Shown one piece after another: positions 1 to 64,000 of a stretch of DNA of 64,000 nucleotides. The stretch is from positions 256,001-320,000 of the forward strand of contig CAXWPL010000004.1 in the NCBI GenBank assembly GCA_963666215.2, given 5' to 3'. The translations under genes were made by a program, and so were the position numbers. Under the pieces are notes generated by a model that was not told where the DNA came from, searched no databases, and worked only from the letters and a program-made list of their open reading frames with translations. Positions within the stretch are counted from its first letter, which is position 1. Every line of letters starts with the position of its first letter. The stretch comes from Acidobacteriota bacterium (GTDB taxonomy: Bacteria; Acidobacteriota; UBA890; WLXD01).

Positions 1-1715
1 GCGGTGCGGCGGGCGGCGAGGATCCTTCACGCCCGAGATGGAACAAGTTCCACACCGCCGCCGAGGCCAACGCGTCGCTCGAGGCCTGGGGTCACGAGTA
101 TCCTGTGCTTACCAGCGTCTACTCGATCGGTGAAACCCTGGCCGGCAGTCCTCTGATGGTCATCGAGATCACCAACAAAGCAACCGGCGCCGCCGAGGAC
201 AAGCCCGCCTACTACTACGACGGCGGCATCCATGCCGGCGAGCTCACCGGCGGCGAGGTGGCGCTGCACTTCGCCTGGTACGTGCTGAGCAACTACGGAG
301 TCGACGAACAGATCACACGCCTCGTCGACACACGGGCGCTCTATGTAAGGCCCAAGTTCAACCCCGACGGGGCCGACATCGCACTGACCTCGGCGCAGAC
401 CCTGCGGAGCACGCCGCGGCCGTACGACAACGACGGCGACGGTCTGCTCGATGAGGACCCGCCCAACGACCTCGACGGCGACGCGCACATCACTCGGATG
501 CGAGTGCCGAACCCTGACGGTGCCTGGTACATCAGCCCCGACGATGCGCGGCTGATGCTGCGCCGGCCCCGGACGGGTGCCGACGGCTTCGGCGGCGGCC
601 CACCGCAGGCCTCGCCAGCGCCGCCGGCGGGCACGCAGTTCTACGACGTGCTCTCCGAGGGCGTCGACGACGACCGCGACGGCCGCACCAACGAGGACGG
701 CATCGGCGGCATCGACATGAACCGCAACTTCCCACGCAACTGGGGGCTCGAGTTCGAACAGAGCGGCGCCGGGCCCTACCCGCTGTCGGAACCAGAGACC
801 GCGGCGACCATCGCGTTTCTGAATTCACACCGCAACATCACCGGCATCTTCCACGGCCACACCTCCGGCGGCTTCGCCTTCCGGTTGCCTTCAACGACGG
901 CCTGGAGCGAGTTCCCGTCCGCCGATCAAGAGCTCATTCTCGAGCAGTCGGCGAAGTACGAGGAGACCACCGGACAACAGGCCCTGCCGAGCTACACCAA
1001 CCCCGAGGTGCATCGCCACGGCACGTTGATCTCGTGGGGCTTCTGGGACTTCGGCGTGGTCGGCTTCGTTCCCGAGTTCTGGCGCGGCATCGGCACCGAC
1101 GACGACAAGGACGGCGAGATTTCGGAGCTCGAGCGCCTGCGGTACCACGACGAGGAACTGGAGAGCTCCTACATCACCGACTGGGCGCCCTATGAACATC
1201 CGGAGCTCGGCACCGTGGAGATCGGCGGCTGGCACTCGAAGTTCGTCAGCCAGAATCCGCCACGCGAGCTCCTGCAGGGCGAGGTGGAGCTCTACGTCCC
1301 CTGGATGCTGTGGCTTGCCGAGATCGCGCCGCAGATCGAGATCTCCGACGTGACCGTAGAAACCGTGCAGCCGCGACAAGGCGACGACGACAGCCTTCGT
1401 CACGTTCGCGTTGAGGTGACCAATACCGGGTACCTGCCGACTCACCTGACACAACGAGCCCTCGACGCCGAGGTCGCGGTGCCCGTGCGCGCCATCGCCA
1501 CCCTTACCGGCGCGGAGTTCCTCGAGGGCAACGGTCGCGTCGATGTCGGCCATCTCGCGGGGACCCGCGACAACGGCGACGCACCTGGCCCGGACCTCAC
1601 GACCGGCGTGGCCGATTTCCTGGTTCGGCTCACCGCACCCACCGCAGAGATGGCGCTGACCGTGGCATCGGAGCGCGGCGGGGTTGTTCGGCAGACCCTA
1701 GCGCTGCAACGCTAA
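1..1715 (+). CDS. M14 family zinc carboxypeptidase (5'-partial)
   Basis: Frame is open from the window start (..RWNKFHT..YPVLTSVYSIG). Contains GGIHAGE zinc motif, NPDG, DMNRNFP, PLSEPET, HGH and DxDxDG Ca-binding loops. Confidence 0.92.
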   Translation, partial: GAAGGEDPSRPRWNKFHTAAEANASLEAWGHEYPVLTSVYSIGETLAGSPLMVIEITNKATGAAEDKPAYYYDGGIHAGELTGGEVALHFAWYVLSNYGVDEQITRLVDTRALYVRPKFNPDGADIALTSAQTLRSTPRPYDNDGDGLLDEDPPNDLDGDAHITRMRVPNPDGAWYISPDDARLMLRRPRTGADGFGGGPPQASPAPPAGTQFYDVLSEGVDDDRDGRTNEDGIGGIDMNRNFPRNWGLEFEQSGAGPYPLSEPETAATIAFLNSHRNITGIFHGHTSGGFAFRLPSTTAWSEFPSADQELILEQSAKYEETTGQQALPSYTNPEVHRHGTLISWGFWDFGVVGFVPEFWRGIGTDDDKDGEISELERLRYHDEELESSYITDWAPYEHPELGTVEIGGWHSKFVSQNPPRELLQGEVELYVPWMLWLAEIAPQIEISDVTVETVQPRQGDDDSLRHVRVEVTNTGYLPTHLTQRALDAEVAVPVRAIATLTGAEFLEGNGRVDVGHLAGTRDNGDAPGPDLTTGVADFLVRLTAPTAEMALTVASERGGVVRQTLALQR

Positions 1716-1881
1716 GAGCGGGTCAACGCCGCAGTGTTCGGGGCGAAGGGCGCTCTGTTCGAAGTCGATTGATCCCCCGCTAGGCGTCGTGATCGCGGAC
1801 GCGCGCACGTCGTAGAATCGACACCACTGCCGAACCTGTGCGGCGCCCACCCGAAGTTCCACCCGACCCTGGAGCACATCA

Positions 1882-2547
1882 ATGGCCAGCCTCATCCTGC
1901 ACGAGCTCACCGGCTCTCCCAACAACGTCAAGGCGCGCATCGCGCTCGGCTACAAGGGCCTCGACTACGATCGCAAGGAGTTCCAGGCCGACTCCTTCCC
2001 CGGCGATCGCTCGCCGATCGTCGACGTCTCGCGACAGCCGCGCCTGCCCGTGCTGCAGCACGGCGAGACGGTAATCTTCGACTCCGGCTCGATCTTGCGC
2101 TACCTGGAAGCGAACTTCCCCGACTCCCCTCCGATCTTCAGCTCCGACTACACGAGCTTCGGTGAGATCGAGGGCTGGGAGTTGTTCGCCCGCACGCAGC
2201 TCGGCGAGCCGCTCGGAATGATGTTCGGCCAGTTCTTCGAGCCAGCGCCCGACGCCGAGGTCATCGCGGGGGCCAACCAGATGCTCAACGAGCGTACAGG
2301 CGCCCTCGAGGAGAAGCTCAGCCAGAGCAGCTTCCTCGTAGGCGATCATCTGACCGCCGCCGACATCGTCACCGCGGCACCGCTCTACCTCGCCGACATG
2401 ACACCGGCGATGGCGAGCCACCCGCTCGCCCAGTTCTTCCAGCCCAACCTGCGCCTCGGTGACGGCCGTGAAGCAACGCGCGCCTGGCTCCGCGCCACCA
2501 TGGCCCACGATGCGATCTTGGGCCAGCGCGAGATGGCAGTGGTCTAG
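1882..2547 (+). CDS. glutathione S-transferase family protein
   Basis: SPN..KARIALGYKG, RLPVL, FDSGSILRYL, FLVGDHLTAADI; GGAG RBS. Confidence 0.92.
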   Translation: MASLILHELTGSPNNVKARIALGYKGLDYDRKEFQADSFPGDRSPIVDVSRQPRLPVLQHGETVIFDSGSILRYLEANFPDSPPIFSSDYTSFGEIEGWELFARTQLGEPLGMMFGQFFEPAPDAEVIAGANQMLNERTGALEEKLSQSSFLVGDHLTAADIVTAAPLYLADMTPAMASHPLAQFFQPNLRLGDGREATRAWLRATMAHDAILGQREMAVV

Positions 2548-2555
2548 CTCGTTCC

Positions 2556-2590
2556 GCGGAGGGCCGGTCCTCAGGGGCCGGCCCTCCCGC
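2556..2590. terminator. GC-rich hairpin between convergent genes
   Basis: GGAGGGCCGGTCC-TCAG-GGGCCGGCCCTCC; no U-tract. Confidence 0.5.
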
Positions 2591-2606
2591 TCCGTAGTGC
2601 CGGCAA

Positions 2607-3131
2607 TCAGTCGTCCGCGTTCAGCAGCGCGTCGATTGCCAGCACTGCCGCGGCCACCCGCTCCTCCACCTCCCCACGAGCCTCGACGAACGGAAGTCCT
2701 CGCTCTGTCAGAGCGCTCCGGAAGAGCTCCTGCATCTCCTCGCGGCGATCGCCGCGGTCGCGCTGATCGCCGTCGGCGGCCCACGGAATGTCGATTGCGG
2801 CCAACACGTACAGGTTGGCGGCACGTTGCGACAGCGCCTCGTCAATCCAGCCCGGGCAGTCGCCGTAGTAGTGACGGCTGTAGATCACGGTGCTGAGCAG
2901 GTCTGTGTCCTGCACGATCACGCGCGACGCCTCGGCCAGCAGCCGATCCTCGGACTCGATCTGGCCACGAGCGATCGCATCAACGTCACCGTACTCAGGA
3001 GCGGCGCCCTTTTCAGCCACGAACTGGCGCGCGTATTCCGGCGCGCACACGGTTGCGTAGTGCTCGGCCAGCGCCCGCGAGAGCGTGGTCTTGCCGGTGC
3101 ACTCGGAGCCTGTGACCACGACTCGAATCAT
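2607..3131 (-). CDS. NadR-type (AAA_28) P-loop kinase/ATPase
   Basis: MIRVVVTGSECTGKTT Walker A, PEYAR, IARGQ, QDTD, DIPWAADGDQR. ATGA overlap with the pnuC stop codon. Confidence 0.88.
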   Translation of the reverse strand: MIRVVVTGSECTGKTTLSRALAEHYATVCAPEYARQFVAEKGAAPEYGDVDAIARGQIESEDRLLAEASRVIVQDTDLLSTVIYSRHYYGDCPGWIDEALSQRAANLYVLAAIDIPWAADGDQRDRGDRREEMQELFRSALTERGLPFVEARGEVEERVAAAVLAIDALLNADD

Positions 3132-3721
3132 GATCGTGCCGCCGCGAGGCCTGAACCGTTCTCGCTGGTGTTCATCGAGCGGCGCCACTGGATGAACCCG
3201 CTAACGGCGAGGACGATGAACACAGCGTACAGTCCGGCCGTCGGGTACAGCTCCTTGTAGAGGAACATGCCAACGTAGAAGACGTTGAGCACGATCCAGA
3301 TGGCCCAGGCGTCGAGCTGTTTGCGGGTTTGCATCCACTGCGCGACTACGCTGAACGCGGTGAGAGTGGAATCCAGAAAAGGCAGCGAGGCGTCGGTGGT
3401 GCGGCTCAGCGTTTGCCCGAGGGTGATGCTGGCCAGTGCGCCACCGCCGGCGAGCAGGAGCCAGGCGCCTCTCGTGGTCCGAGAGACCGGGAGCTCCCCG
3501 CCTCCCTCGCCACCGTGACTCCACGCCCACCAGCCGTACGCCGACATCGCGAAGTACAGGCCTTGCAGGCCCATGTCGGCGTAAAGCTTGGCCTCGTAAA
3601 ACACGAGGCCGTACAGCGCCACGCCAACCATCGCCAGAGGCCAGCACGCGATCACCTGGCGAGTCGTCAGGTAGACCGCTGCCAAGGTGATCACGACGGC
3701 AGCGATTTCGAGCGGGCTCAT
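3128..3721 (-). CDS. pnuC: Pnu-family vitamin transporter (PnuC-like, probably thiamine-specific PnuT)
   Basis: Hydrophobic; LYADMGLQ, YGWWAW, PFLDS, WAIWIVLN (WxxW..N) motifs. Confidence 0.92.
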   Translation of the reverse strand: MSPLEIAAVVITLAAVYLTTRQVIACWPLAMVGVALYGLVFYEAKLYADMGLQGLYFAMSAYGWWAWSHGGEGGGELPVSRTTRGAWLLLAGGGALASITLGQTLSRTTDASLPFLDSTLTAFSVVAQWMQTRKQLDAWAIWIVLNVFYVGMFLYKELYPTAGLYAVFIVLAVSGFIQWRRSMNTSENGSGLAAARS

Positions 3722-3805
3722 GTGTCTAACGCGCCTCGCCGGGCAGTGTCCCGCGCCGCGCTATCGCCGCCCCACACCGGGCAGACTGGTCGGATCGCGA
3801 AAACC

Positions 3806-6223
3806 TCAAAAATCGAACTGTAGCGACACCACCACGTTGCGTGTGGCGAGCGGGTAGTAGAACGGAATGCCGTCGAGCGCATCGCCGCCGGTTCCCCGGG
3901 TAACGAACTGGTAGCTGTAACCGCTGCCGAACTGGTTGTCGCTGTTGACAAGGTTGTTGACGAAGAGAACCAGCCGCGGACGATGCAGCGCAGCCCACCG
4001 CTCGAGCCCGAACGACGCTCGCAGGTCGAGGTTGGTGTACGACGGCAGGCGCAGACTGGCGACGTTGGTGTTGTCGAGCTGCGACTCCGCCACGTGGCGT
4101 CCGACGAGCATCAGGCTGGTCTCGCCACGCGTCCACTCGATACCCAAATTGGCAATCAGGCCGGGCGTCAGCAGCGGCTCGACGTCGACATAGACCGTCG
4201 GCTCGCTACCAACGAACGCGCCGTCCGCATCATAAACGTCGATGAACTGCGTCCACTCGCGAATACGATTGCTGCTGATGTTGAGGCTGTGGAAGGCCGA
4301 CCAGTTCGGTGCCGGCCGCCAGCGCAGGTCGAGCTCGATGCCACGGCGGTAGGAGGTGTCGACATTGCGGCGCAAAGGTAGTCCGATGTCCGAGAGTTCG
4401 CCGGTGAGCGCGATCTCGTCGCGAAACTCCATCGCGTAGACGTTTGCCTGCACCGACCAGCGCCGCGTGTTGACGTTGACGCCCGCCTCGAAGTCCACCA
4501 CCGACTCGACGCGCACCGCCTCGAGATCGTGCCGCACCGTCGCGTTGTCTTCCCCCGACAGCATGTCCAGCCGCCCCGGCTCGCGCTGCGCCCGACCCAC
4601 CGAGGCGTACGCGCTCACACTCGGCGCGAGGTGCACGCGAGCGCCGACCTTGGGGTCGAGGAACGTCCAGCTGACCGACCCGAGATCAATGTCACCCTCG
4701 TAGGAGAAGTCGGCGTAGCGCAGCTGCAGGTCGCCATACAGGAGCCAGTTGTCGCTCAGCCGATACTCGATCTTTCCGAACACATTGGCCGTTTGCTTGA
4801 AGCCGGTGTTCACGTACAGCCGGGTGCTGGCGTCGTCGCCGATCTGCAGGTCGTGGTCGCCGCTGAAGTCGTTGTAGTGCGCACCCACCGAAGCCGAGAA
4901 TCGCTCGCTGTTCTTGCTGAGCGTGATCGTGGAGCCGTAGAACTGCTGATCGATGCCGAACTGCAGCAAGTTGCTCTGCGCCGCCGGGTCGTCCCAAATG
5001 CGGAACCAGCCCTGTGCGCCGTTGTAGTAGGCCGACGCCGTCAGGAGGCCATCGTCGCCAAGCACGCGTGTGTACTTGAGCTGTGCGAAATCCTGGCCGA
5101 AATCGTCGCGCTCCGCGCTATCGAGCGCGTTGAAGCGACGGTTCTGGCTCAGGGTGTCCGGATCAACGGCAAGAAACGAAAGCTGCGACCGTTCTTTCCC
5201 AAAGAACGCGAACAACTTCAGCGAGTCGCGCTCGCCGCGCCAACCAGCGTTCGCGAACACCGTCCGGTGCTCGCTGCCGGAACGGTCGCGGTAGCCGTCG
5301 GTGTTGGCGTAAGAAAAGCGCCCGCCCAGGTGGAAGCCGCTTCCGAGCACCCCCGATTCGTAGCCAAGCGATACCCGCTGGGTGTCGTACGCACCGACGG
5401 TCACACGAGCGTCTCCGCCGCTTCGAGTCGCGGCCGCGGGGCTGGCGAAGTTGATCGAGCCGCCGTACGACGGCGACCCTACCGACGACGTGCCGACCCC
5501 GCGCTGGATCTGGATGCTGTCGACCGCGCTCGTGAAGTCGCTGAAGTTGTTGAAGAAGAGCGCGTGGTCGGCAGGGTCGTTCAACGGTGCCCCATCGAGC
5601 GTGATGTTGATGCGGCTCTGCTGAATTCCGCGCAGGCTCAGGTAGGAGTAGTTGGAGCCAGCGCCGGAGTCCGAGTACCAGGTGATCGAGGGCGTGTGCT
5701 GCAACAGCGCCGGGGTGTCCTGCCCGTGACTGAACATCTCGATTTCCTGATGAGTCATGTTCCGCTTGGTGACCGGAACGTCGTCACCGGCACGGATCCC
5801 GACGACCGCCACCGACTCCTCGACCGTGGTGATCCACTCGAGACGCAGCTCGAGCTCGACTCCATCCACCGAGATCCTCGCAGAGGCTCGAACACCCTTG
5901 AACTCCGGATGGATTACCTCGAGATCGAGCACGCCAGGCGGAAGATGGAGAGCGAAGCGACCGTCCTCGTCGGTGGTCGCCCATGCTCCGTCGACTGGCA
6001 GCGCCGATTGGACCGTAGCTCCTGCCACTGGCTCACCCGTGGGGTCGACGACGACGCCGCGTACTTCGACCGTTGCCTGGGCCGCGTGCACAGGTAGCGC
6101 GAAGACAACTTGGAACAAGAGTCCGGTCCACATCGCGGCCACCGCCAGCAACGCGCCCGATCTCGAGGCGCAGAGGCATCGACGAGGCATCTGCGAGTGG
6201 GTTCGATGACGTGAGTGGACCAT
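3806..6223 (-). CDS. TonB-dependent receptor, putative thiamine transporter
   Basis: Carboxypeptidase-regulatory-like N-domain, plug (LRG..RINITLDGAPLND, IQIQRG), C-terminal Phe. GGAGAAGGA RBS before ATG at 6223. Lies downstream of a TPP riboswitch. Confidence 0.92.
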   Translation of the reverse strand: MVHSRHRTHSQMPRRCLCASRSGALLAVAAMWTGLLFQVVFALPVHAAQATVEVRGVVVDPTGEPVAGATVQSALPVDGAWATTDEDGRFALHLPPGVLDLEVIHPEFKGVRASARISVDGVELELRLEWITTVEESVAVVGIRAGDDVPVTKRNMTHQEIEMFSHGQDTPALLQHTPSITWYSDSGAGSNYSYLSLRGIQQSRINITLDGAPLNDPADHALFFNNFSDFTSAVDSIQIQRGVGTSSVGSPSYGGSINFASPAAATRSGGDARVTVGAYDTQRVSLGYESGVLGSGFHLGGRFSYANTDGYRDRSGSEHRTVFANAGWRGERDSLKLFAFFGKERSQLSFLAVDPDTLSQNRRFNALDSAERDDFGQDFAQLKYTRVLGDDGLLTASAYYNGAQGWFRIWDDPAAQSNLLQFGIDQQFYGSTITLSKNSERFSASVGAHYNDFSGDHDLQIGDDASTRLYVNTGFKQTANVFGKIEYRLSDNWLLYGDLQLRYADFSYEGDIDLGSVSWTFLDPKVGARVHLAPSVSAYASVGRAQREPGRLDMLSGEDNATVRHDLEAVRVESVVDFEAGVNVNTRRWSVQANVYAMEFRDEIALTGELSDIGLPLRRNVDTSYRRGIELDLRWRPAPNWSAFHSLNISSNRIREWTQFIDVYDADGAFVGSEPTVYVDVEPLLTPGLIANLGIEWTRGETSLMLVGRHVAESQLDNTNVASLRLPSYTNLDLRASFGLERWAALHRPRLVLFVNNLVNSDNQFGSGYSYQFVTRGTGGDALDGIPFYYPLATRNVVVSLQFDF

Positions 6224-6304
6224 GGTCCTTCTCCGTGTACGCAGCGCGCGACAGGCACGCTGACTTGCCGACCGATCGAGTACCGCCACGCTACGCGCGG
6301 CCGC

Positions 6305-6376
6305 CGCTCCCTACGCCGGTGCTAACCGGATCAGGTTCGAGGGTCTGATCTCAGGCCGAATGACCACCCCTAGGCT
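6305..6376 (-). ncRNA. TPP (thi-box) riboswitch
   Basis: Minus strand reads CCTAGGGGT-GGTCATTCGGCC-TGAGA-TCAGACCC-TCGAACCTGAT-CCGGTTAGCACCGG-CGTAGGGAGC, matching the conserved GGG..CUGAGA..ACCC..GAACCUGAU..GCGUAGGGA core. Confidence 0.93.
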
Positions 6377-6498
6377 TTCGTATGCACGATTATGACGCCG
6401 TTCCATGCGCCAAGTCAAATCACGGTGGCGCTAGATCTCCCGGGCCGGAGAACCGCCTCGATCGCGGCTAGACTGAAACACGCTCCGACCCGCTACAC

Positions 6499-7447
6499 GA
6501 TGAGCCTCGTGGTCGGCAAGTCGGTGGGGCACATGATTCGCACGCTGAAGCGCAGATGGGTGAGGGCGTCGTGGCAACGTCGCATCGCGCGTGGACGCGT
6601 GAATCTGGATCTGAACCGCGCCGTCCCCGCCGCCGCGACCGACGAGGCGCTGGGGCGGGCGCTTGGCGCGGCAGTCGAGACCCTTGACATTCCGCGAAGC
6701 GCATACGACGCCGCGGCGAGGCATCCCGAACTGCGTGATCGGCATCGAGACGGTCATGTGCATCGCCAGATTCTCGAGTACACGACGTCGCTCTATCTGC
6801 TGGCGCCAGCGAGCAACCACGTGGTGCTCGACCTCGCGGGTGGTGACACCACCTGGCTGACGCTCGTGAGCGACACCGTGACGCCGGCGCGGCTGATCCT
6901 GCAGGACCCCCTCGTGACCAAGGCGGTGGCCGAGGCCAGTGCCGACCTCATCGAACGGATCGGTGGTTCGGCGGCGTCACTCCCGTTGCCCGACGCGTCG
7001 GTCGACCGCATTGCCTGCCATCACTCGATCGAGCACTTCCGAGGTGACGACGATATCGGCGCGGCCCGCGAGATCGCGCGCGTGCTCGCTCCTGGGGGCC
7101 GTGCGGTCGTACTGCCTGTGTTCGTGACGCCGCGTTCGATGGAGCTGTGGAACCGCAAGCCCGAGCTCCCGCTCCAAGAGCCGTCGGCCGACCTGATGAT
7201 CGACCGTACCTCCACCCTCCCAGGGTGGGGGCCGTTCGAGGGCTTCGCGCGCTCCTACGACCCGGAAGCGCTCGCGCGCCGACTTCTGCAGCCTCTGCGC
7301 GACAGCGGATGCCGCGTGCACGTCGCGAACGCGACGCTGGAGGGCGCCGTCGTGCCGGATCTGGCGTTCAATCGCGAGCTGCCGGCGCTCGCCCGCCCCA
7401 TGCGTTTGCTCGTCGTGGAAGGCGAGGATCGCAGCCACCTAGGCTAG
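6499..7447 (+). CDS. class I SAM-dependent methyltransferase
   Basis: VVLDLAGG motif I, LPLPDASVD, SIEHF, EIARVLAPGG. Start uncertain. Confidence 0.8.
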
Positions 7448-8389
7448 GTCCTGTGCGCGAATGCCGAGTCGATCGGCGTACCTTCCCTCACGCGCCCAGT
7501 CGTCGGGAAGCTCCTCTTTCCACATCTCACCCAGGTACGACTGCCCAAAAGGCCCGAAGTGGGCGCCGAGGCACGGATAAGGTGCGAGCTCGCCGAAGAC
7601 CGGTCCTCGTTTCGGCATGTAGAAATCCAGTCGAACGGCGATCTCGTAAAGCCGGCCGATCTTGGCTGCGCATCGCAACAGCTCGTCGAGGCGCGCGGGG
7701 GCGTCGCAGCGGGCATCTCGACCGTGCTTTCCGAAGAGATTGTGCTCGAATGCTTCCCATTCCGGCGAGTAGAACCGATTCACGGTACGCGCCGTCCCGA
7801 CCCGGCGACGAAGAACCCGAATCGCGGCAATGCGACTCCCGAACATGAAACAGTTGTACTCGGTCGGCAAGGGCCCGTCGTCCCGATGGTCCTGGATGAG
7901 CTCCTCGACCAGGAGAGGATTCCCCAAATGGGACCACCGTTCCGCAGCCAGCCGCCTGCCAAGATCGCGAGGCGTGAGGTCGATCTGCCGGAAGGCTTCA
8001 CGTCCGTCCACCATCACGTATACGCCGTGGCAGTCGCCGCCGAAGCAGGGCTTCAAAACGAAGCGTCGCGGCAGGGATTCGAAAGGAATCCTGCTCACAT
8101 GGCGTCCCGAGGCGAGAAGTTTCGGAACCCCGACACCAGCGCGCTCGGCGAAGATACGCGAATTCAACTTCTTCGCCAGAATGCGCTGCCAATCGTCGCA
8201 ACAACGCCAGGAGTCGTCCGGGTCTGTCACGTGGCGCGGCGGCGTCAGCTCTTTGAATCTGTGTGCCCGCCATCGCAGCTTCTGGATTGGGTTGGCAAGC
8301 TGCGGGTGCCACCAACGCCGGTAGCGAGCCCGAAAACGACGGCCAACCTCTCCGAGCGGCAATCGTCCATGACGAAACGACTCACTCAC
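7439..8389 (-). CDS. TupA-like ATP-grasp amidoligase
   Basis: GVPKL, LPRRFVLKP, LLVEELI, EYNCFMF, VRLDFY, PVFGELAPYP. GTG start immediately after the pxpC stop. Confidence 0.8.
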   Translation of the reverse strand: MSESFRHGRLPLGEVGRRFRARYRRWWHPQLANPIQKLRWRAHRFKELTPPRHVTDPDDSWRCCDDWQRILAKKLNSRIFAERAGVGVPKLLASGRHVSRIPFESLPRRFVLKPCFGGDCHGVYVMVDGREAFRQIDLTPRDLGRRLAAERWSHLGNPLLVEELIQDHRDDGPLPTEYNCFMFGSRIAAIRVLRRRVGTARTVNRFYSPEWEAFEHNLFGKHGRDARCDAPARLDELLRCAAKIGRLYEIAVRLDFYMPKRGPVFGELAPYPCLGAHFGPFGQSYLGEMWKEELPDDWAREGRYADRLGIRAQDLA

Positions 8390-8390
8390 T

Positions 8391-9410
8391 TCACGACTCC
8401 ACCCCGCTGACGACACCGCTGATCAGGTTGCCGCCTCGCAGAGCAGTCTCGTCGATGCTCGGACTGGCCGCAACAACGTTGGCGGCGCGCCGGCAAAGAT
8501 CGTCCTCCAAACGGCGCGCGGCGGCCTCGGCGGCGGCCACGGAGACGGCCTCGAAGCGCAACCGGTCTCTGGGCCTCAGCCGTCCGACGGCCGGCAGATC
8601 GGCCGACATCACCGTGGCGATCTTGGGATAACCACCGGTGGTTTGGTGATCGGCGAGCAGCAGGATCGGTTGGCCCGATCCGGGCACCTGAATCGCCCCG
8701 GTGACGATGCCGTCCGAGACGATGTCGTGACCCTCGCGGTGCTCGAGATCGGGGCCCGCGAGACGCATCCCCATGCGATCGGCATCGGCGGAAACCTGGA
8801 AGGGCTCGCTGAGGAACTTCTCGATCGCGATCGTCGTGAAGAGCTGGTGCTGCGGCCCGAGGACGACGCGAAGCCGCTCACACGGAGTCAGATCGGGCGG
8901 CTCGGCGAGCCGCACCTCGGGGCGCTCGTCGGCGGCGTCGCGGACGAGCGGCAAAAGGTCGCCCGACCGCAGAGCCCGTCCCTCGAAGCCACCTAGCGCG
9001 CTGCGGCTCGTCGTCGACCAGCTGCCGAGCACGGGATCGAGAGCCAGACCGCCGCCAACCGCGAGGTAGCCGCACCACGCGACCGTGGCGCCAACACGAA
9101 GTTGCTCGCCGCGCTCCAGGCGCACGCTGTGCCAGGCCGGCACGACGCGGGAACGAGCCCCCAGCACCTCGATCTCGGCGCTGGCCGCCACCCTCACCGA
9201 ATCGGCGGCAACGGCGAGGGTGAGTCCGCCGTAGAAGAGCTCGAGCGCCGCTGTCGTGCCGTCGTTGCCGACGACGGCGTTGACCAGCCGCAGCGAGACT
9301 GCGTCGAGCGCACCCGACACTGGCACACCGAGCGCTTGATAGCCGAAGCGCCCGAAGTCTTGCACCGTCGTGTGCAGGGCCGGTTGGACGATCTCCAGGG
9401 CCGCGGTCAC
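8391..9410 (-). CDS. pxpC: 5-oxoprolinase subunit C
   Basis: TTVQDFGRFG, SGALD, DRMGMRL, GAIQVP, DHQTTGGYPKI. Confidence 0.93.
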   Translation of the reverse strand: MTAALEIVQPALHTTVQDFGRFGYQALGVPVSGALDAVSLRLVNAVVGNDGTTAALELFYGGLTLAVAADSVRVAASAEIEVLGARSRVVPAWHSVRLERGEQLRVGATVAWCGYLAVGGGLALDPVLGSWSTTSRSALGGFEGRALRSGDLLPLVRDAADERPEVRLAEPPDLTPCERLRVVLGPQHQLFTTIAIEKFLSEPFQVSADADRMGMRLAGPDLEHREGHDIVSDGIVTGAIQVPGSGQPILLLADHQTTGGYPKIATVMSADLPAVGRLRPRDRLRFEAVSVAAAEAAARRLEDDLCRRAANVVAASPSIDETALRGGNLISGVVSGVES

Positions 9411-10156
9411 GGAACCGGCTCCGAGGTCGGCACGAGCTCGCCCTTGGCAGCTGCCACGGCCAGGCGGTCGAACTCGGCCCGCGAGACCGAGTCGAACGCC
9501 ACCTGGTCGCCAGGTCGCAGCACCGCCGGCGGCTCCCGAGTGGGATCGAAAAGAGAGAGCGGCGGCGTGCGGCCGATCAGATGCCAGCCCCCCGGGTTCT
9601 CGGCGGTGTAGATCGCGGTCAGGCTGGTGGCTATCGCAACCGAGCCCGCCGGAACCCGGACACGCGGCGTCGAGCGTCGAGGCAGCTGGAGCTCCTCGGG
9701 AACGTCTCCCATATAGGGAAAGCCGGGCAGGAAGCCGAGCATGTACACGTGGTAGCGTCCCGCGGCATGGCGACCAACGACTTCAGCGGGCGACAGATCG
9801 GCCTGGAGCGCGACCTCTTCGAGATCGGGTGCCAGCTCACCCTCGTAGCAAACAGGCAGCCGCCAGAGACGCGTGGGCTCGGCGTTCTCGCCAGGGGCGT
9901 CGACGAGAGCTTCGATCTCCGCGGCGAGCCGCTCCGACGACGTTACGCGAGGGTCGTAGTGGACCAACAGCGAGCGGAATGTCGGCACCGTCTCCACCAC
10001 GCCGGCCATCGCACCGGCAACCGCGGCCTTGGCGATACGCTCGCCGAGACGCACGACCTCGGTGCTCAGCCCGCGATCGATGCGGTTGCCGAGCTCGACG
10101 GTCAGCGCGGTGTCACCGGAAGGCAGGAAGCGTGGCAATAGGGTCAATTCACTCAA
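9407..10156 (-). CDS. pxpB: 5-oxoprolinase subunit B
   Basis: GDTALTVELG, VPTFRSLLVHYDP, LGFLPGFPY, PGGWHLIGRT. Start trimmed because the longer ORF overlaps pxpA. Confidence 0.92.
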   Translation of the reverse strand: MSELTLLPRFLPSGDTALTVELGNRIDRGLSTEVVRLGERIAKAAVAGAMAGVVETVPTFRSLLVHYDPRVTSSERLAAEIEALVDAPGENAEPTRLWRLPVCYEGELAPDLEEVALQADLSPAEVVGRHAAGRYHVYMLGFLPGFPYMGDVPEELQLPRRSTPRVRVPAGSVAIATSLTAIYTAENPGGWHLIGRTPPLSLFDPTREPPAVLRPGDQVAFDSVSRAEFDRLAVAAAKGELVPTSEPVP

Positions 10157-10207
10157 TTCCCGAAGTCGCGAGAGTCGCGCCGCAGCAATCGGAGGAGCTT
10201 GGGCGTC

Positions 10208-10984
10208 ATGGTGACTGAGATCAACCTCAATGCTGACATGGGTGAGGGCTTCGGAGCCTACGACATCGGCGACGACGAATCTCTCCTGAAGATCATCCGT
10301 TCGGCCAACGTTGCCTGTGGCTTCCACGCCGGCGACCCGGTTGTCATGCGCCGGCTCGTCATGCGGGCCCAGCGCGAAGGCGTCAGCGTGGGAGCCCACC
10401 CCGGCTTTCCGGACCTCGCGGGCTTCGGCCGGCGACGCCTGGACATGAAGCCCGACGAGCTCGAGTACGCCGTTGCCTACCAGATCGGTGCGCTGCAGGC
10501 CATGGCCGCCTATGGTGGGCTGCCCGTCACCCACGTCAAGGCGCACGGCGCGCTCAACAACATGGCCGCCGAAAGCCCCGAGCTGGCCAACGCCATCGGC
10601 AAGGCGATCCAGACCGTTGATTCGAGCCTGATCTACCTGGCTCCCGCCGGGTCAGAGATGCAGCGGGCGGGCGAGGAGCTCGGACTGCGCGTGGCCACCG
10701 AGGGCTTCGCCGACCGCACCTACGAGGACGACGGCAACCTGACGTCGCGAAAGATCGACGGCAGCGTGATCCGAGATCCGCAGGTCGCACGCGATCGGGT
10801 CGTGCAGATGGTCCAGGAGCAGACCATCACGGCGCGCTCCGGCAAGAAGATCCCCTGTCGCATCAACAGCATCTGCGTCCACGGCGACGAGCCGACGGCG
10901 ATCACCGTGGCCCGCGCCGTCCGCGAAGGCCTCGAAGCCGCAGGCATCGCCATCGTGCCGCTACCCGAGCTGTCGATCGGCTGA
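10208..10984 (+). CDS. pxpA: 5-oxoprolinase subunit A (LamB/YcsF)
   Basis: LNADMGEGFG, ANVACGFHAGDP, GAHP, HVKAHGALNN, ICVHGD. Confidence 0.95.
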   Translation: MVTEINLNADMGEGFGAYDIGDDESLLKIIRSANVACGFHAGDPVVMRRLVMRAQREGVSVGAHPGFPDLAGFGRRRLDMKPDELEYAVAYQIGALQAMAAYGGLPVTHVKAHGALNNMAAESPELANAIGKAIQTVDSSLIYLAPAGSEMQRAGEELGLRVATEGFADRTYEDDGNLTSRKIDGSVIRDPQVARDRVVQMVQEQTITARSGKKIPCRINSICVHGDEPTAITVARAVREGLEAAGIAIVPLPELSIG

Positions 10985-11025
10985 GCGCCGTACCCCACGG
11001 AGTCCTTCTTCGTGTGCCGCTCCCG

Positions 11026-11545
11026 CTAGTCGGTGACTCCCAACGGAACCTCGTCGCCGAACACTTGCGTACGCTTCATGATCCTGCGCTGGGACGACGG
11101 GAACGGCTCGCGGTAGTGCAGCGTCGGCCGGTTGTCCCAGATCACCAGATCCTTCACCGCCCAATCGTGCGTGAAAGCCAGCTCCGGCCGCGCCAGGTGG
11201 TCGAAGAGCCGTTGCAGTAGCGCGTCACTGTCGTCGCGCGATAAGCCCAGAACGCGGCGCGTGAAATGGGGGCTGACGTAGAGGCTGCGCCGGCCCGTCT
11301 CCGGGTGCACTCGTACGACGGGATGGTCCACCGACTCCGGAGGGTTCTGACCCTCCTCCGGGTGACGGTGCACCGCGCGCAGTGGCAGGATGCGCTCCTT
11401 CGTGGCCTGGTCCAGGGTCTCGTAGGCCGCCGTTCCGCTGACCCACGTGGTTCGCCCTCCGGTGGCCGGCACCTCGAGGGCGCGGAGCACCGAGATCGTG
11501 CCGGGTTTCGGCATGTACGCCAGGTCGGAGTGGGAGCCCAGAATC
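11026..11545 (-). pseudogene. TauD/TfdA dioxygenase, N-terminally truncated
   Basis: HSDLAY (HxD), HPVVRVHPETGR, IWDNRPTLH..R. An in-frame stop lies just upstream of HxD, so the N-terminal third is absent. Confidence 0.85.
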
Positions 11546-11566
11546 GGGACGGAACGTCGGGCAGGC

Positions 11567-11820
11567 TCATCCGCGGTTCACCGCCTCGCGCAGCTCCTTG
11601 TCACTGACACTCAGTCGCCGCGCCTCCCGCCTCAGCTCCTCAACCGCGTGCTTGAGCCGCTCGCGCCGTTCCATCACGCTCAGCTGCGGCGGCTCCGACG
11701 CAACCCGACTCCCGGCGCCACTGTTGGTCACGATGACGCCATCGCTCTCGAGCTCGACGTAGGCCCGCGAGACGGTGTTGCGGTTTACCCGCAGCTGTAC
11801 GGCGAGCTCGCGCATCGTCG
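11567..11820 (-). pseudogene. GntR (YtrA-like) regulator, N-terminally truncated
   Basis: TMRELAVQLRVNRNTVSRAYVELESDG HTH is present but the first helix is missing. Confidence 0.85.
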
Positions 11821-12131
11821 ACTGGGTCGTCTGTTTGGATCTCGGCGAGCTCACTACCAACGAGCCGCTCGACGATCTTCGCGAGCAGTACAGCGAGTGG
11901 CGAGTGCGCGTGCAGCGCGGCCGGATGCCGGCTCACTTCTACGAGCCTTACGTGGTTGCGCAGGATGTCAACTGCCACCAAGCACGCCTTTGGGTGGCCG
12001 ACGGCGAGCGCCATGCCGACGCGTTCGCGGCACAACATCACGTCGACATCGAACGCCACCCGGTGAACCTCGAGCAGCTCTTCCCGATTCTCGTGAAGCG
12101 CCGAGGCGAAAGCGAAGGAGATCGAGCATGA
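11810..12131 (+). pseudogene. C-terminal remnant of an ABC transporter ATPase
   Basis: RIVDWVVCLDLGEL...LDDLREQY...VNLEQLF is the region after the H-loop. No Walker motifs. ATGA-coupled to the downstream membrane gene. Confidence 0.75.
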
Positions 12132-13588
12132 GAGAGTCCGCCTTGCTGCGCCTCATGCGCCGCCCCGCGGTTCTGTTCTTCGGTAGCTTCGCTCTGGTGA
12201 TGGGGTTGGCATTGACGCAGATGTTCGACGACCCGGCGCTGGGCTCGCGGGCGCGACCGTTCGTGTTCATGGAGGCCTTTCTCATCGCGTTCGTGGTGAG
12301 CCGTGTTGTCGGCGAGGCGCAACAGGGGGCGTTCTTTTGGATGACGCCGCGACTCGCCGATCGCCTGCGACGCGGCGTTCTACTCACGGTGATTCTCACG
12401 GCCGCTTTGTCCGAGCTCGTGGTCCGCCAGTTCGATCCCACGCTGCCCTTCGGCATGGCGGCAGCCATTGGAGTGCTCGGCTTCGGCTTCGGCTACGCCG
12501 TAATTGGGCCCGCCGCCCGCGGGAGCGCTCAACTCAAGGTGGTGGTCGGGGTCGTTGTTCTTCTGAGCCTGCCGAGGCTCGTGGTCTTCGGTACCGAGCA
12601 TCCGATCGCATTCGTGGGACTCAGTGTGCTATTGGCCGCCGCGATGCTGGTCCCGGCGCTCGGACGCGGGGCTGCGCGCCGCGCCGTTCTCGTGCCCACA
12701 CTCGTCTTGGCCGATTTCACCAACCCTACCGGCGACACGGCGTTGGTCCGCCATCAGCGCGCCACCAGCACACGAACCGGAAGGTGGCATGGTGGCCAGG
12801 TGGGCTCGTCCTTGCGCGACTGGCTGTCCGTAGCTGCCTTCGAGCGCGCCGGCCACAGCGCGCTCGGATGGCGTGGCTTCGCAGCCTTTGCGATTGCCGC
12901 CCCGCTGGCGGCGGCCGCGATCTTCCTCTACGTCGATCTGATCTATGTCGAAACCCAGAGTGCCCCGATCGCCACCCTGGGCAGGTTGTACGACGAGCTG
13001 CTGTTGGCGCCCGAGGGCATCCAGCGGGCGTTCCCAGACGACATCTCCACGGCACCGTTCGTCACACTCTTCGCGCTGATGGCGGCCTTCCAGCTGAGCT
13101 ATGCCTTCCCGCTGGCGCCGCTGTCCGGACTCCCTCGCCCCCTATCGCGTCGCGACCGTGCCCGGCTATGGTTTATCGGCAACGGTATAGGGCTGGCCGC
13201 GGTTCTCGGCGCGATCACCCTGATATACGCGGCGAGCGTAGAGGGGCTCGCTCGCTATCTCGACCTACCCGGTCATGGCGGCTACATGCCCGCCTACCTG
13301 CGAGCCATCCTGATCATCGCGGCCGCCGCACCCATGATTCAGTGGCTCCGACTCCGCATGGACGCGTTCGGCGGCGGCGTTGGCTCGTGGGGAGCTCCGA
13401 CCTGGCTCGCCACGCTCGCCCAGGCTCTCACGTTGATGGCCTGTTTCCTCCTCACAATGTTCTGGCAACGCACCGCTCCCGGGAATATGGGCTTTGAGCT
13501 CGCCCTTCTCGTCGGCGCTGTGGCGACGTCCCAGCTACTCTTCTATAGAGCTGTCCAGCGCGAGTGCCTCTACTCCGACCTGGCCTAG
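12128..13588 (+). CDS. polytopic membrane protein, probable ABC exporter permease
   Basis: Many hydrophobic segments; coupled to the ABC ATPase remnant. Confidence 0.7.
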   Translation: MRESALLRLMRRPAVLFFGSFALVMGLALTQMFDDPALGSRARPFVFMEAFLIAFVVSRVVGEAQQGAFFWMTPRLADRLRRGVLLTVILTAALSELVVRQFDPTLPFGMAAAIGVLGFGFGYAVIGPAARGSAQLKVVVGVVVLLSLPRLVVFGTEHPIAFVGLSVLLAAAMLVPALGRGAARRAVLVPTLVLADFTNPTGDTALVRHQRATSTRTGRWHGGQVGSSLRDWLSVAAFERAGHSALGWRGFAAFAIAAPLAAAAIFLYVDLIYVETQSAPIATLGRLYDELLLAPEGIQRAFPDDISTAPFVTLFALMAAFQLSYAFPLAPLSGLPRPLSRRDRARLWFIGNGIGLAAVLGAITLIYAASVEGLARYLDLPGHGGYMPAYLRAILIIAAAAPMIQWLRLRMDAFGGGVGSWGAPTWLATLAQALTLMACFLLTMFWQRTAPGNMGFELALLVGAVATSQLLFYRAVQRECLYSDLA

Positions 13589-13640
13589 GGCTTGCCAGGT
13601 TCCGATCCAACGACTCAGGTTACGAGCGGGAGAGATATCG

Positions 13641-14069
13641 ATGGTCCGCACAGGTGTTCTTCGAGCAGGCGCAGTAGCGGCCGCGTTTGTTGCAGGCATG
13701 GCGTTCAACCACGTTGTTGCGGTGCAGGCTCAGAGCAACCGGGTCTACGAGCTCCGTACGTACACGACGGCCGACGGTCGGTTGGAGGCGCTGCTCGAGC
13801 GATTCGGTGGCGGCGAGATCGAGCTGTTTCACAAGCACGGAATGACCAGCGTGGGCTACTGGGTCCCGGACGACGCTCTAGCCTCGGGGAACACCATGGT
13901 CTACATGCTGTCCCACGACAGCCGCGAGACTGCCGCGGCGGCGTGGCAGGCATTCCTCGATGACCCGGAGTGGCCGCCGATGCGAGCCGCGTCGGTTGCA
14001 GACGGACCCATCGTGACCAACGTCGAGTCGACGTTCCTCAACCCGACCGACTTCTCGCCCCTGCAGTAG
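13641..14069 (+). CDS. NIPSNAP family protein (exported)
   Basis: Signal-like N-terminus; VYELRTY, LFHKHGM..VGYW, FLDDPEW, PTDFSPL. Confidence 0.9.
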   Translation: MVRTGVLRAGAVAAAFVAGMAFNHVVAVQAQSNRVYELRTYTTADGRLEALLERFGGGEIELFHKHGMTSVGYWVPDDALASGNTMVYMLSHDSRETAAAAWQAFLDDPEWPPMRAASVADGPIVTNVESTFLNPTDFSPLQ

Positions 14070-14182
14070 TCACGGGAAGTGGGTACAGCGGAAATCGAAC
14101 CTGCGACGTCGCCAGGGAAAGGCTCCCGTATACCTCCTCAATGCCATACTAGGGTCCGACCGCCGCAACCCGGAGACATCGT

Positions 14183-14659
14183 GTGACCCTGGAAGAAGCG
14201 ACCCGAGTCTTCGCCGCTCTCGCGGCCGAAAATGTCGACTACGTCGTCATCGGATCCATGGCAATGGCGGCTCAGGGTTTGCCGCGCGCTACGCAGGATC
14301 TCGACTTTTTCGTCTCACCGCGACGCGCCAATGTTGAGGCGCTGAAGAGAGCGCTGGTGTCGCTCTACGACGACCCGGCCATCGAACAGATCGATCCGGA
14401 CGAGTTGGCTGGCGAATACCCGGCGATCCAATACGTGCCGCCTCGGGGTGAGTACTCTCTTGACATCATCACCAGGTTGGGAGATGCGTTCTCGTGGGAG
14501 GATCTTGATGCCAACTCGGAGGACATCAGGGTGGGTGAAGTCACCGTCCGCGTGGCGAGCGCTCGCATGCTCTACGAGATGAAGAAAGACACATCGCGAC
14601 TCCAGGATCGAGCAGACGCCGAGAGAATCAAAGAAGAGTTCGGCTTGGAGGACGGCTGA
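14183..14659 (+). CDS. nucleotidyltransferase (DUF6036/AbiEii-like)
   Basis: YVVIGSMA...RATQDLD and MKKDTSRLQDRAD; GGAG RBS. Confidence 0.82.
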   Translation: MTLEEATRVFAALAAENVDYVVIGSMAMAAQGLPRATQDLDFFVSPRRANVEALKRALVSLYDDPAIEQIDPDELAGEYPAIQYVPPRGEYSLDIITRLGDAFSWEDLDANSEDIRVGEVTVRVASARMLYEMKKDTSRLQDRADAERIKEEFGLEDG

Positions 14660-14874
14660 TGCCGGTGAAGAAGTACCGCTCGGTCCAGGAGATGCCCCGT
14701 GCTCCGTTTCGAACGCCCCTGGCCCCCGACAACATTCGTATTGCGTGCGAGCTCAGTGAAACCGCTCGTGCCCTACATCCGCGCCTGCTCCAGGCCGGAC
14801 TCAAGAAGTTTCGTTCCGCCGAGAGGCGCCGCCCTACAGACTCTCCGCTAGCGATCGATCCCGCCGACCGGTAG
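14659..14874 (+). CDS. small basic protein coupled to the nucleotidyltransferase
   Basis: TGATG overlap, GGAGG RBS, repeated KKYRS/KKFRS motif. Confidence 0.65.
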   Translation: MPVKKYRSVQEMPRAPFRTPLAPDNIRIACELSETARALHPRLLQAGLKKFRSAERRRPTDSPLAIDPADR

Positions 14875-17817
14875 CCAGCGCGGGTTGCTGTCGGCCACGT
14901 CGTTGGTGGTCAGGCGCGTCTCGCTCGTCCCGTCGACGCCGATCACGTAGATCTCGTTGGTGCCGTGTCGCTCCGAGACGAACACGATCCAGTCGCCATC
15001 GGGCGACCAGACCGGGGCGAGATCGGCGGCATCGTTGGTGGTCAGACGGACGAGATTCGAGCCGTCGGTGTTCATGACGTAGATCTCGGCGTTGCCGTCG
15101 CGATCGGAGCTGAAGGTGATGCGGCTGCCGTCGGGCGACCACGACGGGTAGCGGTCGTCGGCAGGGTGGTCGGTGAGCCTCCGAACGTTCGATCCGTTGG
15201 CTGCCATCAGGTAGATCTCCATCGCCTCGGAATCGGGGTTGTCGGGATTGTCGCGATTCGAGTAGAAGGCGATGTCTTCTCCGTTCGGCGACCAGAACGG
15301 GTGGTTGTCGAGGTCGTCGTTGTCGGTGAGCCGAGAGAGGCTCGAGCCGTCGGAGTTCATGACCCAGATCTCGACGTCGCCGTCGCGATCGCTATCGAAG
15401 ACGATGCGTGAACCGTCGGGTGAGAACGACGGGTCGATGTCTGTCGCCGCAGTCGAGGTCAAGTTGATCGGGTTCGAGCCGTCGACCTCCATCGCGAAAA
15501 CGTCAGGGCTGCCGTCGCGATCCGAGCGGAACGCGATGCGGGTGCCATCAGCCGAGGCCGTTGGATGCCGGTCGTTGAAGCCGCGGTCGCCGTTGTTTGT
15601 GAGATTCGTCGGATCGGTTCCGTTGGCGTTCATCACCCAGACATCCATTCCGGCTCCACGTTCCGACTGGAAGACGATCCGGTGCGGCGTGTCGATGTCC
15701 GCTGCGGAGGCACCGTCTTGGTCGGCCACGGCCGAAGCATCGGTGGCCTCGACCGCCGTGCCGTTGGGCAGGGCGAAGGCAACGAGGCTGCTTCCCGAAG
15801 CGGCGCCGTTCTTGCCGCCGCCGCAGGCGATGACGATGTACTGGCGGCCGTCGATGCTGTACACGGACGGCGTTGCGTTGCCCGCCGCCGGCAGCAGCGT
15901 TTCCCAGAGCAACTCGCCGGTAAGAGCCTCGTAGGCGCGGAACTTGTTGTCGAAGTTGGTCGCGCCAATGAACAGCAGGCCGCTGGCTGTAACCACAGGA
16001 CCACCGTAGTTGTCGCTGCCGGTGTCGGTGAGCCCCTGCTCCACGAGCTCGGGAAACTCGCCAAACGGGATCTGCCAGCGGATCTCGCCGCTGTTCAGAT
16101 CGATGGCGTTGAGCGTGCCCCACGGCGGTGTGGTGCCCGGATAGCCGTCGGGATCGAGAAAGATCGTGTAGGCGGCGTTGCGGTACGCCTGCCAGGTGGG
16201 GGCGTTGGTGACGACCGGATCCATACCACTATCGACCCCGGTGATCAGAAACTCCACGATGTCGCTCGTGTTGGCGCCGCCCATATCGGGGAAGCCCGGC
16301 ATCATTCCGATGCCCTGGCGAATCACCGCCGTGAGCTCTTCGCGAGAAAACCGCTCACCGATGTTCTCCAGCGAAGAGAACGTTGCCGCCCCCTTTCGAT
16401 CCTCGCCGTGGCAGGCCGCGCAGTTCATGTTGTAGAGCGAGGTATCGTTGTTGGGGATCAGCTGCATCGTCCACGGCATCTCGTTGGAGTTGACGAACAG
16501 CAGGCCGCTGTCGGGATCGAAGGCCGCCCCACCCCATTCGCCACCGCCGTCGAATCCCGGGAACACAATCGTGCCCTCGAAGCTCGGCGGCTCGTACATC
16601 CCCTTCTTCTGCCTTCTGAACTGCTCGAGCACCGCCGCGTGCGCCTCGGGCGTGCGCTGCGTCAGCATGTCCTCGGTAAGCCCTTGCCGGGCGAACGGCG
16701 GCGGCAGAACCGGGTGCGGCTGGGTGGTCGAGAGCAGCTCGCCCGGAATCGTCGACGCCGGCACCGGTCGCTCCTCGATCTCGAACAACGGATCGCCGGT
16801 GCGACGGTCGAATACGTAGATGTAGCCCGTCTTGCTGATCTGCGCCACGGCGTCGACCCGACTCCCGTCACGCATCACCGTGACCAAGCTGGGTGCGGCG
16901 GGGAAGTCCCAATCCCAAACGTCGTGGTGGACGGCCTGGAAGTGCCACACACGCTCCCCGGTGCGCGCGTCGAGGGCCAGCACGCTGTTGGCGAACAGGT
17001 TGTCGCCGTGCCGGTTGGAGCCGTAGAAGTCGAAAGAGGCCGAGCCCGTTGCCGCGAACACCATCGCGGTGGAGGGGTCGACGGTGACGCCAGCCCAGGC
17101 GTTGGCGCCGCCGGAGATCTCGTGGGCACCCTCCGGCCAGGTGTCGTAACCGAACTCGCCGGGCGAGGGAATGGTGCTGAACATCCAGCGCTGCTCGCCG
17201 GTATTCACGTCGAAAGCACGGATGTGCCCAGGTGCCGCGGGCAACGTTTCCGGAACGCTACTTCCCATGATGAGGAGGTCCTCGAAGACCTGGCCCGGCG
17301 TGCTGGCGCTGACGCTCAATCCCTCCGCCGGCCGGCCAAGGCCTTCGCGTAGGTCGACCCACCCTTCCTCTCCGAACGTCTCGATGGGCTCGCCGGTTAG
17401 CCGATCGAGCGCCCAGAGATAGCTGCGCGCGGCCACGAACACGCGATCCTCGTGCACCGTCACCCCGCGGTGCCGCGCCCTCCCCCGCGGCGCGTCGCTC
17501 GCCGCGATCGGATCGAAGCTCCACAACAACGCCCCGGTCGCCGCGTCGAGCGCGATGACCTTCAGCGTGGGCGTGGTGGCATAGAGCGCCCCACCGACCA
17601 CAATCGGGTTGCTCTGCATCTCGGAGCCTTCAAACGCGTCCTGAGAGTCGTACGTCCAGGCCACCTCGAGCTGCCCGACGTTGTCCTTGGTGATCTCGGT
17701 GAGCGGCGAGTAGCGAATGTTGTCGACCCCACCGTTCACCGGCCACTCGACGTCAGCCGGGGGGCCGCAGGCGGCCAGAAGGAGGAGCGCGGCAACACAC
17801 AAGGTGCGGGTCGGCAT
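14848..17817 (-). CDS. PQQ-dependent (glucose-type) dehydrogenase lipoprotein with inserted cytochrome c and C-terminal TolB/PD40 propeller
   Basis: Lipobox LAAC; RYSPLTEI, GGANAW, HHDVWDWD, GGGEWGG; CAACH haem motif; repeated PxWSPDG..IxFxSDRDG. Confidence 0.9.
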   Translation of the reverse strand: MPTRTLCVAALLLLAACGPPADVEWPVNGGVDNIRYSPLTEITKDNVGQLEVAWTYDSQDAFEGSEMQSNPIVVGGALYATTPTLKVIALDAATGALLWSFDPIAASDAPRGRARHRGVTVHEDRVFVAARSYLWALDRLTGEPIETFGEEGWVDLREGLGRPAEGLSVSASTPGQVFEDLLIMGSSVPETLPAAPGHIRAFDVNTGEQRWMFSTIPSPGEFGYDTWPEGAHEISGGANAWAGVTVDPSTAMVFAATGSASFDFYGSNRHGDNLFANSVLALDARTGERVWHFQAVHHDVWDWDFPAAPSLVTVMRDGSRVDAVAQISKTGYIYVFDRRTGDPLFEIEERPVPASTIPGELLSTTQPHPVLPPPFARQGLTEDMLTQRTPEAHAAVLEQFRRQKKGMYEPPSFEGTIVFPGFDGGGEWGGAAFDPDSGLLFVNSNEMPWTMQLIPNNDTSLYNMNCAACHGEDRKGAATFSSLENIGERFSREELTAVIRQGIGMMPGFPDMGGANTSDIVEFLITGVDSGMDPVVTNAPTWQAYRNAAYTIFLDPDGYPGTTPPWGTLNAIDLNSGEIRWQIPFGEFPELVEQGLTDTGSDNYGGPVVTASGLLFIGATNFDNKFRAYEALTGELLWETLLPAAGNATPSVYSIDGRQYIVIACGGGKNGAASGSSLVAFALPNGTAVEATDASAVADQDGASAADIDTPHRIVFQSERGAGMDVWVMNANGTDPTNLTNNGDRGFNDRHPTASADGTRIAFRSDRDGSPDVFAMEVDGSNPINLTSTAATDIDPSFSPDGSRIVFDSDRDGDVEIWVMNSDGSSLSRLTDNDDLDNHPFWSPNGEDIAFYSNRDNPDNPDSEAMEIYLMAANGSNVRRLTDHPADDRYPSWSPDGSRITFSSDRDGNAEIYVMNTDGSNLVRLTTNDAADLAPVWSPDGDWIVFVSERHGTNEIYVIGVDGTSETRLTTNDVADSNPRWLPVGGIDR

Positions 17818-17909
17818 GTCAGGGGATTCTCGCTAGTGGAGGAGCCTCACGGAGCCGGCATCGTAGCCGAAGCGCCTGGCACACGCCCGGGCTGCAAACT
17901 CTACGAGCT

Positions 17910-18158
17910 CGTGAAGCAGGCGTGTTCCACGGCGAGGTTCTCGACACCCGCGACGTGATCACGTTCCAGGGAACGAGCGTTAGCGATCTCGAGAAAGCTT
18001 TCCGCGAGTCGATCGAGGATTACCTCGACTTCTGCAAGGAACGAGGCGAGGCGCCCGACAAGCCGTTTTCGGGAAGACTCATGCTACGTCTGCCGCCCGA
18101 GTTACACCGTCGCGTCCACGTGGAAGCCAGGCGGGCAGGCAAGAGCATCAATCAATGA
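17910..18158 (+). pseudogene. hicB: HicB antitoxin remnant
   Basis: EAGVFHGEV..DVITFQG..FRESIEDYL..PDKPFSG..KSINQ*. N-terminus is lost, a stop replaces the expected Trp, and there is no hicA. Confidence 0.85.
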
Positions 18159-18390
18159 TCGATTGGAGCAAGCCAGCTAGCGAAGGTGCGATAGGTCTTC
18201 CCGGCGCGGGACCTGAGTCGAGCTGACCCCGTCCTCGGGGACCCCGCGCCGCACCGGTCGGCCATGGCGTTGCAGCCACGCGCCGAAGAGGCTACGCGAT
18301 GCGGAGCCCACGGGCGGACCAACGATCGCGGTGGCGTGCAGATCCGAACCGCGGGACCCGGTTCTGGGAGAGTTGCGCTAGGCTGGCGCG

Positions 18391-19071
18391 ATGATCGACT
18401 CGACGCCACGTCTGCTCGACCGTGACGAGCTCCGGGTGCTCGGCTGTTTGCTCGAGAAAGAGCAGGCAACGCCCGAGTACTACCCGCTGACGCTCAACGC
18501 GCTGGTCGCCGCGTGTAACCAGCGCAGCAATCGCTACCCCGTACTCAACCTCTCTGAACAGGAGGTGCGCGGCACGCTCGTGCGCCTGCACCGAGACAAA
18601 CTGGTGTTGCGCCAGGAGAGCCCACGATCCACCAAGTGGCGACACAACGCCGACAGGCACTGGAACCTGAATCCCGCCAGCAAGGCGGCGCTCACGGTGT
18701 TGCTACTACGAGGCCCGCAGACCGCGGGCGAGATCCGCGCGCGCGCGACCCGACTGCACGAATTCGCCTCCGCTGCCGCGGCAGAGTCGGCCGTGGCCGA
18801 TCTGGCCGGACCTCCAGAGCCGATCGTCATGCTGCTCGAACGGGAGCCCGGCCAGAAAGAGCCGCGCTGGGAACATCAGTTGGGCGTCGAGGGAACCGCA
18901 GAGGCCGGGTCGCACGCGCCAGCATCGGCGCCAGCGTCGATACCCGCCCGACCAGCGGCGCCGCAAGTCGAGGCGGAAAGCATGATGCTGCGCATCAAGT
19001 ACCTCGAGCAACAGATGCGCGAAGTTCAAGCCGAGCTGAGCCGGCTGCGCGGTACCACCGACCTGGTTTGA
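18391..19071 (+). CDS. YceH/DUF480 family protein
   Basis: RVLGCLLEKEQATPEYYPLTLNALVAACNQ, LLLRGPQTAGE. Confidence 0.92.
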   Translation: MIDSTPRLLDRDELRVLGCLLEKEQATPEYYPLTLNALVAACNQRSNRYPVLNLSEQEVRGTLVRLHRDKLVLRQESPRSTKWRHNADRHWNLNPASKAALTVLLLRGPQTAGEIRARATRLHEFASAAAAESAVADLAGPPEPIVMLLEREPGQKEPRWEHQLGVEGTAEAGSHAPASAPASIPARPAAPQVEAESMMLRIKYLEQQMREVQAELSRLRGTTDLV

Positions 19072-19144
19072 CGCCGACGAACAGTGTCGACTCGTCGACC
19101 AGGCGTATCGGGTTGCCTGACGGATCGAGTCCGGCCTCGACGAG

Positions 19145-21034
19145 TCAACGACCCGTCGGCTCAACGATCTCCATCAGGCCGGGGGCGAGGTCGGTCAGCG
19201 TCTGAACGACGCCGCTCGGCCAGACGACCTCGACGATCTCGATCTGCGTGGCGTCGCCGAGCCCGAAGTACAGCGGCAATGAGCTCTGCGCCATGTATCC
19301 GGACTTGCCGTCGTGGTAGCGCGTTTGGCTCTGTCCGCCGGCGGTTACCGTCACCCACGCCCCCAGTCCATCGCGGTTCGATTGTGTGCCGCGGAGCGTG
19401 ACCTTCAACGAGCTCACGCTGCGGAGCTGCGCCAGATCGCTGGTCAGGATCTGCGGCTCGGCGCCGAACTCGTTCGTGACGATGTCGAGATCGTGGTCGC
19501 CGTCGAGGTCGAAAAGAACCGAGCCGCGGGTGCTCAAGGTGCCCTGCACCTCGAGGAGGCCGCTTCTGCGCCTGCACAGGCCATGGTCGATGTCGGCTCC
19601 CGGCTGGCAATCGAGAAGGAACCAGGGCTTTCGTATGCGACCGTCGCGACGTGGCTCGATGCTCAGCGGGAACGCGGCGTCGGCAAACCGCGCACCGGCG
19701 GCGTTGAGAAGCAACGAGTTGGGGCTGTAGCGGTAGGGATATCCCATACCGCCCGACACAAAGGCGTCGAGCCATCCATCGGCGTTCATGTCGCCGACGC
19801 TCACGCCCCACGGCCAGTAGGTCTCGGCGCCAATCTCGTCGGAGATCTCCTTGAACCCGGCGTCGCCGTCGTTGCGATAGAAGGCGTTGCCGAAGACGTT
19901 GTTGGCACTGCCCTGGAGCATGTCCTCGGAAAACCGGATGATCGACTTCTCGCGCTCGCGCTCGGGCCCGACCTCCACGCTCATGTCCGAGTGCATGTCG
20001 GTGAGCATCAGGTCGAGGTCGCCATCGTTGTCGAAGTCGAAGAACTTGATCCCCATCGTCCCCCAGGGAGTGGCGCTGAAGTTCGCTTCGGTGGCCTCGA
20101 CGAAGGTGCCTTCGCGATTCTCCCAGTAACGATCGTCGCCCTGCATGTTGGTGAGATAGAGATCAGGATCGCCGTCGCGGTCGAAATCTGTGAGCGACGA
20201 ATCGCCCACCCAGCCGTTCTCCACCAGGCCAACGTCGTCAGACACGTCCTGAAACCGCATGCCGCCGAGGTTGCGGTAAAGAATGCTGCGCTCGGTGCGC
20301 GCCGGTCGCAGGTGACCGCTGAAGGCATCGACCAACCCTTCGTAGGCGCCGTCGGCTCGCTGCACATCGTTGGTGAACACGCCGACGTTGGTCAGGTACA
20401 GATCCAGCAGCCCATCGGCGTCGTAGTCGAAGAAAGTTCCCGTCGAGGAATGGCCGACGTGGTCCAGTCCGGCTTCGTGGGCGATGTCGCGGAAGTGGCC
20501 GCCACCGTCGTTCTCGAACAGAACGTTGCCCCCACGAACCGTGGTGACGAAGAGATCAGGATCACCGTCGTTGTCGACATCCGCGAACGACGCCGCCATG
20601 CTGACCCTATCGGCAAGCCCGACGCCCGCAGCCAGTGTGATGTCTTCGAAGGTGCCGGAGCCGCTGTTGCGGTACAGGTGATTGGCGCCCATCAGGCTGA
20701 CGAAGAACAGGTCGGTCAAACCGTCACCGTCGACATCGGCCGCGACGACGCTTGACCCATGGTCGTAGTGCATGGGAACGAGCGTCTTCTTGCTCTCCTC
20801 GGCAATGCCGTGGACAAACGAGATGCCGCTCTCGGGCAATCGATCGGTGAACCGAAAATCGACCTGCATTCGCAACTCGCCCAGCCGGGCGCGCTGCGCC
20901 GCCGAACGATCGCTCAGAGAAAGCTCGCCGAGATCGGGGTCGGGATACGCGACGGTCTGCGGGACGCCGGATCCGGGCGCTTGAGCGGCGATCAGCGCAG
21001 CGCAGGCGAGCGCCGCGCACAGGCGACGTGACAT
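19145..21034 (-). CDS. CRTAC1/ASPIC-UnbV family FG-GAP repeat protein
   Basis: Signal peptide; many DxDxDGxxDL repeats; C-terminal SNRDGLGA..GYMAQS..LYFGLG..VVWPSG. Confidence 0.92.
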   Translation of the reverse strand: MSRRLCAALACAALIAAQAPGSGVPQTVAYPDPDLGELSLSDRSAAQRARLGELRMQVDFRFTDRLPESGISFVHGIAEESKKTLVPMHYDHGSSVVAADVDGDGLTDLFFVSLMGANHLYRNSGSGTFEDITLAAGVGLADRVSMAASFADVDNDGDPDLFVTTVRGGNVLFENDGGGHFRDIAHEAGLDHVGHSSTGTFFDYDADGLLDLYLTNVGVFTNDVQRADGAYEGLVDAFSGHLRPARTERSILYRNLGGMRFQDVSDDVGLVENGWVGDSSLTDFDRDGDPDLYLTNMQGDDRYWENREGTFVEATEANFSATPWGTMGIKFFDFDNDGDLDLMLTDMHSDMSVEVGPEREREKSIIRFSEDMLQGSANNVFGNAFYRNDGDAGFKEISDEIGAETYWPWGVSVGDMNADGWLDAFVSGGMGYPYRYSPNSLLLNAAGARFADAAFPLSIEPRRDGRIRKPWFLLDCQPGADIDHGLCRRRSGLLEVQGTLSTRGSVLFDLDGDHDLDIVTNEFGAEPQILTSDLAQLRSVSSLKVTLRGTQSNRDGLGAWVTVTAGGQSQTRYHDGKSGYMAQSSLPLYFGLGDATQIEIVEVVWPSGVVQTLTDLAPGLMEIVEPTGR

Positions 21035-21176
21035 CGGAAATGCTCTCGAACGTACGCTTGTGGCAAAGGCTTGGGTGCGGGACGGAGCAAGCTGGCGCTG
21101 AGCGCCCGTCGGCTCGCGGAGCCTACCACGCAGCTTTTTGATGCTCGCAGCTCGTCCCGAAGGTGACGGCCGGGGA

Positions 21177-22535
21177 TCACCTGCCTGTCGTCACCTGGAC
21201 GTAGGTTCCGCGGTTCTGCCAGGCGATGGGTGGTACGGGCGCCATATCGCCGGTCGGACGGAAGTTGATCGACCTCACAGGCGCCTTCCAGGCCTCGACA
21301 TCTTCTCCGTACGTTGCCGCCGCGGCGTCAGCGGCCCTCAACAGCGCCGCCAAGATCAGCAAGCCGCACTCCTCTCGGGTCGTCCCACAATAGGTCCGCC
21401 ATGGTGGATCCTCGGACTGTCCCATATGGAAGCGCAACTCGGAGATGAGCCTCGACGTCCAGGCGTTGGCACCGCCCGCTCCCGGATTGAGCGAAGGCAG
21501 ATTGCCACCGGCAGCATCCAGGATGTCGGCACCCAGCACTGGCTCGAACACGTCGCGTACCAGTGGCCGCCACAACATGTCGAGGAAAGCGACTGCCTTG
21601 CCGTGTTCTAGGACCCCATCGCCGTTGAGGTCCTGCCGCCGGCCGCCGGCCTGTGCCCAAGTGTCGGCAGCCTGCAGCAGTTTTTCGAGTCTGGCGTCGT
21701 CCACCGTTCCGAGGAACTCGCGAAAAGACGGGTAGACGCGCTGGGCGTGGAAATCGGTAACCGCAGCTTCGGTGTGGATCCTGACCAGATCGACGATCGA
21801 AATCGGGCCCTCGTTCGTCGCGGCCACCGTCGGCTCTTTGAGCAATTGGACGCGATGCTCGCCGCCATGGCCCCACGCTTCGTCCTTGACGGGCCAGCCC
21901 AGAGCGCTCGAATTGTTCCAGCCGGCAATCACACCGTCCGGGCCGTTGATGGCCTGGGGATATTGCGACTTGAGCGGGGTTTGAAAGGTATGGGTTTCCG
22001 GGTCGAATCCGACCCAGTCCCATTGGCCAGTGCCCCAGACCGGGAGATCAGTCGACGCTCCCTGTCTGCGGATCGGCACGAGGCCGGCGTCGACCCCCGC
22101 GATGTCCTTCTGGTCGATGTACCACCAGCCGATGTTGTAGGCCGTGCCGGCTACGATTTCGATGAAGTCGGCCGCGGAGCCAACGACCGACGGCGAGAAG
22201 AGCTGCGCGTGGGCCGGATAGTCCATCTCCTCATGCATATACATCGTCCGCGCCTGGGCGAGGGCCACCGGAACACCGTCGACCGTGGCGCGCCCGATAA
22301 CGGGTCCGTGGACGCTGCGCACCGAAGTCAACGTATAGGTGCCACCTCCGTCGGGAAGCCTCTTGACATCGCTGCGTGTTTCGAACGCCAGACACTCGCC
22401 CTTGTAGCTGAAATACATGGATTCAAGGGTGGGTGTGCCGCCATCGGGCTCGCAAAGAATCTCTGCAAACGTGTCGGCCTGATCGGGCGGAAGAATGGTG
22501 ATCGACCAGGCATACCTCTCGCCGCGCCGAGCACG
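21177..22535 (-). pseudogene. penicillin acylase (peptidase S45) C-terminal remnant
   Basis: RGERYAWS, RSVHGPV, LPVWGTGQWDW, PQAIN..GWNN, WQNRGTY. An upstream in-frame stop removes the alpha subunit and catalytic Ser. Confidence 0.8.
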
Positions 22536-22880
22536 TCGCTACGGGTGGCACCGTCCACTCGGCACAACGCCGTTGCGAACTCAGTTAAGCTCCCCAACGT
22601 ACCCGGACCGGGCACCCGTCACCCCGCCAAGGCCGTCTGGAGCTGCCAATTGTGCGCGTTTCCAGGCCAGTTGGCATATACTTAGATAAGAAGGTCTACA
22701 TATTCAATTTGTCGCGTAGCTCCTGGACTGGTAGCGTGACGCTCCTGGTCGGAGCAACGTCCGAGCACAATGAACGTGCAGAATCCCCAGCGATTCGCAC
22801 CCTGCAACGGCTCGATGGGGCCGGCCCCATCGGACGCCTGGAAAGTGTCCCTTCCGTTTCCCGCCGCTGAGCGCCGTGAC

Positions 22881-23591
22881 ATGCCATTCGTCGACTCCGA
22901 GCCCCGGCCGCGTGTTGTGGAGGCTCGCGATCTCGGGCGCCGTTTCGGGTCGACTTGGGCGCTGGCCCACGTAGATCTGGTCGTCCCGCGCGGCCAGACG
23001 GTTCTCCTGATGGGTGCCAACGGGTCGGGCAAAACAACCCTGCTACGGCTGCTCGCCGGGATCTATCGTGCCACCACGGGATCGCTGAGTGTTCTCGGCC
23101 GGGCCCTGCCGGCGGAACGTATGGAATGCCGACGCCACCTGTCTCTTGTCGACCATGAGTCCTACCTCTACGGACGGCTCACGGCGCTCGAAACGCTACG
23201 CATGTGGGCCCGGTTCCTCGGCAAGCAACCATCGGAGAGCGCTCTCCTCGAGCTCCTCGCCGAAGTAGGCCTGGCGGAGCAGCGCAACGCTCCCGCCGAC
23301 GGGTTTTCAGCTGGCATGCGCAAGCGGCTGTCGCTGGCGCGAACACGCCTCGAGCAGCCGCAGTTGTTGCTCCTGGACGAGCCGATGTCCGCTCTCGATG
23401 GCGACGGGCGCCGCATCGTCAGCTCGTGGATCGAGGAATGCCAGCAGAATGGCCACACGATCCTCATGGCGTCGCACGACATCGAGCGCGTCGCCCCCAT
23501 GTGCAACCGCGCCGTACTCCTGCGGCAAGGACAGGTGGCGTGGGACGGCAAAGCCACAGAGGTCGTCGGCAATCGGGTGGTCGGCGGATGA
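22881..23591 (+). CDS. ccmA: haem ABC exporter ATPase
   Basis: GANGSGKTT, FSAGMRKRL, LLLDEP; first gene of the ccm operon. Confidence 0.9.
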   Translation: MPFVDSEPRPRVVEARDLGRRFGSTWALAHVDLVVPRGQTVLLMGANGSGKTTLLRLLAGIYRATTGSLSVLGRALPAERMECRRHLSLVDHESYLYGRLTALETLRMWARFLGKQPSESALLELLAEVGLAEQRNAPADGFSAGMRKRLSLARTRLEQPQLLLLDEPMSALDGDGRRIVSSWIEECQQNGHTILMASHDIERVAPMCNRAVLLRQGQVAWDGKATEVVGNRVVGG

Positions 23592-24307
23592 ACGTCGGGA
23601 TGCAGACCGTTGCTGCTGCGCGGCCCGGGTTGGGCGCTCAGATCTTTTCGATGATCCGCAAGGATCTACTGCTCGAGTGGCGCAGCCGCTCGCGCCTCGT
23701 CTCGCTGCTGCTGTTCGGGGTTGTCACTCTGGTGCTGTTCTCATTCGCCGCCGACGCCGATACCGCGCGGCTGCGAGCCTCGGCCGCCGGTTTTCTCGTG
23801 ATCGCGCTGCTTTTGAGCTCGACGCTAGCGCTGTCGGAGAGCTTCCGGCTGGAGCGCGAGAACAGTGGCATCGAGGGGCTGCTTCTGCTGCCGGCAGACC
23901 CCATCGCGCTGTTCTACGGCAAGGCGCTGTCGAGCACGCTGCTGTTGGCGCTGCTGGCGCCGATTCTGGCGCCGATCGCCATTGTTCTGTACTCACTCAA
24001 CAGTAGCGTCGGCGGGCTGCTCGCCATGCTCGGCATCTGGGCGCTGGCGGCAGCCGGCCTGGCAGCCCCGGGAACGCTCTACGCGGCGATGACCAGCCGA
24101 CTGCAGAGTCGCGATGTGCTGCTGCCGATCCTGCTGTTTCCGCTCGTGGTGCCGGTTCTGCTGGCCACGGTCAAGGCGTTGACTCTGATTCTCAACGGCG
24201 ACGCCATGGGCCAGCTGCGCCCCTGGACACTCTTTCTGCTGAGCTTCGACATCCTTCACTGGAGCTTGGGCGGTATCCTCTTTTCCTATGTCTGTGAGGA
24301 AGCGTGA
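23588..24307 (+). CDS. ccmB: haem exporter protein B
   Basis: RKDLLLEWR, LLPILLFPLVVPVL; ATGA coupling. Confidence 0.92.
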   Translation: MNVGMQTVAAARPGLGAQIFSMIRKDLLLEWRSRSRLVSLLLFGVVTLVLFSFAADADTARLRASAAGFLVIALLLSSTLALSESFRLERENSGIEGLLLLPADPIALFYGKALSSTLLLALLAPILAPIAIVLYSLNSSVGGLLAMLGIWALAAAGLAAPGTLYAAMTSRLQSRDVLLPILLFPLVVPVLLATVKALTLILNGDAMGQLRPWTLFLLSFDILHWSLGGILFSYVCEEA

Positions 24308-24325
24308 CATGAAAGGAACTTGGCC

Positions 24326-25021
24326 ATGAACAGCAAAGCAGTCACGGCCGTCGGGGCTCTCGGGCTCGCCATGCTGCTGGTCGGCAGCACGATCGGCTTG
24401 TTCGTGGCGCCGGCCGAGCGCCACATGGGCGACGTGCAACGCATTATGTACGTGCACGTACCGAGCGCCTGGGCCGCGTTGCTCTGCTTCACCGCGGCAT
24501 TCGGACTGGCGATCGCCTCGTTGTGGTCCGCAAAGCCACGCTACGACGCCCTCATGGTGGGCACTATCGAGACAGGCGTCGTCTTCAACGCGCTGCTGCT
24601 GGCGCAGGGAATGATCTGGGGTCACGCCGCGTGGGGCGTTTGGTGGGATTGGGATGTCCGTCTCACCACATCGCTGGTGATGCTGTTGCTGTTCGCCGGT
24701 GTGCTCGGCTTGCGGAGCTTCGTCGACGACACCGAGCGTCGCGCCGCTTGGAGCGGGGCGGCCACCATCATCGCCTTCGTCGACGTTCCGTTGGTCTACT
24801 TTTGTGTTCGCTGGTGGCGCAGCCTGCACCAGATCCAGTCGTCGCCCGAGACCGTCGATCGAGCCATGACGCTGCCGCTACGGATCAACGCGATCGCGCT
24901 ACTGCTGATGGCGATATGGTGGACCGTCTTCCGTGCCCGTCTGGCGATGGCGCGGCGCCAGGAGGAAACCGTGTCGCAGCCCGCGCGCATTCGCGTGGCC
25001 GAGAGGTATGAGCATGCCTGA
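24326..25021 (+). CDS. ccmC: haem exporter protein C
   Basis: YVHVP, WGHAAWGVWWDWDVRLT (WWD domain), WWRSLHQ. Confidence 0.95.
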   Translation: MNSKAVTAVGALGLAMLLVGSTIGLFVAPAERHMGDVQRIMYVHVPSAWAALLCFTAAFGLAIASLWSAKPRYDALMVGTIETGVVFNALLLAQGMIWGHAAWGVWWDWDVRLTTSLVMLLLFAGVLGLRSFVDDTERRAAWSGAATIIAFVDVPLVYFCVRWWRSLHQIQSSPETVDRAMTLPLRINAIALLLMAIWWTVFRARLAMARRQEETVSQPARIRVAERYEHA

Positions 25022-25157
25022 GGGAGTCATTGTGGGCGGTTGGTCGTACGTCATCGCGGCCTACTCGATTACCGCAATCGGATTGGTGGCCTACACCTGG
25101 AGCCTCTGGTACCGACAGCGGACGGCCGCCCGGCGGAGTCAGAACGATGAACGCTGA
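25014..25157 (+). CDS. ccmD: haem exporter protein D
   Basis: Small single-TM ORF (WSYVIAAY..) with basic tail, between ccmC and ccmE. Confidence 0.75.
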   Translation: MPEGVIVGGWSYVIAAYSITAIGLVAYTWSLWYRQRTAARRSQNDER

Positions 25158-25614
25158 GTCGCGGCGTCGCCGCGTGTTCGCCGTCGTGGCGGTAGCCGTG
25201 TCGATCGCAACCCTGGGCTACCTGGCGTTCGGCAGCATCGGCGAGAACCTCGTCTACTACTGGAGCCCCAGCGAGCTGAAAGATGCCGGCGTCGACGCCG
25301 TTGGGGCAAATGTGCGCCTCGGCGGGCTGGTGGTGCCGGGCTCCATCGTTCACAGCGGCGACAGCCTCGCTTTGAGCTTCGAGGTCACCGACGGCAGCGA
25401 AACGGTGCAGGTGATCGCCAACGCCGTACCACCAGCCATGTTCCGCGGCGGCATCGGTGTTGTGCTCGAAGGCACGCTGCTCGATAACGGCACTTTCGAG
25501 AGCCAGCGACTGATGGTCAAGCACGACAATGAGTACCGCGTACCCGAAGAGGGCGACGCCCGAAGCATCAAAGAGCTCGTCGAGTCGATGCAGTTCGAGG
25601 AAACGGGGCCGTGA
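25147..25614 (+). CDS. ccmE: haem chaperone
   Basis: VYYWSPSE, VRLGGLV, KHDNEY (HxxxY). Confidence 0.95.
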   Translation: MNAESRRRRVFAVVAVAVSIATLGYLAFGSIGENLVYYWSPSELKDAGVDAVGANVRLGGLVVPGSIVHSGDSLALSFEVTDGSETVQVIANAVPPAMFRGGIGVVLEGTLLDNGTFESQRLMVKHDNEYRVPEEGDARSIKELVESMQFEETGP

Positions 25615-27608
25615 CACCTCTCTTTGGCCAGACCTTGCTGCTGGCGGCGCTGCTGCTATGCGCCGTCGGTGCGCCGGTGGGCTACATGGCAGGCGCCTGG
25701 CGCTCGTCGGCCGGGCTGCAGTGGGTGCGCCGCATGGCGCTCGGATACGCGGCGCTCATGGTGATGGCGACGCTGCTGATGGAATACGCGCTCGTGACGC
25801 ACGACTTCAGCGTGTCGTACGTCGCGAGCGTCGGCTCCAGGGCAACGCCGCTGCACATCACGATCGTCTCGCTGTGGTCTTCGCTCGAGGGCTCGATTCT
25901 GTTCTGGGGCCTGTTGCTTGCCGTGTTCACCGCTGGGGTGGCGATACTCCAGCGCCGTGGTCACGAGGACTATCTCGCCTACACGCTCGGGACCCTCTTT
26001 GCCATCGGGATCTTCTTCGGCTTCCTGCTCGCCGGACCCGCGAATCCCTTCCGAGCGACCCTGGGTGGCATTCCGGCTGACGGTCCGGGACCCAACCCGC
26101 TGCTGCAGAACCACGTTCTCATGATCATCCACCCGCCGATGCTCTATCTCGGCTACGTGGGCATGAGCGTGCCGTTTGCCATGGCGGTTGCGGCACTGCT
26201 GCGCGGCCAGCTCGGCCCTACCTGGTTGCTGCCGCTGCGCAACTGGTTGCTGGTACCCGTGAGCTTTCTGTCGCTCGGGATCATGCTGGGCGGTTGGTGG
26301 TCGTACGAAGTCCTCGGCTGGGGCGGTTATTGGGCCTGGGACCCGGTGGAGAACGCGTCGTTCCTGCCCTGGCTCGTCGGGATCGCGGCGCTCCACTCGG
26401 CGATCGTCCAACAGCGCCGCGGCACCCTGAAGGCGTGGACGACAATCCTCATCATGATCGCGTTTCTTCTCACGATCCTCGGCACCTTCCTGACTCGATC
26501 GGGAGTCGTGAACTCGGTGCACGCGTTCAGCTTGAGCGCCATAGGGCCGCTGCTGCTGGGCTTTCTCACGGTCTGTATCGTCGCCGTTGTGGTTCTCCTG
26601 AGCCTACGCATCGACACCTTGGCCTCGGAACCGAACAACGACGCCCTGTGGTCTCGCGAGGGTGCCTTCCTGCTCAACAACCTGCTGCTCGTGACGCTGA
26701 CGTTCACGGTGTTGATCGGCACGCTCTTTCCGATTGTTGCCGAGGCCGTGCGCGGCGTGAAGGTGAGTGTCGGCGAGCCCTTCTTCAACAGGATGGCGGT
26801 GCCGATTGGCTTTGCTCTGGTGCTGCTGATGGGAATCGGACCGGCACTGCCGTGGGGCCGAGCCGACCGCTCCACCGTGCTGCGCGCCGTCCTGACCCCG
26901 ATTCCGGCCGGGCTGGTGGGGTTGCTGCTGGCGGCGACGGCTGGCGCGCGATCGTGGAGCGTGCTCTTCACCTCGGCCATCGCCGGCTACACGCTGTGGG
27001 TAACGTTCGCGCAGGTCGGCAAGCCGGCCCGCCAGCGCGTGCGCCGCGGCGAGCCAGTCGCGACCGCAGTGGCATCGTCGATGCGCCGCGCGCCACGAGT
27101 GTGGGGCGCCTACCTGTCTCACCTCGGAATCATCATCACGTTCGTCGCTATCGCCATCTCGGCGACGCTGCAGCATAGCCAAGAGGGCACCCTGAGGCCC
27201 GGTGGACAGCTGACGATCGGCGAATACGACCTCACGTTCGAACAGGTCGACAGGGTCCAGCAGCCTCACCTCATGTCGCAACGGGCGCGGGTCCACGTCA
27301 ACCACAGGGGCAGCTACGCCGGCGTCCTGGAGCCGGCGCTCAACTTCTACGCCAGCCGACGGGAGCCTCTCGGCACGCCGGCGGTGATGAGATCGGTCAC
27401 ACACGACCTCTATCTGATTCTGATGAACGTCGGGGGCGGCGGCTCTGTGGGGCTGCGCGCCATCGTGACGCCAGCGGTGGGGTGGATCTGGATCGGCGTG
27501 TTCGTGCTCGTGGCTGGCACCCTCGTTTGTTTTGTGCCCGCCGGCTCACCGGTGCCCGTCCGAGTGGCGCGGATCGTACCCAGCGGCGACGAGGAACCGG
27601 CGCGATGA
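25611..27608 (+). CDS. ccmF: cytochrome c haem lyase CcmF
   Basis: HPPMLYLGY, WGGYWAWDPVENAS, TRSG..SVHAF. Confidence 0.96.
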   Translation: MTPLFGQTLLLAALLLCAVGAPVGYMAGAWRSSAGLQWVRRMALGYAALMVMATLLMEYALVTHDFSVSYVASVGSRATPLHITIVSLWSSLEGSILFWGLLLAVFTAGVAILQRRGHEDYLAYTLGTLFAIGIFFGFLLAGPANPFRATLGGIPADGPGPNPLLQNHVLMIIHPPMLYLGYVGMSVPFAMAVAALLRGQLGPTWLLPLRNWLLVPVSFLSLGIMLGGWWSYEVLGWGGYWAWDPVENASFLPWLVGIAALHSAIVQQRRGTLKAWTTILIMIAFLLTILGTFLTRSGVVNSVHAFSLSAIGPLLLGFLTVCIVAVVVLLSLRIDTLASEPNNDALWSREGAFLLNNLLLVTLTFTVLIGTLFPIVAEAVRGVKVSVGEPFFNRMAVPIGFALVLLMGIGPALPWGRADRSTVLRAVLTPIPAGLVGLLLAATAGARSWSVLFTSAIAGYTLWVTFAQVGKPARQRVRRGEPVATAVASSMRRAPRVWGAYLSHLGIIITFVAIAISATLQHSQEGTLRPGGQLTIGEYDLTFEQVDRVQQPHLMSQRARVHVNHRGSYAGVLEPALNFYASRREPLGTPAVMRSVTHDLYLILMNVGGGGSVGLRAIVTPAVGWIWIGVFVLVAGTLVCFVPAGSPVPVRVARIVPSGDEEPAR

Positions 27609-28117
27609 ACCGCGTGGTGTTGGCGGTCGGCGCCTTGGTGGCCGCCCCTCTGCTGATTTTTCTGGCGCTTTCGTTCCGCTCCAACCCAAACGTGATCGAG
27701 TCACCGCTGCTCGGCACCGCGGCGCCCGCCTTCGAGCTGCTCGATCTCGACAGCGGCTCACGGCGACTCGGCGATCTCAAGGGAAAGCCGGTCGTGCTCA
27801 ACTTCTGGGCCAGCTGGTGTGTGCCCTGCGTTGCCGAGAATGCCGTTCTGGCCGACGCTGCGCGCCGATACGCGGGGCAGGTGGGCTTCGTCGGCATCGT
27901 CTACCAGGACGACCCGGTACGAATCCGCATGTTCCAGGCGCAACTCGGCGAATGGGGCCCCGCGCTCATGGACCCGGCCGGGCGCACGGCAATCGCCTAC
28001 GGCGTTTATGGCGTTCCCGAGACCTTCTTTATCGACCGCAACGGGACGATCGTCCATAAGATCACCGGCGCGGTCGACCGCGCGTCGCTCGAGCGCGTTC
28101 TGCGCGACATGCTCTGA
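27605..28117 (+). CDS. ccmG: thiol:disulfide oxidoreductase CcmG/DsbE
   Basis: NFWASWCVPC, YGVYGVPETFFID. Confidence 0.92.
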   Translation: MNRVVLAVGALVAAPLLIFLALSFRSNPNVIESPLLGTAAPAFELLDLDSGSRRLGDLKGKPVVLNFWASWCVPCVAENAVLADAARRYAGQVGFVGIVYQDDPVRIRMFQAQLGEWGPALMDPAGRTAIAYGVYGVPETFFIDRNGTIVHKITGAVDRASLERVLRDML

Positions 28118-28126
28118 GGACACGCC

Positions 28127-28705
28127 ATGCTCTTCGCGAAGACGACGGGTGCAGTCGGCGCGGCGCTCGCGGCGCTCGTGGTAGCGCTCATCCCGATGGC
28201 TGCATCGGCAAGCGGCAGTCAGGCTTCGGCCGACCTCGAACGTATCGTCGGCCCACCTGCCGGCCATGTGCTGGTTGGCCGGGGACTCGAAGAAGCCACC
28301 GAGGCCGTCGCGTCCCTCATGCGCTGCCCAGTGTGTCAAGGGCTGTCGGTGGCGACGTCCGACACCGAGCTGGCACGCTCGATACGTGTTCAAGCTCAAG
28401 AGATGCTCCAGCTGGGCTACACGCAGGATCAGGTTCTCGACTATTTCGAGTACTCCTACGGCGAGTTCATCCGCCTGGCGCCGAAGCCGGAAGGCTTCAA
28501 CCTTGTTGTGTGGATCGCGCCCGGGCTGGCGCTGCTGATTGGAATCGGGCTGGTGACGCTGCGCCTCCGCGGCCAGCGGCCGCCGACACCCGTCGAAGCA
28601 AGCGTGCCGTCGCCGGAAGACAGTGAGCTCGACACCTACTTGAGCCAAGTGAGACGCGAGGTGGGTCCGAGTGGCGGTCCCGGCGCCGGCGGAGCCGAGT
28701 CATGA
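28127..28705 (+). CDS. ccmH: cytochrome c biogenesis protein CcmH
   Basis: MRCPVCQG, YGEFI..P, C-terminal TM segment. Confidence 0.93.
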   Translation: MLFAKTTGAVGAALAALVVALIPMAASASGSQASADLERIVGPPAGHVLVGRGLEEATEAVASLMRCPVCQGLSVATSDTELARSIRVQAQEMLQLGYTQDQVLDYFEYSYGEFIRLAPKPEGFNLVVWIAPGLALLIGIGLVTLRLRGQRPPTPVEASVPSPEDSELDTYLSQVRREVGPSGGPGAGGAES

Positions 28706-30051
28706 TCACGGGGATCTGGCTCCCAGCGTTGGTGGTGCTCGCCGTAGGCGTTGCCGTGGGGGTGGTCGCCGCGCTGCGCATGCGCCGCTCGAGCGCCGGC
28801 GCTCCCGACAACCACAACCTGTCGCTCGACGTGCGCGATCTCGAGCGTCGCCGCGACGAGCTGTACGATCGGCTGCGAAGCTCTGATCTCGACGACGCCG
28901 ATCGGCTGGCGTTGGAGCTCTCCGCGGCGCGCACCCTGCAGCGCCTCGACACGCTGGGTGGGCGGCCCGCGAGCGTCGGCGGCGAGGGCACGGACGTAAA
29001 CCTCGCGGCGGAAAGCACGCTGCCGCAGTCACGCGATACCGGCACCGCCGGCCTGTCGCCCAGCAGCCAGGATGCTGCCGAGCAGCAGGAAGAGCTCGCC
29101 CCCTTCGGGTTCCTCGCTCGTCATCCGCAGCTCAAAGGCTTCCTGTTCGGCGCCAGCGCCGTAACCGTTATCGCCCTGCTGATGTTCTTCGCCGCTCGCG
29201 ACTCGGGTATGACGGCGACGCCGCACCCGGGAGCCGGAGCGGTCGAAAACCTGGACGTCTCGCCGGAACTAGCGGCCCAAATGGAAGAGGCGCGCTCCCA
29301 GCTCGCCGCCAACCCTCAAGATCTTGGCGCCCGCAAGCGACTCGCGCTCATGCTCTTGTCGGTGGGGAATCTGGTTGAAGCGTTCGAAGAAGCCGACCGT
29401 CTCCTGGCTGTCGACTCCGAGGACCTCGATGGGCTCTACGTGCAGGGCGTCGTGCGGCTCAACATGGGGCAGGACGATCTCGCCCTCGACCTGCTCGACC
29501 GCGTGCTGCTGCAGTATCCGCAGCACGTTCGCGCGCTTACCGCGAAGGGCATCATCCTGCTGCGCAACGGCGACCCGCAAGGCGCGACCGCCGTGTGGCA
29601 GCAGGGCCTGGCGATGCTGGGTGGTAGCAACCCCTACATCGAGGAGCTGCTGCGAGGCGCACTGCAAACGAGCGAGGCTCAGGCAGCGGCGCCGACGACA
29701 GCCTCGCCCGCGTCGGCCGGCGCCGCGGCCGGCGGGCGAGCCTACGAGATCGATATCGAGCTCGCCGCCGGGGTCAACGCCTCTCCCGGCGCCACACTTT
29801 TCTTGTCGCTGCGCGACGGGCCAGGGCCACCGATCGCGGTCAAACGGATCGATCGTCCGACATTCCCGCTGCGAGTCGTGCTCGGACCCGACGACACGAT
29901 GCTGGGCCGAGAGCTGGTCGATCGAGGGACCCTGTCGGCGCGTCTCGATGCCGACGGCAGCGTTTCCACGATAGCTCCAACCGACCTCACCGCGGAGAGC
30001 GCGGCCACCGCCGGCACGAGAACGCGGCTGGTGCTGGGAAGTCCGGAGTAG
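28702..30051 (+). CDS. ccmI: CcmI/CycH-like TPR protein
   Basis: Two TM segments, TPRs, C-terminal GPPIAVKRI..FPL..L domain; last gene of the operon. Confidence 0.8.
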   Translation: MITGIWLPALVVLAVGVAVGVVAALRMRRSSAGAPDNHNLSLDVRDLERRRDELYDRLRSSDLDDADRLALELSAARTLQRLDTLGGRPASVGGEGTDVNLAAESTLPQSRDTGTAGLSPSSQDAAEQQEELAPFGFLARHPQLKGFLFGASAVTVIALLMFFAARDSGMTATPHPGAGAVENLDVSPELAAQMEEARSQLAANPQDLGARKRLALMLLSVGNLVEAFEEADRLLAVDSEDLDGLYVQGVVRLNMGQDDLALDLLDRVLLQYPQHVRALTAKGIILLRNGDPQGATAVWQQGLAMLGGSNPYIEELLRGALQTSEAQAAAPTTASPASAGAAAGGRAYEIDIELAAGVNASPGATLFLSLRDGPGPPIAVKRIDRPTFPLRVVLGPDDTMLGRELVDRGTLSARLDADGSVSTIAPTDLTAESAATAGTRTRLVLGSPE

Positions 30052-30264
30052 CCGAGGCTCCAACTGCGCTGTCTACATTGCCAGCCGCAAACGGGCCGTT
30101 CGCGATCCTGAGAGACGAGCGAGCCCGTCACGCGCCCGGGGGAGCTGCTCCTCACTGCGCCACAGTTCACTGAAGAACCGGAGCCACCCGACACTAAACG
30201 AGCATACACGGACTCTGTTCTCGTTGTTAAGCAGCAGGCGTTGATCGCCCGAACGCGCCGGACC

Positions 30265-30540
30265 CGCTACGCCCAGGCCTATGTCGCCCTGTCGCCCGGC
30301 TCCTTCAGCGAGACCTCGATCCGCGCCATCGACCCGAGCGCCGTTCCGTGGCTGTTCATCAGCGCGCGCGAAGATCGGCATCTGGTCGACATCGTCGCCG
30401 ACCTGCGAGCAACAAGCTGAACGGTAGAGCTGCTGGTTGTGCCCGGCGCCGCACACGCCACGCGATTGCTGACCGCACGCCCGGAGCTCAACGAACGGAT
30501 CTCCGCGTGGCTCTCCAGCATGCTGTCGGGCGCGGAATGA
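30265..30540 (+). pseudogene. alpha/beta hydrolase C-terminal remnant
   Basis: AYVALSPG..PWLFI..ED..PGAAHATRLL..ISAWL, with an internal TGA at 30418 and no N-terminus. Confidence 0.65.
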
Positions 30541-30650
30541 CCTCGGTCAGCGGAAACAGGAGGCCCACTCGATGATCGCTATCGAGACCGCGGTCGCCGC
30601 AAACGGCACGGCCCAAGCTCAACGGGCGCATCCACAACCGTAAGCGCGCT

Positions 30651-31823
30651 TTACGTCGCGAGCATCCCGGCGACGATGGCTCGGTAGCCGGCCGCTGCCT
30701 GGGTAAGCTGGTCGATCTCGATGTACTCGTCGACGACGTGCGCCAAGTCCGCGGTGGACGGGCCGAAGCCGATCGTCGGCACACCGGCTTCGCCCGCGCT
30801 GTAGGCGCCGTTGGTACAGAACTGATAGCTGCTCTGCTCGGGCTCGAGGCCGATGCCGCGGAGTGCCGCAAGCGCGCCCTGCACGAGCTCGTGCTCTTCC
30901 GGAAGCTCCCACGGCGCGAACCACTTCGGCTGGTCCCAGCGGGTCCCGGCATAGGAGGTGTAGTCGGTGCTCGCCAGCCGAAAGTCGGTGTCGTCGGCAC
31001 CGGCGCGCGCGGCGGCGGCGCGGAGCTCGTCGATGAGCTGTTCGCTCGTCTCACCTGGAAGCAGGCGGCGCTCGTACGTTGCGCGACACCCGCTCGGAAC
31101 CACGGAGTGAGCGGGATGCGGAACCGAGATGATGTCTGTGAGACACATCACGCCGGGGCCGACAAACACGTGCTCGGGCATCGGTAGGGATTCAATCTGT
31201 TCGATCACGGCTCGCATCTTGTGGACCGCGTTGACGCCGTGGTCTGGCGTCGAAGCGTGCGACGGCCGTCCCTTTGTGGTGACAACAAGCTCGGCACGCC
31301 CGCGCCCGGCTCGCACCACGTTCAGCTCGGACGCCTCGCCGATGACCACATAATCGGCGCCGGTGCGGTTCATCACCTGGCGCAGCGCCGCGCCCTCGAC
31401 GAGCTCTTCGCCAACCGATGCCGACGCGATCACGGTGCCCGTTAACCGTGAGCGATCGAGCGCGCCAACACCGTGAACAATCGCCGCCAACGCGCCCTTC
31501 ATGTCGGAGCTGCCACGACCGTACAATCGCCCGTCGACCACTTCACCGCCGAACGGATCGTGCGTCCACGCCTCGCGTGGGTGAATATCGACCGTGTCCA
31601 TGTGCGCGTCGAGCACAATGGTGGGCCCATCCGCCGCTCCGCGGATGACACCTACAACGCTGCCGGCCTCGTCGGTCTCGATCGAGTCGAATTCGAGGGC
31701 ACGCATTTCCTGCCGTACACGCTGCGCCACCGGGCCCTCGTTGCCCAGAACACTGGGAATACGCACCAGGTCAGCGGTGAACGACACCAGCGCATCGATC
31801 GGGATTGACGAGTCGTTCGCCAA
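30651..31823 (-). CDS. M20 metallohydrolase, YgeY-like
   Basis: DAHMDTV, GRGSSDMKG, EE, GE, GRPSHAS, FCTNG, GFGP..AHVVDE. Confidence 0.88.
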   Translation of the reverse strand: MANDSSIPIDALVSFTADLVRIPSVLGNEGPVAQRVRQEMRALEFDSIETDEAGSVVGVIRGAADGPTIVLDAHMDTVDIHPREAWTHDPFGGEVVDGRLYGRGSSDMKGALAAIVHGVGALDRSRLTGTVIASASVGEELVEGAALRQVMNRTGADYVVIGEASELNVVRAGRGRAELVVTTKGRPSHASTPDHGVNAVHKMRAVIEQIESLPMPEHVFVGPGVMCLTDIISVPHPAHSVVPSGCRATYERRLLPGETSEQLIDELRAAAARAGADDTDFRLASTDYTSYAGTRWDQPKWFAPWELPEEHELVQGALAALRGIGLEPEQSSYQFCTNGAYSAGEAGVPTIGFGPSTADLAHVVDEYIEIDQLTQAAAGYRAIVAGMLAT

Positions 31824-32614
31824 GGCGGGAATCCTCCAGAGTGAGACAGGCCGGGCCTATCATAGGGGCTGCCGCGGGAGTCAATGTGAACCGGCCTGAC
31901 GTCGACCCGAACCGATTCGGAGATCTCTCGACCCGTGACAATGTCGAGTGCCCCGAGCATCGACCGGCGAGGCTGCGAGGGAAACTTCGAAAAGGTCGCG
32001 CCACGGGTTGTCACGGCTGCTATCATGCATCGTAAGTAGGTCATCATTGGGACGGTGGTCAATGGCGAGCTCGAGTTCCGAGCCGGCAAGCTGTACGACG
32101 CAGATCGAGTAGCGATCTTCGAAAGTAATGCCGCAGAGCCGTTCTGTCTGACCCCGGGTAGGAGCTGGAATCTTAGGAAAATAGGAACCCCGTCAGGGAC
32201 GTCTCCCTACGGTGAGCGCCTCGTCGCGGCGCAGAGAGCTCTCGGCAAGCAGGGAGCCCTCGCCAGCGCGCGGTGCCCCAGCGCCGGCTACAGCGGCGCG
32301 AATCACCGTCGTCGAGTTGCGGAGCGCCTCACAGGCGCCCAACGCCTTCGCCATGGGAACCGACCGGGCTATCAGCCCGATCCGAGAATCCCTCCGAAGG
32401 CCGAGCCCCTGACGAGTAGCCAAAACACCATGCTTCAGAACCCAACGATTGGCTCAGGCCCAGAAGATTGCGGCGACTTCCTGTTCAGGAGAACGCTGCC
32501 CACGAGTTGTGACCACGTCGGTCACAGAACGCGCGGAGAGATTCCGCGCACGTCAAGCAGGTCGGCAGGTACGCGTCATCGTGGCTCCGACTCGCAAAAC
32601 AACGGAGTACAGAG

Positions 32615-32821
32615 ATGCGTATCAAGGGAACCGTAAAGTGGTTTAACGACCAGAAGGGTTTCGGATTCATCACGCCTGAGGACGGCAGCAAGGACTGCTT
32701 CGTCCACCAGAGCGCCATCAAGGCCGAGGGCTTCAGAACCCTCGCCGAAGGCGCCCAGGTTGAGTTCGAGGTCGTGCAGGGCGCCAAAGGCCCGGCCGCT
32801 GAGAACGTCGTTACACTCTAG
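32615..32821 (+). CDS. cspA: cold-shock protein
   Basis: [30 protein letters not shown]. Confidence 0.97.
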
Positions 32822-32869
32822 GTCTCGCGATCTAGTGGTCTAGATCTCGAGTAGATCTAGACGGAGTTG

Positions 32870-32906
32870 GCGGGCCGTCCCAAGTAATCGGGGCGGCCCG
32901 TTCTTC
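32870..32906 (+). terminator. intrinsic terminator of csp
   Basis: GCGGGCCGTCCC-loop-GGGGCGGCCCGT followed by TCTTC. Confidence 0.7.
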
Positions 32907-32929
32907 GTGAGTGGCGCGACACACCCGGC

Positions 32930-33264
32930 AGCGCTCGCGATACCGTGGCGGCCTGCGGAGTCTCTTCTGCACGGCGCTGAGATAACTGATCCCCAACAAG
33001 GACAGCTTCGGGACGCTGTTGGCGCGCGCGGCGCCCGACTGCTCCCTCGACATGCGGTACCAGCACATGAGTAACGACGGCGTTCTGAAGACGGGCGAGT
33101 GCCGCTCGCTTCCCGAGGTTCTGGCCGACGGTCGCCTGCGAGTGCACGAAAGCTGGCAATGGACCTTGGGCACCGGCGGCTCGGGCACCTCGGTCATCGA
33201 GGAGATTCGCGAGGCCGACGAGCCGAAACACCCTCGCCGACACGATCCGAGCCGCAAGGAGTAA
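32930..33264 (+). pseudogene. remnant of a small conserved protein (family often auto-annotated 'n-acetylglutamate synthase')
   Basis: RYRGG/FGTLLA..LDMRYQH..TGECRSLPEVLADGRLRVHESWQWT..GTSVIEE. No start; an apparent insert carries TAA at 32983. Confidence 0.65.
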
Positions 33265-33269
33265 CCACC

Positions 33270-33669
33270 ATGCAGGGTGCATACGCCGACGTGAACGTCC
33301 CGGCGCGAGGCTGGCTGCGAGTCGAGGCGCTCGTGATCTTCGGCGCCTGCCTGGCCCTCTACGGCTGGCTCGGCGGCGGCTGGACGCAGTTCGCGCTGCT
33401 TTTTCTGGTTCCTGATATCTCGTTCACCGGGTATCTGGCAGGCAGCCGCGCAGGCGCGCTCGTCTACAACGCCTTCCATACGTATGCGGCTACCGGCTGT
33501 CATCGTCATCGCAAGCTGGTTCGTCGGTGGCGCACTCGTTTATGCCGTGATCTGGACCGCTCACATCGCCTTCGACCGAGCGCTCGGATACGGCCTCAAG
33601 CTCCCAGCCAGCTTCCACCACACGCATCTGGGGCGCATCGGGCGACCTGGCAACCAAGAGGACTCGTAG
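33270..33669 (+). pseudogene. DUF4260 membrane protein, frameshifted
   Basis: LRVEAL..LFLVPDIS..YNAFHTY, then a frame change near 33489 to IWTAHIAFDRALGYGLK..FHHTHLG. Confidence 0.85.
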
Positions 33670-33723
33670 GTTGACCACCCCAGACGGGCAGGCCCTCTTG
33701 ATGCATCTCGAGCGCGTTTAGGC

Positions 33724-34554
33724 GTGTTGCCGCGACTCATCGGCGTAACAGCGGTGTTGCTGGCCGCGTACGTCGCGTATCTCAGCCTCCTGTTCGTCGT
33801 TCAGCGGCGGGTGATGTACCCGGGAGCGCAGGCCACACCTCGGTCGGCATCTCCGGAAGCGATTCGGCACGGAGTCGAGTCTCTCTGGCTGTCGACATCG
33901 AGCGGCGAAGTGGAGGCTTGGTACCTACCAGCTGCGTCGACGGTGGAACGCGGCCCGGCCGCCGTCGTCTTCCACGGCAACGCCGAGCTAGCGCTCGACT
34001 CCGCCGCTGTCCTGGCGCACCTGAGCGAGCTCGGGGTTGCCGCACTGTACGTCGAGTACCCGGGATACGGACGTTCCGCCGGCAGCCCCTCGGAGAATTC
34101 GATCGTCGATGCCGCGACGGTGGGGTACGACTGGTTGGTGGCGCGGCCCGACGTCGACTCGGAACGCGTGTTCGCGCTCGGGCGTAGCCTCGGCGCCGGG
34201 GTGGCCGCAGGCCTGGCGCAACACCGGCCAGTGGCGGCGTTGGTGTTGTGGTCGCCGTTCGTGAGCGTCGGCTATCTGGCGCTGCGCAGCTACGGTGCAC
34301 CGCCGTTTCTGGCCCGCGATCGCTACGATACGCGTCGGGTCTTGTCGACTTTCGGCCGCCCTGTGCTGATCTTCCACGGCAACCGCGACCAGGTCATCCC
34401 CTACCACCACGCGACTGTTCTGGCGGCCGCTGGCAAAGCCGCCACGCTTGTCAGCTGGGACTGCGGCCACAACGATTGCCCGCCATCGTGGCGTGAGCTA
34501 TGGGATCCGTTGACCAGCTTTCTTCAGGCGAATCGACTCCTCGGTCACCGGTGA
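33724..34554 (+). CDS. alpha/beta hydrolase (ABHD/BEM46-like)
   Basis: FHGNAE, EYPGYG, GRSLG, HGNRD, GHND. Confidence 0.92.
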   Translation: MLPRLIGVTAVLLAAYVAYLSLLFVVQRRVMYPGAQATPRSASPEAIRHGVESLWLSTSSGEVEAWYLPAASTVERGPAAVVFHGNAELALDSAAVLAHLSELGVAALYVEYPGYGRSAGSPSENSIVDAATVGYDWLVARPDVDSERVFALGRSLGAGVAAGLAQHRPVAALVLWSPFVSVGYLALRSYGAPPFLARDRYDTRRVLSTFGRPVLIFHGNRDQVIPYHHATVLAAAGKAATLVSWDCGHNDCPPSWRELWDPLTSFLQANRLLGHR

Positions 34555-34905
34555 TGAAGTGAAGCCAGAACGGGCCGCAGAAGTCGCACCGGCCGAAGCT
34601 CGGCGACGGTCTCGCAGCGCCGCTGCATCGTCGACTTCGGGTCGGCGCGCGCTCGTGGAGGCGAGAGAGAGGATCGCCTTTCAGTGCTGCCCACCACGAG
34701 CTGTTTGTGAGCGTCGATCTGAGGGAGAATGCCGGCTGGTACCCGTCCTTCCTCGGACCAGGCTTCGAGCGCTCCCGTACGTTCCCTACAGGAAGCAAGA
34801 GACGAGATACGCCGCCAGTGGCGAGTCCGCGGGAGTCGGTGCGACGCGCATCGACCTCGTCCTCGGCCGCTCCTCGAACTGACCCTAGCCGCGAAAGACC
34901 ACGCC

Positions 34906-37900
34906 ATGACCAAGCTGATCTCGAAAGCGGGAGCCGTCCTGCTGACGCTCTCTGCGATCTCACTTCCGACCCAAGCCGCGGCCCAAGCGGCGGACGGCGA
35001 CCCTATCGAGCACGCGCTCTCCGGCTTGCCCCTGCGTGGCATCGGCCCTGCGCTGATGGGCGGGCGTATTGCCGACATCGCGGTGAATCCAAATGATCGC
35101 AGCACGTGGTTTGTCGCGGTGGGCTCTGGCGGCCTGTGGAAGACGACAAACGCCGGCACTACATGGACCCCCGTGTTCGATGAGCAGCCGACCTACTCGA
35201 TCGGCGTCGTCACGCTCGACCCGAGCAACCCCGACATCGTCTGGGTTGGCACCGGCGAGAACGTCAGCGGCCGCCACGTTGGCTGGGGCTCGGGCGTCTA
35301 CCGCAGCCGCGACGCCGGCGCGACCTGGGAGCAGATGGGGCTCGAGGCGTCGGAGCACATCGGCAAGATCCTCGTCGATCCTCGCGACGGTGACGTGGTG
35401 CTGGTAGCCGCAGAGGGGCCACTCTGGTCGTCGGGCGGTGAGCGCGGCGTATATAGGACCATTGACGGCGGCGACTCCTGGGAGGCGGTGCTCGAGATCG
35501 ACGAGAACACCGGCGTCACCGATATCGAGTTCGACCCGACCAACCCCGACACGGTCTATGCCGCGGCCTACCAGCGCCGCCGCCACATCTGGGCGCTCCT
35601 CGGTGGAGGCCCCCAATCGGGGATCTACAAATCGACCGACGGGGGCGACACCTGGCGCCACATCGAGCGCGGCCTGCCGCGGGGCGACATGGGCAAGATC
35701 GGGCTCGCGGTCACGCTGGCCGATCCTGAACTGGTGTACGCGACCGTCGAGGCCGACGACGAGGAGCGGGGCTTCTACCGCTCGCGCGACAAGGGCGAGA
35801 GCTGGGAGCGCCGCGACTCCTACATCTCGGGCGGCACCGGCCCGCACTACTACCAGGAAATTGAGGCCTCGCCGCACGATCCCGATCTGATCTACCAGAT
35901 GGACGTCTTCTTTCACGTCACGCGTGACGGCGGCGCCACTTTCGATTTTCTCGGCACCGGGCGCGAGAAGCACAGCGACAACCACGCGCTGTGGATCGAC
36001 CCTGAGGACAAGAGCGGCAGGCACCTGATCGCCGGCACCGACGCCGGCCTCTACGAGACGTTCGACGAGGGCACCACCTGGAAATACTTCCCCAACCTAC
36101 CGATCTCGCAGTTCTACAAGGTTGCGCTGAGCAACTCCGAGCCGTTCTACGACATCCTGGGTGGCGCCCAAGATCTCGGCACGCTGCACGGACCGTCCCG
36201 CACAACGAACATCGAGGGCGTGCGTAACCGCGACTGGTATGTGCCCATGGGAGCGGACGGGTATGGCGTCGCCATCGACCCCACAGACCCGCACATCCTC
36301 TACCTCATGACCCAGCAGGGAGACCTGTCACGCGTCGACCGACGGAGCCAGGAAGCGCTGAGCATCCGACCGATGCCGGCTCCGGGTGAGCCGCCGGAGC
36401 GCTGGAACTGGGACTCGCCGCTGCTGATCAGTCCGCACGACTCGAATCGTCTGTACTTCGGCTCGCAGCGCGTGTGGCGCAGCGACAACCGCGGGAATTC
36501 GTGGACGGCGCTGAGCGGCGACCTAACCACCAACCGCAACCGTTACGAGCTCGACTTCATGGGCCGCGTCTGGAGCGTCGACTCGCTGTACGACAACGGC
36601 GCCATGTCGAAGTACGCAACGCTCACCGCGATCTCGGAGTCACCGGTAACGGAAGGGGTTCTCTACACGGGCAGCGACGACGGCAGGATCCACGCCAGTC
36701 GCGACGGCGGGCAGAGCTGGGCCACCGCCGCCGAGCTCCCTGACGTCCCCGATCTGTCGTTCGTCGGCGACGTCGAAGCTTCGCAGCACGATGATGCCAC
36801 CGTCTTCACCGTGGCCGACGCGCACAAAACCGGCGACTTTTCGCCCTACGTCTTCGAAAGCAGCGACAGCGGTGCGTCATGGCGGTCGATTGCCGGCGAT
36901 CTTCCCGACGGCACCATCGTTTGGGCGATCCAGCAGGACCACGTCGACGCCGATCTGCTCTTCCTCGCCACCGAGTACGGCATCTACTTCACTCCGAACG
37001 GTGGAACGAACTGGCACATGCTCTCGGCAGGAGCACCCACGATCGCCTTCCGCGACATCAAGCTGCACCGGCGCGACAACGACATCGTTGGAGCGACCTT
37101 CGGGCGCGGGTTCTACATCCTCGACGACTACTCGCCACTGCGCGAGATCGCCAACGGCGTGCTCGACGGGGATGGTGGCCTACTGCCCGTGCGCGACGCT
37201 TGGTGGTACGTGCCATCGGTGCCATCGCAAGCGGCTGGGAGACCCACGCGCGGTAGCACCGCATTCGTGGCACCCAACCCCGATTTCGGTGCAACGTTCA
37301 CGTACTACCTCGCCGAGGCACCGCGAACGGCGCGGGACGAGCGTCGGGAGCACGAGAAGGAGTTGCGCATTCGGGGCGAGGACGCTCCGTTCCCTGGCTT
37401 CGAAGTGCTGCGCGAGGAAGCCGTCGAAGGTGAGCCGAAGGTGTTGCTGCTGGTTCGCGACGCGCAAGGCGAGCCGGTTCGCTGGGTCGAGGGTCCAGCG
37501 CTCGCGGGCATACACCGAGTGAGCTGGGATCTGCGCCGCCCGGCGCCCAACCCGATCAACTTCAGTACACCCGGATTCTCACCCCCGTGGGTGACAGCTC
37601 CGCGCGGCCCGCTGGTTGCGCCCGGAGTGTACGAAGCCGAGTTGTTCGTGGTCTCGAGCAGCGGAGCAAGGAGCGTCGGAGAAGCGCAGACCTTCGAGGT
37701 CAAGCCGGTGCCCACGGCCCCCGGCACGGATTTCGTAGCGGTCGCCGCCTTCCAACAGGAAACGAGCGAGCTCATGCGACGGATATCGGGCGCCGGCGCC
37801 GAAATGGGTCGTGCCCGCGATCGCCTGCGGCACATGCGCGCCGCGCTCGTGCAAACGCCGCGCGCCGATCCGTCGCTTTACGCTCGAGTCGACGGACTGG

Positions 37901-38196
37901 TCGGACGTCTCGCGGCTCTGAATATGGAGCTCTCGGGCGACCCGGCTCGCCAGCGACTCGACGAGGCGACCTCGCCAGCAATCCGAGGTCTCGTGGGCTC
38001 GGTGATCGGCGGCCACTGGGGCACTCGACAGACCCCGACCGCCGCTCAACGCGCCAGTATCCAGATCGCCACCACAGCGTTCGCCGATCTGAGCCAAAGA
38101 CTGGCCGGGCTGCTCGATACCGACCTCGTCGCCCTCGAGCAGGATCTCGAGGCAGCCGGGGCGCCCTGGACGCCGGGCCGGAAGTTGTCGCAATAG
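34906..38196 (+). CDS. VPS10/sortilin-like BNR-repeat secreted 'glycosyl hydrolase'
   Basis: Signal peptide; RGIGPALMGGRI; many SxDGGxTW Asp-boxes. Confidence 0.9.
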   Translation: MTKLISKAGAVLLTLSAISLPTQAAAQAADGDPIEHALSGLPLRGIGPALMGGRIADIAVNPNDRSTWFVAVGSGGLWKTTNAGTTWTPVFDEQPTYSIGVVTLDPSNPDIVWVGTGENVSGRHVGWGSGVYRSRDAGATWEQMGLEASEHIGKILVDPRDGDVVLVAAEGPLWSSGGERGVYRTIDGGDSWEAVLEIDENTGVTDIEFDPTNPDTVYAAAYQRRRHIWALLGGGPQSGIYKSTDGGDTWRHIERGLPRGDMGKIGLAVTLADPELVYATVEADDEERGFYRSRDKGESWERRDSYISGGTGPHYYQEIEASPHDPDLIYQMDVFFHVTRDGGATFDFLGTGREKHSDNHALWIDPEDKSGRHLIAGTDAGLYETFDEGTTWKYFPNLPISQFYKVALSNSEPFYDILGGAQDLGTLHGPSRTTNIEGVRNRDWYVPMGADGYGVAIDPTDPHILYLMTQQGDLSRVDRRSQEALSIRPMPAPGEPPERWNWDSPLLISPHDSNRLYFGSQRVWRSDNRGNSWTALSGDLTTNRNRYELDFMGRVWSVDSLYDNGAMSKYATLTAISESPVTEGVLYTGSDDGRIHASRDGGQSWATAAELPDVPDLSFVGDVEASQHDDATVFTVADAHKTGDFSPYVFESSDSGASWRSIAGDLPDGTIVWAIQQDHVDADLLFLATEYGIYFTPNGGTNWHMLSAGAPTIAFRDIKLHRRDNDIVGATFGRGFYILDDYSPLREIANGVLDGDGGLLPVRDAWWYVPSVPSQAAGRPTRGSTAFVAPNPDFGATFTYYLAEAPRTARDERREHEKELRIRGEDAPFPGFEVLREEAVEGEPKVLLLVRDAQGEPVRWVEGPALAGIHRVSWDLRRPAPNPINFSTPGFSPPWVTAPRGPLVAPGVYEAELFVVSSSGARSVGEAQTFEVKPVPTAPGTDFVAVAAFQQETSELMRRISGAGAEMGRARDRLRHMRAALVQTPRADPSLYARVDGLVGRLAALNMELSGDPARQRLDEATSPAIRGLVGSVIGGHWGTRQTPTAAQRASIQIATTAFADLSQRLAGLLDTDLVALEQDLEAAGAPWTPGRKLSQ

Positions 38197-38433
38197 TCGG
38201 CGCCAGCGCCAGGATCGCGCGCCCCGGAAGCGGGCGACCCGAAACCACCGAAAATCGCCTGCCACGCAACACGGAGCGCGGGCCGTGAGGGTCGGGCGAC
38301 GTGCGCAACCACAACGTCCGCAGCGACCAGAATACGGGACTCTCGCTCCGCGAATAGGATCCGTCAGCACCAGAGAATCGCCTCGACCGTCGATGCACGA
38401 CGGCGTCCGGGATGCACGGGAGGTCAGCTCCTT

Positions 38434-40508
38434 TTGAGAGTCTTCACGGCACGGATCAGGCGGCTGTTCGGCTCCGACGAGGCCGAGATCGTCCTCATCG
38501 GCTCGTCGATTGTCGTGGGCGTGGCGGCGGGGCTTGCGGCGGTCGTGTTTCGTTTCCTGATCTCCGCCGTGGAGCACGGCGGTTACGCGCTCGTACCTCG
38601 CTTGACGTCTGACTTCGGGCGTCTCTACGTCGTCCTGGTACCCATCGTCGGCGGCCTGTTGGTGGGCTGGCTGGTGACGTCATTCGCCCCGGAGGCCAAG
38701 GGACACGGCGTCCCCGAGGTGATGGAGGCGGTGGCGCGGCGCGGTGGACGGATTCGCCCTGCGGTCGTCCTGGTCAAGTCGCTAGCCTCGTCGATATGCA
38801 TCGGCAGCGGCGGGTCGGGCGGGCGCGAGGGCCCGATCGTGCAGATCGGGGCGGCACTGGGCTCGTTCGTTGGCCAGAAAATGCGGCTCTCCCAGGCGCG
38901 AATATCCAACCTCGTGGCCTGCGGCGCCGCGGCCGGAATCGCCGCCACCTTCAACGCCCCTATAGCCGGAGTGATCTTCGCCCTCGAGGTGATTCTCGAC
39001 GGACGGTTCGGCGTTCGCTACTTCAGCTCCGTGGTCATCGCCGCAGTGGCTGCGAGCGTCATCGGGCGGGTCGGGGTTCGGTGATACTCCGGCGTTCCAC
39101 ATCCCCTTCGAGTACGGCATCAACAGCCTTTGGGAGCTGGCGCTGTAACCGATTCTCGGCCTTGTGGCTGCTGTAGCGGGCGTCGCATTCGTGCGCGTGC
39201 TCTATCGCGCTGAAGACCTGTTCGATGGTTGGCGTGGAGTGCCTGCAGCTCTGAAGCCAGCCATAGGTGGCGCGTTGCTCGGCCTGGTCGCTCTCGCATA
39301 CCCGTCGCTGACCGGAGTGCGATGGGAGCGTGTACCGCACGTCTTCAATGTGGGCTACGACGTCATCGAACAGTCACTGGCCAGCGAGCTGTCGCTGATG
39401 ATTCTGCTCACGCTGTTCGTCCTGAAGATGCTGGCCACGAGCCTGACACTCGGATCCGGCGGCTCGGGCGGTGTGTTCGCTCCCTCGCTATTCATGGGAG
39501 CGATGCTGGGTGGGGCGTTCGCGCTCGTTGCCGAATCGCTGTTCCCCAGCGTGCCAGCCCCGGCTGGTGCCTACGCTCTCGTGGGCATGGCGGCGATGTT
39601 CGCTGCCTGCGCGCACGCGCCCATAACCGCGATCATCATCCTGTTCGAGCTCACCGGCGACTACCGGATCATGTTGCCGCTGATGCTCACGACGGTGGTG
39701 GCGACGCTCGCCGCGAGGAAGATGCTCGGCGGGGAGTCAATCTACAGCCTCAAGCTCGCGCGCCGCGGCGGACAGCTGAGCCGCGGCCGTGATGCGGCCT
39801 TGCTCGCCGGCGTCAGCGTTTCCGAAATCATGGCCCACGATGTGGCATCGGTGCCATCGGATGTGCCGATTGGCGAGCTCGGCGAGCACTTCCGGCGACG
39901 GCGGAAGACCGGGCTCCTCGTCCACGGCCAGCCCGGGGTGCTTGCCGGCGTGGTGACTCTCTCCGATCTCGAGAAGGCACTCGAGCGCGGTGATCCGGCC
40001 ACGGCGGCAGCAGGCTCGATCGCGACACAGCTCGAGGATCTGGAGATCGTGAACCCAGACGACACCATGGGCACGGCGCTAGCCAGGATGGCGGCTCGGG
40101 GGGGTCGGCCGACTGCCCGTCGTCGAGCGAGGCGGCAGCCCGCGAATCCTCGGCGTCGTGCGCCGCGCCGACGCCATCCGCGCCTATCAGCTGGCGTCGG
40201 CACGCCAGGCAGAAGCGAAAGGCGATTGGGAAGACTCGGGCAGGGCTCGACACGGTGACGCGGCCCACTTCGTGGACCTCCGACTCGCCACCGATGACGC
40301 TGCCGCCGGACGATCGGTTCGCGATGTCGCGCCGGGGCTGCCGCCCGATTCGCTCCTTGTGGCGATCAGTCGAGACAGCGAGTTGATCATCCCGCGCGGT
40401 GACACCGTCCTGGCGGATGGTGACCGTCTGACCGCATTCGTGCGACGAGAGCACGCCGAAGCACTGATCCGTGCTTTCAAAGAAGGTCCGGAGAAAGAGC
40501 AGCGCTGA
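38434..40508 (+). pseudogene. ClC chloride channel with CBS pair and TrkA-C domain, disrupted
   Basis: GHGVPEV, GREGP, GGVFAP motifs. Frameshift near 39075, TAA at 39146, frameshift in a G7 run at 40098-40104. Confidence 0.88.
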
Positions 40509-40679
40509 GCCCGCAGCTCGTCGGGCAGCTGCGGCTAAGTTCGTCGCCTGGTTGCCGAACTGCGCCGTCGAGTCGACAGCAAGTACGACTTGACCCAGAC
40601 AGGAGTCGCGCCCCTCGAGCCATTCCTCGCAAGGCTGTAGCGGCGTTCTGTCAAGCCTTCGAGTTGTGGGTTTCCGCTG

Positions 40680-43418
40680 TCACAGCTCGGCGCGTAGCGC
40701 GTCGATCGGATTCACCCGAGCCGCTCGCCGTGTGGCGACGTAGCACGTAGCAAGACCGGCGACACCGATGGCGAGCGCGGTGGCGGCATGCGCCAAGACG
40801 TCGAAACGGGTCACCGCGAACAGGAAATGGTCTACGAACTCGCTCGCCCACAGCGCTCCGAGGGCACCGGCAAGCACCCCTGCGACGAGACTCGGCAGCT
40901 CGCCGACTACCGCGTCGCGAATCAGGCGCGGGCGCCAAGCGCCGAGTGCCATACGGACGCCGAGCTCGCGCCGACGAGCGGCAACCGCGCGCGAAGTCAC
41001 ACCAAAGATGCCGAGCAACGCCAGCAGCGTCGCAGTACCGGCGAAGAACGCGACCAGCAACGCACGGTAGCGACTGCCAATCGTCGAGCGCTCGATCATG
41101 GTGGGCATCGAGCTCAGCTCGCGAATCGGCAGCTCCGGATCGACTTCCCGAATTGCGCCGCGCAGGCCCTCGGCCAGCCCGGCAAAGGCCCCTTCCGTTT
41201 CGACGATCAACGCCAGGCCGAGACGGTTCTCCGGCTCCTGGTGCACCGACATGTAGTACGCCGGCCGCGGCTCCTCCGAAAGAGCGTCGTGCAGCACGTC
41301 ACCGACGATGCCGACGATCTCCCAGCTGCGCTCGTCGCGTTCGATGAAGGCACCGAGCGCCGAACCGTCGGGCCAGAAACGCTGCGCCATCGACTCGCTC
41401 ACCACCGTCACCGGCGGAGCCTGGTCGGTATCGGCAGGTGTGAGACCGCGGCCCGTGAGCACCGGGATGCCCAGCGTCTCGTGGAAGCCGGGTAGCACGC
41501 GCCGTCGCAATGCCTCGGGCGATTTGCCGCCGTCTGGCGTCGTCCGACCCTCGATCTGAAAAGAGCTGCTCTTGTAAATACCCGAGAACGGCGGCGCATC
41601 CGATCCGCTGACCGCCACCACTCCTGGCAGCGCCGCGATACGCGCTACGGCCTGCTCGTAGAAACGGCTGGCGTCGCCCAGCGAACGGTAGCGCTCCTGC
41701 GGAAGCGACAACTGAATGACGGTGAGGTTGTCGGCCGAGAAGCCCGGATTCACCGAGAGCTCCGCGGCCAGCGTACGGCCAAGGAGAGCGGCAACGACCA
41801 CGAGAATTGTCGAGGTCGCGACCTGAAGCGCGACAACCGCGCGCTGCGCCCGGCCGCCGCTGCCCGCAACCGAGCGGGTGTTACCGGCGCGCGACAACGA
41901 AAGTCGCAGATCACGCCGGCCAGCCAGCAGCGCCGGCAGCGTGCCGAACAGCAGGCTGGTGAACGCGCCGAGCCCAACCGAGAACAGGAGAACGCGGCCG
42001 TCGACACCGATGTCGGACGGGAGGTGGAGCTCGACCGGCGCAAGAGCCACCAGCAGACGGGTCCCGCCGATCGCCAGCGCCGAGCCCAAGAGCGAACCGA
42101 CGCCGCCAAGCAGCAGCGATTCGGTGAATACCTGGCGAACGATGCGACCCGGCGCCGCACCAAAAGCGGCTCGCGTGGCGAGCTCGGCACCACGGCCATC
42201 GACTGCCCCGAGAAGCAGCGTGGCCACGTTGCCGCACGCAACGGCCATCAGCAGCAGGGCGGCGGCGAACAGCAGCGCCAGGCTACGGCTCGAGCCGCCG
42301 ACCTCTTCACTCTGACGGCGGGAAATCCGCGCACCACGCCCCGCCGGGCCGGCGTCGCCGGCTAGCAAGAGAGCGGTGGGGTCGAGCGCCGACTCGGGCG
42401 TCGCCCCGGCGGCAAGGCGACCGATGAGCTCGAAGCCATGATGACCGCGGTCGTCGAGGCGCGGTCCGACAAGGCCGACCGGAATCCAGACGTCGATGGA
42501 ATCGATGGCGTCTCCGAAGGGGTTGAGCACTCGGAGCCTAAAACCAGGTGGAAGCACGCCGACGATCTCGAAGTCTTCCCCGACCAGACGGATCGACTCG
42601 CCGACGATCGTCGGCGATGCGCCGCGGATGGCGCGCCAGTACGAGTCGCTGAGAACTGCCACTGGGCGTGCCTGCGTCCCGACCTCACCGGCTGCGAAGT
42701 TGCGGCCGAGCTGCAACTCCACTCCCAGCAACGGCAGCAGCGTCTCGGAAGCGATTCCGAGCCCGATCTCGCGAGGTTCGTCACCGTCCACTACCGCTGT
42801 GCGGGCGGCATCGTAGATCGCCAGCTCGTCGAACGGGCCGGCCGCGCTAAGGTCGATGTACTCCGGGTAGGAGATAGCGACGCGGTCCCAGACGGCACCC
42901 AGCGACTCGTGGCCGCGCCAGCTCGGGAAGGTGTTCCAGATGCTGACGATTTCGTGCGGCTGGCGGTAGGGAAGCGGGCGCAGGACGGCCCAGTCGAGGA
43001 TCGTGAAGATCGATGTCGCCCCGCCGATGCCGATGGCCAGTGTCACAACCACGATGGCGGCGAGCACTGGACGCTTGGCGACGCCACGAACGGCAAAGCG
43101 CATGTCTTGAGAGACGGAATCGAGAGCTCGACGCATGGGCCGTCGCTCCTGCCCGGGGATTGGATGAGCAGAGTCATTCGACTCGGATCGCCGCTGAGGC
43201 ATTCGAGTCCGCGCACTCAGGCTGGGGCCGACGCAGCGTCCGAGCTCGACCCAATACCAGCGCCACGCGCGCCACCTACCTTCGGCCACTTGTCGTACGG
43301 CGTGCTCCTCGTGAAGATCGCCGAGCATCGCCTCGCGCCCCAACGGCTGCAGCAGAAAACGCAAGATCACCGTCGCGACAAACGGCGGGCGACTCAACCG
43401 ATGGCGGTCGCTGCTCAC
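40680..43418 (-). CDS. ADOP/MacB-FtsX duplicated orphan ABC permease
   Basis: N-terminal LGDLHEE prefix; QDMRFAVR..TLAIGIG; ACGNVA; RRRELGVRMALGA..P.DALRAE. Confidence 0.92.
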   Translation of the reverse strand: MSSDRHRLSRPPFVATVILRFLLQPLGREAMLGDLHEEHAVRQVAEGRWRAWRWYWVELGRCVGPSLSARTRMPQRRSESNDSAHPIPGQERRPMRRALDSVSQDMRFAVRGVAKRPVLAAIVVVTLAIGIGGATSIFTILDWAVLRPLPYRQPHEIVSIWNTFPSWRGHESLGAVWDRVAISYPEYIDLSAAGPFDELAIYDAARTAVVDGDEPREIGLGIASETLLPLLGVELQLGRNFAAGEVGTQARPVAVLSDSYWRAIRGASPTIVGESIRLVGEDFEIVGVLPPGFRLRVLNPFGDAIDSIDVWIPVGLVGPRLDDRGHHGFELIGRLAAGATPESALDPTALLLAGDAGPAGRGARISRRQSEEVGGSSRSLALLFAAALLLMAVACGNVATLLLGAVDGRGAELATRAAFGAAPGRIVRQVFTESLLLGGVGSLLGSALAIGGTRLLVALAPVELHLPSDIGVDGRVLLFSVGLGAFTSLLFGTLPALLAGRRDLRLSLSRAGNTRSVAGSGGRAQRAVVALQVATSTILVVVAALLGRTLAAELSVNPGFSADNLTVIQLSLPQERYRSLGDASRFYEQAVARIAALPGVVAVSGSDAPPFSGIYKSSSFQIEGRTTPDGGKSPEALRRRVLPGFHETLGIPVLTGRGLTPADTDQAPPVTVVSESMAQRFWPDGSALGAFIERDERSWEIVGIVGDVLHDALSEEPRPAYYMSVHQEPENRLGLALIVETEGAFAGLAEGLRGAIREVDPELPIRELSSMPTMIERSTIGSRYRALLVAFFAGTATLLALLGIFGVTSRAVAARRRELGVRMALGAWRPRLIRDAVVGELPSLVAGVLAGALGALWASEFVDHFLFAVTRFDVLAHAATALAIGVAGLATCYVATRRAARVNPIDALRAEL

Positions 43419-43777
43419 GGTCGGCGGCTACGCCGCGCAGTCGCGGGGACGGTCTCGGGGGCGATCCGCAGCCCCGCCCACATGCGGTCGAGGCGTTGGC
43501 GCGCCTGTACCAACGACTCGACGCCAGCGGCTGTCAGCCGGAAATGTTTCTTGGCGCGCCCACCGCGCTCCGGCGTAGGCTCCGTTAGCCACGACTCCAC
43601 CAGGCCGCGCTGCTCCATGCGCTCGAGGCATGAGTAGACCCCGGCAATGGATACGGGCCGCCGGCCGCGGACCTCGATCTCCCGGCGGATCGTGACCCCG
43701 TAGGCATCGTCGTTCAAACGCGCCAAGGCCAACAGCACCAGCTGCTCGATCTCGCTGAGTGCCCTCTCGTTCGTCAC
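43415..43777 (-). CDS. PadR family regulator
   Basis: EQLVLLAL..AYGVTI..VYSCLERME..ERGGRAKKHF; GGGAGGAG RBS; GTGA overlap with the permease. Confidence 0.92.
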   Translation of the reverse strand: MTNERALSEIEQLVLLALARLNDDAYGVTIRREIEVRGRRPVSIAGVYSCLERMEQRGLVESWLTEPTPERGGRAKKHFRLTAAGVESLVQARQRLDRMWAGLRIAPETVPATARRSRRP

Positions 43778-43795
43778 GGGTTTGTGCTCCTCCCA

Positions 43796-43840
43796 ATTTA
43801 TTCTTCTAAACAGAATAAATAGAGGAGTACCGAAACGCAA
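43796..43840 (-). promoter_or_regulatory. sigma70-type promoter with overlapping palindromic operator (padR)
   Basis: TTGCGT-N17-TATTCT on the minus strand; perfect inverted repeat ATTTATTCT-N7-AGAATAAAT at 43796-43820. Confidence 0.7.
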
Positions 43841-44060
43841 GTTGCCAGCAAACCCGCCCGACTCGGAAGTAGCCGCAAGCGAACTACCACTTGACGTCCA
43901 CAGCCAACCTGCTAGCGTTTCCGCCAGGTGCTGAGGGGCGCCTACGTTCGAGAAAGACGCCGTCACCCTCGGGCAAGCTAGCAAGCCAGGCCGTTCAGCA
44001 AACCTCCAGGCACTGCCGAACTCGTCGAACACGAGGCAGTCAAGAGCCGAGGAGACGACT

Positions 44061-44720
44061 ATGAACGCCGGCAATGCCGCGGACGCTCTGTCGGACTATC
44101 GCGCCCAGGCGCGCCGACTGCTGAAGGATCTACGGCGAGACGCGGATCGATCTGACTCCGCTCCCACCACCGCCCCTTGGACGGCGCATCACGCCGCCGC
44201 ACAGGCTCCACAGCCCCTACGACTACGATCTGGACCACTCCCAATCCACTAGGAGATAACCTATCCGTCGCTTCGCTCCGATGGCGTGATCACGATCAAC
44301 CGTAATCAGTGATCACGTTCCCGTAATGACCGATCACGATCACCGAAATACTCACGCCAGACGAGCGGCGACGATTCGGGCACCGCAGGCATCGTGGCCA
44401 ATGCTGCCCAGCCCGTGATGTACGAGCGTTCGTTCGAGTGGCTGCTGAACACGTGGTTCGCTCACTACGATCAGGCCCGTACCGCGCTCGAAGCCGGTGG
44501 AGGCTTCCTGCTGCCCTACAAGAGCCAGTTCTTCATCTGCGAGGAGGAGGGCATCCACCTGCTCGGCCTGGACCCGGGCGATCCGGACTGGGCGCACATT
44601 GGCAACGACTGGGTCAAGCCTGCAGATGTCGAAGCGTGGACGCGCCTACGTGACAAGCGGCTCGAGGCGTTGGCGAGCGACTCGAAACTGACGTCGCCGC
44701 ACACGTCGCGGCGATCGTGA
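44061..44720 (+). pseudogene. conserved hypothetical protein split by an IS remnant
   Basis: N-terminal piece LSDYRAQARRLLKDLR and C-terminal piece MY..LNTWFAHY..LLPYKSQFF..LGLDPGDPDW flank an IS21-like end. Confidence 0.65.
44165..44354 (-). mobile_element. solo IS21-family terminal remnant (left boundary approximate)
   Basis: Minus strand starts with TG: TGAGTATTTCGGTGATCGTGATCGGTCATTACGGGAACGTGATCACTGATTACGGTTGATCGTGATCAC, i.e. three ~21-bp imperfect repeats, then CGGAGCGAAGCGACG. No istA/istB. Confidence 0.75.
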
Positions 44721-44787
44721 TCCTCAGGTGTGACCACCTGCGCGATCGCCTGGCGTTTCTGCGGCACGACCTCTCGGCTAGCGGCCC

Positions 44788-47169
44788 TCAGCCGTCAAGC
44801 CGCGCGCGCAGCAACTCCGTCACGTGCTCGGCGTTCGCCTTCCCTTTCGTGGTCTGCATCACCTGTCCAACGAAGAAACCCAGAAGGCCGGTGCGACCCC
44901 CTCGGTAGGCCGTGGCTTTGTCGGCGAACTGTTCGAGTAGTCGATCGACGATCGGCTCGAGCGAAGCGCTGTCGCTGATTTGCTCGAGGCCGAGGCGCTC
45001 GACGATCGCCGCGGGACTATCGTTCGACCGACTCAGCTCGAGCAGCACGGAGCGACCTTGGGCGCGCGAGATGGAGCCCGACTCCACGAGGCCGACCACG
45101 CTGGCGAGCCTTGCGCCGTCGACTGCAGCTCCGGCCGACGCCTCTTCGCTGCCGCTATCGAGGCGCGCGACCTCGTTGATCACCCAGCCGGCGATCTTCG
45201 CGGCGGATGCGTTCTCGGGCATCGCCTCGAGTGCCTCGTCGAAGACCGGGCCCAGGGTCTTGTCGAGCACGAGAAGATCGGCGTCTTCGGCGCTCAACCC
45301 GAGCTCCACGTAGCGATCGAAGATCTCCGCCAGGTTCAGATCGGCGGCGCGGTCGGCGGCGCGGATCTGCGCGCGCGTCGGCCCCCGTGGCTCCCGCTCC
45401 GCGTTCGTGACGCCAGGCACGTGTGACCGCGACTCGGTGTCGCTCTGCGAGGAGGCCGTGTCGGCGGCGGCAATCCTGGCCCACGCATCGCGCAACGTAA
45501 CGGTCCGATTGAACACCGGGGCGCCCGGCCGCGAATCTTCGGGGTCGGTGAAGAAGTAGCCCAAACGCTCGAACTGAAAGTGGCTTCGAGGCTCGGCGTC
45601 GGCGAGGCTCGGCTCGGCGTACGCGACGTCGACCACGTCGAGAGAGCCCGGGTTCAAGTACTCCTTGAAATCGTCTTCGCGAGTGTCCGGATCGGGCACC
45701 GAGAACAAGCGGTCGTAGAGGCGTACCTGCACGGCAAGCGCGTGGGGCGCGGAAACCCAGTGGATGGTCCCCTTGATCTTGCGGCCTTCGGGTGTTGACC
45801 CGCCGCGCGTCGAGGGGTCGTAGCTGCAGCGCAGCTCGACGACATCTCCGTCGGCGTCCTTCACGACCTCGTCGCAGCGAATCACGTAGGCGTAGCGCAG
45901 CCTCACCTCACGTCCGGGAGCCAGACGGAAGAACTTCTTCGGCGGGTCCTCCATGAAGTCATCGCGCTCGATCCACAGCTCGCGCGAGAAGGGCAGCTTG
46001 CGCGAGCCTTCCTTCGGAACGTCGTGCGGCCAGTACGAAGCGTCGAACTCTTCGCTCTGACCCTCTGGATAGTTGGTGATCACCACCTTGAGCGGACGCA
46101 GCACGCACATGACGCGCGGCGCCTTGTGGTTGAGGTCGTCGCGCGTCGTGTACTCGAGCATCGCTACATCAACCCGGTTGTCCGACTTGGCCACCCCAGC
46201 GAGCTCACAGAAGGTGCGTACCGCCTCCGGAGTTACCCCGCGCCGACGCAGGCCCGAAAGCGTGGGCATACGTGGATCGTCCCAGCCGGCCACATGCCCT
46301 CCCTCGACGAGCTCGAGCAGCTTGCGCTTGCTGGTGATCGTGTACGCCAGGTTCAGGCGCGCGAACTCGAACTGACGCGGCCGCGGCTCGGGCAGCTCGA
46401 GCGCGTCGGTGTACCAGTCGTAGAGCTCGCGATTGCTGACGAACTCGAGCGAGCACAGCGAGTGCGTGATCCCTTCGATGGCATCCGACTGGCCGTGCGC
46501 CCAGTCGTAGAGCGGGTAGATGCACCACGTATCGCTGGCCCGATAGTGGGACGCGTGCCGAATGCGGTACATCACCGGGTCGCGCATCTTCATGTTCGGA
46601 TGCGCCATGTCGATCTTGGCTCGTAGAACGTGCGCGCCGTCGGGAAACTCGCCCGCCCGCATACGCGCGAACAGGTCGAGGTTCTCCTCGACCGTTCGAT
46701 CACGATGAGGACTGTCGCGCCCGGGCTCTGTAATGGTCCCGCGGTACTCGCGAATCTCGTCGCCCGAGAGCGAGTCGACGTACGCCTTGCCGCTGCGAAT
46801 CAGCTCGACGGCCCAGTCGTGCAGCCGCTCGAAGTAGTCGGACGCGTGCCGCAGGTTGTCCCACTCGAAACCGAGCCAGCGGATATCGCGCTGGATGGCC
46901 TCGACGTAGCGCGCGTCTTCGGTTTCGGGATTGGTGTCGTCGAAACGAAGGTTGCACACGCCGCCGTTCTCGCGCGCCACACCAAAGTCGATGCAGATCG
47001 CCTTGGCGTGGCCGATGTGCAGAAATCCGTTCGGCTCGGGCGGAAATCGCGTGGCGATCTGATCGACGCGGCCACTGGCGAGATCCTCGGCGACGATCTG
47101 ACGGATGAAGTCGGTTCCGCGCTCGGGGTCAGGCGATGGAGATGTTGTGGCTTCCGAATCGCTTTCCAT
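44788..47169 (-). CDS. glnS: glutamine--tRNA ligase with C-terminal YqeY/GatB domain
   Basis: [39 protein letters not shown]; C-terminal [15 protein letters not shown]. Confidence 0.96.
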
Positions 47170-47329
47170 GACGTCCACGGCCTGAGGAACAGCGTGAATC
47201 CGCCATTATGAGGCACGCGAACTACCGCGATCACCACCCGTCTCAACGTCGGGACGCGCCTGGCGGGCGACCGCCTCGGGCTAGCGCAAATGCTGCCGGG
47301 CCGGCCTCTTGCTACGAGCCGGTGTCTTC

Positions 47330-48403
47330 TTAGAAAGCCTTGAAGACCTTCTCGCCAGCGCGAATCGCCAGGTCGAGCCGGTTCTGCTGCGGCGGCAGCG
47401 GGCACGTCGCGTACGGCGTGAAGACACACGGCGGGTTGTACGACTTGTTGAAGTCGACGACCACGCGGCCCTGCTCGTCGGGCGCGTCGACCCAAATGAA
47501 CTTGCCGCCGCCGTAAGTCTCGTCGCCGTTGGTGAGATCGGCGAAGGCGGTGAAGAAATTCGCCGGATCGTCTGAGTCCTTCCACATGTCGAGGCGGTGG
47601 GTCTCACCCTCCACTTCGAAAACAACGGCGCCGGGCGACTCGGTTTCGTTGAGGTCGCCGAGGATGGTCGGAATCATGATGAGGCCGGGAGGATCGTACG
47701 TCTCGAAGCGGCCTTCGTAGCGGTGGGCTGGGTCGACGTCGAACATCGGCACGCCCTCGAAGCTCGACAACAACGGGTTGGCGCTGTCCTTGAGTCGCAC
47801 CCCGATGCGATCACCCCGCTTGATCACGAACCAGCTCAAGGTGCCCCAGCGCAATGTCGGGCGCACGAACGACGGCTCGGCGACCTCGGCGAGCGTCGGA
47901 TCGAGCTCCGTGGTGCCGGTCTCGTCCGGCCCGGTCGACTCCTCGGGCTCTTCCGGCTCGTCCATCAGGAGCGGCGGCATGTACGCCAACAGGCCGCCGG
48001 CTGGCACCGAGCTCGGAGAGCCTGCGCCGGGCTCTGCAGCGCCGTTCGCAACTGGGTCGACGAGCACCTCGACGCCCGGGGCTGCTTCAAACCGAACCTC
48101 CTGGCCGCGTCGCTGGAAGGTCCCGATGAGCTCCGGTCCGCTCGACCCCTCCACGACGAGGTTGTTGTCCGACGCGGTGCCGATCGTGTTGGGGCCCTCG
48201 GCAAGCCAGTACAAACCCGTCAGCGTCAGCCAGCCGTCGAGCTTCTCGAGATCGGAAGTTCTCTTGGCGCGCCAGGCGTCGACCTCGGCGAGATGAGCGC
48301 CCGGTTCCAGGCTCAGATCCTCGAAAGCGTCGGGCGGCTCCGAGGTCGGAGCCGCGGTGCACGCGACCGAGGCCAGAGCGAGCAGCAGCGCGCCCAGTCG
48401 CAT
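47330..48403 (-). CDS. DUF1684 lipoprotein
   Basis: Lipobox-like SVAC; GWLTLTGLYWL, FADLTNG.ETYGGG, DFNKSYNPPCVFTPYATCPLPP. Confidence 0.9.
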   Translation of the reverse strand: MRLGALLLALASVACTAAPTSEPPDAFEDLSLEPGAHLAEVDAWRAKRTSDLEKLDGWLTLTGLYWLAEGPNTIGTASDNNLVVEGSSGPELIGTFQRRGQEVRFEAAPGVEVLVDPVANGAAEPGAGSPSSVPAGGLLAYMPPLLMDEPEEPEESTGPDETGTTELDPTLAEVAEPSFVRPTLRWGTLSWFVIKRGDRIGVRLKDSANPLLSSFEGVPMFDVDPAHRYEGRFETYDPPGLIMIPTILGDLNETESPGAVVFEVEGETHRLDMWKDSDDPANFFTAFADLTNGDETYGGGKFIWVDAPDEQGRVVVDFNKSYNPPCVFTPYATCPLPPQQNRLDLAIRAGEKVFKAF

Positions 48404-48598
48404 TGGCGGCCCGCCAAGTATCACGGAACTTGTCGAATTGCCGGAATTCTTCACGGGTCCGACTATAGCCTCGCGGCACGTCGCATGGCCAGAGCAGGCG
48501 AGCCAGGCTGCGATTCGCGCCACAAAACAATCGAGCCGGCGCCCGGGGCAACCAGGCGCCGGCTCGTTGGCCGCGGGGCATTGAAGTCGTTCGTCGTC

Positions 48599-49210
48599 TC
48601 AGTTGGCAGCGAGCCCCTCGCTGAACATCTGGGCAATCACCTCGGGCAACTCGTCGGAACGCCGAGCAATTTCGTCGTCGCCGAGCAAATCCATCACCAA
48701 CAACCCGATGAACGTCGCGCTCAAAGCCCGTGCAGCGAGCCCCGAATCCACGTCGCGCATGCCGCCACTCAGGCGCAGCGCTTCGAGTAGAGGCTCGACA
48801 TCACCCAGCCTCCGCGCCACGACCGCGTCGAAGTAGAGCGCCCGCAACGAGGGCTGTGTGATGAGCGCCGGCAAAACGGCCCGGAACAGCTCGGTGTCGG
48901 GCCACGAAGCACCAGTCCGATGCCGCGCCAGCACCTTACAGAGACCGCGGAGATCGGCCGTTGCGGGGAGACTCGGCTGGGCCCCCGACTCCCTCTCGCA
49001 CACGCGCTCGACGAGGCCGAGAAGCAAATCCGACTTGTCGGCGAAGTAGTTGTAAATCGTGCCGTCGGCAACCCCGGCTTGTCGCGCTACCTCCCTGATC
49101 GTCGCCCGCTCCGACCCCTGCTCCGCGAACACAACGGTCGCGGCGTCGAGGATCTGACGTCGACGAACTTCTAGACGCTGGTCTTTCTGTTCCGGGCTCT
49201 CGTGGGGCAC
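48599..49210 (-). CDS. TetR/AcrR regulator
   Basis: RQILDAATVVFAE..TIREVARQAGVADGTIYNYFADK. Confidence 0.92.
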   Translation of the reverse strand: MPHESPEQKDQRLEVRRRQILDAATVVFAEQGSERATIREVARQAGVADGTIYNYFADKSDLLLGLVERVCERESGAQPSLPATADLRGLCKVLARHRTGASWPDTELFRAVLPALITQPSLRALYFDAVVARRLGDVEPLLEALRLSGGMRDVDSGLAARALSATFIGLLVMDLLGDDEIARRSDELPEVIAQMFSEGLAAN

Positions 49211-49254
49211 GCGATCGCCGTTCGGAAATGAACCTGTCTGGGCTGCGGTGCGCG

Positions 49255-49283
49255 AGTATATTGAATGAATGTTCATTCAGCAA
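49255..49283 (-). promoter_or_regulatory. tetR promoter with operator palindrome
   Basis: TTGCTG-N17-TATACT on the minus strand; inverted repeat TGAATGAA-TG-TTCATTCA at 49262-49279 occupies the spacer. Confidence 0.78.
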
Positions 49284-49572
49284 CTTGGCAGGAATTTCTC
49301 GAACCCGAAGTTGGAGCCGCACGGCCGCGGCCGCGCGGGTTCCGTTGATGACAAGCTTCAGCATCGACGCTACCATCTCGTCGACCTGCTTCTCAGCGCG
49401 CAGGAGGTTGCCCGTGTCCGCTTCGCAATGGACCGCACTGCACTCTCGACGAGACCTGCCGCAGCAGGCGCGCCCAGGCATCTTCGCGCCACCCAGCGTG
49501 ACGAGCACTCGATAGAGCCGTCCGCCGTCCTTTTTCAGCTCGCCTCTCTCCTACCGCGAAGAGCCTCAAGCC

Positions 49573-50928
49573 ATGTCCGAAATCCGCGTTCCGTCCGAGA
49601 AAGTCTTCTCGATCCTGCGGGACAACATCCTTGTCGATGGGTTCCATCTGGTCGTCGATCTCGAGCGCTCGCACGGCTCGACGATGGTCGACGCCCTCGA
49701 GGGCAAGGAATACCTCGACTGCTACTCCTACTTCGCTTCGCTGCCGGTGGGCCACAACCACCCGAAGATGGCCGACGAGGGCTTCCGCGAGTCGCTGATG
49801 AACGCGGCGCTCGTGAAGCCGGCCAACAGCGACATCTACACACGTGAGTACGCGGCGTTTGTCGAGACGTTCCGGCGCGTAGCCGCACCCGAGCAGTTCC
49901 GCTACATGTTCTTTGTCGAGGGTGGGGCGCTGGCGGTGGAAAACGCGCTGAAGGCGGCATTCGACTGGAAGGGGCTGCGCAATCTCGCCGCCGGTGTGGA
50001 TGGCGGCGGCGACAAGATTCTGCATTTCAAGGAAGCGTTCCACGGGCGCAGCGGCTACACGCTGTCGCTCACCAACACCGACCCGACGAAAACCAATCGC
50101 TTCCCGCTCTTTGACTGGCCGCGGGTCGCCAACCCGACGATCCACTTCCCGGTCGACGAGGCCGAAGTCTCCGCAGCGGAAGCTCTTTCGATAGAACAGA
50201 TCGAGGCGGCGTTTGCCGCGGACCCACATGGCATCGCCGCGATCATCCTCGAGCCGATTCAGGGCGAGGGCGGTGACAACCACTTCCGGCCCGAGTACCT
50301 GCAGAAGCTTCGTGAGCTTTGTGACACCCACGAGGCCCTGCTCATCTTCGATGAAGTGCAGACGGGCATCGGCCTGACCGGAACAATGTGGGCATTCCAG
50401 CAGCTCGGCGTCACACCCGACATCGTCGCCTTCGGCAAGAAGACGCAGGTCTGCGGCATCATGTGCACCCGCCGCATCGACGAGGTCGAGGGCAACGTCT
50501 TCCACAAGTCGTCGCGCATCAACTCGACCTGGGGCGGCAACCTCGCCGACATGGTGCGCTGTGCGCGCTACCTGGAGATCATCGAGGAGGATGGGCTGGT
50601 ACAGAACGCGGCCACTGTGGGTGTGGCATTCAAGTCCGCGCTCGACGGAGTTGCGGCGCGGCACGGGGAGATCACCAACGTCCGCGGCCGCGGCCTGATG
50701 CTCGCCTTCGATATGCCCGATGGCAGCTCACGAGACGCGCTCCGAACCGCGCTCTGGGATGCGGGTCTTGCGACGCTTGCCTGCGGTGATCGCTCGATCC
50801 GCTTCCGACCGTGCCTGACGTTCACCACCGCCGATGTCGACCGAGCCTGCGAGATCCTGGCGTCGACGCTGAAAGGCGCCGACGACTCCACCATGCTCGC
50901 TACCGCCGCCGCGGGCGCGGTATCTTGA
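49573..50928 (+). CDS. lat: L-lysine 6-transaminase
   Basis: GGALAVENALKAAFDWK, FHGRSGY, EPIQGEGGD, DEVQTG, FGKK (PLP Lys), INSTWGGN. Confidence 0.93.
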   Translation: MSEIRVPSEKVFSILRDNILVDGFHLVVDLERSHGSTMVDALEGKEYLDCYSYFASLPVGHNHPKMADEGFRESLMNAALVKPANSDIYTREYAAFVETFRRVAAPEQFRYMFFVEGGALAVENALKAAFDWKGLRNLAAGVDGGGDKILHFKEAFHGRSGYTLSLTNTDPTKTNRFPLFDWPRVANPTIHFPVDEAEVSAAEALSIEQIEAAFAADPHGIAAIILEPIQGEGGDNHFRPEYLQKLRELCDTHEALLIFDEVQTGIGLTGTMWAFQQLGVTPDIVAFGKKTQVCGIMCTRRIDEVEGNVFHKSSRINSTWGGNLADMVRCARYLEIIEEDGLVQNAATVGVAFKSALDGVAARHGEITNVRGRGLMLAFDMPDGSSRDALRTALWDAGLATLACGDRSIRFRPCLTFTTADVDRACEILASTLKGADDSTMLATAAAGAVS

Positions 50929-50973
50929 TATAGCGAGGTCGGAAACAAGGGGGGGGGGCAGCGAGGCTGCAAC

Positions 50974-51660
50974 ATGGACAACAGCATCCGCCTCGTAACG
51001 TTCGACGTTTACACGGCGCTTGCCGATCTCGAGGCCAGCTTGCTGCCTATGCTCGACGAAGTACGCGAGCTTTCGGGCGCCACGTGGGAAGCGGCCGCGC
51101 TGCTCAGCGTATGGCGCGCCAAGCAGATGGAGTACGCGCTGCTGTCGAACTCCCTCGATCGCGGCCGACCGCTGCTGCATGAGCTGACGCTTCGCAGCCT
51201 CCACTATGCCGCCGCTGAAGTGGGCGCCCAGCTCGCGGCGGAAGACGCCGCGGCGCTGCTTGCGGGCTGGGAACACCTCGTGTTGTGGCCCGAGGCGGAG
51301 GAAACGATCGCCGCCGTGCGGCGTCGCGGAACGGAGATCGGTGTTCTGTCGAATGGCGACGAGAACATGCTGGTTGCTCTCGTCGAGCACTGGAAGATCC
51401 CGTTCGATCACATGTTCTCGGCACAATGGGCGCGCGCCTACAAGCCGCGCCCCGAAGTCTATCGTTTGCCGTGCGACGAGCTCGGGCTCGAGCCCGGGCA
51501 GATCCTCCATGTTGCCGGCTCGGCGACCGATGTCATGGGGGCCAAGGCGGCCGGGCTCCGCTGCTACTGGTCGAATCGCGTCGGCGATCGAGTCACCGAC
51601 GCCGCACTCGTGCCCGACTACGAGGCCGAAGACCTCTACGGCCTCCTCGACAACATCTGA
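50974..51660 (+). CDS. HAD type II haloacid dehalogenase-like hydrolase
   Basis: TFDVY, WRAKQMEY, LSNG, YKP, HVAGSATDVMGA. Confidence 0.88.
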   Translation: MDNSIRLVTFDVYTALADLEASLLPMLDEVRELSGATWEAAALLSVWRAKQMEYALLSNSLDRGRPLLHELTLRSLHYAAAEVGAQLAAEDAAALLAGWEHLVLWPEAEETIAAVRRRGTEIGVLSNGDENMLVALVEHWKIPFDHMFSAQWARAYKPRPEVYRLPCDELGLEPGQILHVAGSATDVMGAKAAGLRCYWSNRVGDRVTDAALVPDYEAEDLYGLLDNI

Positions 51661-51677
51661 ACGCCCCGCAGGACCGT

Positions 51678-54600
51678 CTAGCGGCGTTGCCGAGCGCTCT
51701 CGACGAGCTGACTCCGGCAGAGGGTGGCGAACCGGCGCTGTTCGTTGCCGTTCGGAGCACCTTCGGCGCATGCCCGCCACGCCAGCCGTGCCTCGTTCGC
51801 TCGGCCCATTGCCTCGAGCGCGCGACCACGCCAGTACTCTGCCTTGGCCTCGCGCGGTTCGTGCGGACGGCCTACGTTGAGGTTGGCTGGATAGGTGAGC
51901 GCGGCCTCGAAGTTGGCCAGGGCCGCCGATAGGCTCCCCGACTCGAACTGCCGTTTGCCACGCTCGAGGTGGGCGTTCGAGAACACCGCCCAGGAGCCGC
52001 GATTGCCCTCCCAGTTCGAGAAAGAACTGGCCGACAGCATATCGATGGCGTCGCTGTAGCGCTCCACGTCGACGTAGGTCTGGGCGAGCAAGATGGCAAC
52101 GTCACCGCGGCTCGACATCGATCCCGAATCTCCTGCTCCCCCGCCGTCGCCACCGCCAACGCCCGAGCTCTTTTCCAGGACACCGATGGCTTCGTCGTGG
52201 CGCCCCTGCTCAATAAGAACCGTCGCCAGGTCGCGCACCACGACCTGGTCGCTTGGCCGGCCGGCGTGGGCTGTGGCGAGCCAATCCACGGCCGAGGCGA
52301 GGTCACCGTCCAGCTTCCAGGCCACCATGCCGAGATTGCGGGCGGCGAGCGTCAACGACGGGTCGAGGCGAGCGGCCGCCGCCCATGCCACCGGGGCCTC
52401 GGCGAGCCGGCCGAGTCCGGCGAGCAGATTTCCGAGGTAGAGATGTGTGCGCGCGTCGTCGGGCCGCCGGTCGATGGCCCAGCGGAAGACGGTGAGCATC
52501 TCCGGTCGCGACGGGAATACCGCGTCGGCGTCGATCGTCGCCGCCTGTCGAAGCAGCCCGTCGACCCCATCCTCGCTGACTTGCCGACCCGCGTGCGTGG
52601 CCCGTTGGGCCTCGAGCCAGGCAAGCATGTAGAGCGGCAACGGACGCGCGGTGGCACCGCCGCTACGCCCCTCGGTCGACGCTCCAACCCTAGAGCCAGT
52701 CGGCTCGCCCGCAGAACGATTCGGCTCGCCCGCAACTAAGCGGCTGGCGAGCTCGAGGCCGGCGCGTAGCAGCTCAGAGGCTTCGTCGAGGCGCCCGAGA
52801 TCGGCGAAAGCCCACGCCAGCTCCAAGACGGCAAACTCATCCTCCCCAGTGAAGTCCGCGAGGCGCTGCGCAAACGACGCGAGGCCATCCGTCGCTGGTG
52901 CGGAATCGAGGGCGGCGAGCGCCGCCACCGCGTGAGCCACCGGCCGTAGCGTGCCGGAGCTGATCTGGTTGTTCGCCATGCGTTCCGCTTCCTGAGAGCG
53001 TCCCGAGGCGAGCAGGGCGATCATGAGGCCCTCGTTCGCGCGCTCCCGCCCGCCAGCGGCAAGTGCCGCTTCGAACGCCACGACCGCCTCAGCCGCCTCT
53101 CCTCGGCGCATCAACACGCGGCCCGCCAACTCGTGGCCCAGCGCCGCGGTGCCAAAGCGCGCTGCGGCCGCGCGCGCGTGGCTCTCGGCCACGGCGAGCT
53201 CGCCGCGGTGCAAGGCGGCGACTCCTCGCAAGTACCAGCGCATGCCCGCGGGCGTTGAATCCGGGTCGCGCTCCAGCGCCTCGAGCAGACGCGACTCCGC
53301 GGCAACGTAGCGCCCGGCCTCGATGTCGAGGATGGCAAGCGCGGTCAGCGTTGGCGCGTGCCTGGCATCGGTCTCGAGAACGGCGCGATAGAGCTCGCGA
53401 GCTCGCGCGCGGTCGCCCTTGCGATCGGCGTCCTGTCCGCGCAAGTAGAGACGCTCAACGGTCGCAGACGCCGGAGCGCGTCGGCGCGTCGGCGGAGCCT
53501 GATCCGGCACCTGCAGCGGCGAGTCGTACTCGAGAAGCACCCGACCGTCGTGGTCGGTCAGCCGCACGTGCACCCGCTGCGCGGGATCGATCGGCAACCG
53601 CACAACGGCGGGGTGCAGCGGCGAAAGATCGATGGTCTCGGCGTAACGAGCCCGATCCGCATCCGAGGCGAGACCGGCGCCGGACGCAGCGCCGGAGTTG
53701 GCGTCGTCGGAGCCAGGAGTCGTGCTCTGTGGCGTCAGCTCCCACCGCGCTCCGGGTGCCTCGACGGTCGTCAGCAGCCTGAATTCAACTCCTTCTGACG
53801 CGTTCTGCCGACCTCCTCCTGCAACAACACCCGAGGCGAAGGCCGCCGCTCCCCCTCGCCGCTGCACCGCCGCATGGCGAGTGGCGTACTCAAAACCGTC
53901 GCCGAGCCCCGCAACCGGGTACCAGACCTCCTGCCACGAGACCTCCTGGCCCGGGGCGAGAAACGCGAAGTCGGCCTGCGTGGGCAGCGGCCCGCTCTGG
54001 ATTTCGATGTAGGGACCGTCGTTGTCGGTGAGCACCGACTGGCTCGCCAATCCCCCCTCGGCTTGTCCCCATGTCCAGGCCTTCTTGCCGGGCAGTATTC
54101 GATGGTCGGCAACCTGCACAACTCCGTAGTCGCGGTCGACGTCGTAGCCACCGAAGAAATCGAACACGGCGTTGTGCGCAAACACCGACGTTGGCGCGGG
54201 ATAGTTACGCAGCCAGGTCAGGTCGCGACCCTCGTGCTCAGGCCAGGAAAAGAAGTTGACGCCGTCGTGATCGCTGCCCAACGACATGGGATAGATGAAG
54301 CGCGTACCAGGACGGTTGGGGAACGCCGTGTTGTTCCAGAAGTAATACGGATGAAAGCCGTCGGTCGGGTTGAACAGACGAATCCGCTCGTCGAGTGCGG
54401 CGCTGTCGGGGTGCAGCGTCAGGCGCACCTCCCAACCCGTACGGAAGTTCATCTCGGTATTGCCAATCAACAACGAGGCGGAGCCATCGACGTTCTCCAC
54501 AGGGAGGACGTCGACGGGAGAGAAGCTCGTGACCGTGTGCCCCTGGGGCCCGCGATTCCACTCGATGCCAGCCGAGACCCAGGCGCCGCGCAGCGCGATG

Positions 54601-55757
54601 AGACCGGGCTTGATGACTCGATTGCGGTAGAACATCTCCTCGCCGCGCACCTTGTCGTACACCGACTGGATGCGGCCACCGATCTCGGGCAGGCACATCA
54701 CGCGCAGGTAGCGGTTTTCCAGAAACAGCGCGCGATAGGTGCGGTTGACGAGCTCGGTCGAAAGCGAGTCCTGCATCGTGTAGGGGTAGATGGGCGACCC
54801 CTCGAGCTCGAAGAAATGCGGGTTCGGGTCGCTGGCGCGGAGCGGGTAGGTTGGAATGACGACCTCCTCACTCCACACGCGGGTGCCCGAAAGAAGCTCG
54901 CCGTGCTCGTTGCTCGGCCCGGCATCGGCCACCGACTGCGGCTGGGCCGGCGCTTCGAAGACCATCTCGCGGAAAGCCGATGGCACGTGGAAGTCACGCG
55001 GTCGCGTTGGTGACCAGGCGGCGTAAATCGCGCCGCGCTCCGGATCGCTCGAACCTCCGGGACGCTCGATGCGGTAGACGTTGAACCTCCACCGGTCGCC
55101 GGCGACGGGTATCCGCGGTGCCACCGACGATGGCAGGCTCGCCAGCCCCGACCAGGGCAGCAACGCGACCGCGGTCCAACCCGCCGCACCTCCATCCTCG
55201 CCGACGCGCTCGCGCACCTCGCTGCGAAGGCCGGCGAGGTCCCAGTCGATGTCGAGCTTCTTGGCGGGCTCCACGGCCACGACGTGCACGTCGGTGATCA
55301 CGTTGGCGGGGCTGATCTCGACCTCGGCGTAGTGATCGCCCGAGCCGTCGGGATCGAGAAAGATCTCGACGACCTCTTCGTTCCAGAGCGGCCCGTCGTC
55401 GAGCTGTTCGGTGTGCCAGGGATCGGCGTCGTCGACATCGAAGCGAACCCAGAGCCCGTCGGGCGCGCGCAGCGCGGCGAACCTCGTGTGCGCCTCGGCC
55501 GGTCCCCAATCGATGCGCTCGGCCGTCGACCAGGCCTCGTCGTCGCCCGCCCGCAGGGCTTCCGGGGTCGCCACAACAGAGCGCACAGAATATGCGTTGC
55601 TGTCGGCCACGCCTCGGCGCGAAGTCGCGTGCCCCATCTGAGTGGAACGAGCCGAGCTCGACGATCGGTCGGGAGCGGCGCTCGATGGAACGGTGCCGGC
55701 GCAAGCGACCGCGCCAAGGCCGAGCATCCAGCACAGTGTCCTGAACACGATCTTCAT
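51678..55757 (-). CDS. lipoprotein: CBM9-like domain + DUF5107 + TPR array
   Basis: Lipobox-like AVAC; EVVEIFLDP..WRFNVYRI..AWSPT..FHVP; LENRYLRV..PEIGGRI, GKKAWTWG, YIEIQSG; TPRs ending in FSNWEG. Confidence 0.85.
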   Translation of the reverse strand: MKIVFRTLCWMLGLGAVACAGTVPSSAAPDRSSSSARSTQMGHATSRRGVADSNAYSVRSVVATPEALRAGDDEAWSTAERIDWGPAEAHTRFAALRAPDGLWVRFDVDDADPWHTEQLDDGPLWNEEVVEIFLDPDGSGDHYAEVEISPANVITDVHVVAVEPAKKLDIDWDLAGLRSEVRERVGEDGGAAGWTAVALLPWSGLASLPSSVAPRIPVAGDRWRFNVYRIERPGGSSDPERGAIYAAWSPTRPRDFHVPSAFREMVFEAPAQPQSVADAGPSNEHGELLSGTRVWSEEVVIPTYPLRASDPNPHFFELEGSPIYPYTMQDSLSTELVNRTYRALFLENRYLRVMCLPEIGGRIQSVYDKVRGEEMFYRNRVIKPGLIALRGAWVSAGIEWNRGPQGHTVTSFSPVDVLPVENVDGSASLLIGNTEMNFRTGWEVRLTLHPDSAALDERIRLFNPTDGFHPYYFWNNTAFPNRPGTRFIYPMSLGSDHDGVNFFSWPEHEGRDLTWLRNYPAPTSVFAHNAVFDFFGGYDVDRDYGVVQVADHRILPGKKAWTWGQAEGGLASQSVLTDNDGPYIEIQSGPLPTQADFAFLAPGQEVSWQEVWYPVAGLGDGFEYATRHAAVQRRGGAAAFASGVVAGGGRQNASEGVEFRLLTTVEAPGARWELTPQSTTPGSDDANSGAASGAGLASDADRARYAETIDLSPLHPAVVRLPIDPAQRVHVRLTDHDGRVLLEYDSPLQVPDQAPPTRRRAPASATVERLYLRGQDADRKGDRARARELYRAVLETDARHAPTLTALAILDIEAGRYVAAESRLLEALERDPDSTPAGMRWYLRGVAALHRGELAVAESHARAAAARFGTAALGHELAGRVLMRRGEAAEAVVAFEAALAAGGRERANEGLMIALLASGRSQEAERMANNQISSGTLRPVAHAVAALAALDSAPATDGLASFAQRLADFTGEDEFAVLELAWAFADLGRLDEASELLRAGLELASRLVAGEPNRSAGEPTGSRVGASTEGRSGGATARPLPLYMLAWLEAQRATHAGRQVSEDGVDGLLRQAATIDADAVFPSRPEMLTVFRWAIDRRPDDARTHLYLGNLLAGLGRLAEAPVAWAAAARLDPSLTLAARNLGMVAWKLDGDLASAVDWLATAHAGRPSDQVVVRDLATVLIEQGRHDEAIGVLEKSSGVGGGDGGGAGDSGSMSSRGDVAILLAQTYVDVERYSDAIDMLSASSFSNWEGNRGSWAVFSNAHLERGKRQFESGSLSAALANFEAALTYPANLNVGRPHEPREAKAEYWRGRALEAMGRANEARLAWRACAEGAPNGNEQRRFATLCRSQLVESARQRR

Positions 55758-55916
55758 ACTCGAGCTCCGGTGCCTCAGGCTGACAGGCAGAGTGCCGATG
55801 GACGCTGGCGACTCGTCGCGCGATCCTAGCAGCCGCAGCCCCAATCCCGCCTAAAAACGCAGGCCGGAGCGATTTGACCGAACGTTCTGGGTCGCGTCAC
55901 CGTCTAAGCTCCCGAC

Positions 55917-56959
55917 ATGTCCCAGCACGACAGCATCACGAACGACCCCAGCAGCCCACGGTTCGAGGAGGAAACGCGGCGCTACCTGCAGCACCGACTG
56001 CGTCTGCTCGCCGGCGCGGTGGCGCTGCTGACTGCCGTGCTGGGCGTAGCGTTCGTCGCATCGCTGGTTGGGCGCACCGAGGGGCCCGTATGGCGGGTTC
56101 CAATGGAGTTCGCGACCGTATTCCCGAACTCGGTGCTGTTCTGGATGATCGTGTCGACCGCCACGATTTTCGAAATGCTGCGCCGCCGCGCCTGGTCGCC
56201 GCCTTGGCTCGCGGTCATCGACGGAGCCCTGCTGCTGGCGCTGATCGCCCCTTGCCTGATCCTCTACGGCCTGCTGCATTCGTACTCGTGGTCGGGATTC
56301 TCGGCGGTTATCCCCTTCCTGACTCTGTTCGTGCTGGCGCGTCCGAAGCTCACGGCCTGAGGCTCGTGCACCGCGACGTGAAGCCGGCGAACATCGCGTT
56401 GTGCGAGCGCGGCGGTGAGTTCGACATCGTCAAGCTGCTCGACTTCGGGCTCGTGAGGGAGCTGCGCACGGGAAACGGCGACTCGTCGGACCAGCTCTTC
56501 GCCGGCACACCCGAAACGATGCCGCCGGAGGCCACCAATCCGTCCGCGATCGGTCCGCGATCCGACCTCTACTCACTCGGTTGTGTGGGTTACCACCTGC
56601 TGACGGGCGAGCCCGTCTTCGGTGGCGGCGACACCACGGGTGTGATCGCGCGTCACCGCACCGAAACCCCACCGCTGCCGTCGACCGTTCAGGGCGGTAT
56701 ACTCGCCGACCTCGAAGCGATCGTGATGCGGTGCTTGGCCAAGAACATCGATCAGCGACCGCTGAGCGCGGCCGCGATGCGCGATCAGTTGGCGGCCTGC
56801 GCCGACGCTGACGCATGGAAACAGGCCGACGCGCGCAGATGGTGGGCGAAGCATCCGCAGCTGTTGAAGTCGGAAACCGACGGGGAAGGCACGCCGCGAA
56901 GCTCCGGGTTGACCAGCGCGTTGACGATTGTGGCGCTCGACCCACCGACGCCCGATTGA
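55917..56959 (+). pseudogene. membrane Ser/Thr protein kinase with internal deletion
   Basis: TM N-terminus is joined out of frame near 56340 to EAHG..HRDVKPAN..DFG..PE..SDLYSLG. Gly-loop and VAxK are absent. Confidence 0.85.
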
Positions 56960-57097
56960 TACCGGGCAAGTTGCCTGTGGAGCGTCAGGCGGAGCCGCGA
57001 GCGCGGCTCGCCGCGCTAGAGCAGAGGTTATGATCGCCGGCAGCGTCAACTGACAGCACATCGTGCGCAACCCGCAAGCACCCGGCTCGAGGAACAC

Positions 57098-57604
57098 ATG
57101 CGGTACCCGATTCTCTTCGCAATTTTGACTGGCCTCTGCTGGGGCTTCTACGGGCCCACGCTCGCCGAAGCTCGAGCCTCACTGCAGAGCCCGTTCAAGC
57201 CGTACTTCGCGATTGGCATCGCCTATCTCGTTTGGGCAACGGTCGGCGGCCTGATCGGCATGCGAATCAACGGCGACGCGCTGACGTTCACCGGCTCCGG
57301 CTTTTCGTGGGGGTTCGCCGCCGGCACGCTGGGAGCTTGGGGCGCGCTGACGCTCACACTGGCGATGTTCTCCGGCGGCACGGCGATGCCGCAAATCGTC
57401 ATGCCTATTGTCTTCGGCACAGCGGTGACGGTGGCGGCGTTGACGGCGCTGGCCACGGTGAGGAACGCTCAAGCGAGCCCCGGCCTGCTGGTCGGGATTC
57501 TTCTCGTATTTGTCGGTATCGTATTGGTGGCGTACAACACGCCTCATGCTGGTCCGCCAGGCGCCGCTCGCACCGCGGTCGCTTCAGACCGGTCCGGATC
57601 GTGA
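57098..57604 (+). CDS. small DMT/EamA-like membrane protein
   Basis: About 5 TM segments; LCWGFYGP, MPIVFG; GAGG RBS. Confidence 0.72.
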   Translation: MRYPILFAILTGLCWGFYGPTLAEARASLQSPFKPYFAIGIAYLVWATVGGLIGMRINGDALTFTGSGFSWGFAAGTLGAWGALTLTLAMFSGGTAMPQIVMPIVFGTAVTVAALTALATVRNAQASPGLLVGILLVFVGIVLVAYNTPHAGPPGAARTAVASDRSGS

Positions 57605-57648
57605 ACCACCGCAGCTCGCAAGTCCGCGAACTCGAATGGAGGAACCCG

Positions 57649-58185
57649 ATGAACCAGCCCACCAGCCTGATTTTCCGCAGCACCCACGGACGTAGGTTCC
57701 TGATTGCTGTCGTCGTCACCTTCGGGCTCGTCGCGGCAGGCTGCGCCGCGGAGGGCGACACCGGAGGCTCAACGAGCGCGGTCCGCTCCACACCGGCGCA
57801 GTTGGTCGATGCCGGCGGTACGCATGTGACCATGTACCAGAATCCGAGCTGCGGCTGCTGCGGCAAATGGGCGAGCCACATGACGGCCAACGGCTTCGAC
57901 GTTGAGATCATCAAGATGTCGAGCATCGGCGACATCAAGGAGGAGCACGGTCTCAACGCGGCGATCGCCTCTTGTCACACGGCGCTGGTTGACGGCTACG
58001 TCGTCGAGGGCCATGTGCCGGCCGATCTCGTTCTCAAGATGCTCGAGGAGCGTCCGGAGGTTGTCGGCATCACCGCTCCCGGCATGCCCGCTGGGTCGCC
58101 CGGCATGGAGTCGGACCACCCCGAGTCGTACCACGTGCTGACGTTCGACGCGGAAGGCAACACGAAGCTCTTCGCCGCCAGGTGA
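57649..58185 (+). CDS. DUF411 (CopG-like) metal-binding lipoprotein
   Basis: Lipobox AAGC; PSCGCCGKW, SCHTA, EGHVP, PGMPAGSPGME. Confidence 0.92.
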   Translation: MNQPTSLIFRSTHGRRFLIAVVVTFGLVAAGCAAEGDTGGSTSAVRSTPAQLVDAGGTHVTMYQNPSCGCCGKWASHMTANGFDVEIIKMSSIGDIKEEHGLNAAIASCHTALVDGYVVEGHVPADLVLKMLEERPEVVGITAPGMPAGSPGMESDHPESYHVLTFDAEGNTKLFAAR

Positions 58186-58544
58186 TGCGCGCGGGGCGCG
58201 GCGCGCCGCTTGCCGCGCTCTATGCCGGTCTGCTCTTGGCGCAGTCTGCCCTCGCACAATCGGGGCAGGTCGCGCTGACCGATCAGGTGAGTGGCACACG
58301 CGCGTTGCTGCAAGCCGTGAGCGTCCGAGCCCGCGCGTCGCTCATCGACCTGCTCAACGAAACTCGCCGCCAGCTCGTTGTCGACTTCGCGATCTGGGCT
58401 GGCGGACGCCCACTCTTCGGCGCCAAGCCAACAGCCTCGGCTGTCGCCCCGGGCCTCTACCATGTGGTGTTGACCGTTGGCGACAAGCGGTTCGTGCAAA
58501 CACTCAGGGTGCGGGCCGATCCGCTGGGCTCGACTCGGCAGTAG
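58182..58544 (+). pseudogene. probable fused remnant of secreted BNR/beta-propeller protein(s)
   Basis: Signal peptide + QVSGTRALLQAVS (propeller start) joined to APGLYHVVLTVG..QTLRVRADP (a typical C-terminus of large BNR hydrolases). Confidence 0.5.
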
Positions 58545-58803
58545 ATGCGGCGTCGCTCGACGGCGGCTGTGCATTGGCGGCGCGACCGACAGCCGACTGC
58601 GCCTTCTCCTTGATCGTCACGAGCCAGCGGCGCGCAAAAGCGAACTCGAGCCCCAGAATCGCCAGCCCCGCCGGAATGACGACGAACGCGGGGCCGGGCA
58701 GGACGAGCAGAGCAAGTCCGATGATCACGACGCTCGCGCCCACGACGGCGACGACGACCCGTCGGGCCGTCTTATAGGTCACGACGATCGTCTCGCGAAG
58801 CAT
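58504..58803 (-). CDS. PGPGW-domain membrane protein
   Basis: LLVLPGPAFVVIPAGLAILGLEF.FARRWL. Confidence 0.88.
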   Translation of the reverse strand: MLRETIVVTYKTARRVVVAVVGASVVIIGLALLVLPGPAFVVIPAGLAILGLEFAFARRWLVTIKEKAQSAVGRAANAQPPSSDAASTAESSPADRPAP

Positions 58804-58928
58804 CGGGCGATGTTACTCGAACAGTGAGAGACGGCGGCGCGGTGGCAATAACCGCGGCACGGCAATAGCCACACGCATGTGGATAGACGGAACACGGGCT
58901 CCGAGAGTTCCCGGGCCGGTCCGCGACG

Positions 58929-59333
58929 TCAGGCCGGTCGCGCCCAATTCAGGCGCTCTAGGAGCTGATGCACGCCCTCTCGAGCCAGCACCAGGGCGTG
59001 CACTTTCATCGGCGGTAACGATCCGAGCACGGCCAGGATCGCCTCTTCGTCGATTCCCCAGGCCACTTCGGCGTCGGCGCCGTTGAGGATCTCGGTTACC
59101 ACCGACGAGGCCGCGATCGCCGCGGCGCAGCCGTAGGCCTTGAAGCGCGCCTCGACAATGCGATCACCGTCGACCCGCGCGCTCAGGCGCAGCATATCGC
59201 CGCACACAGGATTGTGGGCCAGCGAGAAGGCGTCGGGATCCTCGACCTCGCCGAGATAGCGGGGGTTGCGGTAGTGATCTTCGAGGCCGTTGATCAATGG
59301 AGCAGGTGGCTCACCGTCGTCCGTGGGCATCAT
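58929..59333 (-). CDS. IscU/NifU-N-like Fe-S scaffold, atypical
   Basis: DHYRNPR.LG, NPVCGD, FKAYGC, LPPMKVHA. Confidence 0.88.
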   Translation of the reverse strand: MMPTDDGEPPAPLINGLEDHYRNPRYLGEVEDPDAFSLAHNPVCGDMLRLSARVDGDRIVEARFKAYGCAAAIAASSVVTEILNGADAEVAWGIDEEAILAVLGSLPPMKVHALVLAREGVHQLLERLNWARPA

Positions 59334-59538
59334 CGTTCGCAAGCTGAGAGAATAGCGCGGCATTGTCAGGCCCCAACGTAGGGACGGCCACAATCCCGGT
59401 CAAGCATCCCGTCTCCCCTGTTCGCCACGCCCGCAACACGCCCACTGGTGTGGGCAACGCCATCCGGCGACCCTCTCGGAAACCTCGCTGCTTGAAACTC
59501 CTTCGCGCGCTGGCCGTTATAGCGGTGGAGGATTCGCC

Positions 59539-60552
59539 ATGAACGTCCCAGAAAATGTCATCGAAACGAGCGGCCTGACCAAAACCTATGGCGGCGGATT
59601 CGCCACCCGGGTCGAGGCTTTGCGCGGAGTCGATATCAAGGTGGGACCTGGCGAGGCTTTCGGGCTTCTGGGACCCAACGGGGCCGGCAAGACCACTCTC
59701 GTCAAGATCTTGCTCGGGTTGGTGCACGCCACGAGTGGAGGCGCCGAGCTTCTCGGCACGCCAGCCGGCAATCCTGCGGCCCGCATGCGAGTCGGCTACA
59801 TGCCTGAGCGACGGTCCTACCCTGAGTTCCTCACCGCGGCGCAGGTGCTGCAACTATTCGGTCGCATGATCGGGATGTCTCCCGACCTCTTGCGCGCTCG
59901 AATCTCCGCGGTGCTCGAAGAGGTGGAGATGTCGGACTGGCGCGACAGCAAGGTCGGTGGCTTCTCGAAAGGCATGCAACAGCGGCTCGCGCTCGCTCAG
60001 GCGCTCCTCCCCGACCCCGAGCTGTTGTTTCTCGACGAGCCTACCGAGGGAATCGACCCGCTCGGGCGTGTTTCGATTCGCCGCATCCTGCGTCGCAACC
60101 TCGAGAGCGGCAAGAGCCTGTTCGTGAACTCACACATGCTCACCGAGGTCGAGATGCTGTGCGACCGGGTGGCGATTCTGGTGAAGGGCAAAGTCGTGCG
60201 CTCCGGCCCGCTTGCCGATTTGACGTCACCCGTGGCGCAGTACCGCGTAACGGCGGGCACCGAGGACGAGAGCGCGGCACGTGCGGCGCTCGCCGCCGTC
60301 GACGAGGCCGTGGAGTCGCTACCGGCGGCCCCCGGACTGAGCGCCTGGAAGCTCACTGTTACGGATCGCGTGCAGTTGAACGCGGCGCTCGATCGGCTGC
60401 GCGCCGCGCGCATCGAGATCGAAGAGGTACAACGCGTGCGCGCCAGCCTCGAAGAGGTATTCGTGGAAACCATCGCCGCCGCGGCCAAGATCGACAGTGA
60501 CGCGGGGGGCCCCGGTGGCGTCAGGAGCTCCGGCGGAGGGGTGGCCTCATGA
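59539..60552 (+). CDS. ABC transporter ATP-binding protein
   Basis: GPNGAGKTT, FSKGMQQR, LDEP, NSH. Confidence 0.95.
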   Translation: MNVPENVIETSGLTKTYGGGFATRVEALRGVDIKVGPGEAFGLLGPNGAGKTTLVKILLGLVHATSGGAELLGTPAGNPAARMRVGYMPERRSYPEFLTAAQVLQLFGRMIGMSPDLLRARISAVLEEVEMSDWRDSKVGGFSKGMQQRLALAQALLPDPELLFLDEPTEGIDPLGRVSIRRILRRNLESGKSLFVNSHMLTEVEMLCDRVAILVKGKVVRSGPLADLTSPVAQYRVTAGTEDESAARAALAAVDEAVESLPAAPGLSAWKLTVTDRVQLNAALDRLRAARIEIEEVQRVRASLEEVFVETIAAAAKIDSDAGGPGGVRSSGGGVAS

Positions 60553-61502
60553 GCATCTCCAAGGAAGTCATGGGTGACTCCCGCACGGTGGAACCGGCGC
60601 ACGCTGTGGATCAACCCGAGACCGCTGCCGGCATGACTTCGGGGCGACTCGTGGCAGCCCAGATCCTGACGCTAATTGGCTACTCCTTCCGTGAGGCGCG
60701 CCACAAATGGACGCTCATCGCGACGACGGCGGCGACCACCGTGTTCCTGATTGTGCTGCCGGTCGTCTTCAACCTCGACATCGTTGAAGGAACAATCGCC
60801 TCGGCGCGCTTGATGAGCGGCTTCGAGGTCGACTTCGGTGGCATCAGGGTGAGCGACCTTGTGGTGCGAATCCAACAGGTAATCGCCGTTGTGCTGAACT
60901 CGTTCGGCATCATGTTGGCGCTCTTCATCACTGGAAACGTGATCCCGCGCACACTCACCGTGGGCTGGGGCGACCTACTGATGGCGCAGCCAATCGCCCG
61001 GCCAACGCTCATCGTGGGCCGCACGCTCGGCGCTATCGGGGTGGTCACTGCCAACCTCGCGTACCTGGTGCTGGGAAGCTGGGCGATCCTCACCTGGAAA
61101 ACCGGCTTCGGCAACGCTGGCTTCCTCAGCGCTGGATTCCTGATCCTTGTGACCTACGTCGCCTGCTACGCCGGCATGGTGCTCGTGGGCGTGATGACCC
61201 GCAGCAGCCCGGTAAGCGTGGTTGCCGGCATGTTCATCTGGTTCGTCGGCGTGCCGCTCAACGGACTCCACTACTATGAGGACTGGCGCTTCGCGCTTCG
61301 CGCCGGATGGGCGCGAACGCTTGGCGAAGGCATCGTCGACAGCTTGTACTGGATCATGCCGAAGACCGGCGAACTGGCTGTGGGAGTGGCCGCGGCCGCC
61401 CAGGCCGAGACGTTCTCGCTCAGCCCGGTGCTGTGGTCCCTACCCTTCGCCATCGGATGTATTGGGTTGGCCTGCTTGTGGGTTTCCCGTCAGGATTACT
61501 AG
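60549..61502 (+). CDS. ABC-2 type permease
   Basis: FREARHK, LLMAQPIAR, about 6 TM segments; ATGA coupling. Confidence 0.85.
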   Translation: MSISKEVMGDSRTVEPAHAVDQPETAAGMTSGRLVAAQILTLIGYSFREARHKWTLIATTAATTVFLIVLPVVFNLDIVEGTIASARLMSGFEVDFGGIRVSDLVVRIQQVIAVVLNSFGIMLALFITGNVIPRTLTVGWGDLLMAQPIARPTLIVGRTLGAIGVVTANLAYLVLGSWAILTWKTGFGNAGFLSAGFLILVTYVACYAGMVLVGVMTRSSPVSVVAGMFIWFVGVPLNGLHYYEDWRFALRAGWARTLGEGIVDSLYWIMPKTGELAVGVAAAAQAETFSLSPVLWSLPFAIGCIGLACLWVSRQDY

Positions 61503-61642
61503 TTTGGACGGCCGCAAGAGCGGCGGTGATGCCGCGAACCGAATCCAGATCCGAAGAAACGCCGTACTGAAACAACGAAGCTCACACCAACAACCGACAG
61601 GCGAAACGCAACATCGATCCCGCCTGTCGAGGAGATCCCGAG

Positions 61643-62740
61643 ATGATGACTACACGATTCGCGCGGCTGCGCAGCCCGCTACTCGCAATCGGCCCGCTCA
61701 TGCTGCTCGGGTTGGCGTGTCCAGCGAGCAACACGCCCGCCTCCAGCGAGAGCTCCCGTGGAAGTAGCGAGACAGCTCCGCAGGGAGACCTGATCGCACT
61801 TCTCCCGGCCGACGCCGCCACCATCGGCTGGATCGACCTCGAGCAGCTGCGCACGAGCTCGCTGTTCAGCATGTTCGTCAGCGACGACGGCCGTCTCTCG
61901 AGCTCCGAGGATCTCAACGAATTCATTACTGAGACCGGCATCGACCCGCGCAACGACCTGCATCGGATGGCGTTCGTCTTTGGCAACCCCACGCAGCCGG
62001 GCAGCTGGGAGCAAGGCGGCTTCGTGGTCCAGGCGACGTTCGACGCTGGCATGGCCCGCGAGAAGCTGGCCGAGCTGCCGACGGAGGAGTACGGCGGGAG
62101 CACCATCTACCACATCGCCGGCTGGCAACAACGCCGCGGCGATGACGACGCGACCAACCCCGAAGACGAGGAAACCGACATCGACGTCGAGGGCTTCGTC
62201 ACGCTGCTCGACGACCAAACGGTGGCGTTCGGCAGCGCCTCCGCCCTGCGAGGCATTATCGATGTGGCCAGCGGCGGTGCCGCTTCGGCACGCTCGAACA
62301 GCCGCCTCATGTCGCTGCTCGAGGACGTCACGGCGGGAAGCCAGCTATGGTTCGTATCTGCTCACGACGACATGTTCACCGACTTGCCCGCCGGCGATGA
62401 CAATCCCATGTCGCAGCTGCCATGGGACAAGATCAAGTCGCTGATCGTGGCGGCCAACCTCGCCGACGGCATCGACTTGAAACTGCGCGGCAGGACGGCT
62501 TCGAAACAAGATGCCAAGCTGCTGGGCGACTCGCTCAACGGCATGCTGGCTCTGGGCAAGATGATGCTGCAAAGCAACGACCCGGCCCTTTTCGAAATTC
62601 TCGACGCTGGCGTCGAAGCCGGCAGCAACGGGCAGGACGTCACCGTCCGGGCGGAGCTTTCTCTCGAGGACATTCAGGCCATACAGGCGTTCGTCGAGAC
62701 ACAGTTCGGCGAGGCGATGAGCGGTCGCGAGGCTGCGTAG
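61643..62740 (+). CDS. putative lipoprotein (DUF3352-like)
   Basis: Lipobox-like GLAC; LLPADA..IDL, TGIDPRNDL; GGAG RBS. Confidence 0.7.
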   Translation: MMTTRFARLRSPLLAIGPLMLLGLACPASNTPASSESSRGSSETAPQGDLIALLPADAATIGWIDLEQLRTSSLFSMFVSDDGRLSSSEDLNEFITETGIDPRNDLHRMAFVFGNPTQPGSWEQGGFVVQATFDAGMAREKLAELPTEEYGGSTIYHIAGWQQRRGDDDATNPEDEETDIDVEGFVTLLDDQTVAFGSASALRGIIDVASGGAASARSNSRLMSLLEDVTAGSQLWFVSAHDDMFTDLPAGDDNPMSQLPWDKIKSLIVAANLADGIDLKLRGRTASKQDAKLLGDSLNGMLALGKMMLQSNDPALFEILDAGVEAGSNGQDVTVRAELSLEDIQAIQAFVETQFGEAMSGREAA

Positions 62741-62804
62741 CACGCTCTGCGACCCTCTGGGACGTAGAACGCAAGGTGGGCGGAGGCACGCCCACCGCTG
62801 CCTG

Positions 62805-64000
62805 TCAGTTGGTTGGCCGGCGCGCAGCCAGCAGCACCAGCATGTCGTAGAGCATACGCGGCGCCTCGATCACGGCCTCTACGCTCAAGCGTTCGTCGTT
62901 ACCATGCGCCGGGCCGTCGCCGGTGCGACCGACAATCGGCGACCAGCCGTAGGCGACGATACCTGCCTCACGGAAGAAGTGGCTGTCGGTGAAGCCACCG
63001 AGGACTGTCGGAACAACCAACGCGTTGGCGTCGTGCTCACGGGCCGCCTCTTCTATTGCGCGCCAGAGTGCGGTGTCGCGCGGCGACGCCGAGGGCTGGA
63101 AGCGCAGAATCGTCTCGATCTCCACGTCGTCGTCGTCGATGACCTCGCGCAGCGTGGCGATGAACAGATCCGGGTTCTCTCCCGGCAGCAGGCGGCAATC
63201 AAGCTCGGCCGTTGCCTCGGGCGATATCACGTTGGTCTTGTTGGAGCCGGTGAGCGCGGTGATCGAAATCGTATTTCGCAGCAGAGGCCCGAACCGCTGA
63301 TCGATGGAGGCGAGAAAGGCCGGGTCGCCGATGCTGCGCTCTACGGCCAGCAGCGCCGCCGCTCGCCCAGGGTCGGTCTCGAGCGCTGCGCTCGATCGCA
63401 GCGCCTCGGCCACCGGCGGAACCAGGCGGATTTGTGAGCGGAACGTGCGCACACGATCCAGGGCGCGGACGAGCCGGTTGGCGGCCGAATCGGCGATTGG
63501 ACGCGAGCCGTGTCCGGCAACCCCAGTAGCCTTCAGGCGTAGCCACAGAGGCGTTTTCTGCGTGGTTTCGATGTTGTGCACCATGCGCCCTTCGGCGCGG
63601 AAAGTAGATCCCCCTTCGGTGAGCGCGAATTCAACCCCGTCGATGAGGTCGCGTCGCTTTTCGACAATGTATCCAGCGCCCTCGAAGCCACCGGTCTCCT
63701 CCGCGGCCGTGCCCAGAAACATCACGTCACGACCGAGTGGTACGCCGGCTCGATGCAACGCCAGCATGGCCGCCAGCTGCACCGCGGCGTCGGCCTTCAT
63801 GTCGGTGACACCGCGACCATAAATGCGACCGTCGCGGATGACACCGCTCAGGGGCTCGACACTCCAATAGCGGGGGTCGGCGGGCACCACGTCCATGTGA
63901 TTGAGCAGGACGACGTGACCACCACGACTGCCGTCGCCCGCCAGTCGCGCCACGATATTGCCGCGGCCGGGCTCGCTCTCGAAGACCTCGAATGGGATTC
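62805..64000 (-). CDS. M20 peptidase/aminoacylase-like (5'-partial)
   Basis: PGRGNIVARL, NHMDVVP, GRGVTDMK, AEETGG, GHGS, GFTDS, HGNDE; frame runs off the window. Confidence 0.92.
   Translation of the reverse strand, partial: IPFEVFESEPGRGNIVARLAGDGSRGGHVVLLNHMDVVPADPRYWSVEPLSGVIRDGRIYGRGVTDMKADAAVQLAAMLALHRAGVPLGRDVMFLGTAAEETGGFEGAGYIVEKRRDLIDGVEFALTEGGSTFRAEGRMVHNIETTQKTPLWLRLKATGVAGHGSRPIADSAANRLVRALDRVRTFRSQIRLVPPVAEALRSSAALETDPGRAAALLAVERSIGDPAFLASIDQRFGPLLRNTISITALTGSNKTNVISPEATAELDCRLLPGENPDLFIATLREVIDDDDVEIETILRFQPSASPRDTALWRAIEEAAREHDANALVVPTVLGGFTDSHFFREAGIVAYGWSPIVGRTGDGPAHGNDERLSVEAVIEAPRMLYDMLVLLAARRPTN

Follow-up and report, generated by a model that had tools for sequence, protein, structure and literature searches.

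A TPP riboswitch-headed operon in an Acidobacteriota genome: candidate thiamine uptake and trapping by a stand-alone NadR-like kinase

A candidate thiamine uptake-and-trap operon

We propose that a minus-strand operon in a 64,000-nucleotide stretch of an Acidobacteriota genome (hereafter the window) is a TPP-riboswitch-controlled thiamine uptake-and-trap system, in which an AAA_28 kinase makes thiamine monophosphate (TMP) in a host unable to make thiamine; we put the probability of this reading at roughly 0.7. All four elements are present, in the order TPP riboswitch, TonB-dependent receptor, Pnu transporter and AAA_28 kinase, where the sequence-only reading had placed them, including the overlap of the pnu stop and the kinase ATG (ATGA) and a receptor-pnu gap that it gave as about 85 bp and that is 84 nt. 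The features, all on the minus strand, are:

6389..6418, minus: sigma-70-like promoter, TTGACT, 18 nt, CATAAT (consensus match only, 10 of 12 positions)
6290..6381, minus: TPP riboswitch aptamer (THI element; Rfam RF00059, model positions 1-105)
3806..6223, minus: TonB-dependent outer-membrane receptor (OMthi-like), 805 aa (Pfam)
3128..3721, minus: Pnu-family facilitator, read as thiamine transporter PnuT, 197 aa (PF04973, 187.6 bits)
2607..3131, minus: stand-alone AAA_28 P-loop kinase (NadR RNK-like), candidate thiamine kinase, 174 aa (PF13521, 131 bits)
2556..2590, minus: G+C-rich hairpin 3' of the kinase stop, before a convergent GST-like gene (fold of 2545-2612)

The promoter-like site at 6418-6389 is the sole one in 2400-6600 (shuffles average 0.5) and lies directly 5' of the aptamer, which sits between this site and the receptor start. 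At the other end, the segment 2545-2612 folds with -32.5 kcal/mol (z -2.1); its hairpin, a putative operon terminator, has no U-tract and is absent from the list of the terminator scan. The promoter scan gave no promoter-like site in the receptor-pnu gap, and the one weak hairpin found nearby (3835-3820) overlaps the receptor 3' end and stop, site counts being no higher than in shuffles. One RNA run yielded two short contigs only, both within the receptor gene and none bridging receptor and pnu. Gene order, spacing and recurrence fit one OMthi-PnuT-kinase transcription unit, and co-transcription is predicted.

Riboswitch and receptor

The aptamer matches RF00059 over its full length with 54.2 bits (E 5.9e-10), which upholds the earlier call of a TPP aptamer except that the score is 0.1 bit below the curated gathering score (54.3 bits); for this reason a default gathering search listed no aptamer. 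Its cores are intact (CUGAGA; ACCUGAUCCGGUUAGCACCGGCGUAGGGA), the variable P3 hairpin alone being shortened, and the alignment comprises the CUGAGA and ACCUGAUC...GCGUAGGGA cores and the P1, P2, P4 and P5 helices in the 5' leader of the putative thiamine genes. Of 14 related loci run against Rfam, nine have a riboswitch in the corresponding place with a score of 61.8-73.2 bits, and an alignment of 10 aptamers from operons of this type has 41 invariant columns. When ten such aptamers, the window's included, are made into a model, the window aptamer obtains 95.1 bits, a score that is high partly by construction. The source genome (4.65 Mb) has no other TPP match, and no NAD-class riboswitch was found at gathering in the 14 loci or in window positions 1-12000. 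The aptamer would be expected to bind TPP and to repress, and its mode of action on expression is likewise predicted.

The receptor has the Pfam domains CarboxypepD_reg, Plug and TonB_dep_Rec_b-barrel, and none of the specific NCBIfam models passes its cut-off on it. Its start was taken as the ATG at 6223, which a GGAG motif precedes; a GTG at 6289 begins the longest frame. Homologues with 34-66% identity lie between riboswitch and pnu in related loci.

Pnu transporter

The window Pnu gene is the only one found in the source genome. Model TIGR01528 (PnuC) gives it 83 bits (cut-off 42), so automatic annotation would name it PnuC, just as the sequence-only reading had foreseen in saying that the locus would be called NAD salvage; the protein also aligns to PnuC 4QTN (E 3.8e-9). 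Besides the PF04973 domain it has the WxxW(x)3D/N motif of TM6 defined in PMC5749112, in the form WAIWIVLN. In an alignment of 32 Pnu sequences, the window's among them, at least 90% end the motif with D. Against the thiamine reading stands the observation that the window protein, like PnuC 4QTN, has N where most relatives and Shewanella woodyi PnuT have D; at the motif level, which is how the two were compared, this is the place of D166, described in PMC5749112 as needed for thiamine binding. According to PMC7749635, PnuT is separated from PnuC by the location of its gene under a TPP riboswitch, and the window gene is so located. We read the window Pnu as functionally PnuT, with thiamine as its probable substrate.

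AAA_28 kinase

The kinase is a homologue of the ribosylnicotinamide kinase (RNK) domain of NadR. Its nearest PDB sequences are the NadR RNK domains 8x7f (1.9e-19) and 1lw7 (1.4e-16), and its AlphaFold model (pLDDT 95.9) compares with 8x7f at a TM of 0.89, an rmsd of 1.8 and 28% identity. Curated NadR models are matched only in their C-terminal kinase part (TIGR01526 with 94.2 bits, cut-off 341, model positions 164-319 only; NF005988 with 62.9 bits, cut-off 201), below the full-length cut-offs and without the NMNAT fusion. In source records, kinases of this type go under the name 'NadR type nicotinamide-nucleotide adenylyltransferase' or simply 'ATP-binding protein'.

Assignment of the protein to TPK/ThiN/Tnr3 was rejected, its domain being AAA_28 and PF04263 being absent from the genome, and so was assignment to ThiK (TIGR02721, APH fold), for which the best match of the genome lies elsewhere with 20 bits. 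Pfam gave AAA_28 and AAA_18 only, and none of the three NCBIfam models matched is ThiK. To our knowledge, ThiK has no link to Pnu transporters or riboswitches.

Relatives fused to an NMNAT-like domain share part of the conserved family motif HYYGxCPxW, and NMNAT-fused proteins show up to 48% identity to the window kinase (P0142). Of 20 fused forms, four lie in the half of the tree that holds the window kinase, and its ancestry is therefore close to NR kinases. AAA_28 was also seen fused to DUF4301, aldose epimerase and methyltransferase domains, and two database proteins (P0136, P0157) combine Pnu and AAA_28 in a single chain.

Thiamine genes in the source genome and in two phyla

The source genome (4.65 Mb, 91.7% complete) has no match for TPK (PF04263), ThiE (PF02581), ThiC or ThiG, and ThiK (TIGR02721) reaches 20 bits at best; ThiL is present (210 bits, G000:C5:295380-296453). 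We searched 301 evenly drawn genomes of the same phylum, calling the kinase at E<=1e-20, and found it in 38 and TPK in 17, with no genome having both. ThiE is absent from 50 genomes, 28 of which have the kinase, 11 TPK and 11 neither; assembly gaps may lie behind some of the last group. The kinase thus occurs in 28/50 ThiE-less vs. 10/251 ThiE-bearing genomes, and in a second phylum (n=151, TPK in none) in 19/24 vs. 4/127, although the genomes are mutually related and such counts overstate their independence. The 28 ThiE-less kinase genomes belong to 11 families, with contrasts within two genera (g9, g71) and one family (f1).

ThiL is kept in 26 of these 28 genomes and passes its cut-off in one of the 11 ThiE-less TPK genomes. 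It is also kept in 10 of the 11 ThiE-less genomes with neither enzyme, and its retention is therefore not strictly dependent on the kinase. ThiK at cut-off was found in 0 of 66 kinase-bearing genomes, and TPK in none of the 38 kinase genomes nor in the source genome, which answers the earlier question whether genomes of this type lack thiK and thiN.

Of the 38 kinase genomes, 22 have a TPP riboswitch at most 4 kb upstream of the kinase on its own contig and strand, and no second one was found in any of these 22; in eight the riboswitch lies on another contig or elsewhere. The link between kinase and thiamine auxotrophy holds also without an adjacent riboswitch.

Related loci

Among 80 related loci, Pnu adjoins the kinase in 78, the remaining two ending at a contig end. 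How often such pairs lie under TPP riboswitches had been left to a survey: 44 loci have riboswitch, receptor, pnu and kinase in this order on one strand, of the 51 loci that include the receptor's upstream DNA 50 have a riboswitch ahead of the receptor, and in six further loci a riboswitch-receptor unit is convergent to the kinase gene. The operon order spans several classes of Acidobacteriota and a Methylococcaceae MAG. Receptor-pnu spacing is 0-84 nt in most relatives and 0-20 nt in L029, L018 and L031.

Nineteen pnu-kinase pairs have neither a linked receptor nor a linked riboswitch; three of these are from Desulfovibrionaceae, in genomes with ThiE. A riboswitch search with filters off found nothing in nine no-riboswitch loci (eight of the 19, plus L036). 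The 19 pairs and the ten ThiE-bearing genomes with a kinase match are observations that speak against the thiamine reading. A PncB-like gene lies immediately upstream of pnu in L049 and L062. In L048, L055, L065 and L077, all of the Thermoanaerobaculia lineage, an NMNAT-like protein has the kinase as its C-terminal half, and the fused gene stands beside a TPP-riboswitch receptor-Pnu unit.

Comparison with known systems

The window operon is a variant of the known OMthi-PnuT-TPK system with another kinase. The Bacteroidetes OMthi-pnuT-tnr3 operon (OMthi BT2390, PnuT BT2396, Tnr3/TPK BT2397) is described as lying under TPP riboswitches (PMC5613172). Each places genes for a TonB-dependent receptor, a Pnu facilitator and a cytoplasmic kinase behind a TPP riboswitch, and in each the vitamin would be imported and then trapped metabolically. 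Unlike the Bacteroidetes operon, the window has a P-loop AAA_28 kinase in place of thiamine pyrophosphokinase, which is absent from the source genome and from 38/38 kinase genomes of the phylum sample; whereas TPK would yield TPP in one step, the predicted product here is TMP and ThiL would be needed. Of the two kinase partners that the sequence-only reading had named for PnuT, TPK (Tnr3) is documented (PMC5613172), while a link to a ThiK-like kinase was not found in the literature.

The NadR RNK domain works with PnuC in NR salvage (structures 1LW7, 8X7F, 6GYE; PMC7221760). The window kinase resembles it in its homologous P-loop fold, in its genetic coupling to a Pnu facilitator and probably in phosphorylating a hydroxyl of a cationic vitamin. 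In contrast to NadR it is stand-alone, without NMNAT or HTH domain and far under the NCBIfam NadR cut-offs, and it is found under a TPP riboswitch instead of NAD control, with an occurrence that tracks thiamine auxotrophy. The proposed chemistry and pathway are identical to salvage by E. coli ThiK (YcfN) and ThiL, from thiamine to TMP to TPP (PMC3020362), but the two kinases have no sequence relation. S. woodyi PnuT shares its family and the WxxW(x)3D/N motif with the window protein; it is reported to carry thiamine by facilitated diffusion and to bind thiamine and not TMP or TPP (PMC5749112), and it is because of this that trapping by a kinase works.

Alternative explanations

We consider it quite improbable that the kinase has remained a ribosylnicotinamide kinase and the Pnu an NR carrier, either as a NAD-salvage pair beside a thiamine-regulated receptor or as part of a system for both vitamins. 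The solved relatives of the kinase, the PnuC model match and the asparagine of the Pnu motif would all suit such a pair, as would the 48% identity to NMNAT-fused relatives, the fused kinase halves of the four Thermoanaerobaculia loci and the PncB-like gene in two others. Yet a TPP riboswitch stands at the head of the entire unit, receptor and pnu are closely spaced in most relatives, and pnu and kinase are ATGA-coupled. NR salvage leaves unexplained why the kinase tracks ThiE loss in both phyla, why it excludes TPK and why ThiL is retained with it. The lack of NAD-class riboswitches in the regions searched, and a stand-alone kinase without an NMNAT domain to use NMN, point the same way, and genomic context argues against NR phosphorylation (EC 2.7.1.22).

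The varied AAA_28 fusions argue for varied substrates within the family, and thiamine is assigned to the kinase from genomic context. This would suit an enzyme that belongs to the thiamine regulon but has a thiamine analogue, a degradation product or TMP as substrate, or an ATPase that regulates the transporter instead of trapping; we regard such a role as unlikely: thiamine to TMP is the single missing reaction in a genome with ThiL but without ThiE, ThiC, ThiG, TPK and ThiK, a TMP kinase would be redundant with ThiL, precursors would be unusable without ThiE, and by the logic of Pnu facilitators a kinase is needed to trap the transported vitamin (PMC5749112). There is very little probability, in our judgement, that the co-location is a lineage-specific accident in which the riboswitch controls the receptor only and pnu and kinase are transcribed separately from the 84-nt gap. 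The gap could house a promoter, the RNA contigs do not bridge it, and pairs without receptor and genomes with a distant riboswitch do occur, but the scan of the gap gave no promoter-like site, the gap narrows to 0-20 nt in three relatives, the same order recurs in 44/80 loci across several classes and in the Methylococcaceae MAG, and the phyletic tie to thiamine auxotrophy persists where no riboswitch is adjacent.

Proposed pathway and significance

In the thiamine pathway that we favour, low TPP would turn the operon on, and thiamine would cross the outer membrane via the TonB-dependent receptor and the inner membrane by diffusion through Pnu in the role of PnuT. The kinase would then use ATP to phosphorylate the hydroxyethyl group of thiamine, and the resulting TMP would be trapped, with no exit via Pnu. 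It is most likely that imported thiamine becomes TMP in this way and that ThiL, encoded elsewhere in the genome, then forms TPP, which would close the riboswitch. The kinase would thus occupy the TPK (Tnr3) slot of the Bacteroidetes operon and, though unrelated in fold, match E. coli ThiK in function. The substrates of receptor, Pnu and kinase, and TMP as product, are predictions from sequence.

The suggestion that the riboswitch points to vitamin B1 and the AAA_28 protein to a thiamine (or precursor) kinase is supported by synteny, gene content and phyletic patterns, though the function is one that we infer; 'thiamine or precursor' narrows to thiamine, since a ThiE-less genome cannot use HMP or HET. 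We found no paper describing a thiamine-kinase role for this kinase. It would be a long shot to propose that stand-alone NadR-RNK-like proteins beside Pnu form a widespread thiamine kinase family (a second, non-homologous EC 2.7.1.89) and that the NMNAT-fused Thermoanaerobaculia forms adenylylate thiamine phosphate. If this reading of the fused enzymes were true, they would provide the first known gene for an adenosine thiamine di/triphosphate-forming activity.

Genome reconstructions at present recognise thiamine salvage by ThiK, ThiM and ThiN/TPK (PMC6593275). If the kinase makes TMP, an entire class of environmental bacteria, many Acidobacteriota and Gemmatimonadota among them, would have a complete salvage route that is now missed or called NAD salvage, and the Pnu and kinase genes of such bacteria would be misnamed. 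It would also explain the survival of ThiL in genomes without thiamine phosphate synthase, and would offer a clean case of a vitamin kinase switching vitamin jointly with its Pnu partner.

Operon layout and riboswitch

All elements of the operon described in the sequence-only reading, a TPP aptamer, a TonB-dependent receptor gene, a Pnu transporter gene (pnu) and an ATGA-coupled AAA_28 kinase gene, were confirmed, with the following layout:

6418-6389, minus strand, sigma-70-like promoter match (consensus match)
6381-6290, minus strand, TPP aptamer (RF00059 covariance model)
6223-3806, minus strand, TonB-dependent receptor gene (ORF and Pfam)
between 3806 and 3721, minus strand, receptor-pnu gap of 84 nt
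3721-3128, minus strand, Pnu-family transporter gene (ORF and Pfam)
3131-2607, minus strand, AAA_28 P-loop kinase gene, 174 aa, with its ATG overlapping the pnu stop as ATGA
2590-2556, minus strand, G+C-rich hairpin (RNA fold)
1882-2547, GST-like gene, convergent with the operon and bounding the unit at one end (Pfam)
6392-7447, methyltransferase-like gene, divergent from the operon and bounding the unit at the other end (Pfam)

Upstream of the GST-like gene lies a long frame (window 105-1715) for a protein of about 536 aa, which contains a DGDG-rich insert.

The aptamer, which the sequence-only reading had placed near 6300-6380, matches the entire RF00059 model (54.2 bits, E 5.9e-10). A search of window 1-12000 at the Rfam gathering threshold returned nothing and the aptamer surfaced in E-value mode only, because its score lies 0.1 bit under the curated threshold. 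It is accepted here as a TPP riboswitch because its cores are intact and because, in 9 of the 14 loci submitted to Rfam, the same-position aptamer of a related operon reaches 61.8-73.2 bits. No U-tract terminator was found 3' of the aptamer, and the leader fold (6200-6400) is no more stable than shuffled sequences (z +0.98). One metatranscriptome (X20) gave two short contigs, 4970-5135 and 5664-5863, both within the receptor gene and possibly due to DNA carry-over; two other RNA runs had no match to the operon. Many contigs of one DNA metagenome run break off or are joined at the riboswitch's conserved core (window 6302-6343), as is expected because this core sequence is common to many organisms of one sample.

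Thiamine genes in the genome and the phylum

The assembly that contains the window (5 contigs, 4.65 Mb, 91.7% completeness) has one TPP riboswitch, that of the operon, and one Pnu gene. ThiL, which converts TMP to TPP, is present (210 bits), while ThiE, the TMP-forming step of thiamine synthesis, ThiC and ThiG gave no match in this approximately 92% complete genome, and Phos_pyr_kin gave only a 31-bit match. Neither of the kinases that the sequence-only reading had named as usual partners of a thiamine transporter was found, TPK (thiN) having no match and ThiK a best match of 20 bits. The only riboswitch-marked thiamine genes are those of the operon, including the candidate kinase. A cell with ThiL and without ThiE has no known source of TMP except a thiamine kinase. 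Given that a 92%-complete assembly cannot prove absence, the pattern was tested across genomes.

In one set of 301 evenly drawn genomes of the phylum, used for the kinase, TPK and ThiE alike, the kinase (profile cut-off E<=1e-20) was found in 38 and TPK in 17, and no genome has both. ThiE was not found in 50 genomes, 28 of which have the kinase, 11 TPK and 11 neither, versus a kinase match in 10 of the 251 ThiE-bearing genomes, five of these ten being the weakest matches (E 1e-22 to 1e-30). The odds ratio by Fisher's test is 31 (28/22 vs. 10/241), a figure that overstates independence because the genomes are related. More telling are the spread of the 28 ThiE-less kinase genomes over 11 families and the contrasts at close range. 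Within one family (f1), all five genomes of genus g4 have ThiE and no kinase, and genera g1-g3 are without ThiE and have the kinase in five of six genomes (G164 has neither). Four genomes of genus g9 and two of genus g71 carry ThiE without the kinase, and one genome of each shows the reverse. The tallies of genomes with ThiE and without the kinase include three unpublished genomes (G049, G152, G024), of which the other claims are independent.

ThiL was searched for in 62 genomes, comprising the 38 with the kinase, 13 with TPK and no real ThiE, and 11 with neither. Of the 38 kinase genomes 35 have it, as do 26 of the 28 that are also ThiE-less (two of the 26 by contig-end fragments only), whereas it is above the cut-off in only one of the 11 ThiE-less TPK genomes (1/13 if two with marginal ThiE matches are included). 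By these counts ThiL is dispensable with a pyrophosphokinase and kept with the AAA_28 kinase, which is what a thiamine-to-TMP kinase predicts. ThiL is also kept in 10 of the 11 ThiE-less genomes with neither kinase nor TPK; four of these ten belong to the family or order of the window's organism and are fragmented or incomplete, so that assembly gaps are likely in these four. ThiK was above the cut-off in none of 66 kinase-bearing genomes.

Of the 38 kinase genomes, 22 have a TPP riboswitch no more than 4 kb upstream of the kinase, on its contig and strand, and no further one was found in any of the 22; in eight of the others the TPP riboswitch is on a different contig or at another place, and the remaining eight have none. 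All but one of the 22 belong to the 28 ThiE-less genomes, the 22nd (G107) having a marginal ThiE match only.

Recurrence of the operon

With each species represented by a single genome, a scan gave 336 stretches with kinase relatives, of which the best 80 (L014-L093) were analyzed. These loci come from Acidobacteriota, Gemmatimonadota, three Desulfovibrionaceae, one Methylococcaceae MAG and one bin labelled Chloroflexi. The Pnu gene adjoins the kinase gene in 78 of them, and the remaining two end at a contig edge. Ten aptamers from operons of this type were made into a covariance model, and by a search with this model 51 of the 80 loci have a TPP aptamer. In 44 the aptamer, receptor, pnu and kinase follow in this order on one strand; the placing of AAA_28-pnu pairs under TPP riboswitches, a point raised by the sequence-only reading, is recurrent. 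The aptamer and receptor form a unit convergent with the pnu-kinase pair in L047, L049 and L062; in L048, L055 and L077 this unit includes pnu as well, and the kinase gene alone is convergent with it. In L063 the aptamer is distant and unlinked. The receptor's upstream DNA is available in 51 loci, and in 50 of them a riboswitch stands in front of the receptor. The 29 loci without an aptamer comprise 10 cut by contig ends, one (L036) with an IS transposase and 18 pnu-kinase pairs without a receptor. With L063, pairs without a linked riboswitch number 19 (12 Gemmatimonadota, 3 Desulfovibrionaceae and 4 Acidobacteriota). With filters off, a riboswitch search of eight of these pairs and L036, nine loci in all, gave a best E of 2.2.

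In L036 a DDE transposase (DDE_Tnp_1_5; L036:1315-2304) sits at the expected place of the riboswitch and the receptor lacks its N-terminus; this genome has in addition an intact copy of the operon with its riboswitch (L025). The receptor or other genes are in pieces in L035, L046, L052, L064 and L093, which may reflect assembly errors or decay. Two related Gemmatimonadota loci encode a PncB-like 420-aa protein of NAD salvage with a QRPTase_N domain (L049:3073-4335 and L062:3073-4332), 73 nt upstream of the pnu-kinase pair, with the TPP riboswitch-receptor unit on the other side. As a regular neighbour this gene was rejected, being present in only 2 of the 80 loci. In a Halodesulfovibrio locus, seven tRNA matches with identical Rfam scores (64.4 bits each) surround the pnu-kinase pair, all on one strand and in a span of 5 kb (L081:3951-9047).

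The kinase and its relatives

The kinase matches Pfam AAA_28 with 131 bits; NCBIfam NadR models match it by their kinase part only, with scores far below the cut-offs. Searched with a profile of 26 close relatives, the nearest solved sequences are ribosylnicotinamide-kinase (RNK) domains of NadR (8x7f, 1.9e-19; 1lw7, 1.4e-16; also 9x6f and 6gye). The AlphaFold model (pLDDT 95.9) superposes on 8x7f with a TM of 0.89 and an rmsd of 1.8 Å, the next structural matches being thymidylate kinases. By profile and structure alike, the protein was rightly described as a stand-alone NadR-type kinase domain. In public sources its relatives are named 'ATP-binding protein' or 'NadR type nicotinamide-nucleotide adenylyltransferase'. 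A complex prediction for Pnu and kinase scored 0.00 and gave no verdict. The genome also has a second, distant AAA_28 gene (G000:C5:1257703-1258167; L003:1498-2028; 176 aa, about 59-61 bits), which adjoins genes for a short-chain dehydrogenase (SDR) and an IS481-type HTH protein, with no Pnu gene nearby.

Out of 150 listed database proteins, 119 representatives were kept by their kinase domain, 20 of which carry a fused NMNAT-like domain. In a tree of 197 kinase domains, the window kinase belongs to a clade with support 96, whose 37 rows are 28 riboswitch operons, 7 truncated loci and 2 of unknown context. Sixteen of the 20 NMNAT-fused forms fall in the other half of the tree; P0122 and P0142 group with four Thermoanaerobaculia MAGs, whereas P0143 and P0151 are placed within the large clade. 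In these MAGs the kinase makes up the C-terminal half of a roughly 330-aa protein (L048:1-1017, L055:4500-5519, L065:3128-4147, L077:4539-5522) whose N-terminal half is an NMNAT-like HxGH nucleotidyltransferase (GKFMPPHAGHL). The fused kinase is the only one of its type in each genome, and three of the four genomes are without ThiE; L065 is cut inside pnu, with receptor and riboswitch outside the available sequence. These data show the kinase family to be a recent offshoot of NadR-type kinases.

The only Pnu-kinase fusions found are P0136 and P0157 (370 aa), single chains with a Pnu domain followed by an AAA_28 kinase domain. Open frames of 370-390 aa at kinase matches were rejected as such fusions, since pnu lies in another frame in the five that were fetched. 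AAA_28 is further fused to DUF4301 (P0194, P0221) and aldose 1-epimerase (P0235), and in P0180 to a script-detected NMNAT-like N-terminus and a methyltransferase.

Substrate of the kinase and comparison with known systems

The relationship to NadR raises the alternative of a nicotinamide riboside (NR) kinase. It is favoured by the NMNAT-fused relatives, among which P0142 is 48% identical to the window kinase across the kinase part, by the four of 20 fused forms in the window kinase's half of the tree, by the four loci in which the kinase is itself part of such a fusion, and by the PncB-like gene upstream of pnu in two loci. The family motif HYYGxCPxW is partly common to the fused forms, and therefore no specificity residues could be defined; no position cleanly separates riboswitch-linked from NMNAT-fused kinases, because the fused group is heterogeneous. 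In the WxxW(x)3D/N motif, residue 146 of the window Pnu (window 3284-3286) is Asn; its counterpart in PnuT of S. woodyi, D166, is required to bind thiamine, as stated in an excerpt of PMC5749112; yet Asp occupies this position in at least 90% of 32 aligned Pnu sequences, the window's included. Against these points stand the distribution of ThiE, TPK, ThiL and ThiK and the riboswitch linkage, which support the thiamine operon with a possible thiamine kinase proposed from sequence, and we consider an NR kinase improbable. The operon is very probably a thiamine uptake-and-trap unit, and its kinase a candidate thiamine kinase feeding ThiL, with a probability of about 0.7.

The operon has the same architecture as OMthi-pnuT-tnr3 of Bacteroidetes, as outlined in an excerpt of PMC5613172, and the trapping logic proposed here is that shown for PnuT (PMC5749112, in excerpt). 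It differs from the former in having an RNK-like P-loop enzyme instead of a pyrophosphokinase, and the route would be a two-step one of ThiK type, through ThiL. Genome-scale reconstructions use ThiK, ThiM and ThiN as salvage signatures (PMC6593275, in excerpt), and acI actinobacteria have pnuC genes under TPP riboswitches and lack other thiamine enzymes, with no kinase named in the excerpt (PMC5301498). Full-text searches gave no paper assigning thiamine to an AAA_28 or RNK-like kinase; an earlier mention is possible in Rodionov 2002 (JBC), Kurnasov 2002, the 2015 Pnu review or supplements.

The kinase family beyond the operon

Genomes of 28 loci without a co-directional upstream riboswitch, or from other phyla, have ThiE in 10, TPK in one (the small bin labelled Chloroflexi) and ThiL in 25 cases. 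ThiE is present in each of the three Desulfovibrionaceae genomes, which may represent a separate case. Among 151 evenly sampled Gemmatimonadota genomes (the phylum of L058), the kinase was found in 23 and ThiE was missing in 24, with the kinase in 19 of the 24 ThiE-less versus 4 of the 127 ThiE-bearing genomes (18/23 vs. 4/127 without the chosen centre genome); TPK was found in none of the 151, and two unpublished genomes (G422, G383) are among the ThiE-positive ones. The link of the kinase to thiamine auxotrophy thus holds also where the pnu-kinase pair is not under a riboswitch, which argues that the whole kinase family, beyond this operon, serves thiamine.
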